Program-made: the position numbers and the translations under genes
The notes under the pieces: model-generated
Database searches by the model: none
What the model was told of the DNA's origin: nothing
The model's input: the letters and a program-made list of their open reading frames with translations, nothing else
Part shown: piece by piece, positions 1 through 64,000 of the stretch
How positions within the stretch are numbered: the stretch's first letter is position 1
How the letters are laid out: the number at the start of each line of letters is the position of its first letter
Origin: Eledone cirrhosa
Taxonomy: Eukaryota
Assembly (NCBI GenBank): GCA_964016885.1
Contig: OZ024743.1
Span: forward strand, 73,160,001 to 73,224,000
Reading direction: 5' to 3'
Length of the DNA: 64,000 nucleotides

Positions 1-232
1 TATAAATTATATATTATATATATATATACATATATATATGGTTCAGAAATCAATATTGATGTATATATGTATGTTCATATATCGCCAGATTGTTATATAT
101 ATAACAAAGGTTGCGAACACTAGATTAGATATCTGAAGAACCAAAACGAACCATTAACTCGCTTTGTGGAAATGTCATAGCTGTTTTGTAAGAAGATTAA
201 TAAATTTATGTAGTGTATCCCTTTCTCTCTCT

Positions 233-288
<56 letters not shown>

Positions 289-302
289 ATATATATATAT
301 AT

Positions 303-1068
303 TACATGTTTCAGTCCTGGGAGTCCTTTTACATCATGGATCACAGGACTCGCGCACCAGGACTGAACAAAGTCTGATTCACCGCCTTCAGTCCTATTCC
401 CCCTCTTGGACTCTACTCACCTCCCCAATTTCTCTAATACCTCTCCATTATCACACCCCTAGATTCCTATCGCTTTCTCTTGATCATTAGCAGCTTCTCT
501 TACTACTAATACAGGCCGACTATATATGGTCACTCCACTTTTCCCTTCACTGCTTTGTATACCCACATACACACCCTTATATTAACATACTTTTGCTCAT
601 AGCTGCATACTTACATGAACACCCACTCTTTTACTCACCTATACACACATTTCTTCTTAGCTTCGTACGGACGTATAACACACACACACGCGCACGCACA
701 CACACACACACACACACTTGTCTACGCACATGCACAAGTATAGCTCTTTTTACAAAACGTTTTTTTTTCATTTCAGGTAGAGGCGCTCCATCAACCACTT
801 TTCTGAAAAATAAATCATACACAAAACGCCAGCACCAACAGTTTTGCAAGAGTCAACATGAATGGACCTGTTATTTTTATCTAAAGACATTTTTTCCAAT
901 TCCATCCTACCCGTCCCCTTAATCTATCTTATTTCTCAATCTTTCTTATTATGAAGGACTAGCGTCCGAAACGTAAAGTCCCTCTTCCTGCTATATCAAG
1001 CGTTAACCTAATATATCACTTCCATATACTGTAGCGACTGTGTTATTATTTCTGTTTACCATTTACAT
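303..1068 (+). mobile_element. 3' remnant of a Penelope-like retroelement (GIY-YIG C-terminus, 3' UTR, decayed HHR)
   Basis: Translation HVSVLGVLLHHGSQDSRTRTEQSLIHRLQSYSP resembles the R..EQ.LI..L....P tail of PLE GIY-YIG endonucleases. A mutated HHR lies at 945-978. (TA)n flanks both sides. Confidence 0.55.
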
Positions 1069-1262
1069 ATAATATATATAAATATTTATATATATTAGAA
1101 ATTGGAATAAATGCTCTGAAATAGCGATATATATGTGAATATAGACATAGAATATTCGAAAATATTCTGTATGTTTATAATAAACATTTTGAAGACCTAA
1201 TCGCTATAGAATAGAATACGTCACGTATTACAATTAGATTCTCGATAAAAGCAAGGGAAGTA

Positions 1263-1301
1263 AGTCTACGCGTTTCATTCTTGTTAGAATTCATCAGGAC
1301 T
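1263..1301 (-). ncRNA. Same hammerhead ribozyme, inverted copy (second inverted copy at 1574-1612)
   Basis: Exact reverse complement of the 1939-1977 motif. Confidence 0.88.
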
Positions 1302-1938
1302 ACATATCCAGTGCTTTTATCGAGAATGACACAGCTAGAGACTTATAGAATACTTAGCTGTGTACAGGAACTGGTTTGAAAGAGCGGTTGCCGGTCCGGC
1401 AGAAATTAGAAATTGGAATAAATGCTCTGAAATAGCGATATATATGTGAATATAGACATAGAATATTCGAAAATATTCTGTATGTTTATAATAAACATTT
1501 TGAAGACCTAATCGCTATAGAATAGAATACGTCACGTATTACAATTAGATTCTCGATAAAAGCAAGGGAAGTAAGTCTACGCGTTTCATTCTTGTTAGAA
1601 TTCATCAGGACTACATATCCAGTGCTTTTATCGAGAATGACACAGCTAGAGACTTATAGAATACTTAGCTGTGTACAGGAACATCGAGAATCTAATTGTA
1701 ATACGTGACGTATTCTATTCTATAGCGATTAGGTCTTCAAAATGTTTATTATAAACATACAGAATATTTTCGAATATTCTATGTCTATATTCACATATAT
1801 ATCGCTATTTCAGAGCATTTATTCCAATTTCTAATTTCTGCCGGACCGGCAACCGCTCTTTCAAACCAGTTCCTGTACACAGCTAAGTATTCTATAAGTC
1901 TCTAGCTGTGTCATTCTCGATAAAAGCACTGGATATGT

Positions 1939-1977
1939 AGTCCTGATGAATTCTAACAAGAATGAAACGCGTAGACT
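1939..1977 (+). ncRNA. Minimal type I hammerhead ribozyme (first of 9 plus-strand copies, cores at 1943+311n up to 4431)
   Basis: AGTC-CTGATGA-ATTCT-AACA-AGAAT-GAAAC-GC-GTA-GACT. Core intact, stem I AGTC/GACT, stem II ATTCT/AGAAT, palindromic stem III ACGCGT, GUA cleavage triplet. Confidence 0.9.
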
Positions 1978-4675
1978 TACTTCCCTTGCTTTTATCGAGA
2001 ATCTAATTGTAATACGTGACGTATTCTATTCTATAGCGATTAGGTCTTCAAAATGTTTATTATAAACATACAGAATATTTTCGAATATTCTATGTCTATA
2101 TTCACATATATATCGCTATTTCAGAGCATTTATTCCAATTTCTAATTTCTGCCGGACCGGCAACCGCTCTTTCAAACCAGTTCCTGTACACAGCTAAGTA
2201 TTCTATAAGTCTCTAGCTGTGTCATTCTCGATAAAAGCACTGGATATGTAGTCCTGATGAATTCTAACAAGAATGAAACGCGTAGACTTACTTCCCTTGC
2301 TTTTATCGAGAATCTAATTGTAATACGTGACGTATTCTATTCTATAGCGATTAGGTCTTCAAAATGTTTATTATAAACATACAGAATATTTTCGAATATT
2401 CTATGTCTATATTCACATATATATCGCTATTTCAGAGCATTTATTCCAATTTCTAATTTCTGCCGGACCGGCAACCGCTCTTTCAAACCAGTTCCTGTAC
2501 ACAGCTAAGTATTCTATAAGTCTCTAGCTGTGTCATTCTCGATAAAAGCACTGGATATGTAGTCCTGATGAATTCTAACAAGAATGAAACGCGTAGACTT
2601 ACTTCCCTTGCTTTTATCGAGAATCTAATTGTAATACGTGACGTATTCTATTCTATAGCGATTAGGTCTTCAAAATGTTTATTATAAACATACAGAATAT
2701 TTTCGAATATTCTATGTCTATATTCACATATATATCGCTATTTCAGAGCATTTATTCCAATTTCTAATTTCTGCCGGACCGGCAACCGCTCTTTCAAACC
2801 AGTTCCTGTACACAGCTAAGTATTCTATAAGTCTCTAGCTGTGTCATTCTCGATAAAAGCACTGGATATGTAGTCCTGATGAATTCTAACAAGAATGAAA
2901 CGCGTAGACTTACTTCCCTTGCTTTTATCGAGAATCTAATTGTAATACGTGACGTATTCTATTCTATAGCGATTAGGTCTTCAAAATGTTTATTATAAAC
3001 ATACAGAATATTTTCGAATATTCTATGTCTATATTCACATATATATCGCTATTTCAGAGCATTTATTCCAATTTCTAATTTCTGCCGGACCGGCAACCGC
3101 TCTTTCAAACCAGTTCCTGTACACAGCTAAGTATTCTATAAGTCTCTAGCTGTGTCATTCTCGATAAAAGCACTGGATATGTAGTCCTGATGAATTCTAA
3201 CAAGAATGAAACGCGTAGACTTACTTCCCTTGCTTTTATCGAGAATCTAATTGTAATACGTGACGTATTCTATTCTATAGCGATTAGGTCTTCAAAATGT
3301 TTATTATAAACATACAGAATATTTTCGAATATTCTATGTCTATATTCACATATATATCGCTATTTCAGAGCATTTATTCCAATTTCTAATTTCTGCCGGA
3401 CCGGCAACCGCTCTTTCAAACCAGTTCCTGTACACAGCTAAGTATTCTATAAGTCTCTAGCTGTGTCATTCTCGATAAAAGCACTGGATATGTAGTCCTG
3501 ATGAATTCTAACAAGAATGAAACGCGTAGACTTACTTCCCTTGCTTTTATCGAGAATCTAATTGTAATACGTGACGTATTCTATTCTATAGCGATTAGGT
3601 CTTCAAAATGTTTATTATAAACATACAGAATATTTTCGAATATTCTATGTCTATATTCACATATATATCGCTATTTCAGAGCATTTATTCCAATTTCTAA
3701 TTTCTGCCGGACCGGCAACCGCTCTTTCAAACCAGTTCCTGTACACAGCTAAGTATTCTATAAGTCTCTAGCTGTGTCATTCTCGATAAAAGCACTGGAT
3801 ATGTAGTCCTGATGAATTCTAACAAGAATGAAACGCGTAGACTTACTTCCCTTGCTTTTATCGAGAATCTAATTGTAATACGTGACGTATTCTATTCTAT
3901 AGCGATTAGGTCTTCAAAATGTTTATTATAAACATACAGAATATTTTCGAATATTCTATGTCTATATTCACATATATATCGCTATTTCAGAGCATTTATT
4001 CCAATTTCTAATTTCTGCCGGACCGGCAACCGCTCTTTCAAACCAGTTCCTGTACACAGCTAAGTATTCTATAAGTCTCTAGCTGTGTCATTCTCGATAA
4101 AAGCACTGGATATGTAGTCCTGATGAATTCTAACAAGAATGAAACGCGTAGACTTACTTCCCTTGCTTTTATCGAGAATCTAATTGTAATACGTGACGTA
4201 TTCTATTCTATAGCGATTAGGTCTTCAAAATGTTTATTATAAACATACAGAATATTTTCGAATATTCTATGTCTATATTCACATATATATCGCTATTTCA
4301 GAGCATTTATTCCAATTTCTAATTTCTGCCGGACCGGCAACCGCTCTTTCAAACCAGTTCCTGTACACAGCTAAGTATTCTATAAGTCTCTAGCTGTGTC
4401 ATTCTCGATAAAAGCACTGGATATGTAGTCCTGATGAATTCTAACAAGAATGAAACGCGTAGACTTACTTCCCTTGCTTTTATCGAGAATCTAATTGTAA
4501 TACGTGACGTATTCTATTCTATAGCGATTAGGTCTTCAAAATGTTTATTATAAACATACAGAATATTTTCGAATATTCTATGTCTATATTTATATATATA
4601 TAAAACCAAGGTCTAGTGAATAGAGAAAAAGTTTTAAAATAAATTTTTAAAAATTCGGTGTACTTACTATATGTG

Positions 4676-4746
4676 CCTTTACCGCGGTTTCATGCTCCAG
4701 AATAAACGGAAAATCCAAGCGGATTCCATTGAGAAGGGAGCAATCT
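4676..4746 (-). ncRNA. 5'-truncated HHR with enlarged stem II
   Basis: Minus strand reads GA-T-TGCTCC-[insert with GGAATCC/GGATTTT hairpin]-GGAGCA-T-GAAAC-CGCG-GTA. The CTGAT part is replaced by (TA)n. Confidence 0.5.
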
Positions 4747-5097
4747 ATATATATATATATATATGTAGATAAATCTACCAAGAGTTTACGGTAGTGTCCA
4801 ATCCGTATGAAGAACTCAATGTATTCCGGATATCATGGAAAGAAGAGATGTAATGAAAATTCACTTTCGGTGAAAGATAAACGGTATACAGAGTCAAGAT
4901 TATTTCTGAAGACGGCGTATATATGTGTTAGGTATGTATATTTAATCTTGATAATTTGTATAATTTTGTATAATTTTGTACATAGATCTGTTGAATATGC
5001 ATACCAATTATAACACATATATACCCTAGAAACGATCGTTAAATAGTGAACTTTTTTTGTTTAATATAAGGAATTGTTTGTTCATTATTTGTTTAAA

Positions 5098-5169
<72 letters not shown>

Positions 5170-5172
<3 letters not shown>

Positions 5173-5440
5173 TGCATGCATCGTCCCGTAAGTCCTGCGG
5201 AGTCGTAGGGACGCTGTATTAACACAGGGTATTTCTAGAGGGAGTGACAGAATAGAAGTGAGAAAGAGATATGGAGAAAGAATCGACCCCAGTACTAGCC
5301 TGGCACATTTTCTATCGACCTCGAATGGATGAAAAGCAAAGTTGACCTCGGCGGCATTCGAACTGAGAGAGTAGAGAGGTGGAATGAATGCCACAAAACA
5401 TTCTATCTGACGTTCTAACGACTCTGTCAATTCTCCGCCT
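5170..5440 (-). mobile_element. tRNA-derived SINE, long-tail subfamily (relatives at about 24825-25225 + and 57015-57395 +)
   Basis: B-box-like gttcgaatgcc followed by the shared central domain tttgcttttcatcc...ggtcgata. The 3' tail ccctacgactccgcaggacttacggga is shared among the three copies. Confidence 0.7.
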
Positions 5441-5468
5441 ATATATATACATACATATATACATACAC

Positions 5469-5609
<141 letters not shown>

Positions 5610-6239
5610 GACTTTCTCGTAAATATACGTGAAGCGGTACATTGTAGTCGAGTGTGTTTGAGTGAATATTCGTGTTCAGTAATATCCTGTCATTTTATTG
5701 GTAAATAATATTAGGAGAGAATGATTGGTACTGACATGATATTATCATGATATGATCCGATTCAATATTCCTGTTCTACTCAACGAAGAACTATAACCGT
5801 AATCACCATCAACACCTGTTCAGCTAACAGACAGAGATACCGCCATCATATATAACACCACTATCAATACAACATCAACAACACAACTGAACTTCTAAGG
5901 AAGGCTAGAAGAAACACCACCTCTACAACATGCATTAGCAACAGCTAACCAACAATCGACTCTCTACTCCTTCGAATAACATACTAGAAATAACAGCAAC
6001 ATTCCTCTCAAATCAGAGGAACTGAGATTGTTATGGCTTGGATCGGTTACTGATATGTCTGCTCGATTAACCTTGTACTAAACAATTTTCATTAACATTA
6101 ACAACAGCATTGACACCAATACAAACACAACCGAAATTCCTTAACAAAGTCAAAGGTAGAACCTGTGTGTAGTTGTTCAGCATCCAGATTCCCTTCCACT
6201 AAACCCTCCGTCTTGACCCGTTATGTAATGTACACTTCC

Positions 6240-6500
6240 TCTTCTCTTCTTCTTTGTCCTCGTATTCCTGGGAGGGTTCTCGATGACATAGTCCTCAAAT
6301 ACTCCGTCCAGCGTGTTCAGTCACATGCTCATAGTATTGTAGCTGTGATCTCTCAGTTCGGAGATGTAGCGGCTCTACCTGGAGCGACTCTCTGATCTCC
6401 GAGCTACACATTCTATCAAATAAGGTTACTTTAAAGTCCTTTCGGAGGAATACCATTTCGGTCGTTTGTATTCGCGATTGGATTCTTTCTGTCATTACTC
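6240..6500 (-). mobile_element. RTE-clade LINE 3' fragment
   Basis: ERIQSRIQTTEMVFLR...SSEIRESLQVEPL is typical post-RT RTE sequence. Same family as 26840-27420. GAA-like tail. Confidence 0.8.
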
Positions 6501-6745
6501 AAGTTTCATCACCAAGTTTCATTATCCACGTTTCATGATAGGTAAGAGGTGGTTCCACTGGTTTGTCATTGATATTTTTTTTTAAAGTTCTTTCCTCGTG
6601 CTCATCGTCGTACACCCTAGAGTATTTGCACCACACATTCCTTGACTTCATGAAGAGATAACTCGATAATATCCTTTAATGGGCTCATATCAATTGTGTT
6701 TCTTGAACATGTAAACCAGACCATTATTTTACCTAGAAAGGGTGT

Positions 6746-6922
6746 TGGATTGGCAGTATCGGTAGAGGGTCTGACGCCATGCTTTGCAGCAAAGAGTTAC
6801 GGCCCTTTATAGTCTGAGTTCAAATCCCACCGAGATTAACTTTGCCTTTCATCCTTACGGGGTCGATAAAATAAAGCACTGTGATAATTTCTGGCCTTGT
6901 GCCAAAAGTAGAAACAATTATT
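6746..6922 (+). mobile_element. tRNA-derived SINE (main family)
   Basis: A-box-like tggcagtatcgg, B-box gagttcaaatcc, central aactttgcctttcatccttacggggtcgataaaataaag. More than 15 copies in the window. Confidence 0.85.
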
Positions 6923-8321
6923 ATACCTAGAAAGGAGGTAATATTATACTCCCCATCTTTAAACATGTACAGCAAACACCTAAAATCCTCATTGTCTCAA
7001 GAAATGATCATAATTATAAATCTCTCCTGGTAAACACACTAAGAACAGGTAACTTTATAATGACTCGCATCTTTAGGGATATAAAATATTTCACCCATAA
7101 CGTTTTTTTATTCCTATAGAATGTTCAGATGAGAACCATGACCAATAGGTCTCCCATATTTAAAGTGGTACTATTGCTGCACACATAAATTCTAGTCAAC
7201 AGATGGTCCTACAACTAACTGATTGATGTGAACTCATTCACCGAATCATTTCAACCTCTGACTCATAGCAATGTTGCATCCTTGACTATATTTCCGTCTC
7301 GCTTGAATCTTCTCTCCAGCTTCACTAACGGTGCGCTACACTAAGACTTTTCTTCTCGTCAACTTGCTTTCTCTGTCGGTATTTTTCTTGAATCTGTCCA
7401 ATTTCAACAACTGAAAAAGAATATTATCTGCTTCAAATTCACTCATTTGTCAGGCGCAAATTTAAAGGAATGTAAATGTTGCTGAATCACTAATGACCTG
7501 GAAGCAAACAACAATAATAGCTCTATAAAATCCTCAAGAATACAAACAATACAGATATATTATCTAACCTTGATTACAACAATAAAAATATTCAATGATA
7601 AATGTTTGTGTTCAATCTGGTAACCTAATCACAGTTTGTTGCAAACAGAAATTAGAATGCACAAAATATAACAGCAACATAACAGCCAAAATAACGATTA
7701 ATAATTATAATTATAATTATTCTTCCTCTAAAAATGATTGCTCATATGGAATAATTCCAGCTTGATCTTTGATTTCCAATTTGTAATTGATGAAAGACGA
7801 AAAGATAATGCTCCAGTGAAAATCTCACATTAAATCGCAGTGTTCCATAATACATTCAAACGCATCTGGTATATTTATGAATTACTGCGTTTATTTTGTT
7901 TTCAGAACTTAATATTTTAAAAGCAAACAGCTTCGTATGAATGTTATAAACATTGACAAATTGCGCAGCCTGTTTGTTAAAGATTCAACACGCTGTCTTC
8001 TTCCATTGTCTCTAAGATAACTGTGTTTCCTTCATCTACTGTTATAAGTGGATTTTCAAGCATGCTGTAAAATGAGCATGATAAATTAGAAGTCATTTCG
8101 AACAGTTAAGATGGAGATATCGTTTTTTATATTGAAACACTATGATGAAGAATATGTTTTATTTCACCCTTACGATCACTAGTTGTCTTGTGTTTGCTTC
8201 ATCTACCATAACGTTCCATCTTACATCCACATCTTTCCACACCTGAAAACTAGACAAAGATTGCCAGATAATAACTTCCATAGAAATTAGCACACATTTC
8301 CTGAAATGTAGGGTGTTAGTT

Positions 8322-8490
8322 TTCTTCTTCTTCTTCTTCTTCTTCTTCTTCTTCTTCTTCTTCTTCTTCTTCTTCTTCTTCTTCTTCTTCTTCTTCTTCT
8401 TCTTCTTCTTCTTCTTCTTCTCCCAACAGGTCCTATCAGAAGCAACCGTCTCCAACTGATCCGGTTGAATCCCCAAGCTCATGGATGATA
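8322..8490 (-). mobile_element. RTE 3' end with (GAA)n tail
   Basis: LGIQPDQLETVASDRTCW precedes (TTC)n on the plus strand and matches 26900-26945. Confidence 0.6.
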
Positions 8491-8526
8491 GAAGTTTAAA
8501 TATATAATAGTTGAGAATTTCTCTAA

Positions 8527-8580
<54 letters not shown>

Positions 8581-9345
8581 ATGTGTGTGTGTGTGTGTAC
8601 GTGTGTGTATGTGTGTTTGCACCTGTGTTTAAATATGTGTGTGTGTGCATGTTGTGGATCCGTTTAAATGTATATTTATGATAATTTAATGTACTCAATA
8701 GAATTCTTACTTTTAAATGTGAAACAGAAAATTCAAGTAGCAGGTCGCATATTCTGTCGCAATGAATCTCCCTGAGAATTACTTTATGGGTACACGCGTC
8801 TGTGAAATTCTCAGCCACTTACACTTTAATTTTACTAGTATGGGTTTCTGTTGAGCAAACAACTACAGCACTCATCGTCGAAAACGTGGAAGGTCCATTC
8901 CAGTCTGTTCCATTTCAGAAAACTTAGAAACACATTTAGATAAATGTGCGCGTGTGTGTGTGTAATCAGGTGTGTGTGTGTACATAATCAGGTGCCTGTT
9001 TGTGTGTATATAATCCTGTGTATGTGTGTGTGTATTGAGGTACGTGAGTGTGTACTACCATAGCGTGATAATTTGATCAAATAAAACTGCTTAGTTGGAG
9101 AACATTGTCTTTTCGACGACGTGACACTTTAGCTAAATGTACAGAGCACGTGAGGTAAGTATTGATTGAGTGACGCCCTCTAACTTCAGTTATTGATTAA
9201 CATCGGTTCAACATAAATAGACTCTGTTTTCCCGGCTATATACAGCATTTCTGGTCACCAAATATTTCCTATAATCATGTAGATATATAAGAGAAGCCAG
9301 CAAAAACAAACATACACACCTACATAACTATATAACTATATATAC

Positions 9346-9862
9346 TGGTATTGGCAGTATCAGTAGAATGTCGGACGCCATGCCATCCAGCATCGTTACG
9401 TCCCTTTACGGTCTGAGTTCAAATCCCGCCAAGGTTAACTTTGCCTTTCATCCTTACGGGTTAGATAAAATAAAGTATCGACTGGGTGATTGCTGGCATT
9501 GTGCCAAAGGTGGAAACAATTATTATCAATATTATTGATAACAGAGCGGTGGTTTGGCAGTATAGGTAGAGCGTCAGACACTATGCTTTGCAGCATAGTT
9601 ATGGTCCTTTGCGTTCTGAGTTCAAGTCCAGCCGAGGTTAACTTTACCTTTCATCCTTACGAGGTCGATAAAATAAAGTACCAAGAGGGTCGGATTGGCA
9701 GTATCGGTAGAGGATCGAGAACCATGCTTTGCAGCATAGAGTTACGGCCCTTTACCATCTTTGTTCAAATCCCGCCGAGGTTAACTTTGCCTTTCATCCT
9801 TACGGGGTCGATAAAATAAAGCACCAGTAATGTACTGGGTATTTTTGGCCTTGTACTAAAAT
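9346..9862 (+). mobile_element. Three head-to-tail SINE copies (about 9346-9526, 9545-9683, 9688-9862)
   Basis: Each has the A/B-box head and the central domain. Confidence 0.85.
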
Positions 9863-10055
9863 TCGGTAAAGGTAACCATAGTGAGTACAATGAATCTTTT
9901 AAAATTTATTTTGAAACCTTTTCTTATTTGCTAAACCTTGATTATATATGTTCTGGCTCGTTAATGTATTAACCTGCCATTGATCCACATTGGCATATGG
10001 TTGGACAATACATGTGTCCCTAGACGCTTTTTGCGTGTAGGGATATATACTTTAT

Positions 10056-10088
<33 letters not shown>

Positions 10089-10643
10089 TCATATATTGTA
10101 ATTTGCGTGCTAAGCTGTGGAAGTATATTCTATATTTACAGAGGAATATTTATCATACATTAATTGTTTCTAATTTAGGCACAAGGCCAGCAATTAACCA
10201 GTGCATTAATGTTATATAAAGTTGTGTTGTTAACCAGAATAATCTAATATAATTTAATATTCTTTCTAACCTACCAATAACAATTCCATTTGCTGTAATT
10301 TGCAGTTTGATTTAATATAACTGTTTTGCTAATAATCAAATAAGTAGTTGGATTATTATAATATAAATGTTTAATCATATAAATATTGGTAAGAAATAAA
10401 AACAATTAATACTGATGGCTTAAACTCTTAAAATTACAATGTATAGTTAATAACCTACATATCAATTCTCCACATATATATTATCAATGGCTGATACATA
10501 AAAGCACCTTCATGGTATTTGAGTGTTTCTTATATGTGGAAAGAACACAATGAAACCATATAATGAAATATTACTCTGCAATCTGGAATCAAAAATTGTT
10601 TAAATTTGATCAAATCAAATTGAGACTACTTTGTCTTCACTGA

Positions 10644-10820
10644 ATTGGCAGCATCGGTAGAGGGTCAGACATGCTTTTCAGTATAGTTACGTCCCTTTGC
10701 GATCTGAGTTCAAATCCCGCCTAGGTTAACTTTGCCTTTCATCCTACGGGGTCGATAAAATAAAGTACCAGTAATGTACTGGGAATTGTTGGCCTTGTAC
10801 TAAAAGTAGAAACAATTATT
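10644..10820 (+). mobile_element. SINE (main family)
   Basis: Same consensus as 6746-6922. Confidence 0.85.
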
Positions 10821-10971
10821 AAATCAATTTGTATATAGTTAGATGGAAATTCAGGTGTGACACGAGTTTCGCAATTGATCAGCTCAGCTTCGATCTCTAT
10901 CGATCGGGCCCGACTCTGGAATCAAAAACTCATCTCACTTCTGTTTCCTGAAATTTATATATATATATATA

Positions 10972-11400
10972 TATTGTTATACTTGGGGAGGGTCATATTG
11001 TTTTAATAATATTGCCAGAATTAATAACAGAACACACTCACTGTTTGGTTGGTTTTCGCTTCTGTATCTTTTATATCAGTTAATTCATTCGGTCCTCAAT
11101 GTTTACCATTGACTGACCAACGGTCAAAAATACAGATACAATATAGACACAAACACATATATATAGTCTAACAAAGTTCTTTCGTTGCACATCTGCAACA
11201 TCGTCAGTGGTGCTATTATGTTCCTCCTGTTGTATTGTATATTTACGCCATCTTTATTTAATCTGTTTATTTATTTATTTATTTATTTTTGTCTCTTCTC
11301 TGAACATGCGTTTGCGTGTGTGTATAGTGTTAGATGTGTGTTCGCGTTTGAGTGACTGTGTTTTGGTTATTGTATTCTATCTTAGTTTACTAGTGTGTGG
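10972..11400 (-). mobile_element. Dispersed repeat carrying an HHR-like motif (other copies at about 20150-20585 + and 41100-41330 -)
   Basis: Shared sequence ...ccaCTGAYGAtgttgcagatgtgcaacGAAAgaactttg... and, in the first two copies, aatatgaccctccccaagtataac. TA flanks. Confidence 0.7.
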
Positions 11401-11720
11401 TTATATGTGTTTGTTGTTATTGTGCTTGTGTATATATATTTATTTATTTTTATATTTCTCTTAAGTCAGTATTGTTTGTTTGGGTGTTATTATTCCATTC
11501 ATTTTTTTCTGTTTAGCTTTAGCCTTCTAAGTTCTATTTCACTTGCCTCTCTGATTTGCCTATCTGCTGGGTCAATTTCTATGTTTAGATATTATTTTAA
11601 TTTCTATGTTGTCTATGTTACCGTCATGTTGTTATCTGGTGTGTTCGTATAGTACTGAACCGTTTTTCTCGTTTGTTAAACTATATATATTTGTTCATAT
11701 CTATATTATATCTGTATTTT

Positions 11721-12453
<733 letters not shown>

Positions 12454-12613
12454 TGTGAGAAAAACCACAGACCCTCCATCTGAACTCTACTTTGGAAAAG
12501 CATTAGAACTGCGAAACCGGTAAAGGAACCAAATAAATATATATATTTAAAAAAAAAATAGGGCTACTCAGCCGACGATATGCATAAGGTTCAACAATCT
12601 GGCATGAAGGTAT

Positions 12614-12656
12614 ACGTTGCTGACGATAGCTAATAAGCTTGAAACTAGTACAGCGT
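12614..12656 (+). ncRNA. Type I hammerhead ribozyme
   Basis: ACGTTG-CTGACGA-T-AGCT-AATA-AGCT-T-GAAAC-TA-GTA-CAGCGT. 6-bp stem I with one GU pair, stem II, palindromic stem III ACTAGT. Confidence 0.82.
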
Positions 12657-12940
12657 TCCTTTGTCAGTGTTAAACAAACGAACAACGATGGTTGCTAGAC
12701 ACTACGGCTTAATACGGGTTGTTTGTTTACAAACACACAGAGCATTATAATAAATGTTCGGTGAATCCATACGTACATATATATATGTGTGCATGTATGT
12801 ATATATATATACATACTACTGTACGTCTGTATACATATATGTATGTACGTGTACATACTTTTATTTAAGTAACAGCCGTACTAAGTGTGGGAAATGAAAT
12901 TTCGTTTCATATTTTCCGTTTATATATATATATACACATA

Positions 12941-12985
<45 letters not shown>

Positions 12986-14584
12986 GTTAAAATACTGGAG
13001 TGTGTTGGAGTTTTTATTTTTATTTTTATTCGGATTCTTCTTTGGACCCCCCCCCCCCTCCTCATGCGTACATAAACTTAGTGTCAACCCCTCCAAATTG
13101 ACTATGATTATATTATATTTAACCCCCCCCCCTCCTTTACGCTCCTTTCTATTATGTAATATAGTATATCGACTATATTTTATGCCCCTTTCCATCCTCC
13201 ATATATTTCTCCATTTCTGTCCCTATTAGCCTACCTTAATTCTGCTTAAGTCAGTTCTTTAGATATCGTTATGTATATGATAATAAAAAATTTTCATTCC
13301 TTTTTGTAAACATTTGTAACGAAATATTAACGTTTATAAACTTTAATGACTTAAACTATAGCTAATATTATACTGCCTTATTTAATAGTTTAAATATTTT
13401 TAATATTAATTTATCAAATAGGGTTTTTGCGTCATTTACAGGGGTTGTTTCCTTAGTTTTTACTTAACTACTTAACTGCATGTGAGACCTAAATGTATAC
13501 GTTTGTTTTTGTTTTTTAATTTTTTTAATTTCCGGTTGATTCTATTTATTTACTTTATTCTATATTTTATATATTATATTTTATATTTTATTTGTAATAC
13601 TACTGTCTGGCACTTACTCACTCATCCATATACATGTCTGTCTACCAACCTTGTAATTATAAGTAATTATATATTATGTTATATTAATTTATTTTATAAA
13701 ATATATTATATTATATTGTATTTTTTATTGTAATATTGATCCTTATTACTTACCGTTAATTATATGTAACATTATGATATGTTAAACTTTATATATCATG
13801 TAAGATGTTTGAACTTCTGTACCATCATAATTTTTTTGAGGTATTGTACAATTTATTTTTCCTCACCTACTCTTTAACCCAGTATGAATTGATTTGTTAT
13901 ATTGTTTATTATAAATGTTAATATATTGTATATCGTAAATGTTAATATATTATGATTATATTATTATTGTGACATCTATATTGTTTGTGTAAATTAACCG
14001 GAGATTATCTATCCTATTATATTGTATTATATAGCATATAACTGTATCATTTATTATTTATTATATGTGCTACTTATAATTATATCATATTATTACCTCA
14101 TGTATATTGGGTAGACGTATTAGTAATATTATTATTATTATTTTCATTCCTATCATGCTTATTTTTATATTCAAACTCTTAATAAGGTTTAATTTGTGCA
14201 GTTGAAGATGGATGTGTGTATTGTTGTATGTGTATGTGTGTTTACGTGTGTGCACATATATGCATATGCATATTGTACCTTTTGATTTTTATTGTAATTT
14301 TAATGTTGGTAAAGGTATATTATATTATATTATATTATATTATATTACATTTTATTATATATAATTCCTGCTATATATAACCACCTTTGTTTAGCTTTAG
14401 TTTTTTTTGCTCTGGACTATATTTGTAATATGGTTCTTAATGTTATATACATCCTTAGTAATTTTTATTATATATTTTTATTACTTTTATTATATATTTT
14501 TGCAATACTTTAGTCTATGTACACTCCATATTCTTCGGAGCTTCCGGCTTGTATCTGCCGATATTACCTCTTGTTGTTTTAATT

Positions 14585-14622
14585 GCCCTGATGAGTCCTT
14601 AATAGGACGAAACATTGTCGGC
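14585..14622 (+). ncRNA. Type I hammerhead ribozyme at the 3' end of an AT-rich, (TA)n-flanked insert (about 12983-14668)
   Basis: GCC-CTGATGA-GTCCT-TAAT-AGGAC-GAAAC-ATT-GTC-GGC, with a GUC triplet. Confidence 0.82.
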
Positions 14623-14667
14623 TAATAAAGACTTTTGATGTATTGAAGGCTTCTTTGTTTTACTCTC

Positions 14668-14789
<122 letters not shown>

Positions 14790-14874
14790 GTAAGTATGTC
14801 TTGAAACAGTGAGCGAGTTTGAAATTAGAAATATAAGCTTTCACCGTATTTAGTCAAAAATACGGTGAAAGCAT

Positions 14875-14942
<68 letters not shown>

Positions 14943-15120
14943 GATATCTTAACAAATGGAAACTATATTTATAAAACCATATTTATTTCATTATACATAT
15001 TTCAAGGACACCAAGTTAAATTATGGTGTGCTTTCATCAGATAAAATATAATATAGATCAGTTTTATAAATAAATATTGACTAACCCTTAAAGAATGCGA
15101 CCATTTCTGTTGGAAGCTCC

Positions 15121-15180
<60 letters not shown>

Positions 15181-15350
15181 CTTTCACCGTATTTGCGTGT
15201 GTATCTGTGTCCTCTATGCGTGTAAGTTTGGATAGTTAATAACAATTCGATATTTTGCCATTTGGAACTAAATACTGATTACTTAGTTATGAGTTTATTT
15301 CTCTTTCACTGTAATACACTCATGAATTGTTCATATATATATTAATATAT

Positions 15351-15500
<150 letters not shown>

Positions 15501-16608
15501 GTGTGTGTTTGCGTGGTGGTGATGGTGGGCTGTGTGTATGTTTGTTATTTCCAAATCAATGAAAATGTTGACATGTGTCTGAATTAGCTGCTGTAGCTAC
15601 ACACGCTAGAGAACAGCTCTGGGTCTTGCAATAGCAATCAACTATCGTTTACGTTACACATTTCCGTCTAAATTAGGATAAACGAAATACTGTCTAACAT
15701 GATCTTCATATTGCTAACCAGATTTTACAAACTATATTACACCTCAAAAGGGAGCATTTGGTGGGGTGGGGAAATGATTTATAAAGAACTTTTTTAAATA
15801 CCTCACTACTAAAATCTCTTAACCTATAAACGATTACCTATATTACAGGAATGATGTCTGTGTACGTTTTTAAAAATTAGATAGTTGCCTCTGGAATGTT
15901 ATTAGGAAGAATAGACACAAACTTTAGGCATAAATCGTATGTATTCTGCCAGAAATCTCCTCTATATGGAATGATGACATCAGGGAACATTTGGAGTTTA
16001 ATGTATGTAGGTTATATCTAAACATTCCACAATCTTTAGGTGTACTTCAGTAGTGCTAACTATTGAAGCATACACAAAAATAAAATTTGCTATCGATAAC
16101 TTAATGAAGAAAATTACTATAAATGGATAAATGGATGCATAATTATAGGTAGACAGAGTAGTGTTCGATCCTTTGAAAAAGGTATTAGCACTGTAAAGGA
16201 ACCGTCATACATTTTTCTGTATACTATTTATAAATATATTTCATGATTTAATGATGAATAGCGTTAAGGTGTGGACTTAATTAGATATTAGGTGTCTGGA
16301 TTGGTGAATACTTACTCCTCTAAACCTAACATTCAAAGTTTATATTTTTGAATGGAACCAGTTCACTTCACATAACAGTCCACATCGTACTTGTATCAGA
16401 AAATCTAGACAGTCTTTGGAAAGCGGCATCGCCATTCTTTACAGTCAAATGAAAAAATGTATTGGCATCATCAAAGGAGGAAGAAAAGAGCTAAACAATA
16501 AAATAACTATATTGTATGCATGTATACATGTGTGTGTGCGTGGGTTTATAAACTCAGTGTGTATTTACAGAATAAATCTGTTACATAAAAATGATTGCAC
16601 ACACAAAT

Positions 16609-16685
<77 letters not shown>

Positions 16686-17152
16686 TATGTATATATGTGT
16701 GTCCGCATGTATCTGTGTGTTTCTAAATATATTAATAACTCCCTCTGGTCGAGCAATCTTTGAAGTGTGGGGACAACTGGAAAGCTTCCATTACTCATAC
16801 TTCTCGCCTTCTTCACTACCTCTTCTACGGCCTCGATATGAATACCCCCTCCGCCTCCGTGGTATTTTCTTCGTGGTTATAAGAGGCTTAGCTCTGTTTC
16901 TCGACCGTTATATCGCGTGACTATCTCCCCCTCCGCCTTTTGGGATTCTTTCTCACGTCGTGTAGACGCGTTCTTGAGACTAGTAAAAGGAGGTATCCTC
17001 TTGATAAGTCGGCAGACCTCGCAAGGACTCTATATCTTTGATATATTGTTTTTGTTTATGCCACGAAACTACGTAGTCGAGGAATTTAGGAACAGTTTAG
17101 GTATGATACATTTTATTACTAATTATATCTAAATGTTTCTTCTCTCTTCATA

Positions 17153-17188
<36 letters not shown>

Positions 17189-17559
17189 TTGAAGAAACAG
17201 GGAGATGTGGTTACTTGATGATGGTGTATTTAAAAATAAAAGGAAAGAACAAACGGGGGACATTCCCATCATTAGTTGTTGCTGGAGATCGCGGACATTT
17301 GAACGCATTAAAGACAGTATGTCTAGCTCCAGTGCATCAATAACTATTGGAAGTTATTGAGGATAAAAGGGGAGACAAAAAATTAGACAGAAGGAGGAAA
17401 AGGAAAAAAAATCGCAGAGAACCTCTCTGTCGCCCCTCTCTCTCTCTCCCCTCTCTCTCTCTCCTCTCACTCTCCCCTCTCTCTCCCCCTTCTATCTCTC
17501 TTCTCTCCCTCCCCTCTCTCTCCCACTCACTTTTACTCTGTTACACATCCACACATACA

Positions 17560-17910
17560 ATAACACCCATACCTGCACACACATGAATGCATGCAGATAG
17601 GCATACATATCTATCTAGTTGATGTTGTGTAGATTCCAATGAGAGAGTCTTGTGTCTTTGTTAGAAACTGACTCTCTCTCTATTGATAAAAAATTGTGAA
17701 ATTATAAAACCAGAAGAACATACATACGTACATACACATACATATATACATACACACATACATATATACATACATACACACATACAGATATACATACACA
17801 CACACACACATATATATATACATACATAGACACACATGCATACATACATACATACATACATACATACATACATACATACATACATACATACATACATACA
17901 TACATACACA
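17560..17910 (+). mobile_element. 3' UTR of R4/Dong-like LINE with (TACA)n
   Basis: Matches 44040-44180 (ctagttgatgttgtg...attataaaaccagaagaacatac). Confidence 0.75.
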
Positions 17911-18505
17911 CATATACATACATACATGCATACACACATACATATACTTCATCTGATGGTTGACTTTTCTGTACACACACACACACACATGTACAAACAT
18001 ATATTTATATACACACACATACATCTATATGTGTATGTATGTGTGTATATATATGTATATATAAGTTACACATAGCCACATGACAACGACTATGTGCTAA
18101 CTTTGCCAGGGAAATGGTAATTGGATGTCTTTCTCCTTACATTATTGACAAGATGTTAAGTGGTCAGGCATCAGATATCTATATACCAAATATCTATCAT
18201 TGGACAATAAAAACAATATGTACCTACCTAACCAATTTGTCTATGTTTCTATCTGTTTGTCTACGAATCTGTATGTATATTTATCTATCCCTATCTATTT
18301 CTATCTCTTTATCTATAGATATATGTATTTATAGATCTATATATCTACCTACCTCTCTGTTTGTCTGGCATTTTATACTTCTGTCTGAATGTCAATCTAT
18401 AGTTATCTATTAATGTATATATATACCATTGTATCTATCTTTGCACACAAAAAAACAGTAATAAAAACGAATCTCAAATGCTAATACCTGTCTGAGGATA
18501 AAGGA

Positions 18506-18546
<41 letters not shown>

Positions 18547-18593
18547 ATAGATAGTTAGATAGATAGATAGATAGACAGATAGATAGATAGATA

Positions 18594-19650
18594 AATTTAT
18601 TTATTAGTCACAAGGGCACAAAAGAAGGGGACAAATACAAACGGGAGTTTACATACAAGTATATGAAAATAAAACTATTAATAAAATAACAAATAACAAT
18701 TGAAATCCCCAATAGGGGGGAGGCGTTACACCTGGGTTGTACACACCCCGAAAAAATGTACAACCCCATCTCCAGGAGCACCAAGAGTGAGTACTCCCTT
18801 CATTTCTTCCTCTTTTTCCTCAATCTACAGGCTTATATAGAGAGACGGCCCAACTACTCAGGCCATCTTTGCCACATTCACCCACCTTTTATAAAATATG
18901 CTAGGGTACAGCACCTCTCTCTCTATCCTGATTCTTCTTCCAAAATGATATTTGAAAAAATGAATCAGTTGCTCGCCGGAGAGAAAGGTGTGTGATCTCA
19001 GCCCTTTTAACCTAGTCCACCATATAACCTCTTTCACCATAGCCATATCACATAGGAAAACCGCCTCTCCCTCGTTTATTAAGAAGGGTGGCGGTTTGAT
19101 CATGACAATGGACTCGGTGGTCAACTGGATTGGTCCCACTCGCGATAATAGTCGTTCCACAGGTCGGTAATGCCCGGGCAGTGTACAAATGCGTGTACGA
19201 CGGTTTCCTCGTCGCGCACGCATCTCGGACAGATCTTTTTCGAAGGGTCCCTGCCCGGACGCCCGTGTCTGTAGAGCTTTTCTCGAACTGGTAGAGCTCC
19301 TCGGTAGCACTGCCAGATCAGGGACTTTTGGAAGTTGTCCATTGGACCCGGGCGGAAGGTCCTACCGAACATACTGGCCAGTTCGTCCTCCTCTACGCCT
19401 AGAGTTTCTCCGAGAGCGTCGTCGCACTTGCTGCGGATCAACCCTCTATAGAATGTCGAAGTGCAGTCTCCACCGATCGCCGGGTCCGTTTGCCAGAGGA
19501 CTGTGAGCGCCTGAGCACATTCGATGTGCCAGTCGCCCATTTTCCTCGGTCTTTGCTTGACCCAAGACTGCAGCTCGGTTAGCGGGATGTGTCGTAAGAA
19601 GGCTCGCCTCACGAACGGGGCCCACACCGGTTGTCCGGTGAGGAATACGT
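18594..19650 (-). mobile_element. 5'-truncated Tx1/L1-clade LINE inserted in (GATA)n
   Basis: ORF2 C-terminus with CCHC knuckle CPRCVRDEETVVHAFVHCP and KEVIWWTR...RIRIER. Frameshifted. (GATA)n on both sides. Confidence 0.8.
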
Positions 19651-19652
19651 GG

Positions 19653-19786
<134 letters not shown>

Positions 19787-20045
19787 ATAAAGTCAATATA
19801 GAAGTGATGTGTGTTAGATATTGATTATGGAAATTGTGTAAGAAAATTATTGTAATTAATTTATATGAATGTAAAATAAAATACGGCAAAATCCGTTGTG
19901 ACAAGAGGTGGCAGAATTCAAGGGAAGTTAATATTAAATTACACATTTTTTGGTAAACCTCGTCATTGCTGACGCGTACTATGCTAATATAAACCCACAC
20001 ACACACCACACACACACTCACACTCACACACACACATATGCATGC

Positions 20046-20119
<74 letters not shown>

Positions 20120-20622
20120 AAGGAAATCTAAATAAATAAATAAATATATATATATATACACAAATATAATAACAGCAAACACATATAAACACACACTAGT
20201 GAACAAAGATAGAATGCGAAAACAAAACATACACTCAAACGGGAACACACACACCAAACATTATACACACACACAAACGCATTCTCAGAGACAGAGACAA
20301 GAAGAAATAAATAGATTAATTAAAATTAAAATGGCGTAGACATACAATACAATAGGAGGAAACGAAATATAATAGTACCACTGATGATGTTGCAGATGTG
20401 CAACGAAAGAACTTTGATAGACTATATATATATATTTTTATCTGTTATTTTAACCGTTGGTCAAATAAATTAACTATAAAGATATGAAAGATGCAGAAGC
20501 TAAAAACCAACCAAACAGTGAGTGTGTTCTGTTATTATTTCTGGCAATATTACAACAATATGACCCTCCCCAAGTATAACAATATATATATATACTTATA
20601 TATATTTATGATTATATATATT

Positions 20623-20717
<95 letters not shown>

Positions 20718-20760
20718 TTGTGTGTGTGTGTATGTTTGTGTATGTATGTATGCATGTATG

Positions 20761-21172
20761 AGAGATGACCCCTTAGCGTTTGTCAAGGCACCATTCTAGG
20801 AGAATGGAAACCTCTGATATAACACCTGCAGCCCTGATGGTATCCAATGATGTTGACTTGTTCTTTTTGATAAATATCATCTTGGTTAAGAGAGTGGGAC
20901 TGGCTTTGTGCAGTGTCTTTGCTCACTATAAAAGCTTCACGGCACAGGCATTGCTTTATATCTGAAGATCTCTCTGCACTTGTGGTCACGTGGTACCATG
21001 GGCCCAGCACTATGTGTCAATATTTGTCACAGGTGTAGTGGTTGTACCAGAGTTTTCAAGTCGCTGGCTGGACTAAAAAGTCACACTCGTTTAGCGCCTC
21101 GGTAAGGGTTCTCCTACATGGATATAAAGTAGTGGCCGTACTCGAAAACGAGTTCGCAGCCACCATGTATGT
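20761..21172 (+). mobile_element. Truncated copy of the 615-bp element
   Basis: Aligns with 11923-12336. Confidence 0.85.
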
Positions 21173-21286
21173 GTATACGTAGACAGATCCACGTATATAT
21201 ATATATAGAAGGAAGTGTGGTAAGGAACCAGGTGTACCATAATGCACCAGAGTACTCGATACTTTGGGTAGTAAAGTGGGTAATAG

Positions 21287-21398
21287 GAAAAGACTCAGGA
21301 TCACGACGGCAGAGCTCAAGCCGTTTCAACGGCTATTTCTGAGTCCATAAATAGCCGTCGATACGGCTTGAGCTCTGCCGTCGTGATCCTGAGTCTTT

Positions 21399-21400
<2 letters not shown>
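21287..21400. repeat. Perfect 38-bp inverted repeat with a nested 10-bp stem
   Basis: Arms 21287-21324 and 21363-21400. Inner ACGGCTATTT/AAATAGCCGT. Confidence 0.9.
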
Positions 21401-21444
<44 letters not shown>

Positions 21445-21759
21445 CGGGCTTATATATTTGTATCTGTCTACGTATACACATACATAAATACACATATATA
21501 TACAAGATAATACATGTATTCGTAAAATTCAATTAACTCGGATAGCAGTAATTGATTTATATATGTGGCAATATTCTATAATTGTTCTTAAAGTATATTT
21601 GCATTATATTTGCATATGAAAGATAAAAGTAAAGTTAAAATGTTTGCTTAACAATTGCCATCTCATGGTGACAGGAAAAATTGGATTCGATAACATTTCT
21701 AAGAAATTCAATCAGAAAGTTAATATTTTATGTAATAACTCTATATAGAAAAACAAACA

Positions 21760-22832
<1,073 letters not shown>

Positions 22833-23273
22833 TATGTGTGAATATCAGTGCCGGCGGCGTGTCGGTGAACGGGTCGATTATTGTCTATGTGAGTGTTGGC
22901 GAGAATATATGTATGTGAAGTATATCTAATGTAGATAGAATAATAGAACAATACTTATATTCACCCTGAAAAAATATGTACACAAATAAATTACTTTAAT
23001 TATTAAACATTCATCGTCTCAATGTAATAAAATAGTCTTCTAGCTGTGTGAATTTATAGATTTTTATTTGAATGAAGTAAATGTTTATTGTTTCTAACCC
23101 AATAGCTGATTTCTTTTAGCAATCTTATTTTTAGCTAGCTGATACAACGTATCTGTAAATAGTCAATTTACCATATACTAATGATACGTGTTGCATTAGC
23201 TTACTCTACTGAGTTCATAACTTCCCAAATATATACCAGTTTTTTTTTCCTTTTCAAAGTGAATATCCTTTAA

Positions 23274-24036
23274 CCCTATAAAGCCTGGTCTGTTTATGGG
23301 CTACGTAATCCTGGGTGGGTTTCTAAGATTCCCCCTGCTTTGTTACTGAACTACTAATGCTATGGCAGTAAAAATTGGCGAAAGTATCGAACATTGATAT
23401 GCAAATTTTACCCTATTACAAAATTGTTACTGACGACGTCATTTATCTAATCACGTCATCAGTTGTACCCAGATTTGTTACAATTTAGTTCTTTTTATAG
23501 TATTCGAAAGTTTTCCAGATCCACTAAAGCTATTAACTTGAAAATTTGCAGGGATATAGGTAATACATATAGGTACTGTGATATAGGTACTGTATATAGG
23601 TACTGTCACGTACCTTTTTCTTGCCATGTTTGCTATTAATGAAACAACAACGAAGCAATGTCAAGAATTTTAGCAAAATGTATCAAAAATTATTGCGATA
23701 GAAACGACGTAGTTGCCATGCAACTCTAAACACATACATTCGATTGGTTATGTTGTTTGCCCATATTTTTTTGTTACAAACGCTAAAAAATTCAAATTTT
23801 GTACCAAGAAAAATCAAATAAATATCATCATTCTATACCACTTGTTCAACAGCTATTGTTTCCATGGCAAAGGGGAGAATAATTTCAAAACAAGTTATGT
23901 GAACATTTAATAGTATAAATTTTAGAAAAGTCAACAAATTTCAGAGAAAAATCTTCTTCCTTTCAAACGTTATGCAAAAATGCCCACGGGGAGCCCTGTG
24001 AGCCTACAACACACCACCCTTCTAGGCATAAATGAG
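23274..24036. mobile_element. Possible old non-autonomous DNA transposon with TTAA target site
   Basis: TTAA-CCCTATAAAGCCTGG ... CTAGGCATAAATGAG-TTAA. The TIR is degenerate (9/15). Confidence 0.35.
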
Positions 24037-24199
24037 TTAAGATAACATGATATTGAAGACAGCATGGGTGAATGGTTAAGAAGTTTATTCACAACCGTAA
24101 AACTTCAGGTTCAATCGAGTACACCGCAATTGATTTTGAGTTTTGTGAATGAAGTTAGACTAAAATTGTTTGGAAGGCCTTCGGATGGACTGTATTCAT

Positions 24200-24488
24200 A
24201 TTAATTGTTTCTACTTTTGACACAAGCCAGCAATTACGCAGAGCATTACTGGTACTTTATTTTATCGACCCCGTAAGGATGAAAGGCAAAGTTAACCTCG
24301 GCTGGATTTGAACTCAGAATGGCAAGGGTCGTAACTCAATTCATCAAAGCACGGCATCCGACCCTTTATCGACACTGCCAATCCACCATTCATATTAATT
24401 GTTTCTACTATTGGCGCAAGGCCAGCAATTATCCAGTACATTACTGGTACTTTATTTTATCGACCCCGTAAGGATGAAAGGCAAAGTT
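24200..24488 (-). mobile_element. SINE plus an adjacent truncated SINE
   Basis: Main SINE consensus. catattaat is repeated at the junctions. Confidence 0.8.
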
Positions 24489-24998
24489 ACATATTAATGA
24501 GAACTAACGTTATCACACAATATGCACAAAGGAGAAGCCTGTTGATTACGTTAAGTTACACGAGTCTGTGGGATACACTTATCGGTTATTATACTAGAAG
24601 GATGTTCACTTGATAGAACAATCATATTATTCACCGTCAAAATCGACCGAGTTCCATGTTTAATCATAATATTCAAGCAAATATCAGTTATGGTAATACC
24701 GATTCGTTGTGTTTGAAATCATGGTTTGTACAAATATCAAATTACTAATTAATTTTTTTGTAAGTTTCATTTTAGTGCACTTGTTGCGTGTGTATTTTTT
24801 TCTATGGTATAAAGTTCACCATAGGTGACGAATTGGCAGAGTCTTTAGAACGTCAAATAGAATCGTTTGTTTTATTCTGTTAGGCCCTCTGCCGACGAGG
24901 TCAGCTTTGCCTTTCATCCATTCAAGGTCGATAAAAAAAGTAGCAATCTTCTACTAGGATCGATTCTTTCTCTATATCTCTTTGTCACTTCGATTCTG

Positions 24999-25032
<34 letters not shown>

Positions 25033-25038
25033 TATCTC

Positions 25039-25110
<72 letters not shown>

Positions 25111-25539
25111 TCTCTGTATTCAGAGCTGGAGAATATTATACTCCACAAGGATTTAAAAAGAAACAGCGTAATGTCAATACGATACCCCTACGATTCCGTC
25201 AGGAGTTACGGGAACATGCTTGCATAAGAATTTTGCTTAAATTCAATTTATTTTCAAACATAGGAAGAGGTAAACTAGGGTTGGTATCTAGAGTTTATTG
25301 CTGATAAGAATCACTTGTCACCACATCAATGTACCAGGTGTTGTGTGCATCTCGGTGTTTCAAATCATTTTGCTCTCTTGTTTATTTAACTATAGTATCT
25401 ATTTTTACCTTCGAAATATTTGGGTAGTGAATGCCTTCGTCATCAAAATGATCTATAGAATTCTATTGTTTTATATATACCGTTAATAAAATTGCTAGCA
25501 AAGATTACTTTCAGTACCTGTTATTACGTTGGGGATTAG

Positions 25540-26260
25540 GAAAACGGGCTTGCTTTATCGGTTGAGCATTGGACAACATGCTTTGCCGTATATTATTACG
25601 AATTTTTACGATCTGAATTCAAATCCCACCAAGATCAATTTTGTTTTTCATCCTTCCTGGGTCAATGAAATAAAGTACCATTTAACAATTGGAGTCGATA
25701 TAATCCAGTTACCTCTTTTCCCAAATCGATGGCCTTGTGCCAATGTTAAAACATTGTACAGAGGCGATTACCAGAATCAAAACAATTTCAGTTTCATAAC
25801 CTTTGATAGAAATCCTTTGTTTTGGACGCTCATTAGATGGAAATTACCAATAAAAATGATTTTTATAAGCTATAATGATTTCTGATTTTTGGCACAAGGC
25901 CAAACATTTTGGGGCAGAGGAAAATTGATTACATCGTGTTACTGGGGCTTTATTTTATGAACCCCGTATGTAAGGCATTGCTAACCTCGGCAGGATTTGA
26001 ACGTAAAGCGCCATAACTAAATACTGCAAAGCATTTTGTCCGACGTTCTAACAATTCTGCCAGTCTATTGCTCTTAATAATGGTTTCTGATTTAGACACA
26101 AGCCAACAATACTGGGGGGGGGGGGAGTCGTGTAAATCGACCCCGGTGTGTTACTGGTACTTTATTTTATCCACCACGTAAGGATGAAAGGCAAAGCTAA
26201 CCTCTACGGGATATGAACAGAGAACGTAAAGTGTCATAACTCCATTCCATGAAGCATGAG
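25540..26260. mobile_element. Three diverged SINEs (25540-25745 +, 25878-26075 -, 26080-26260 -)
   Basis: Central domain and B-box remnants. Confidence 0.7.
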
Positions 26261-26752
26261 ATATATGGTAATACTCGGTATTATTCTGCGTCATACCAGT
26301 CACATCCTTCATGTTTAACAAGCTCTCGTTCTACATTCCGCCCCCTTATTTCTTCAGTTTCCCTTAAATATCTTACTATACTTGATATTCAACTCATCTG
26401 TCATGGTGGTTGTATTTATAAGATTTCTTAAGATTGTTACTTAGAATACTATATATTCTAACATGTCATCTACTCGCCTCGTTGACATGAAACTAACTCA
26501 GATTCTGATACACTTTCCTCTATAACTGAATATATTCAAACAATTTCACTATGCATTAGCCTAAATTATTTTTAGAATATTCCTGGAACATTCCAATCAG
26601 AATTGAATTGCTATCAAATACAATCTTACGAATAGATATGCTTCTTTGCAAACGATAAAAGACGTGTACAGTATTATCGCCTAATTAAGTTACTAATTTC
26701 ATTTTTGCATCCAGAATTACAGATGGAACATCTAATCATATAGTCGTCGTCG

Positions 26753-27420
26753 TCTTCTTCTTCTTCTTCTTCTTCTTCTTCTTCTTCTTCTTCTTCTTCT
26801 TCTTCTTCTTCTTCTTCTTCTTCTTCTTCTTCTTCTTCTTTGCCCACTTATTCCTGAGAAGGTAGTGGAAGCAAAGTCCTCAAAAATTCCACAAATTCCT
26901 GTCAGAAGCAAACGTCTCCAACTGATCCAGCTGGATCCCCAAGTGAGACTAGCCAAGCTTATTGATGTTACCAAACAACTTTGCTCAGAGTTTACCCATG
27001 GGTCTCCTGCCAGCTGATTTTTCTGTAAAATCTATCCAGCGATTCTTTCTTGCTACACTCTAACCAAAATTCCATAGTATCGGAGCTGTGATCTCAATTC
27101 GGAGTAGTAGCGGCTCTACCTGGAGTGACTTCCTGATCTCCGAGCTACACACTTTATCGAGTAGCCTTATTCCAAACACCCTTCGAAGGAACCCAATTTC
27201 GGCCGCTTGTATTCGCGATCGAATTCTTTTGATCATTACCCAACATTCATGTCCATAAGTAAGGGTTGCTACAAATACCGAATTAAAGACAGAGAGTTTG
27301 GCTTTTACGCCTACCTCCCTTCTTCTCATTACGGAATGCTGAAGCTGGCGAATTACTGCAGCAGCTCCAGGAATTCTTGCACTTAATTCAGCCTCCTGCC
27401 TTCCATCATTCGAGAACTTC
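26753..27420 (-). mobile_element. RTE-clade LINE 3' portion with (GAA)n tail
   Basis: KAKLSVFNSVFVATLTYGHECWVM..RIRSRIQAAEIGFLRR. (TTC)n on the plus strand. Confidence 0.85.
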
Positions 27421-27669
27421 TCTCCCTGCCTAATTATGTTACTAATTTCATTCTTGCATCTATAATTACAGAAGTAACATAAATTATATAGTCATTTGAT
27501 AATCTATATATTAATCCATATTCCTTTTGATAACTTAGTGACCTCTCATAAGAGATATCACCAACATATCTTTAAACAGAGAGGCCTTTCTCTGCGACTG
27601 CACATACACGAAATAGAATATAACATTTGCTTTGATATATTAATAAAATGACAGCTTCATGTGTTTCTT

Positions 27670-28561
<892 letters not shown>

Positions 28562-29459
28562 GCTGTTACATCACAACTTTATAATTGAAACGGATTTTCT
28601 AAAGTTAAGATAAAATAATTTCGACGCATTGAAAGAAATCTATATTTTACTGCTAGGATTTTATTTCATCACTATAGTTTTGAGTCGACTCATGAGTGTG
28701 GGTGAAGTTTGTTAGATGGAAATTGATGGATGCCCGTCAGATTGCGTGTAAATGTAATTGAAATGGTTAATCTTTTCATAAATCGTGTCACATTGAATCT
28801 TCCAGAGAATTATGTTAAGATTACGCATGGCTATGTAATGTCCCGCCAGATACACGTTAATTTCTTGAGCAAAGAGTTTCGTTGATCGAACAACCGAAAG
28901 GTTCATCATCAAAAACGACGGATGTCCATAGATATTAGTAAACATCGGAGAGAACTAATAGAGAGGTCAGTGTAATTCGTGTTATATGTTCAATGGTGTG
29001 CCAGTAAAATATAACATGTAAATACAATCGATGAAGGAAAGCTACACAGACAATGTATCATATAACGAGAGTTTGGTATTAAAATATATTACCCGTATAC
29101 CATTTATCAGAGTATAATTTACTTCTTTGATCATCAGCCATTCTTTCTCTGTTTTGATTGCTAAATAGAATGCAGCCATTAAAAGTCATGATTTAATGTG
29201 GCGTAAAATGATTAGCATTTATTTGTATCTGTTTTCTTTTTGTATTCAATTTTTATCGTTTTTAAATATTTGTATTAGTTAAAACTCTACCATTATATCG
29301 GTAATTTACAAGCAATATATGTTAATTCTAATTGTATAACTGCTACATAAACATTCTCAAATACATTAGATATTTCTTTCGTAGTGCATTCACCATATCG
29401 TCCTTCTGCTCTTCATCTACGAATGTATACAAATGTATACTAATCTCTACGTAGTATAA

Positions 29460-29670
29460 TGATTTCTACTATAGGCACAAGGCCAGCAATTTTGGGGGAG
29501 GAGAAAGTCGATTAAATCGACCCCAGTGCATTACTGGTGCTTTATTTTATCGACTCTGAAAGGATGAAAGGCAAAATTACCTCGTCGGGATTTGAACTCA
29601 GAACATAAAGCTCCATAAGCTGCAAAGCATGGTGTCTGATTATCTATCGATACAACTGATCCACCGCCCT
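29460..29670 (-). mobile_element. SINE (main family)
   Basis: Reverse-complement consensus match. Confidence 0.8.
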
Positions 29671-32228
29671 TATCTCTACGGAGTACTAACCAATTTAGAC
29701 ACAAGTCCAGCAGATTTTAAAAGAAAGAAAATTGATTATACCCGCACCAGTAATTGTTTGGTGCTTATATCATCGACCTAAGATAGATGAAATCAAATTT
29801 GAATTCAGTGGGATTAAAAAGCCAGAATAAATACCACAATGTCCTTTTATCCGACTCCCTACCATTTAGTATAATAGAAACTTAAAGTTAGAATAAACTG
29901 ATAGAAAGATATATAGATAGATTTAGAAATATATTTCAGTAACTATAAAATTAGGTTCATATATTATTCTCTCATAGTATGGGAAGTTGCTATAGTTAAA
30001 ATAGGTACGAAGGTCTTTTGCGGTTACAACGTGCTGCAAAAACATCCTGTTTTAATTGAATACAACAGAATGATGCTGCGCTTACTGTCATTTCTTTGTA
30101 TTGCCCTTGGATGAGAATTGTAATCATTTTCCCCCTGTAGTTAGATTAATTCATTTGCTTTCTTTATGGGTTTCAGTTTTTGTGTATCCACTATGTTCGA
30201 GCACTAATGCATTTTTTTATATTTAAGACTGACTGATTACCCTTCCGTATGCAACTGGGTTACATCAGCTCATAAACAGAAACAGACATCTTAAACATTC
30301 GTAATGTTTGTCATAAACATCCAGAAAAGTAGTCAATATACAATACATACATTCATATGTATACCACTATTATGAGGACCAATACAAAATTGTTAATTTA
30401 AGCCTGGCCGGTTACAGCACCGTATGCAAATGCGTTTCATCAGCTCATAAACATAAGCAGAAATCTATTAGATTCTAACTTACTTTAACCTCAACACAAG
30501 CAGGGAGATATGTAGTCTTTATAAATACTAATAATTAAGAAATGATGCATTGTCGATTACTTACCCCTGTTTTTGCTGAGGCTGGGTATGTGACGATGAT
30601 CACAATCTTAAAAATTCATGACGAAAGGCCTTCAAATGTTTTTCATAAAAATCCCGTATATTATTCAATATATAATGCGTATAGTAATGTGTATACCACT
30701 ATGTAGGAGCACCAATACAACATAAAAATATATTTTACCAGATACTAGTTTGTATCTAATGTTTCCCCTTTTCCGTTGGAAACAACCGTAAAATTGGTGA
30801 GAGAAATTATCAATATAATATACACTAAAACAAAACATGGAAGAAACATCTAGGTTGTCCTTTGTTCGGAGAGAAATAGCCGTCATCGCCGTAATTACTC
30901 CCACTTTCCTAAAATATCGTAAAACATATTGTAAAATATGTAAAACGTAATACATATTGTAAAACATATTGTAAAACGTAATACATATTGTATTCTCTGT
31001 TACTACCAAAAATGCATCATATTACCGTGTGGGCGTGATGTGTGTGTGTATAGGGATGTATGTGTTTGTAAGTGTGTGTATGCGTGCATGCGAGTTTATG
31101 TGTGTGAATGCGTATGTGTATATGTGTGTATGATTGAGAGTGTGTGTGTGTTCACATTTGTGTTTGTCTGTTTCATGCCCCGCAAATATGCAGTTTGAGA
31201 GAAAAGGGATTAATAATGCAGGTGCTGGATTTATAAAAGTAACCACTGCAGAGAGAATAATGGATTAAATCAAGATAGATGTCTAGCATGGCCGTGGCCT
31301 ACTAACTAAAATATGCAAAAGAGCAAAAGAAAGTACACACGAGCAAACACAGACACACATACATGCGCACACACACACTCTCACACACACACACATATAT
31401 ATAGAGAGAGGGGGGTATATCTATACCCACTCTATATCTACCCATGTACTGAGTACTCACAAGATTAGTGGTCTCCTAAGTCTCAGCACCACATACTCTC
31501 TCTATCTATCCCATAGTATTCCATATTTTTTAAATCGCATGTGTTTGCGATTGTATTCGTTCAGTTATTACTCAATATTCATGACTATGTGAAAGGGTTG
31601 GTACGAAAACCGAATTGAAGACCGCGAATTTTGCTTTTAAACCTACCTCTCATCTTCTGGTTACTGATTGTTGGTAGATAAAATTAAGAATAATTAATTA
31701 TATAATTCTGCTCTGATAAATTGCAGCTATATATTATTCATACTTTCTCTTGACTAGGTCTTGCCTATATTGATATCATTTATTTCTAATTGTTATAACA
31801 TACCCTCAGATGCTATCGCCTATTTACCTTTCACTCAACTTATCCCTGGTTACGTTAGTTTCTTCATTTTTACTCTCTGTTAATCTCCGTTGTTGTAACT
31901 TTAACTCTTATACTATAATTCATTTGCTATAACTTGTTCAAAACACATCAATCAATTTTCTCCTCACTTTCTCTGGATGTATTGTGCTTGTAATGCTTTG
32001 TATTAATTTGGTTTTTCCTTCACTTATAATAGATGCAGTAAAGCAGTATGTTTCTCATTATTTCCATGTAGATAAACATGCAAAAACACATACTCACACA
32101 CACTCGCACACACATAAATATTCAAGCCCATGTCAAACATATACATATACATACATATAAATATAATATATACAGTATATGCATATATATGTATATGTGT
32201 GTGTATATATATATATGTATATATATAT

Positions 32229-32275
<47 letters not shown>

Positions 32276-32281
32276 TATATA

Positions 32282-32317
<36 letters not shown>

Positions 32318-32354
32318 TGTATGTATGTATGTATATGTAATTATATACATACAT

Positions 32355-32477
<123 letters not shown>

Positions 32478-33054
32478 TGTGTGTCTATGTGTCTGTGTGT
32501 CTATGTGTCTGTGTGTCTGTGTGATTAAACTGGTTTCTTTAATGTTTACATAGTATGGAACAAAAGTAATTAGAATTTCTGGTTGTTTATTTCACTAGAT
32601 CAAAGACATGGAATTTTATTGACAAACCAAGGTGTTTTTCCCAAGCCGATTTCCTGCATTGGAAAAGGTTTGTTGGTCAATGTGCTAAATTTAAATATTT
32701 GTTCAAGTTCAATAAAAGTCAAAATAATAAAGAAGAAATAAACTGAAAATATACAAGAGAGTCCAAAACGCTAATGAATTATTCTATAAAGAAATAAACA
32801 TAGAAACTAATCAAGCTATATTGTTTAACTTCTGCTAGCTTCAAAAATTCTAATAATATTAATTAATCTCTGGTTTCTAAACAAGTCGATAGATATCAAA
32901 ATATGAGAGTAATTAGTGTTAGAAGTTGACAACATTCGACTGTATCTGCGATGAGGATTAAATTTCTCTTTCAAATTTATTTGATTCTAGTTGTGATGAT
33001 AAAACTCATCGAAACGAGAAAAGTAGGTTTTCCTTCTGATATATACACAGACAT

Positions 33055-33146
<92 letters not shown>

Positions 33147-33289
33147 AGTTGACGGACCCAGCATATTTATCAATGCCATGACCGGTTGTATCTCAGCGTA
33201 CTCAATAGGTAATGTAGAATACATTCCCAGAGTATACACATAGTTATTCGCTTCAATACAACACACGTAAACGGGTGCCTATAGTAGTT

Positions 33290-33400
33290 CCTGGACTCGA
33301 GTTTCGGCCACACTTAATGCAGCAGTAGGGTGCAATGTACCCTCTGTCTACATATATTATGCAACAATGCATAATCGATGCATTTGGCTTCACCAGCGGG
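33290..33400 (-). ncRNA. HHR-like motif with branched stem II (one core mutation) in a (TA)n-flanked insert at about 33143-33922
   Basis: CCCG-CTGGTGA-A-GCCA-[about 70 nt with two hairpins]-TGGC-C-GAAAC-TCGA-GTC-CAGG. Palindromic stem III ACTCGAGT. Confidence 0.55.
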
Positions 33401-34033
33401 TATCGCCTAATCAATAACCAATCGATCGACAGAATTCAACTCCAGTCCATGCCGGCTATGAATGTTTGTGACAGTAAAGTGATTAGCAACTGAATTCTGT
33501 CCCCCGATCGGCCACCGATTTACAAATTTATGTGGTGGCAGGAGATTAGAAAACAAATATTTCCGCTCCCGTCAGAAAACTCAGCCAACGTCTCTCAAAC
33601 ACAAATTAATAAGATAGTGAAAAGTTGGTTATTAGAAAAAGCAGTCCCACATCGCCGTATGGTAGAATGGTAGCATTCGGCTCTAGTCTCCAAGTCTCAT
33701 GGCGATAGGATAGCGATAGTAACCGTGGTAGTGCCTAGAACCTTTATAGGAGATTAAATGCCAGCATCTATTATACAGCGATGTAGAGTAGCGTGGTGGT
33801 TAGCGACAGCCACGTGTGTAAACGAGTCTATTTCATAGCATAAACTATTCAATAAGTGAGTGAGAGAGAAAATTAATAGCAGGAATTAGAGCGCATATCA
33901 AAACGAAACACAATAAAACATTTTATATATATATATATATATATATTTCCTTGTATAGTCACTATCCAAGGAAAACTTGAACCGTTAAGGTATCTTTTTC
34001 TTGGTTATGTCAAAATTTATAAAACAAGCTTTG

Positions 34034-34094
34034 TATTTTATCTGATGAAAGCGTACCAAAGTTTTGGTACCCTTGAAATATATATAATAGAATA
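34034..34094 (+). ncRNA. Type I hammerhead ribozyme
   Basis: TATTTTAT-CTGATGA-AAG-C-GTACCAA-AGTT-TTGGTAC-C-CTT-GAAA-TATAT-ATA-ATAGAATA. 8-bp stem I, AUA triplet. Confidence 0.72.
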
Positions 34095-34134
34095 AATATG
34101 GTTATATAAATATAGTTTCCAATTCTGATTCTAT

Positions 34135-34704
34135 TAGGACACCTGAATTTATTCAGGAAGTTAAGCAAAACATTGATGACAATCCAAGAAAATCAATGAG
34201 GTCAATTGCAAAAGGTTTTGGTGTGACAGAAAAAACAATCAGAAATGTTGTGCATGAAGACATCAGATACAAATTTTACGTGATGAGGAGAGGTCAATTA
34301 ATGTCAGAAAAAAAACAAAAGAAAAGCGTTTAATCAGATCTAAAAGACTTTTAAACAATCTCCAAAATCCATCAGAAGATGGAGTGATTTGACTTTTCTC
34401 GGATGAGAAAAAAATTTGGACTACAAAACTAACAGAAGAAATGACAGGTGGCTATGTGTAGACCTTCTGAGGCTCAAGAATAATGCACACAAAATGTCAT
34501 GCAAGTGTCATGGTTTGGGGTGTTGTTAGCAACGAAGGATATGTGATGCCTCCTCACTTTCTTCCACAAGGCCTTAGGGTGAATGCTGCTGCGTATATTG
34601 TGGTTCTGGAAAAAGTTAAGTCTTGGATCAACAGTGTATGCAATGGAAGGCCTTATGTCTTTCAACAAGATTCTGCACCATCAAACAAGGCGTAAATGAC
34701 ACAA

Positions 34705-34706
<2 letters not shown>
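34135..34706 (+). pseudogene. Tc1/mariner-superfamily transposase fragment (DD37D-like)
   Basis: DDNPRKSMRSIAK HTH region, FSDEK, SVMVWGVVSNEG, YVFQQDSAPS. Stops and frameshifts. Confidence 0.85.
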
Positions 34707-34741
<35 letters not shown>

Positions 34742-34860
34742 TCTCTCTCTCTCTCTGTCTACCCATTGCCTTATTAATTCTCTCTCCCCCTTCTCTCTCT
34801 CTCTCTCTCTCTTTCTGTCTGTTTCTCTTATTCACTCTTCTATTCATTCACTGTTTATAT

Positions 34861-36127
34861 ATCATCATCATCATCATCATCATCATCGTTTAACGTCCAT
34901 ATTCCACGCTTGCATGGGTTTGGACGGGAGCTTTCCCACTTGAGGCAAGAATGGTTGTCTTGCTCGTATAGGACTGTCTGGCTGGTTTTCTACGGCTGGA
35001 TGCCCTTCCTAACACCAACCACATTTACAGTATGGAACTGGGAGGTTTTTACCGTGTTACCTACACGGCCACATTACAGCGTGGACTGTGTGTTTTTTTT
35101 TGTCGTGACACCTACACGACCTCATTTGTTTCGGGCTAGATGTTGTGGTACCAACATAACTTTACATTGAAAGTGGTAGTGTGGATGGGGTGGGGGTATG
35201 GGGACGGGGGTGTATTTTGTTAGAGGTGCCTACTGACTGTAGTAGGTTTCACTTTGTACTTAGGTAAGGCGGGTCTTCTCTAGTACTGTGTAGCGCCAAA
35301 GATCTCGGTCCAGTGACATTGTCTTGGAGAGGTGTAAGTGTGTGAGGTCGGAATTTATCAAGTCGTCCCAGGTTATTCTGGGTCTGCCTACTCCGTGGCT
35401 ACCGTCTATTTTTATTGCCCTGCACTTTATTATACAGCTGTCGTCTTTCATGCGCATCACGTGACCATACCAACGTAGTAAACAACATCTTCTCTCGAGT
35501 AAACAACATCTGATCCCTCTTATTTCTAATTTTTCCCTTAGTTCGTTTATGCTTTGCCGTTCACGTATATTACTATTACACATCCAGCGGAGAATGCAAG
35601 CTTCGTTCCTCTCCAGTCTGCGTATATCCTCTGCACACAATGCCCAGGTCTCACTGCCATGCAACATTGCTGTTCGTATGCAGGCATCATACAGCCTGCC
35701 TTTCATTTTTAGGGAGAACCCTTTAGCGGCTAATAGATCTCTGAACTTTTTCCATCCAGTTCTGACTCTAGCTACTGTACATTCAGAGCACCCTCCCCCA
35801 CTGCTGATTTTGTCACCCAGGTAACGGAAGATGTCCACTATCTCTATAGAACCATCTTTGCAATGGAATGAGCTAGTATTCTTGGGCACTTGCTGCTACG
35901 TATTACAGCAGAACACCGGCCACATATAAAATATATGTTCTTAGTTAGCTTACCTGTGATACCACTACATCTTTTATGCACCCATACTTTTCATTTGGGA
36001 CATAAAATGGAGTTTCTACCTACTCCTTTCCTACACACTGAGCATGACCATTTCCCGGATGGGACCGGCGCCCTATTTTCCTTCCTACAAACTAGAACTT
36101 TAGTCTTAGACAGGTTAATTTTAAGGC

Positions 36128-36130
<3 letters not shown>
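34861..36130 (-). mobile_element. RTE/RTEX-like LINE 3' part with (GAT)n tail
   Basis: ORF 35260-35889 has FRYLGD...ARVRTGWKKFR...LHGSETW...LRWYGHVMR...GRPRITW. An upstream CxxC...WVHKRCSG motif. (ATC)n on the plus strand. Confidence 0.88.
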
Positions 36131-36180
<50 letters not shown>

Positions 36181-36187
<7 letters not shown>

Positions 36188-38785
36188 TAACAAATTAAAG
36201 TTTAAGCAAGGAATCTCTGCTTTCACCCTCAACGGGATCTTCTGAAACTAAAAAAGTCAATCTGTGAACGCAGAAGTAAATATTTCGAAAAACGTTGCAA
36301 CCGAAGGAAGACAGGAAGACGATACTTTGGTTCGTGGAAACGTTCCCTGGCAAAGAAGGGGAAAAAAACGAAGATAATACGTCGTTATTATTTGGAGCAG
36401 TGAAAACAATTACGCGCAAAGACAAAACCACGTTTATGGTATAAATGAAGTCGTAGAGCAATATTCTATGAGGTTGTTCGTGGAGACGTTCTCTGGCAAT
36501 GAACGGAAAAAACGAAGATAATACGTCATTATGTGGACGTGAGAACAATTACACGCAAGGACAAAACCATGTTTATGGTATAACTGAAGTCGTAGACTAA
36601 AATTCTATTTATGAATCCGAATGATTCTCGGCTTCAGAATTAAGAATAATTGTTTCTACTTTTGGCACAAGGCCAGTAATTACCCAGTATATTACTGGTA
36701 CTTTATTTTATCGACCCCGTAAAGGAATCCGAATGATTCTCGGCTTCAGAGTTAAGAATAATGTAAATAAATTACAGAGGTTATTGAAATCAACAAAAAT
36801 TAAATATATACATGCACGCATCCATATAAGTACATACAGATGCATACGCGAAAACACCCGCCATGGGTATGCAAATAGAAGCACGTACACAAAAATCACT
36901 CACGCGCATACAGAACCCACGTAACGCCTGTACCCGCACACATACGAACGTATAGACCAAATACACAAAAATATATATACAAAAAAATATATATATATGT
37001 GTGTGTATCTGTGTGTGTGTGTGTGTGCGTGTATACATATAATTATATAAACGTATATAAATATACACACATAAATGCATATATAACGCGGGCACACATA
37101 TACCTACATGCAAATACACATATGTTCGTTAAACGTACGTCAACCAAAACACAGAGTACACATATACACACACTCTACATACGTAAGAACCCGCATACTC
37201 ATACAGACACAAAACTCACGTATACACATAACCATATGCACATGTACCAGTATATATAATATAATATATACCCCTATAACAAATACAAGCAAATATACGT
37301 ACGAGAAAGTATACGTACCTTCATAAAACATACAGGTAATATATACTTACCTATACAAATAAGTAATGGTATAAACATAACATATACTTAGCTACCACAT
37401 CAAGACGTAAAATATCCACGTATAGTTCGTACTATCTGTTAGGGTATAATGTGGGGCTGTAATACAAGAAATGTTTGTGCAATTTATGTTTACAAGCCGA
37501 AATTGCCTCAGATTTTTTGTTTAAGATGTGGTCGTTGGCGTAGAATATTTCCAGGGCTTCAGCGGCGAAGAGGTCACATGGTCTTTTATTTCCGTTATAC
37601 GATCTAGCCCTAGCTAGGATCGCCCAGTGTAACTTATATTGGGTGTGGTTGTCTTTTAGACTCCAGATATAAACTGAAAGTGACGTCATATTCCTTCTTA
37701 AAGGGTTAAGAAAAGGATGCGTATGCATGTAAAGACGCTGCTTGAATCTATTGGCGGTTAACCATATGTAGGCCCTACGGGACGTGGGTGTTTCAACCTT
37801 ACATTTGTAGACAATGTTACTAGAGAGGCATTTGTCGGATAGGGGCAGTAAACCCGATTCCTACAATTACAGTTAGTACTAGCTACAGGGTTGCACGTGT
37901 TCCTTCGGCTAGGTAATTTAGCTAAATTTGAAGCTGTAATGTTATGTGAAAGGTTAGGAGTCGTAGAGTAAGACATTTTAATGGTATTTCTATTAAAAAT
38001 GTTACTATATGTATGTGCTGTTGGGAAATGCTTCATAATAAGGGAGGGAAAGATCTTAGCTAAAGGTGTGGCCACCTCCATATTATATGGTGGGTTATAC
38101 CATATAATGCGTCGGGATCTATTTTTCCTACGTGTATTCTCATACTCTGTATATGCTATCTTATCGACAAATCCACTCCGAGCAAGCGCTTCATGGTAAT
38201 ATGTGGAATGGTCGGTGAAAATATATGCTCGCTTGTAGATAGACGGGAAAGCCTCAAAGAAACGTTTCTCTGAGGCTTTCCCGTCTATCCTACCAGGTTC
38301 TTGGTTATGCTGGCAGAATGTTTAGAATGCTTACTTATGTAATTAAGCGTATCATTCGGCTTTCTATACGGGTAGTGCAGGCCATTCGACAAATTGAGGG
38401 TAAGGTCGAGGTAATTAACGACCGAGAGGTTGGCATCAACCTGTATGAAGATTTGAATCCATTAAAGAAGGCTGTGAGTTCTTTTCTGAACCTGTCGCAA
38501 GCACGTGGGCCGCACTTTGTCATGGTCAAAAGACCGTCATCACGGTGCCAACCATCGCCCACCTTGGGGAATTCTTCCTTGATAGACAAAAGAAGGAAAA
38601 GGCCGATAAGATCAGTCACCTCTGCAGAATCGCTGGCGCCCATACTCACGTCGAATGGGGTACTATTAGATATTTTTAATCCAAATAGAGAGAGTCGTCG
38701 AAATTAATCACTGACTTACGGTGCTTATATATTTATCCTTATCGAGCCCTCTTTGGACTTTAGTCTTCAAATTTATTATTATTAC
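36181..38785 (-). mobile_element. Decayed Penelope-like element (RT + GIY-YIG; Naiad-like by inference)
   Basis: RT motifs MGASDSAEVTDLIGL and HRDDGL; WYNPPY; CNCRNRVYCP; IVYKCKV..AYIWLT..FKQR; LSVYIWSLKD; CDL..E; LNKKSE..SACKH. Frameshifted. (TA)n flanks. Degenerate HHR at 36211-36248. Confidence 0.85.
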
Positions 38786-39144
38786 TATATATATATATAT
38801 ATATATATATACGGCACCTAATACATGAAGGAATTCACTGTAGGAGACTAGCCCTTACCTTTATAGTCATACTTCATCTAAAACCTATTTAATGTAATCT
38901 GACTTCGGCTCATGGTTTAAATATTGCCTTACAATAGTTACTGTTAAACCATTATTCCATCAACCTTGTAAACATTAGACTAAGGAAAACTATAAAAATA
39001 CACAATTGTTATATGTCGGCAGGGAATCACTGATTTATTTGAGATGAAAATGTCTACAGGAATGTATTCCTTGAGGAATTGCTGTCTATAAAAAGAACAC
39101 GCTGCATCTTTGCTAACTTTAAAAACAACGCACTTCTATGGTTA

Positions 39145-40235
39145 ATGTGTTGTTGTTGTCGTTGTTGATATTTTTCTTGTTGTTATTGCTGGTGCTGGTG
39201 CTGGTATTGGTGGTTGTGGTGGTGCTGGTGATGGGGGTTGTTATTGGTGGTGCTGTTGGTGCTGCAGGTGGTGCAGGTGGTGCTGGTATTGGTGGTGCTG
39301 GTATTGGTGGTGCTGGTGATGGTGTGCTGCTGCTGCTGGTGATGGTGGTGCTGGAAGTGGTGGCAGTGGTGCTGGTGGGTGATGTGGTGCTGCTGTTGAT
39401 GTTGTTGTTATTGGTGATTGTGGTGGTGCTGGTCGTGGTGATGGTGTCATTGTTGATGTTGTTGTTAGAGGTGATCGTGGTAGTAGTAGTGAGGGTTTTG
39501 TTGGTGGTGGTTGTGGTGGTGGTGGTTATGGTGGTCATGGTGATGGTGCTAGTGGTATTGGTGGTGGTTGTGGTGCTGGTGGTGGTGGTGGTGATGGTAT
39601 CAATGTTGATGTTGTTAGTGGTCGTTGTGGCGGTAGTGATGGTTGCGTCGGTGGTGGTTGTAGTGATGATGGTGGTGGTAGTGGTGGTGGTGGTGATGGC
39701 GGTGTCACTGTTGATGTTGTTAGTGGTCGTTGTGGCGGTAGTGATGGTTGATTTGGTGGTGGTTGTAGTGATGATGATGGTGGTGGTGGTGGTGGTAGTG
39801 GTGGTGGTGGTGGTGTCACTGTTGATGTTGTTGTTAGTTGTTGCTGTGGTGGTGATATGGTGACGATGGTGGTGGCGATGCTAGTTGTGGAGTCTCTTGT
39901 GGTATTTTTTTTGGCGGTGCAGTTGTTTTTATTGGTGGTGTTAGTGACGATGTTGTTGTTGGTGGTGTTGCTGGTGTTGTTTTAGTTGTTGGTGGTGGTG
40001 GTGATGGTGATGGTAGTGGTGTTGCTGCTGAGGTTGCTGGTGGTTATGGTGGTGATGGTAGTGATGTTTCTGTTGTTGTTTTAGTTTTTAGTGATGGTGA
40101 TGGTGATGGTGGTGGTGTTGTTTATGTTGGAGGTCGTGGTGGTGGTGATGGTGCTGCTTCTGGTGTTGATGTTGTCGTTGCTGTTAGTGGTGGCTTTTCT
40201 GTTGTTGTTGTGGTGGTGCTGGTGATGGTGTTGGT
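39145..40235. repeat. Degenerate (GGT/GTT/GAT)n trinucleotide low-complexity tract
   Basis: Visible triplet composition with an internal duplication of about 100 bp near 39600-39800. Confidence 0.9.
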
Positions 40236-40274
40236 GTGTGTGTGTGTGCGTCTGTCTATGTGTATGTGTATACG

Positions 40275-40308
<34 letters not shown>

Positions 40309-40805
40309 GAATAGCTTTCACCGTATTTTTGACTAAAGGAATTTTAGCCTGATAATGGGGTTTAGAACCCTCAGGTAAATGGAAAAAGATGAGTATCTTG
40401 GTATTATCCATAGACTTGGAGCTTATCGAGAGTCTCCCTCAAGTTTGGACTAAAATTTCGTCAGTGATCGCCACCAGAAATCAATTCAAAAATGGCTAAG
40501 AATCATCACGTGGCTAGTGGTCAAAGTAGAATGTTGTGAATGGTGGCCAGGTGGCAGGTAGGCTGGCTGCTAGAAAGCGCAGCCAGATAGTTAATTTCTA
40601 CGGGCTAAGAGGAAAGACTAGATAATCTTTATCTGATTGTTCCTCGCAGAAAATAATCTGTATCATTTGTCTATTATCTTTTCGTAGTTACATTTTAAAC
40701 TTATAGCCCCGTTTAAATGATTATTTATCTAGTGATTTCTATGGACTAGAGTGAAGAAAGACTGGATATATTTTAACTAATGATTCTTCAAGCTTGCAAT
40801 TTTAT

Positions 40806-40873
<68 letters not shown>

Positions 40874-41324
40874 TTATAGAGTGTGCGAGATGGATACATA
40901 GATATACATACATGAAATTCTATTTGTATATATGAAATACATGAATGACCTGCTGCCTTAATACATAGATTAATATATATGTGTGTGTGACAACTATGTC
41001 TTCCCGTAGGAACAAACTACCAACAGCATGTTTTTTTGCTATTAGTTAGCATAAACCATAGGAATCTTCAGAGCTTAATTAAAATCCAAAACGATTAATA
41101 CAATATCAATATATATAAACAGTCTATCAAAGTTCTTTCATCACACATCTGTGAAATCATCAGTGGTACTATTATGTTCCATCCCGTTGTATTGTAATGT
41201 CTACGCCATTTTTATTTTATTTATTTTTTTTATTTATTCTTGTCTTTGTCTCTGTTTGCGTGTGTTTTCTGTTTTGTGTGTGTGTTCTTGTCTGAGTATA
41301 TGTGTGTTTGTATTCTATCTTTGT

Positions 41325-41384
<60 letters not shown>

Positions 41385-41387
<3 letters not shown>

Positions 41388-44180
41388 CCTGTTTGATAGT
41401 CGCTCAGCAGTATCGCAGGGAATCCATGGATGAAAAACTGCATGCTTATCAGCAAAAAATCATGCATGTTGCCAAGAAGCTCTAGACTGAGAGTAATATA
41501 GATAAGGAAAGCAGTCTATCGTGGACCAACAACCGCTATATTGGCTCCCACTTTGAAGGATACGCTTTTGCAATCCAACAACAGGAAATTAACACTAAAT
41601 ACCTGATTCACAAAAGAGATAGGGATGCATGCAAAACACCTAGATTTGATAACAAGTGCAGAGTCTGTAGAATTAACATCGAAGATGTCATCCATGTCAT
41701 CAACAGCTGTCCAAAGATGTCATTGCGGAACTATCTACCTATGAGGCATGATGTAGTGGCCAAAACACTGTACAATGCAATCCGTAGAAAACATAGCCCC
41801 GATAATGATAGCACAGTATAACATATTTTTGTTCCCTGGTTCTATGTCTCATTTCCTGGTTTGTTATATCCCATTATTACAAAGAAAACACTATTATTTA
41901 ATCCGAAGTTTGGGTTTGGGGTCAGGAGAGTATATATTTATTTTATTACACAAGCTTATCAAAAGCAAACAAGTAAAAACAAATAACACTTATAAAGCAA
42001 TTTATACACGTCAGAAATGACTGGATTTCCTGGATTTGCAGTTGTAGTCCAGGTCGCATTCCCGCACTAGCCCCCAGATATAGTCTTCCATCATTTTTTC
42101 ATTGTAGTGGCCCTGGTACCTCCACTCTATCTCTTTCATATCTTGGTGGAATCGTTCGCCCTGTTCTTCTGAGTAGGCGCCCATATCCTTGAATTTTTCC
42201 AAGTGAGCGTTCAGCATATGGAGTTTAAGCGACATCCTGCATCCCATGGCGGCAAAAGCCTTTATCAGATCCTGCACCAGTTGCTGGTAGTTTTCAGCTC
42301 TGTAGTTGCCCAGGAAGCCCTTAACAACTGCCGTGAAACAGTTCCATGCTTGCCTCTCAATCCTATTGAGCTTATTGGAGAACTCGGTAGACTCAAACAC
42401 CTTCTTTATCTGAGGTCCAACAAAAATTCCACCTTTGATTTTGGCCTCAGATAACTTGGGGAAGAACTCAAGAAGGTACTTAAAAGCGGCTGATTCTTGG
42501 TTGAGAGCCTCCACAAACTGCTTCATCAACCCTAACTTAATGTGCAGTGGCGGCATGAGCACAATCCTGTGATCAACCCGTGGTTCCCACATCACGTTTC
42601 GGGTCCCAACTACAAATTCTGTTCACTGCTCCCAGTTCTTTCTTTTGTAGTGGTCAGAGGTGGCTCTGCTGTCACAAAGGCAGAGGAAGCATTGGAATTT
42701 GATAAAGCCACCTTGGAGTCCAAGCAGGAAAGCCACCATCTTGAAGTCTCCAAAGATTTCTCAATTGTACTGGTTGTATTGCAGAGCTACCAAGAGGACT
42801 TTCACACTGTAGTAATATTCCTTTAGGCAGATTGAATGAGCTAGTGGTATGTCGGGAACTTGTTTCCATTGTGGAGGAGGAAAGCCTTCAAACTTGTGGT
42901 GGAGGTGTCTATAAATAGCCGCCACTCCTTGGGCACAAACGGCACCCCAATAACGTCAAACAGTCCAGGCATGTCATGGCAGAAGCAGAGGCCATCCCTA
43001 ACAGTGTAAAAGCCTGAGAAAGGTTCGTGTCGACTTCTCTGACTTGTCACCTGCACTTCCTCCTTGACCAAGTTCCACTGCTTCATCCTAGAGACGAATA
43101 GCTCTGCATTGGACCTTGTCAGACCCATATCCCTGACCAAGTCATTGACTTCTTTTTGGTTTGGGAAGTGAGGAACTTTTTCTGGTACCCCAGTATCAAT
43201 AAATCACTTTAATCCACTTTTTAACAATTTTATACTCTATTGCACTTTTATAATTTTCTTTAGGTATTACTCTTTATTTTATAATTTTAATTTAACCTGA
43301 AACATATAGAAACAATCATTTAACATAAGCAAATTAAATTACATACAACGTAAAATCCAGCATACAAATACTTCTAGTGAATAGCTTAGAATTTTTACAA
43401 ACCCAATTTTTTAACTGTTTAATAGCACTTTTTTTTATTTATTTGGGACCTAAGCAACACAAAAAAAGTGATTACAAGCCAGGAACAGAGAAAAAAATGT
43501 TTTTGTTACACGGTGTAATAAACTCATTAAAAGCTACAGCAATGTGGAAGATATCCATATACATAATATAAAAGTGTACTGCTGGAATGTTCCAGTAAAA
43601 GCCCCAATAAAATGCAGGCATAGCAGACCAGATGTTAAAGAAAGTATGCACAGTAGTGGAAGTTAGCTGCTCAGCAGATGCCAATGTAATATCAAAGATT
43701 AGCGAAAAAGAGAATATTTATGAAGAACTAATGAGAAATCTGCAGATACTCAACCCTGTTTACATCTTCAGATTTATGCCTGTGATTATTGTGTCACTGG
43801 GGTATGTTAGTAACTGCCTCAATACAAATCTTGAGAAGTTGGGCTTCACGGGAACAGAAAGAGCACGACTAGTTAGGAAATTACAAGTACAATCCATTAA
43901 TGGAACAGTAAAAATATGTAAAACATTCCAAAGATTTTACATCTAATAACTGCATATACACATGTACAGATATAAAGCATATACACATGCACACATACAA
44001 CTCAAAACACGCATCCACACATACAATAACATCCATATCTACACATGCATGCATGCAGACATGCAGACATATCTACCTAGTTGATGTTGTGTAAATTCCA
44101 ATTAGAGGCTTGTGTCTATGTTAGAAACCGACTCTCTCTGTATTGGTAAACATTTGTGATATTATAAAACCAGAAGAACA
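41385..44180 (+). mobile_element. R4/Dong-like restriction-like-endonuclease LINE 3' end, interrupted by a DNA transposon
   Basis: FEGYAFAIQQQEINTK...CRVCRINIEDVIHVINSC...MRHDVVAK before 41811. Resumes after 43516 with WNVPVK...RPD...VEVSC...KENIY...PVIIVSLG. (TACA)n tail. Confidence 0.82.
41812..43515 (-). mobile_element. DNA transposon with decayed transposase (Chapaev3/CMC-like assignment tentative)
   Basis: PPLHIKLGLMKQFV...GIFVGPQI...MSLKLHML..H...SEEQGERFHQD..RYQG. Imperfect TIRs CACAGTATAACA / TGTTACACGGTG. Splits the LINE coding sequence. Confidence 0.72.
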
Positions 44181-44231
44181 TACGTACATACATACATACA
44201 TACATACATACATACATACATACATACATAC

Positions 44232-44843
44232 ATGGTGGCTGCCAACTCGTTTTCGAGTACGGCCACTACTCTATATCCATGTAGGAGAACCCCTACCGAT
44301 GCGCTGAACGAATGTGACCTTTTAGTCCAGCCAGCGACTTGAAAACTCTGGTACAAACACTACACCTGTGACAATTATTGACACATAGTGCTGGGCCCAT
44401 GGTACCATGTGAATACAAGTGCAGAGAGATCTCCAGATATAAAGCAATGCCTGTGCCGTGAAGCTTTTATAGTGAGCAAAGGCACTGCACAAAGCCAGTC
44501 CCACTCTCTTAACCAAGATGATATTTACCAAAAAGAAGAACAAGTCAACATCATTGGATACCATCAGGGTTGCAGGTGTTATATCAGAATTTTCCTTCTC
44601 CTAGAATTCTGCCTTGACAAAGGCTAAGGAGTCATCTCTCCCGGTGATTTTGGATGGCCATTGACTCTTAAGAGCTCCTTTGCCCTTTGACAGGTTTTGA
44701 TTTTAGTCCTGGAGGATGTCCAAAGTCACCCTCCTCACCAAGAAACCTTGGTGAGGTTGCCAGTTTAGTCGCCAACGACCCGACCATGAGACATGTTGTA
44801 CTGGGATACATGTTACCAGTAGCACCAACTGGTGACCTGACAT
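44232..44843 (-). mobile_element. Full-length copy of the 615-bp element within (TACA)n
   Basis: Reverse complement of 11721-12336. Confidence 0.88.
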
Positions 44844-44859
44844 AACATACATACATACA

Positions 44860-44893
<34 letters not shown>

Positions 44894-44919
44894 CATACAT
44901 ACATACATACATACATACA

Positions 44920-44968
<49 letters not shown>

Positions 44969-47900
44969 TATTGCCCTAAATACTGTTCTATGGAAATATG
45001 ACCAAACATTCTCATTCAATGTTTTAATTGAATAAAAAAACACAATTAATCATTTTATTGTGATTATTATTGTTTTTTATTGTATGTGATATAAAGCATT
45101 CATAAGTAAATATTGTGTATAGTAGACTGTTTAAATCTAATGTAGATATTTCAGAATCTTTGTAAACAAATATTTTGTATTTTGAATGAGAGTGCAGCAG
45201 CACATTGTGAGGTATGTATTGCTGTTTTACTTTGTCGTTGTCAGAAGCAATGTCGTTGTGTAGGGACATGTAATAACATGTCTTATCACATTGCAACTTT
45301 TATTAGCAGCAACAACATATCAAACAGTAACACCTTCTCTGCGAAGCAGTCTTTTTTGAGCCATCCCAAATTTAAAAGTGGAAGGCTCTTGAATCATTCA
45401 TTAAATTCCTCTTTACAGCACATATGTTGTACAATTGGAAGAATTCGGCCATAGAATCCAAATGGTATCGTTCACAGGAATAGTCTATAAATTTCATGAA
45501 GATTACAGAATATTATGTCCTCTAAAGCCGCAAATACTTTCCAGTTACATATAGCGGCTTCGAATTTCAAGATTAAACCACTTCGGCTGATTAGGCGACT
45601 GGTTACCTCTTTCGGTACTTATTTCAATTTGATACACAACAATCCTTAAATACAATATGAAACAATAATAAACGGTTTTCAACATTTAGAAGTGTTGCAA
45701 CTATTCCAGATATTGATGTCGTATTTTGCAAGAATTGTTCACAAATAAATGCTTTTACTGTTTCCTCCGGAAACATAGATATCTATGATTTATCTGCACG
45801 CTTCCTTGTAGAAACCGGCAGCCACCCATCAAATTTCTTGAAATAAAAATTCAGATTTGTTTTAATTACGAAAAGAACATATTTGATAATGTAATCGTAT
45901 CTGGAAAAAAGAACTGGTTTAAGATTGGTAAGTTTTTCTCAGTAATGTTCTCTCAGGGCTTATAAAACAAGGGCAGCAATATTTTTGTACACAACAATGT
46001 ACTATGACAGTATAACAAATAATCTGGACTTTTACTGTTTTTTTTCTAATCCAGTGTTAACAATTTCTGAATTAAAAAAATAAATATATTCCTACATTTT
46101 ATTCAAACTATTTCTAAATATTACAGAATTCCTGAAATAGAAATCGCTTATGAAAAACAGAACAACGCATCCCGTCAATGAAAATAAAACAATGTGACAA
46201 AAGATCTTCAGGCAAAAATCAAAATAATCAAACTTCATAATATTTAACTTTACAGTATTTGAATTCCTAGAAATTCCGAAAGGAAAACGAATTACTGTCA
46301 AGTTGTGTCTATACTCACGAATAAATATAGACTGATTGTCCATATTAGTTTGAATTTTCTTTGGCAACATACACACGGATTATGTATTTACGTTGGATGA
46401 TGTCTTAAGGTTTGCTGGTTACTTATAATAATCAATTACCCTTGGGTATAAACAGGAGAATCAATAATTCGATGGCATCGAAATAAAAATACTTTTCCAA
46501 GATGTTTTAGATAGAAATAGCGTACAAACAATACCATTCACTTATGTTTGTCATTTTTCATAATTATAATTTCTTTCCTTTTCTATCATTTTTTTGCGTA
46601 TGATTGTATTCATGTATTTAATTGCACACATAAACACATACACACATACACACATATACATATATGTATGTGTGTGTCTATATATATATATATATTTAAA
46701 TATGTGTGTGTGTGTGTGTGTATGTGCAAAAATTAAATGGAAACAACAAAGCAAACAACTCAGTACAATCAAGAAATATAATAGTTTTACGCTTGATATA
46801 GTAGGAAAAGTGTCATGTCATGAGAAGATATAATAAGAAATAAAAAATGAAATATAATGATAGAGATTGAGAAAAGGAAGGAACGAAAACTTGTGATGGA
46901 AAGCCAGCTGCGGCGGCTCCTTCTCGGTATATAGTTGAGGGCGGCGTGTCGGGGGACCCGCATGCGCTCTGGCGGCAAGACAGTGGATGCAGGCCGAACT
47001 TGTCAACAACCACACGGCAATGGCATTTATGAGGCTCACATACGCTGTATCGTTAAAACACTTAATATTTCGTCATTTGAAATAGCCAGCATCTTTCTTG
47101 AGTATTACACAAAGCTGCCGGAATAAAAAAAAATCCACATATTGGCCTATGCAGTAACTGTTTTGGACACAGGGAAGGGGATCTACTAGCCATCGATTAA
47201 TAATAGATCAATACTCAGCAAATCCTGGATAAAGGTTCCACTTCCAATACTGGTATCCCATGTGCGGCATTACCTGATAATCGATCAACATATGAGGACA
47301 GCAGTGGCAATTCAGAAAATCACATAATATGAGTTGTATACTTGGTTCTGTAACATCGTGCCTCACACCATCTTGATGCTAACTGGAAGAAATCTATTAA
47401 GAGAGTACTTCTCTTACAGAATCAGTGGTCTAGAGGCAATATTGAACTAAATAATTAAGGTTATCAACAAAATTTAATATGACCAATAACTCGATCAACC
47501 ATGAAATTATCTAATAAAAACTTTTAATATTAATTATATATCCCACAAATTAATTAATGTCACCAACAAAACAAATACAACTGAAACCAAACAATCGATA
47601 ATCGAGTAAGTCAATACACATATGAAAATATATTTTTATATACTCAAACCAGCGCCAGTTTCACCGAAACCTGAACTGATAGTAACAGTTACGTAAATAA
47701 CTATATATTCCAGCAGTCAGCTGCATCATCAACTTGGAATCGACATATGTATCTTCAGTAGACATTGTCAAGTAAATAACGCAGGGAAAAATAAGACATT
47801 TTTTTTAGGTATTCAACATTTTTTCATGTATTCACCAGCTCTGCTTCCGTGTGTCTGCACCACATTGACTACAATTGGCTGTACACTTACTGTGTAGTCA

Positions 47901-48889
47901 AAAAGAGGCGAGAATTAAGGGAGGTAATTCACTCGCATTTTTGATTTCAGCACTACACTAGAATTAGTACTATGTTAAATATATTAATACATTTACTAAA
48001 TCATATTACCATGAAGTACGTCTAGCATCCATAGTACTGCAGCATTGTGTCGCATACCATTTTACTCAATATTAACGAGAATAAATCCAGTAACAAAGTG
48101 CTTCGATCACAGAATCCTTATACAACCTAGAGGGGCGGCGGCAGCCTTTTAAAATCCACAAATGCCGATCTGTATTTATTATATTAAGTTATTCTATTTT
48201 ACAAAGTTGTTTATACAAAAACAAAACACTATTAAAAAGAACAAAAAAGGGAAATGAAGGAATAAACAATCAAGCAACAAAATAAAGTGAGATGGAAGGG
48301 AGAGACACTACACCTCAGTCTGATCTGTGCTTCGGCTGTGACCCGCGCACAAAATAGCATTACCACGGAGAAAGGCCAGACACACCCGCTGCAATAGCCA
48401 CCCCATCTCATGAGAGTCCCTTATCAAGCGGGCTCCCATCTTTCCGAGTTTATGGAGGAAATCAGCAGTGCAGGAACCAAACACACAAGAGGTCTCGACA
48501 GAGACTGGTACGGAAAGGAAACCGTCGATGTGGCCTTGGCATTTAACTATCTTCCACCCTACTGTAGTGCGGGTAACAGAGCACGGGTTTGTGACCGAAG
48601 CGACAGGGTTGGTGGTGGAAAATGAATCGCAGCACGTCGCGTCCTAAATTAGGGATTTGCCTCCTTCGAAAGGGGTTAATCCACGGGACGGTTGCGATCA
48701 TCAAGTTCGAAGCCATTGGGCCCTAAGTGTGACAGAAAACCGACTGCTTCTAGGTTCCTTATGATGATGTCGCACTAACGCGGCAAGATAACAAAAGCAG
48801 ACCGAACACATAACAACGGCATTTATATGGCTCACCCATCTATTGGAAGTCAACTATCGGGTCTTATTGCTCCCTCATTATTTTATTTG

Positions 48890-49065
48890 CTGGATTGGCA
48901 GTATCGGTAGAGGGTCTGACGCCATGTTTTGCAGCAATGAGTAACGACCCTTTATAGTCTGAGTTCAAATCCCGCTGAGGTTAACTTTGCCTTTCATCAT
49001 TACGGGGTCGATAAAATAAAGCACCAGTAATACACTGGGATAATTGGTGGCCTTGCGCCAAAAAT
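48890..49065 (+). mobile_element. SINE (main family)
   Basis: Consensus match. Confidence 0.85.
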
Positions 49066-50619
49066 AAAAATAATTGTTTTATTTAGTAATATTTTTAAAA
49101 TATTTTTTTAATTTCTTAATCGAAAATCTCGTTTTACATATGGAAGTGGTTAATGATATTTACTACAACCTAATTTTATGTAAATGAACGTAGCCGTGTG
49201 ATAAGTGGGGAGCTTACAAACAAATTCGTGGGCTCGATTTTCAGATCATGAGACATTGTATCCTTGAGAAAGTCACTTCATTTGCTGTTGCTTAGCAACA
49301 CTCATCTAAAAGTATGTATCAAAGATGGACTGGTGTCTCGTCTAGAAAGCTCTCTTTTACTGTCAGTCACTTAACCTCCACGACACTTTTGTAATCTCCG
49401 GACTTCGTTCAAGCATTCGGAATGGCCATAAAACAACACTAAATGACAAATCAGGTACTTATATTTTAGGCTTTTTGAGCAGCTGACATTTTTATCACTT
49501 AGTGGGAAGGCGAGTTTTCATGGTTATTTTCATTGCCACCTCCAGTGTTGGTGAAAGGGACGAGAAATTATTCCCAAACCAGAGGCATGGCTTGCATGCC
49601 TGCAACAAATTATATTCTGTTAATGGTACACAAGGTCCAGGTGATAGTTAAACTGGGTGTCCAATTAATCTAACACCCACATACGTCACGGGGAGATTTG
49701 AAAACCAAGTACCGGAACAAATGCCGCAATGCCTCTTATCGGGCGCTCTAACTATTCTATAAAACTACATTCCTAGGCCTAGAATAATACATTATCTATG
49801 AATCCAAAAAGGATCAAAAACAAAGTTTATTGTGTCGAGTTTTGATCTCGGAAATTATAATAAATACCGTAGGAAAACTCGTCCAACTTTCCCGCACTCT
49901 ATCCAGTTCGCAACAGAAACAGAAGTCGTTTAGGTAAACTATATGACGAAGGACTCTTTGAAGTATTTGAATATATTTTATTGTCCAAATTCAGTTCATG
50001 TATATATGTCTGTATTTATGCGTCTGATTGATTTTTGTTTCTCTTCTGAATGTTTTTTTTTTATTGTGATGTTTGTTATTGACAGAAGATATAATTCCTT
50101 TATTTTATTGCTTGAAATAGTTATCTAAGTTATTTATTCATTTATTATCATCAACTTCCCCGGAGAAAAGCTTCAATACGACGTTTGCTATGCTTTATAA
50201 TATCTTTCACACAATGTTTAATCTGTATACAATATATCACTTATATTAGTGTGTACAAATATTTATTTATTATAGTTTTACCTACATCTACGTATAATCA
50301 AGTAAATACAAAAACGTACTGACGCACAAACATGATGTATATATACAAATATACACACACATAAACACAGGCACACACATACAAATACACAGATGTATAT
50401 ACACATGCACACACACACACACATGAACACAGACGCACACATACAAATACACAGATGTATATACACATATACACACACACATAAGCACAGGCATACGCAC
50501 ATACACATACACAGATGTATATACATACATAAAAACACACAAACACGTAACAATTGATACACTGCCATAAACACACACTCCAACAGAGAAACATACACAG
50601 ATGTATATATATATAGACA

Positions 50620-50860
50620 CACACACACACCAACAAATACACTGTCACAGATGCCCATACTCACACACACACACCAACAGATACACTGTCACAGATGCAC
50701 ATACACACACACACACCAACAGATACACTGTCACAGATGCACATACACACACACACACCAACAGATACACTGTCACAGATGCACATACACACACACACAC
50801 CAACAGATACACTGTCACAGATGCACATACACACACACACCAACAGATACACTGTCACAT
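50620..50860. repeat. About 42-bp minisatellite
   Basis: Repeats of caccaacagatacactgtcacagatgcacatacacac. Confidence 0.9.
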
Positions 50861-51214
50861 ATGCACACACACACACACACGCACACACACACAGAGATAC
50901 ACATACACCAACAGGCAAACACACACATATCTATAAACACATAGACATCAATATGTTCTTCATGAAGGAAGCACTCTCGGGACGGACACAAATGTCATCT
51001 TTTTGAATTGCCAAATCAGTGAATCATGAAGCGATGAAAAAAACTGTTTTCAAGACGAGTGGGACACCTGGTGACCGTATCCTGACACTGCTCCACTGCG
51101 GAAGTCAAATAATACCAGAACATGTCAAATCTGTCTCTAAACTAAGGTCAATTACAATCATCCACTGAATATCGCCATGATATTTTTTACCAATTCATAT
51201 CGCGATCGTTCCTT

Positions 51215-51512
51215 GTATTCGTCTCACAATCGTAAGGTCGAGAGTACGATTCCCGGCGGATCAATGTATCCGTGAGCAAGACACTTTATTTCACGTTGAT
51301 CCAGTCCACTCAGCTGACAAAAATAAGTTGTACCTGTAGCTCGAATGCCCAGCCTTGTCACGTGTTGTGTCACGTTGAATCTCACTGAGAACTACGTTAA
51401 GGGTACGTGTGTCTGTGGTATGCTCAGTCACTAAAACATTAATTTCATAAGCTGGCTGTTTCGTTGATCGAATCAACTGGAACACTCATCATCGTATCCG
51501 ACAGAGGGCCTC
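51215..51512 (+). mobile_element. Second tRNA-derived SINE family (relatives at about 49190-49320 and 61060-61375)
   Basis: tRNA-like head followed by gagcaagacactttatttcacgtt..ccagtccactcagctg. Confidence 0.7.
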
Positions 51513-51775
51513 AGTTTGTCAAACTGAATTTAGTACTAATTACTATCCTTCATTATTGCCGATTTAATGGTGTCTAATTTAAATACTATGGCAGTAAACT
51601 GGAAGGACAATTACATCGACACCAGTACATGACTGGTACTTAAATTTGTCAAATCGGAAGGATTAATGGCAAAGTTGATATCTACGTGATTTTAATTAAA
51701 AATGTAAAGAGCCGGGAATTTACTGAATAGCATTAGGCGCGTCTCTATACAAACCAGCAATCCACCAACATTATT

Positions 51776-51968
51776 GTGGTTTCTAATTTAGAGACAAGGA
51801 CAGAAATTTGGGGAAGGGAGGCATATAAATTGACCCCGGTGCGTTACTGGTACTTTTTTATCGACACCGTAAGGATGAAATGTAAAGCTAACCTCGCTGG
51901 GATTTGAACTCAGAACGTAAAGTGCCGTAACTCTGTACCTTAAAGAATGTTGTCCGACGCTCTACCGC
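51776..51968 (-). mobile_element. SINE (main family)
   Basis: Consensus match. Confidence 0.8.
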
Positions 51969-53149
51969 CATATTGTGTATATAATAAAATTGATTAACAG
52001 TAATTTCTGCTTCACACATTAGATATAGTAGCTAGTATTTAACTATACGTATACATGAATGCAACACATATGTGCACTTCTTAAGGCAAATATACACGTA
52101 TATATGGCTTATTTGCTATTACTTTTTGATTCAATGTAGTGTATAATGTTTACGAAGATTATAACATATCTGAAGGGCGTTAACGTTTGTATTCGTATTG
52201 TGAAGATTCATTGAATAACTGTTATCTAATAAGGCTGCTAATGCATCCTTAGATAATTTTATTAAACAACCAAAAAACGGTAATCACATATATTTTGATA
52301 ATCTAATTGATTGTTAAACATAGAAATAAAAATTTAAACTGACCTTATATTAACTTTAAGCACAGGCTTAGACATCACAGAATTAATCTTGCCTGATATT
52401 TTAAAACGACTGCAAAAATATTCTGCGAGACAAGTGTGCTGTTGGCAGAGATTGAGGAGTTAAATTAAATATAGATAAATAATGATATAGTTAATCTAGC
52501 TAAGTTGAGCCTGCAATTTCAATGTAGCTTGAATCTGCAAGACGTTTTCTTGGTAACAGATAAAGGTATATGTTGTACTTTTTTAATCACAAACTCGTAT
52601 GTAAATAGCCGGGGCCAGCACTTGGGACCCCATTTGCTTATAATAGGGAGAGATTGGGAGGGCGAGAGAGATGGAGGTGATAAGTGATAACAGTGGGAGT
52701 TCGGCTCCGGTGTTCGGACCTGGTGTCCAACAAATTGTAAAAATCTTTACAAACGCAGTTAAAATAACTACGTCTAATATACTATCTCTGTAGAACATAT
52801 CTAATATTGTCAACTGACCTTTCGTGTATATTAACGATAAAACTAATCATGGACGCAGCATTATTTAAATGATTAAGACGTTATTTTGTTTTCCATTGTG
52901 TGAGAATTAAAGGAATATTGGAAGCTATATATGTGGTTCTTTTATAGTTCATCGGACGACGAGCGTGAAGCAGGCAATTTGAATGTTGTACAGATATTAG
53001 TGTCGATTCTTGTTTTGCAAGTAAAGCAAACGTGAATATAAAGTCCACGTGAGGCTTAAATCGCTGGTAGAAACTGTGGAACATTCTACTAGTTGCCCCG
53101 ATGTTTCTATATGAATACCCGAATATTTGTGAATACCCGAGTGAATACC

Positions 53150-53300
53150 CGAGTATTTGTGTTCGGATAAATGGTGCTAAATCGAAACTATTCAAAGTGG
53201 GAGTCTGACTCTGCCAAGGGTGTGTACTGTGATCTCTTCTGTTCATGTTTTTCTTGAACAGGATTGACATGCGCAGTAGGGTTGGAAGTGGTATCACAAC
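53150..53300 (+). pseudogene. LINE reverse-transcriptase fragment
   Basis: FKVGV*LCQGCVL*SLLFMFFLNRI corresponds to the QGxxLSPxLF motif with stops. Confidence 0.6.
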
Positions 53301-53778
53301 CAGAGGTGTAGAATTAGCCGGCCGGATTAATGATCGTATACCACCTTATAAAGTTTAATACATTTTGTCTATATTTGTAGATGAGACTATTGAACTGGGA
53401 TGCTGCTTTTCCCTTTTCTCTTGTTTCATTCTTGCCATTCATTGATTTCTAATAATTCTCACGCTGATATCGGTAGCTTAGTATCTTTATAGAATTTTCA
53501 TCTTTTAAGTAACGGTCAAGCTGAGACCAGCGGCCAGGATTTTTCTAATAATACGAGGCAAAATGCAAGCTAATTCTAGCGACCACACTTAGGCTTCTAC
53601 ATTATCAGCAACCTTATACTAACGGCCGGGAAAATAGTATCTCTGTTCTTTCTACACAGTCCAGACAAATATACAACATACACACAAAAAGAGCTGAAAG
53701 CACCATTAATAATCCCAAACACCGAACAATGCCAAGGTGTACTTATTCAGTGCGAAATGCTCAATTATCTTCATTAAT

Positions 53779-53965
53779 TGGATTGGCAGTATGGGTAGAG
53801 TGTCGGACGCCATGCTTTGACACATAGAGTTACGGCCCTTGCCATTCTGAGTTAAAATCCCGCTGAGGTTAACTTTGCCTTTCATCCTTACGGGGTCGAT
53901 AAAATAAAGTAACCAGTAATACACTGATATAATTGCTGGCCTTGTGCCAAAAGTAGAAACAATTA
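53779..53965 (+). mobile_element. SINE (main family)
   Basis: Consensus match. Confidence 0.85.
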
Positions 53966-54217
53966 ATCTCCAATGTAGACACACATGGAGCAACAACTCG
54001 GATCTTCAGCTTATTATATATATATGTATGTGTGTGTGTGTGTGTGTGTGTTTGTACATATGCTGCAAAACTGACTTCGCCTCTTTTAAATCCATTTACA
54101 CTCACCACGCTACAGCCGTGACACTGGAGTACAACTCAAACGAAACGGACCTTGTAACAGCATCGATTGCTTCGAACGGCGTGCTGCCTGTAACTGTATG
54201 TATGTATGTATGTATGT

Positions 54218-55145
54218 CAAGAGAGTGGGACTGGCTTTGTGCAGTGCCTTTGCTCACTATAAAAGCTTCACGGCACAGGCATTGCTTTAGAAGATCTCTC
54301 TGCACTTGTCGTCACATGGTATCAAGGTCCCAGTACTATGTGTCAATGATTGTCACAAGTGTAGTGTTTGTACCAGAGTTTTCAAGTCGCTGGCTGGAAT
54401 AAAATGTCACACTCGTTCAGCGCATCGGTAGGGTTCTCCTACATGGATATAAAGTAGTGGCTGTACTCGAAAACGAGTTGGCAGCCACCATGTATGTATG
54501 TATGTATGTATGTATGTATTTATGTATGTATGTCGGGTCATACTTGAGTGTTACTGGTAACATGCATCCCAGTACAACCTGTCTCATGGTCGGATCGTCG
54601 GCGACTAAACGGGCGACCCTACCAAGTTTACTTGGTGAGGAGGGTATTTGGACACCCTGCAGGACAAAAAACAAAACCTGACAAAGGGCGGAAGAACTCA
54701 TAAGAGTCAACGGCCATCCAAAAGTGTGTAAAGATGTATATACACATGTACGTATATGTATATGTGTATATACTTGGGTGCATGTGTATGTATATGCGCG
54801 GAGACATAGAAATAGTCGGGCTGGACACCCGATCGCGCGGTTAAACCAATAGGAGTGAATGACCCCTAGCCTTTGTCAGAGCCTTCTTCTAGGAAAACGC
54901 AACTCAGGAAACTGGGATAACTCCGATATAAAACCTGCGGATCAGTAGTTACCGATGATGTTGATCCTTTCTTCTTTTCGGGTTATAGCCACTGTCGCTT
55001 AGAGAGTGAGATTGGTTCAATGCACAGTCGTTCCTCACATTAAAAAATATCTTCACGCACAGGCATTGCACGATAGAATTAATTAATAATTATTAATAAC
55101 GGTATATCGTGCAATGGCCATACTCGATAACGAGGGGCAGCCATC
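54218..55145 (+). mobile_element. Cluster of 615-bp-family fragments and a diverged relative
   Basis: 3' half at 54218-54500, 5' part at 54533-54725, diverged middle at about 54860-55075, short 3' end at 55108-55145. Confidence 0.7.
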
Positions 55146-55706
55146 ATGTATGTATGTATGTATGTATGTATGTATGTATGTATGTATGTATGTATGTATG
55201 TATGTTCTTCTGGTTTTATAATTTCACAAATTTTTTGCCAATAGAGAGAGAGTTGGTTTCTAACATAGACGCAAGACTCTCTCATTGTAATTTCCACAAC
55301 ATCAACTAGGTAGATATGTATGCATGTCTGTATGCATGCATGCGGAGGTATGGATGTTATTGTATGTGTGGATGTGGATGTTTTGAGTTGTATGTGTGCA
55401 TGTTTATATGCTTACTATCTGTACATGTGTGAAAGTGTGTATGCTTAGTATCTGTACGTGCAGTTATTAGATGTGGAAAATGTTGGGAATGTTTTACATA
55501 ATTTTACTGTTCCATTAATGGATTGTACTTGGAATTTCCTAACTAGCTGTGTTCTTTCTGTTCCTGTGAAGCCCAGCTTTTCAAGATTTGTATTGTGGCA
55601 GTTGCTAACATATCCCAGTGCCCCAACAATCACAGGCATAAATCTGAAGGTATAATCAGGGTGAAGTATCTGCAGATTTCTCATCAGTTCTGCATAAATA
55701 TTCTCT
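55146..55706 (-). mobile_element. R4/Dong-like LINE 3' end
   Basis: MRNLQILHPDYTFRFMPVIVGALGYV matches 43730-43946. The 3' UTR and tail also match. Confidence 0.82.
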
Positions 55707-55854
55707 ATGTATGTATAGTTGTTGTTTTCTTAAGGCCCGATCGCTGGTGATTATTCGCTAGGCTAAAGAGCCACATCCGATCGCAGCACTGTTAATTGTT
55801 ATTGTGCGCATGTGTGTGCGTGTGTGTGGGTATATATATATATAGATATGTATA

Positions 55855-55887
<33 letters not shown>

Positions 55888-56060
55888 TTTTCATTATTAT
55901 CATTATTATCATTTTTATTATTATTGCCCATATTATGTTTTTTTCTTTTTTCGTGCAATGGCCATACTCGATAACGAGAGGGCAGCCATCTTATATGTAT
56001 GTATGTAATCTTATATAGAAATGACCTCTACAAGACTAGAACAGTTTTATTAGTATCAAA

Positions 56061-56543
56061 TCCTCAGGAAATCATCCGCTAATCCATATGGATATGTTGG
56101 GTCCACTGGTCAGCTCTAGTATTCAAAATGAAATGGATTTTTAAGTCCCGCCCGTTGCTTCACTGCGTGTGATTCGAGCAGATCATATGAAGCCATCACT
56201 CAACTTATTAGGAGCATTTAATTAGAGCGCTTCTTTTTATGTGATTCACAATTAGTGCGCCTCTTTTTATCTGATTCACAATTACTGTGCTGTTTTTTTT
56301 ATCTGCTTCACAATTAGTGCGCTTTTTTTATCTGCTTCACAACCGACAGATCAAAATGTGATCCGCACATCCCTGTTCTGTTAACCCCATACTCTAATTA
56401 AATTTTCCTAATATGTTGAGCGCTTTTCTGAAGCAATAAACAGGCGATGGCTTCATATGAACTTAAAAATCCACTTCATTTTGAGTACCAGAGCTGACCA
56501 GAAGACCCAACTCATTCCTATAGACTAGCGGAACACTCAGGAT
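56061..56543. mobile_element. MITE-like element with long imperfect inverted repeats and internal ~30-bp tandem repeats
   Basis: ctggtcagctctagtattcaaaatgaaatggatttttaagt pairs with acttaaaaatccacttcattttgagtaccagagctgaccag. tcatatgaagccatc pairs with gatggcttcatatga. caattagtgcgc..tttatctgattca occurs about four times. Confidence 0.65.
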
Positions 56544-58762
56544 AACAACTTACCCTGACCTCGGACAACATTTTGCGGAATTTAACCAGCGGCTATCGAG
56601 GGAATACGAACATCTATGAGGAGCGCCTCTCCCCCTCACCTGATGCACACACACACAGACACACACACCCTTTCTCTCTCTCTCTCTCTCGCAGCAAGAA
56701 CAACAAGTTCTTGGTAATCCATGGGAATGGTCAACAATTAGTCTGTGACAAAGTTCACATGAGAATTCAATAAACATAATCACTGCGCCAAGTGAAGAAC
56801 CTAACATTTAAAACTCATGATCTCTGTTTTAGAGAAAAAAACTGTGATGTCGCTTAGGTTATAGAGAAAGAAACACTTCTTTCTCTTTTTCATTGTACGA
56901 CGAAGAGCAACAAATGAGATCGTTAGATTTTTCATTTCTCCTGGCAACTGAACTCATCCAAATATTCTATAAAAGCGCAATAACCAAGTTTATTCATAAA
57001 TAGTTACGGAATAATGGCGACGAATTGGCACAGTTTTTAAACCGTCGGATTCGTTCCGTCTCTCTGCTTTCTGAGTTCACGTCCCGCCAAGGTCAACTTT
57101 ACTTTTCATTCTTTCGAGATCGATAAAAGTGTACCAGTCTAGTACTGGGGTCGATTCTTCCCTCTTTATAACTCTCACACTTCCATTAAAGTTCCAGTCT
57201 AGTACTGGGGTCGATTATTCCTCTATAGTTATTTCTTAATCCATTTTCTCACTCTCACTATCCTTCTCTGGAAGAAATCTGCGGTATTCAGACCTGGAGA
57301 GGATTGAGCTCCGCCAGGTTTTAAAATACCCAAGCGACGGCGTATGTCAATACGGCACCACTACGGCTTCTTCGGGAGTTACAGGACCATGCCATGGCAG
57401 GTACAAAAGACGGGTACAGTTTAATACTTGTCTCAGTTAAGTTCGCTGCTGATTTATCATGTTACAATGCTTTCAATTCAATCTAACCATGATGACTGAA
57501 AAAATTAGGGCAACTCATATATCTGTTAAAGGAAAATTGGATATGTATCAATTGTTTCTTCTCGTGGAACCTTGAATCATTCCCAGATCTTCACTGATAC
57601 GGGTGGCCAGTATACCCACATAGCTGGGCCCTACTAATTTACTATAAACATTTTCAAACGACTCATCTTTCCAAAAATCTATACCAACCAAACCCCTTAT
57701 ATTTGTCACTCGATCTACCTAATAGAAAGATAAACAAAAGAAAAGCAAATAATACAGTGAACGATATACGCTAAACGTGTCTTTAGAGCATTTCATTTCT
57801 CTGCTTAACATCTGTTACAATGAATCACGAACCAGATGTTGTGTCGTTGCTCTTATCAAATACCTCATATCTAGAATTGTCCAATTGGGAGCCCACACTG
57901 AAATTAGATCCGTTGACATTTATTATTGTATTGTGTTTATTTTTTATATTATTTCTTATTGAACCAACAAGCTGCGGCCAGTCCTATTTAGTGTTCGATT
58001 ATCCTGTTACAGTTGCCTACCATTGCACACAATATGTCAATGGGTCCTATAATATTCTCTATTATTACAATGAACCTAGGTGTTATTGAATAAACTTTAT
58101 ATTTCCCGAACACTGATAAATAATACATCGTGTGTGTAATGTACGTGTGTATATGTGTGTGTGTTTGAGTATGTATATGTGTGTATGCGTATGTATATGT
58201 GCTTGTGTGTGTGAATGTGCATGTATATTTGCGTGTGTGTGTGTATGTGTGTGGGGGTTTGTGTGTATATGCGTGTGTATATGTGTGTGTGTTTGTAAGT
58301 GTGTGTATATGTGTGTATGTGTGTATGTAAGTGTGTATGTGAATGTATGTGTGTGTATGTGTATGTATATGTGCTTGTGCGTGTGTATATGTGTGTGTAT
58401 GTGTATGTATATTTGAGTGTGTGTGTTTATGTGCGTATATGTGTGTGTTTGTCTGTGTATGCTTGTGTGTTTGTATGTGTGTGTGTGTGTGTTTATGTGT
58501 GTATGGGTGTATGTGTGGGTGTATATGTGTGTGAGTGTGTATGTATGTGTATGTATGTATGTGTGTATGTGTATGTGTATATGTGTGAGTGTGTATGTGT
58601 GAATGTGTATGTGTGTGTGTGTGTATAAGTATGTGTGTATGAGCGTGTGTGAGATTATATATATATATGTATGTGTGTGAATGAATGAATGTTCCTCCTT
58701 GGTTTCGACTGTACCCGTTTCTCGATCAAAGGAGCACCTTCCTCATAGAATTATTCCACAAA

Positions 58763-59247
58763 CACCTTTCCCCTTAATGTAATTCTCAGGGAGATTCAGC
58801 AAGACGGTGTGTGTAAGAAGGCTGGACCTTTCAATTGCAGGCACATTCCATCCGTTGGGCTGCCAAACAGTTTCATTCACAAGCACCTTTCCCCTTAATG
58901 TAATTCTCAGGGAGATTCAGCAAGACAGTGTGTGTAAGAAGGCTGGACCTTTCAATTGCAGGCACATTCCATCCGTTGGGCTGCCAAACAGTTTCATTCA
59001 CAAGCACCTTTCCCCTTAATGTAATTCTCAGGGAGATTCAGCAAGACAGTGTGTGTAAGAAGGCTGGACCTTTCAATTGCAGGCACATTCCATCCGTTGG
59101 GCTGCCAAACAGTTTCATTCACAAGCACCTTTCCCCTTAATGTAATTCTCAGGGAGATTCAGCAAGACAGTGTGTGTAAGAAGGCTGGACCTTTCAATTG
59201 CAGGCACATTCCATCGGTTGGGCTGCCAAACAATTTCATTCACAAGC
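58763..59247. repeat. Four 121-bp tandem copies derived from a SINE segment
   Basis: Period 121 (cacctttccc at 58763 and 58884). The unit resembles the reverse complement of 51333-51403. Confidence 0.9.
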
Positions 59248-60071
59248 CATGGGCGGTCCTGAAACTCTGATAAATGACATTTGCCTAAGAACCGACGCAG
59301 ATCAATCCTGAGACGTAATATTTTTGTTCGGCCATGTTGTTCGGTAGTTACTTCAAAACAATCATTTTGTTTATTGATACAAAATTTAAATCTTTATATT
59401 CAAAATTTATTCTAACTAAATTTGATTGCCGAAACGGCTTTACTAAGTCTTGTGAAAAATAAATTTTGTTAATAAAGATAAATAAAAATACTTTTACACT
59501 CGATGTAATTCTCTCCCTTGCATCAAACACAGAAAATATCGAGAAACATGCAGCTAATCAGATGCTAACAATGGCACATATATCACCTAAGAGACCAGCT
59601 ATATAGTCCGGTTGACGTTTGTCGCATATTATTCTTATGTAGCAAATGAATTAGAATGGTTGTTGCACATTGAGTGAATGATTGGCTGTCTGGTTGAAAG
59701 AGAGGCTAAATGATGGAGAGAAATGTGTAGGAAGTGAAGGTAATAGATAACAATAAAGGTCAACTGATAGATTACGGAAGGATGAAGTAGAATGAGTTGG
59801 AATATAGGAGGTAGTGAAGAAATGATGAAGTTAGAGAAAATGACCTTTCATCAGCCACCGGGGAATTTTGTAGCGCCAAAGCAATTATTTAGAGTTGCAA
59901 ACTATTAGCATGCATTTCCATATGTCAACCCACATACAAATGCACACACAAACGTGTGTGTGTATCTCTCTACATTGTACATACATGCATACACACATAC
60001 ACTCACACACACATGTATGTATATACATATATATGTATATACGTATATATATATATACATATATATATATG

Positions 60072-60167
<96 letters not shown>

Positions 60168-60274
60168 CATATATATATATATATGGATGTTGACGTAAAT
60201 TAATACATATTTATTGCGTGCTTTATTTATTGCGATTCATTATAAATATGCGTTTATATACATATATACACATA

Positions 60275-60367
<93 letters not shown>

Positions 60368-60396
60368 GTGTATGTATATATGTGTGTGTATTTGTG

Positions 60397-60429
<33 letters not shown>

Positions 60430-60430
60430 T

Positions 60431-60524
<94 letters not shown>

Positions 60525-61699
60525 GATAGAAGAAATGTATCACAACGAAACATTATCTTTATTGATCTAATAATATATTTGTATTGATTTTGTTCCTCCA
60601 GAACCTGAATTTACAGAGGCGGGATTAGATTGAATGGTTGAACTGTTGTTTTTCTTCAATTCATTAGGAGAATATATGAAGAGAATTTGGGACTACACCG
60701 ATGGAAAATAATTCAAGGACACATTTGTGGGAACTCGCCATTATCATTCCATCTATTCATTGCCTAAGGCAATATTTTTTATTGCTTTGGTTCCACATGA
60801 AAGAGCTATCACCATAGCCTCTCACAATCTCTCCAACACTAATTGAGAACTAAAATGTTAATGGTTCTTTTGAACAGGTGCAACTTTCGCAAGAAAATCT
60901 TGTCCAGGGGAAATATAGCTATTGGGCATAGCGTAGAGATGTACGTGAAGCAGCCCCAAATGGGGATGATTCTTCACAAGAAGACAACTTTCAAAACGAT
61001 CAGGGTTGAGAGGTGGAAAATTAGACAAAGATGGTAGATAGTGGAGTTGGTAGTGAATGCGCTTTGTCTAGTGGTTAGAGCGTCGGGCTTATAATCGTGG
61101 GGTGGTGACTTCGATTCTCAGACCGGGCTTTTCGTTGTCTTCTTGAGTAAGACACTTTATTTCACATTTCTCCAGTTCACTCAGTTGTAGAAATGAGTTG
61201 GGACGTCACTAGTGCCAAGTTGTATCGGCCATTTTGCCTTTCTCTTGGACAACATCGGTAGCGTGGAGTGGGAGACTGCTGGTCTTCCACAGACAACCTT
61301 GCCCGGACATATGCCTCGGAGGGGAATTTTCTAAGTGCAATTTCCATCGTCATTCATGATCGAAGGGGGTCTTAGTGATAATAGTGATCTATTTAGGGGA
61401 TTTCTGAACTATGAAGTTTCGTTTTGTGAAGACTGTTGAGTGTCTTGTCTTAGATAACTGTCACCACACGTCTAGATGCCTCTGGATATCGAGCCTGAAT
61501 CAAAGTACTACCAGAGATAATTATACAACTGATGGAGTGCTAACAGTAGACTAGAAGAGACATGGAGAGGTTGGTAGTTGTAGTAAGAAAACAGTGAGAT
61601 AACCAAATAACTCCTGATACCGTGGTAGTATGATAGAGGGTTGTTTAGGTAATGAAAATGAGAGCAATAGTGTTGGGAGTGAGTGTACATCTGGGAGTG

Positions 61700-61959
61700 T
61701 ACATCTGGAGGTATTTGTAGCAACCCTTACTTATGGACATGAATGTTGGAGAAGAAGAAGAAGAAGAAGAAAAAGAAGAAGAAGAAGAAGAAGAAGAAGA
61801 AGAAGAAGAAGAAGAAGAAGAAGAAGAAGAAGAAGAAGAAGAAGAAGAAGAAGAAGAAGAAGAAGAAGAAGAAGAAGAAGAAGAAGAAGAAGAAGAAGAA
61901 GAAGAAGAAGAAGAAGAAGAAGAAGAAGAAGAAGAAGAAGAAGAAGAAGAAGAAGAAGA
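61700..61959 (+). mobile_element. Short RTE fragment joined to (GAA)n
   Basis: VFVATLTYGHECW matches 27240-27280. (GAA)n follows. Confidence 0.6.
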
Positions 61960-62547
61960 TTAGCTATACCGCACATTCTATACTGATACCAATGGCGTCA
62001 GTATAGAATGCGCGGTAGAGCTAAGAAGTGTTCTGTACATTAGAACAACTGAGAATAATAACATTAGAAATGGTTTAAGTGAGATAGATGTCTCCGTTGG
62101 ACGATGAGATATGATTGAAGGGTTCCTGGTAAATGAGGGCTGTTTCTAAATACTATTGTAAACCATAGCAAATGGACTATGTGAAGTTACAGATCCTTTG
62201 GCCGTCTAAAACATCTGACTGATGAATTGACAAGTCAGTCAATCATATTGGTGGCTTTCCCACAGCCTCGATGGACAGGATGGAGAAGGCGTTTCCTCGG
62301 AGGACGGCAAGGGAGACGCGCTGGAAAAGCCATTCCAACTCGAGGGGCTCACATCTATGGCTGGCCAGGTTTTAAAAGAAGCTGAAAAAGTAAATGTTCT
62401 TAGAAGAGTGGTGAAGGATACTTTCATGGTGAATAACTGGGTATGTTTGTAAATTATATCTAGGGAGAGAAGTGAGGGGCTGGGAGATTGTTGAGAGTTT
62501 CAGAGCACCGATGCTTATTTTAACTGATAAAATATCGTTCATTATCT

Positions 62548-62993
62548 AGGGCGGTAGATTGGCAGAATCAGTAGAGCGTCGGACAACAAGTTTAGCGGTA
62601 TAGAGTTGCGGCTCTTTACGTTCTGAGTTCAAATCCGACCGAGGTTAGCTTTGCCTTTTATTCTTACGGGGTCTATAAAATAAATACCAGTAATTCACTA
62701 TGGTCGTTTTAATCGACTTGCTTTTTCCTCCAAATTTTCTGACCTTGTGTCTAAATCAGAAACCATTAGTAATCATTAACAAGGACGGTAAATTAGCATA
62801 ATTGATAGAGCATCGGAGAACATGCTTCGTAGCATCGAGTTACGTCCCTTTACGTTCTGAGTACAAATCCTGTCGAGATCAGCTTTGCCTTTCATCCTTA
62901 CGAGGTCGATAAAATAAAGTAACAGTAATGTACTGGGTTGATTTACTCGACTTTCCCCTTGCTGGCCTTGTGCCTATAGTAGAAACAATTATT
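62548..62993 (+). mobile_element. Two SINE copies (a third at 63318-63528 -)
   Basis: A/B boxes and central domain. Confidence 0.85.
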
Positions 62994-62995
62994 AA

Positions 62996-63216
62996 TCCTT
63001 TAGCATTTAAACCGACCATATCCGGCCAGAATTCTCTCACCTCTTTTTGTTCAAACTGGCCATATCTGGCCACTCATACCAGCATTCAGATATTGTTCTG
63101 AAAATAAATAATATCAAAATCACGTAGATTCGATATTATATGAGATAATTATGTGAGATAAAGCCTTTACTACAAAAATACAATAGTATATATAGAGTAA
63201 TGTAAATGCTAAAGGG
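62996..63216. mobile_element. Small MITE with piggyBac-like ends
   Basis: TTAA-TCCTTTAGCATTTA ... TAAATGCTAAAGGG, a 13/14 TIR. The right TTAA is degenerate. Confidence 0.55.
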
Positions 63217-64000
63217 TTCTCGAAAACGAGACCCAATCTTAATGAAGCATGTATATGATTCAACACGAGCTAAGGATAAAATATCATCGTATGGATGTAC
63301 TAGTTAATCGATAATATAATGGTTTCTGATTTAGGCACAAGGTCAAATATTTGGGGCGCGGGGGTCGATTAAAACGACCCCAGTGCTGGTACTTTATTTT
63401 ATCGACCTTGTAAGGATAAAAGTCAAATCTAACCTCGGCGAGATTTGAATTCAGAGCGTAAAAGACCGTAACTCTATGCCGCTTAGCATATTGTCCGACG
63501 CTCTACTGATCCTGCCAATCCACCGCCATAATCGATTATATAATAGATGTGACTTAGTACTAGGATCTTCTTGCCAATTTCTAATTGAAATAATCTATTA
63601 ATCAAATGCTATTGAGGAAAGCATGAACCTCATTCAATCCCATTCTATTTCCTTACATTGATTATCTGATGAATAAATTATGATAACATATTGGAACATA
63701 TCCATGTTATATGACACTTAACCAAGATAAACTCTTATCTTTTAATTCTAATTAACATTTATGTTAGATTAGCTTCTGTACCAAATGAATATTTAATTAC
63801 GAGATTGCCTAATGATATATGTTTATAATTGTTTGCCATCTAATCAGTAAACAATATGAACGGAACATTGAAAAAAGGATGACTGCGTTGCTACTATAAC
63901 CTATATCAAACATACTATACTCTGGTCTGTATCTCATCACTTAGCAATAAACAGTTCAATCCTCACAAGTAAGTAGTACAGCCTGTAATTGTTGACATTG

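Follow-up and report, generated by a model that had tools for sequence, protein, structure and literature searches.

The window analysed here is the whole stretch of 64,000 nucleotides of Eledone cirrhosa DNA (contig OZ024743.1, positions 73,160,001 to 73,224,000). Near its left end lies a tandem array of a 311-nt unit of about 34% GC, arranged in two divergent arms. Unit position 1 was set at base 1974, the first base 3' of the predicted cut. The array and its borders are laid out as follows.

1082..1095, plus strand: left copy of a 14-nt direct repeat in the window sequence, likely a target-site duplication; its last 2 nt also fit the element
1094..1682, minus strand: inverted arm of 1.89 units carrying 2 hammerheads, with its long, tailed outer end at unit position 173 and its inner end at 207
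1094..1137, minus strand: Penelope-type tail of 44 nt (unit positions 130-173), at one end only, in agreement with the family-wide pattern
1682..1683, no strand: blunt head-to-head inner junction of both arms, read directly in the sequence
1683..4590, plus strand: direct arm of 9.35 units carrying 9 hammerheads, with its short outer end at unit position 129 and its inner end at 21
4586..4599, plus strand: right copy of the 14-nt direct repeat in the window sequence; its first 5 nt also fit the element

The 31-nt core, composed of CUGAUGA, stem II, GAAA and CGCGUA, occurs nine times on the plus strand, with starts from 1943 to 4431 at a period of 311 nt, and twice on the minus strand, at 1267 and 1578. 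An earlier sequence-only reading had described 11 identical hammerhead motifs, nine plus and two minus, 311 nt apart, and this description was borne out: walking outward from the first core, no mismatch was met across either arm (1094-1682 and 1683-4590), and all copies are identical. TRF recovers both blocks. The proposed limits of 1095..4590 hold at the right edge, while the left edge lies one base further out, at 1094. The whole 3,497-bp locus contains no difference, which supports the recent insertion that had been suggested. No coding frame of at least 90 aa was found within the window array, as the sequence-only reading had also noted; an ATG frame of 39 codons begins in the hammerhead core. 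Neither a tRNA gene nor a tRNA origin of the unit was found. The window array contains no RT + GIY-YIG frame of its own, and no Penelope frame was found inside the mapped arrays described below. In a cross-locus control, the 14-nt length of the flanking repeat, with content other than (TA)n, was reached by 2 of 86 mismatched flank pairs. The window array is a recently inserted non-LTR retrozyme, a tandem repeat with hammerheads and no protein-coding content.

The features of the first plus-strand hammerhead and of the monomer that it would release are given below.

1913..2002, plus strand: first plus-strand hammerhead domain, with core and stems read directly and by folding
1913-1928 with 1987-2002, plus strand: 16-bp extension of stem I, by folding
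1937-1942 with 1974-1980, plus strand: stem I, 6 bp with one bulge, by folding
1943-1949 and 1964-1967, plus strand: hammerhead core, consensus CUGAUGA / GAAA
1950-1954 with 1959-1963, plus strand: stem II, 5 bp with loop AACA, by folding
1967..1972, plus strand: palindromic stem III ACGCGT, predicted to pair with that of a second hammerhead
1973..1974, plus strand: predicted self-cleavage site after GUA, every 311 nt, from the hammerhead consensus
1974..2284, plus strand: predicted 311-nt monomer or circle, from hammerhead spacing and the predicted cut

The unit appears to carry a type I hammerhead, with the core CUGANGA / GAAA / NUH and open at stem I, and ribozyme activity is predicted from these elements. 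No Rfam model reached its gathering score over the window, the best being a weak match to Hammerhead_HH9 (17.8 bits, E 0.093, cut-off 52), and it is therefore the conserved core and the stems, as read in the sequence itself, that carry the hammerhead call. Folding of the 94-nt ribozyme domain gives z = -6.8, none of 200 shuffles being equally stable, and that of the circular monomer z = -4.7 against 100 shuffles; pair probabilities of stems I and II in the circle are 0.84-0.99. Stem I contains an internal loop, and loop II reads AACA. The monomer closes its weak stem III poorly. In a free co-fold of two domains (-70.5 kcal/mol vs 2 x -31.3), a 6-bp intermolecular ACGCGU/ACGCGU helix forms, in line with the dimer-type palindromic stem III read earlier from the letters; the GUA motif likewise ends at 1973, where the cut had been placed. 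A short palindromic helix III permitting a dimeric active fold is the design defined in the available text of PMC4209133, and stem III of the window together with the predicted double-hammerhead co-fold likewise conforms to it. In vitro, one of nine predicted frog retrozyme dimers was cleaved, according to the available part of 10.64898/2026.07.22.740005, which speaks against dimer cleavage.

Other loci of the family, for which a genome-wide search had been suggested, were located by exact sequence patterns. The exact window core gave 3,924 matches in the 3.0-Gb assembly and its reversed pattern none; an internal 30-mer gave 17,506 exact matches and its reversed control none. The family thus comprises at least 17,506 units, about 5.4 Mb or about 0.18% of the assembly, dispersed through the genome. 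The internal-word list holds 18 loci in the first 35.9 Mb of C1, and the long-end pattern matches 806 times on the forward strand. Extrapolation from these two figures gives ~1,500-2,000 loci; very young insertions of the 310-base repeat thus number roughly 1,500 or more, the window array among them. For the long-end pattern we used the forward count and the C1 list, the reverse count (3,266 vs 806) being inflated by overlapping matches; the short-end pattern also matches internal units of one variant. All sampled loci other than the window come from the start of C1, among the matches listed (first 100 places).

The commonest form across loci is 310 nt long and lacks the stem I bulge. Haplotypes were scored at 91 loci with at least two full units (531 units in all; 12 of 103 loci had fewer than two), after exclusion of a false unit spanning the inversion of L202. 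These 91 loci carry 35 haplotypes; 51 are fully uniform, 40 show unit-level variants of some kind, and within-locus substitutions amount to 0.039% per base. The window haplotype departs from the column majority at two positions and is common to three other sampled loci. Thirty-four variant types have reached fixation within a locus, being present in all of its units, and 18 of these are confined to a single locus. None of the 34 falls in the 12 core positions, though core conservation alone is not significant, since about one change would be expected in 12 of 311 sites; 12 of the 34 lie elsewhere in the hammerhead domain (N7, loop II, stem II base or stem I), and the stem I changes A277G, A2G and G278A keep the pairing. 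Two family haplotypes are mixed at each of L059, L060 and L225, and hence template switching or gene conversion does occur.

Comparison with the metazoan non-LTR retrozymes described in the available text of PMC7229834 (coral, mussel, axolotl; also newt satellite 2) revealed shared tandem, non-coding, low-GC units of 150-450 bp, each with one type I hammerhead and a short palindromic helix III. Those retrozymes are without LTR, PBS or PPT, and the window family is without a protein or an LTR-flanked internal region; target duplications exceed 4 bp there, and the 14-nt repeat is a likely duplication here. In the commonest haplotype the basal pair of helix II is U-U, as in axolotl HHR_Amex2. Target duplication apart, every feature of non-LTR retrozymes that could be tested was found in the window family, in support of the class assignment made by the sequence-only reading. 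The family is a new one of this known class, and it differs from those of PMC7229834 in sequence and in the head-to-head pairing of its arrays, whose ends are fixed and unequal; the main text of that paper does not use the word 'inverted'. Expression and circles have been demonstrated for the PMC7229834 retrozymes, whereas the window family is known here from genome sequence. In the literature covered, main texts outside subscription journals, a description of this family, or of retrozyme arrays that are inverted and tailed, was not found.

Both ends of the array were mapped at 56 loci, the window included. Arms are arranged head to head at 49 of them, six loci are single-armed and one lies at an assembly gap. 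At 48 of the 49 head-to-head loci one outer end is short (unit position 118-140, mode 131) and the other long (155-173, mode 166), with an offset of about 35 nt between them; the 49th, L197, is complex, and no locus is short-short or long-long. Twenty loci had been chosen for paired end patterns, and the remaining long-end matches were then added. The end-unbiased subset (the first 18 loci, from the internal-word list) contains 14 head-to-head loci (13 clear short + long, 1 complex), 3 single-armed loci and 1 at a gap. Among the long-end loci listed, 42 of 43 were covered, comprising 40 short + long, 1 single and 1 gap. The inverted block of the window is thus a rule of the family, and its two ends carry the Penelope tail signature, neither of which had been part of the sequence-only reading.

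Inner ends are scattered around the unit (chi-square p 0.11); unit 15-40, the 3' strand of the long helix, contains more of them than expected (17 vs 7.4), and only 1 of 88 lies within 5 nt of the cleavage site. Inner junctions are mostly blunt or formed over 1-8 shared bases. Arms exceed one unit in 78 of 88 cases, on both sides of the inversion and with shared haplotypes, and the longest reaches ~27 units (L183 with L252). Targets are mostly (TA)n, a kind of site for which the end-pattern searches select; in the core list, (TA)n stands at both ends of 8 of the 10 head-to-head loci, and in the internal-word list at both ends of most loci. Flanking direct repeats are readable at the complex targets L037, L044, L199 and L202. 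Family-wide, target duplication was scored at 7 of 44 loci against a cross-pair background of 13%, and is not above that background.

This geometry, an inverted copy with a one-sided tail, usually in (TA)n, is the Penelope signature. According to the available texts of PMC8557442 and PMC3846280, Penelope insertions combine an inverted, 5'-truncated copy with a tail of 30-40 bp that is often confined to one end. The anole Penelope protein, once purified, cleaves both strands of AT-rich DNA and extends them, and reverse transcription begins at two internal sites that bound the tail (PMC11167929, available part); in vitro these start sites did not differ between strands, which speaks against the main reading given below. 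Endonuclease-positive Penelope-like elements, as these three sources describe them, share with the window family the inverted truncated copy, the one-sided tail of ~35 nt, the two internal start sites, AT or microsatellite targets and the hammerhead, which in their case sits in the terminal repeat. The window family differs in having no coding frame and in multiplying its unit up to ~27-fold per arm, and no homologous parent terminal repeat was found for it. The available text of PMC8557442 lists the origin of tandem and inverted Penelope structures as unresolved. Penelope elements have been proposed as partners of retrozymes without direct evidence (PMC7229834, PMC7761336, available parts), and frog retrozymes have been interpreted as non-autonomous Penelope derivatives from co-occurrence and terminal-repeat homology (10.64898/2026.07.22.740005, available part). 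We arrive at the same partner class; local amplification was suggested there, whereas the evidence here is insertion anatomy, which indicates that the arrays formed in the course of insertion. MRC1 and other non-autonomous Chlamys elements, as far as the available text of PMC8557442 describes them, similarly parasitise Penelope without coding capacity, and their insertions are multicopy and head to tail.

The genome holds 10,595 GIY-YIG candidates, one of them a 938-aa RT + GIY-YIG frame. A search of 50 GIY-YIG loci of these 10,595, and of 30 loci of family B and 37 of family C, revealed no autonomous element whose terminal repeat is homologous to the unit. Family C, which is autonomous, has repeated intact frames of 758-759 aa, 9,206 hammerhead matches and (TA)n targets, and nine of its ten paired loci show short + long ends. 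It is probably Penelope-like, as judged from weak Pfam matches and from its nearest Atlas clusters, in which part of the members carry HTH_animal, GIY-YIG or RVT_1. It is the best partner candidate, but its agreement with the unit, at 25 of 28 positions of the hammerhead core and stem II, does not exceed that of shuffled sequence (score 41, shuffled maximum 47-50), and its tail is about 68 nt vs about 35 in the retrozyme family. Family C is accordingly taken as a geometric control and not as a proven partner. Family B, older and retrozyme-like (2,841 motif matches, 66-75% identity), aligns over the whole unit; of 30 loci, 13 stop at the short site and 10 at the long site, 3 continue and 4 end otherwise. 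Because family B stops at both retrozyme end sites, the start sites are an old, conserved feature.

The template was considered next to these ends. The major haplotype is present in both arms at 28 of 29 loci, and 764 of 767 cleavage junctions match their locus. For a new variant to occupy all units of the two arms in a single step, a bottleneck of one unit is required. Near-uniform loci, 35 different haplotypes, arms of ~27 units and ends that ignore the cleavage site favour rolling-circle copying of one circular monomer, and so support the rolling-circle origin that had been suggested from the window. Our main reading, to which we assign a probability of about two in three, is that the array was written into an AT-rich site by a Penelope-like enzyme, rolling on one small circular RNA from both cut strands. 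At the same odds, its template was a covalent circle read repeatedly, which fits the bottleneck, junction, end and arm-length data. Contrary to such a template are the three mixed-haplotype loci, arm lengths that are not significantly correlated (rho 0.25, p 0.10), and the finding in the available part of PMC11167929 that hammerhead cleavage is dispensable for anole Penelope in vitro, unprocessed RNA being the main substrate. The term 'replicon', applied to the circle by the sequence-only reading, should be read as a retrotransposition intermediate and not as RNA-to-RNA replication.

The same preference of the anole enzyme for unprocessed RNA, the weakness of stem III as a monomer, and the existence of mosaic loci and of adjacent units with a common variant (L053, L054, L059), would be expected if Penelope machinery inserted a long linear multimer that was transcribed from a parent array and never cleaved, with uniformity arising from uniform parents and gene conversion. 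We regard this as unlikely: 18 private variants are fixed in every scored unit of loci that are 0.04% diverged internally, which calls for a one-unit bottleneck, and linear copying can only shorten arrays, yet one arm has ~27 units. A bottleneck without a covalent circle would be provided by a cleaved linear monomer on which the enzyme jumps from the 5' end to the 3' end. Such jumping accounts for the fixed private variants, and switching between templates is visible in the mosaic loci. End-to-end template jumps usually add or lose bases, as in R2 elements, whereas the 764 cleavage junctions noted above are identical within their locus, and inner ends are not piled at the cleavage site; we consider it improbable. 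Still less credible is that short insertions came first and then grew locally as satellites by unequal crossing-over. Local growth has been proposed in 10.64898/2026.07.22.740005 (available part) and L053 units seven apart have two changes in common, but the window locus has no difference along its length, multi-unit arms with shared haplotypes stand on both sides of the inversion, and the loci are dispersed. A seven-unit circle for L053 was also tried and was rejected, the third variant not recurring at that period. Fold-back chimeras do generate palindromes, but an assembly or chimeric-read artefact is hardly conceivable where the two outer ends, set within direct repeats, recur at distinct positions of the unit, the arms differ in length and are out of phase, other element families follow the same end rule and a closed 310-nt unit assembles in three independent runs.

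With a circular template, the steps may be envisaged as follows. The array would be transcribed, and neighbouring hammerheads, paired via ACGCGU, would release monomers of 310/311 nt, to be closed into circles by a host ligase. A Penelope protein, probably as a dimer, would place staggered nicks in both strands of a (TA)n-like target, as its biochemistry and the ends seen suggest, and each nicked end would prime reverse transcription inside the RNA, at unit ~129-140 and ~166-173. Both enzymes would roll on the same circle, giving multi-unit cDNAs, whose two ends would be joined head to head at variable positions, mostly bluntly or over a few shared bases, and then filled in. Because the family is young, numerous and non-coding, each locus records one reaction, with two start sites, one per strand, and a shared template. 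The family provides a defined substrate of 310 nt whose start positions are known exactly, and intact candidate enzymes are encoded by the genome that contains it. It offers direct genomic evidence for Penelope-driven, probably circle-templated retrotransposition, a link long proposed for such repeats. More tentatively, and with the balance of our judgement somewhat against it, a Penelope dimer might hold a single RNA circle with its two reverse transcriptases ~35 nt apart, one per target strand, every insertion being the footprint of this twin rolling-circle priming. If true, this would account together for the Penelope tail, its one-sidedness and the head-to-head inversion, and would make the family the first record, on a genome scale, of retrotransposition from circular RNA in an animal.

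The unit was found in 20 runs under 18 organism labels; no RNA data set stood among the runs listed, which is evidence neither for nor against expression. No raw read of one organism E run (X23, 12.8 million records) matched the unit, a zero that is informative only if the organism is shown to be in that run, while contigs of another organism E run contain it, and two runs from the same sample as the unit-containing X18 lack it. Horizontal transfer is therefore not claimed, cross-contamination from a high-copy repeat being the simpler reading.

Among the fixed variants, A>G changes outnumber T>C by 10 to 3 (p 0.02; Fisher test vs within-locus variants, p 0.03), and the A>G variants have no clear 5' neighbour bias. 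The idea is post hoc, having come from counts of 7 vs 1 in the first 42 loci, and later loci added 3 vs 2. RNA editing behind this excess is a weak lead; if twin priming on a circle were true, A-to-G changes in RNA would possibly have been written back into DNA.

A family related to the hammerhead-bearing retrozyme of the window array (B) was present in the same genome, as were a Penelope-like family (C) and several further Penelope-like families. These, and further features within the window itself, are as follows (L numbers denote loci sampled from the same assembly; other coordinates are window positions).

L143-L179, L203:1805-4081, L204:1721-3994: family C, canonical hammerhead, 9,206 matches
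L093:3309-6122, L094, L098, L101; L095; L096/L097: several further Penelope-like families, long RT and GIY-YIG frames
L113-L142, L064:2433-2864: family B, unit of about 315 nt, 2,841 motif matches
37432-38703, minus strand: broken Penelope-like element, protein 45-50% identical to family C
35260-35895, 27060-27491, 19121-19792, 42011-43203, all minus strand: fragments from a frame scan
39119-40302; 58757-59247: repeat frames rich in Thr or in Val/Gly, plus a tandem array with a 121-bp unit (4.1 copies, 98%)
1946-2065, plus strand: 39-codon ATG frame starting within the hammerhead core

Family C frames were intact, 758-759 aa long and recurred across copies, and the insertions lay head-to-head and carried a tail about 68 nt long. 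Stem II of this family was similar to that of the commonest retrozyme haplotype. The sequences suggest that family C is a young autonomous Penelope-like family. The L093 group is likewise young, since its protein identity was 96-98%. Family B is an older family related to the retrozyme: its stems II and III were unlike those of the retrozyme family and many of its cores had decayed, its insertions were mostly short, and both end sites were the same as those of the retrozyme family. The four minus-strand fragments resemble LINE reverse-transcriptase tails and one transposase-like frame.

Within the array, a 10-nt word at 2200-2209 (unit 227-236), which we take to resemble a TATA motif, lay about 45 nt upstream of the hammerhead core and did not differ between the unit of the window array and two copies from family B; it is a candidate internal promoter. 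Over about 590 bp (1094-2271) the two arms were perfect inverted copies of each other; read-through would yield long double-stranded RNA, and the DNA could form a cruciform. The 39-codon frame may be compared with that of the anole Penelope, which likewise begins at stem II (PMC11167929).

A closed 310-nt unit was also assembled from sequencing runs bearing 18 organism labels; the runs compared included X1, X3, X7, X18 and X21-X23. Raw reads of organism E, one such label, gave no match to the unit, a zero that is informative only if the organism is shown to be in the run, and the unit was missing from sister runs of one run that contained it. Its occurrence under 18 labels probably reflects cross-contamination; horizontal transfer is a less likely source, which we do not claim.

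Among fixed variants, present in every unit of a locus, A>G outnumbered T>C family-wide (10 versus 3), whereas within-locus variants leaned the opposite way (12 T>C, 6 A>G). This pattern is a possible signature of RNA editing or enzyme error, and the lean was weak in the loci added later. Mosaic arrays were found at L053, L059, L060 and L225: the last three loci each carried two family haplotypes, and at L053 two units 7 apart had two changes in common. Such arrays may have arisen by template switching or by later conversion or duplication.
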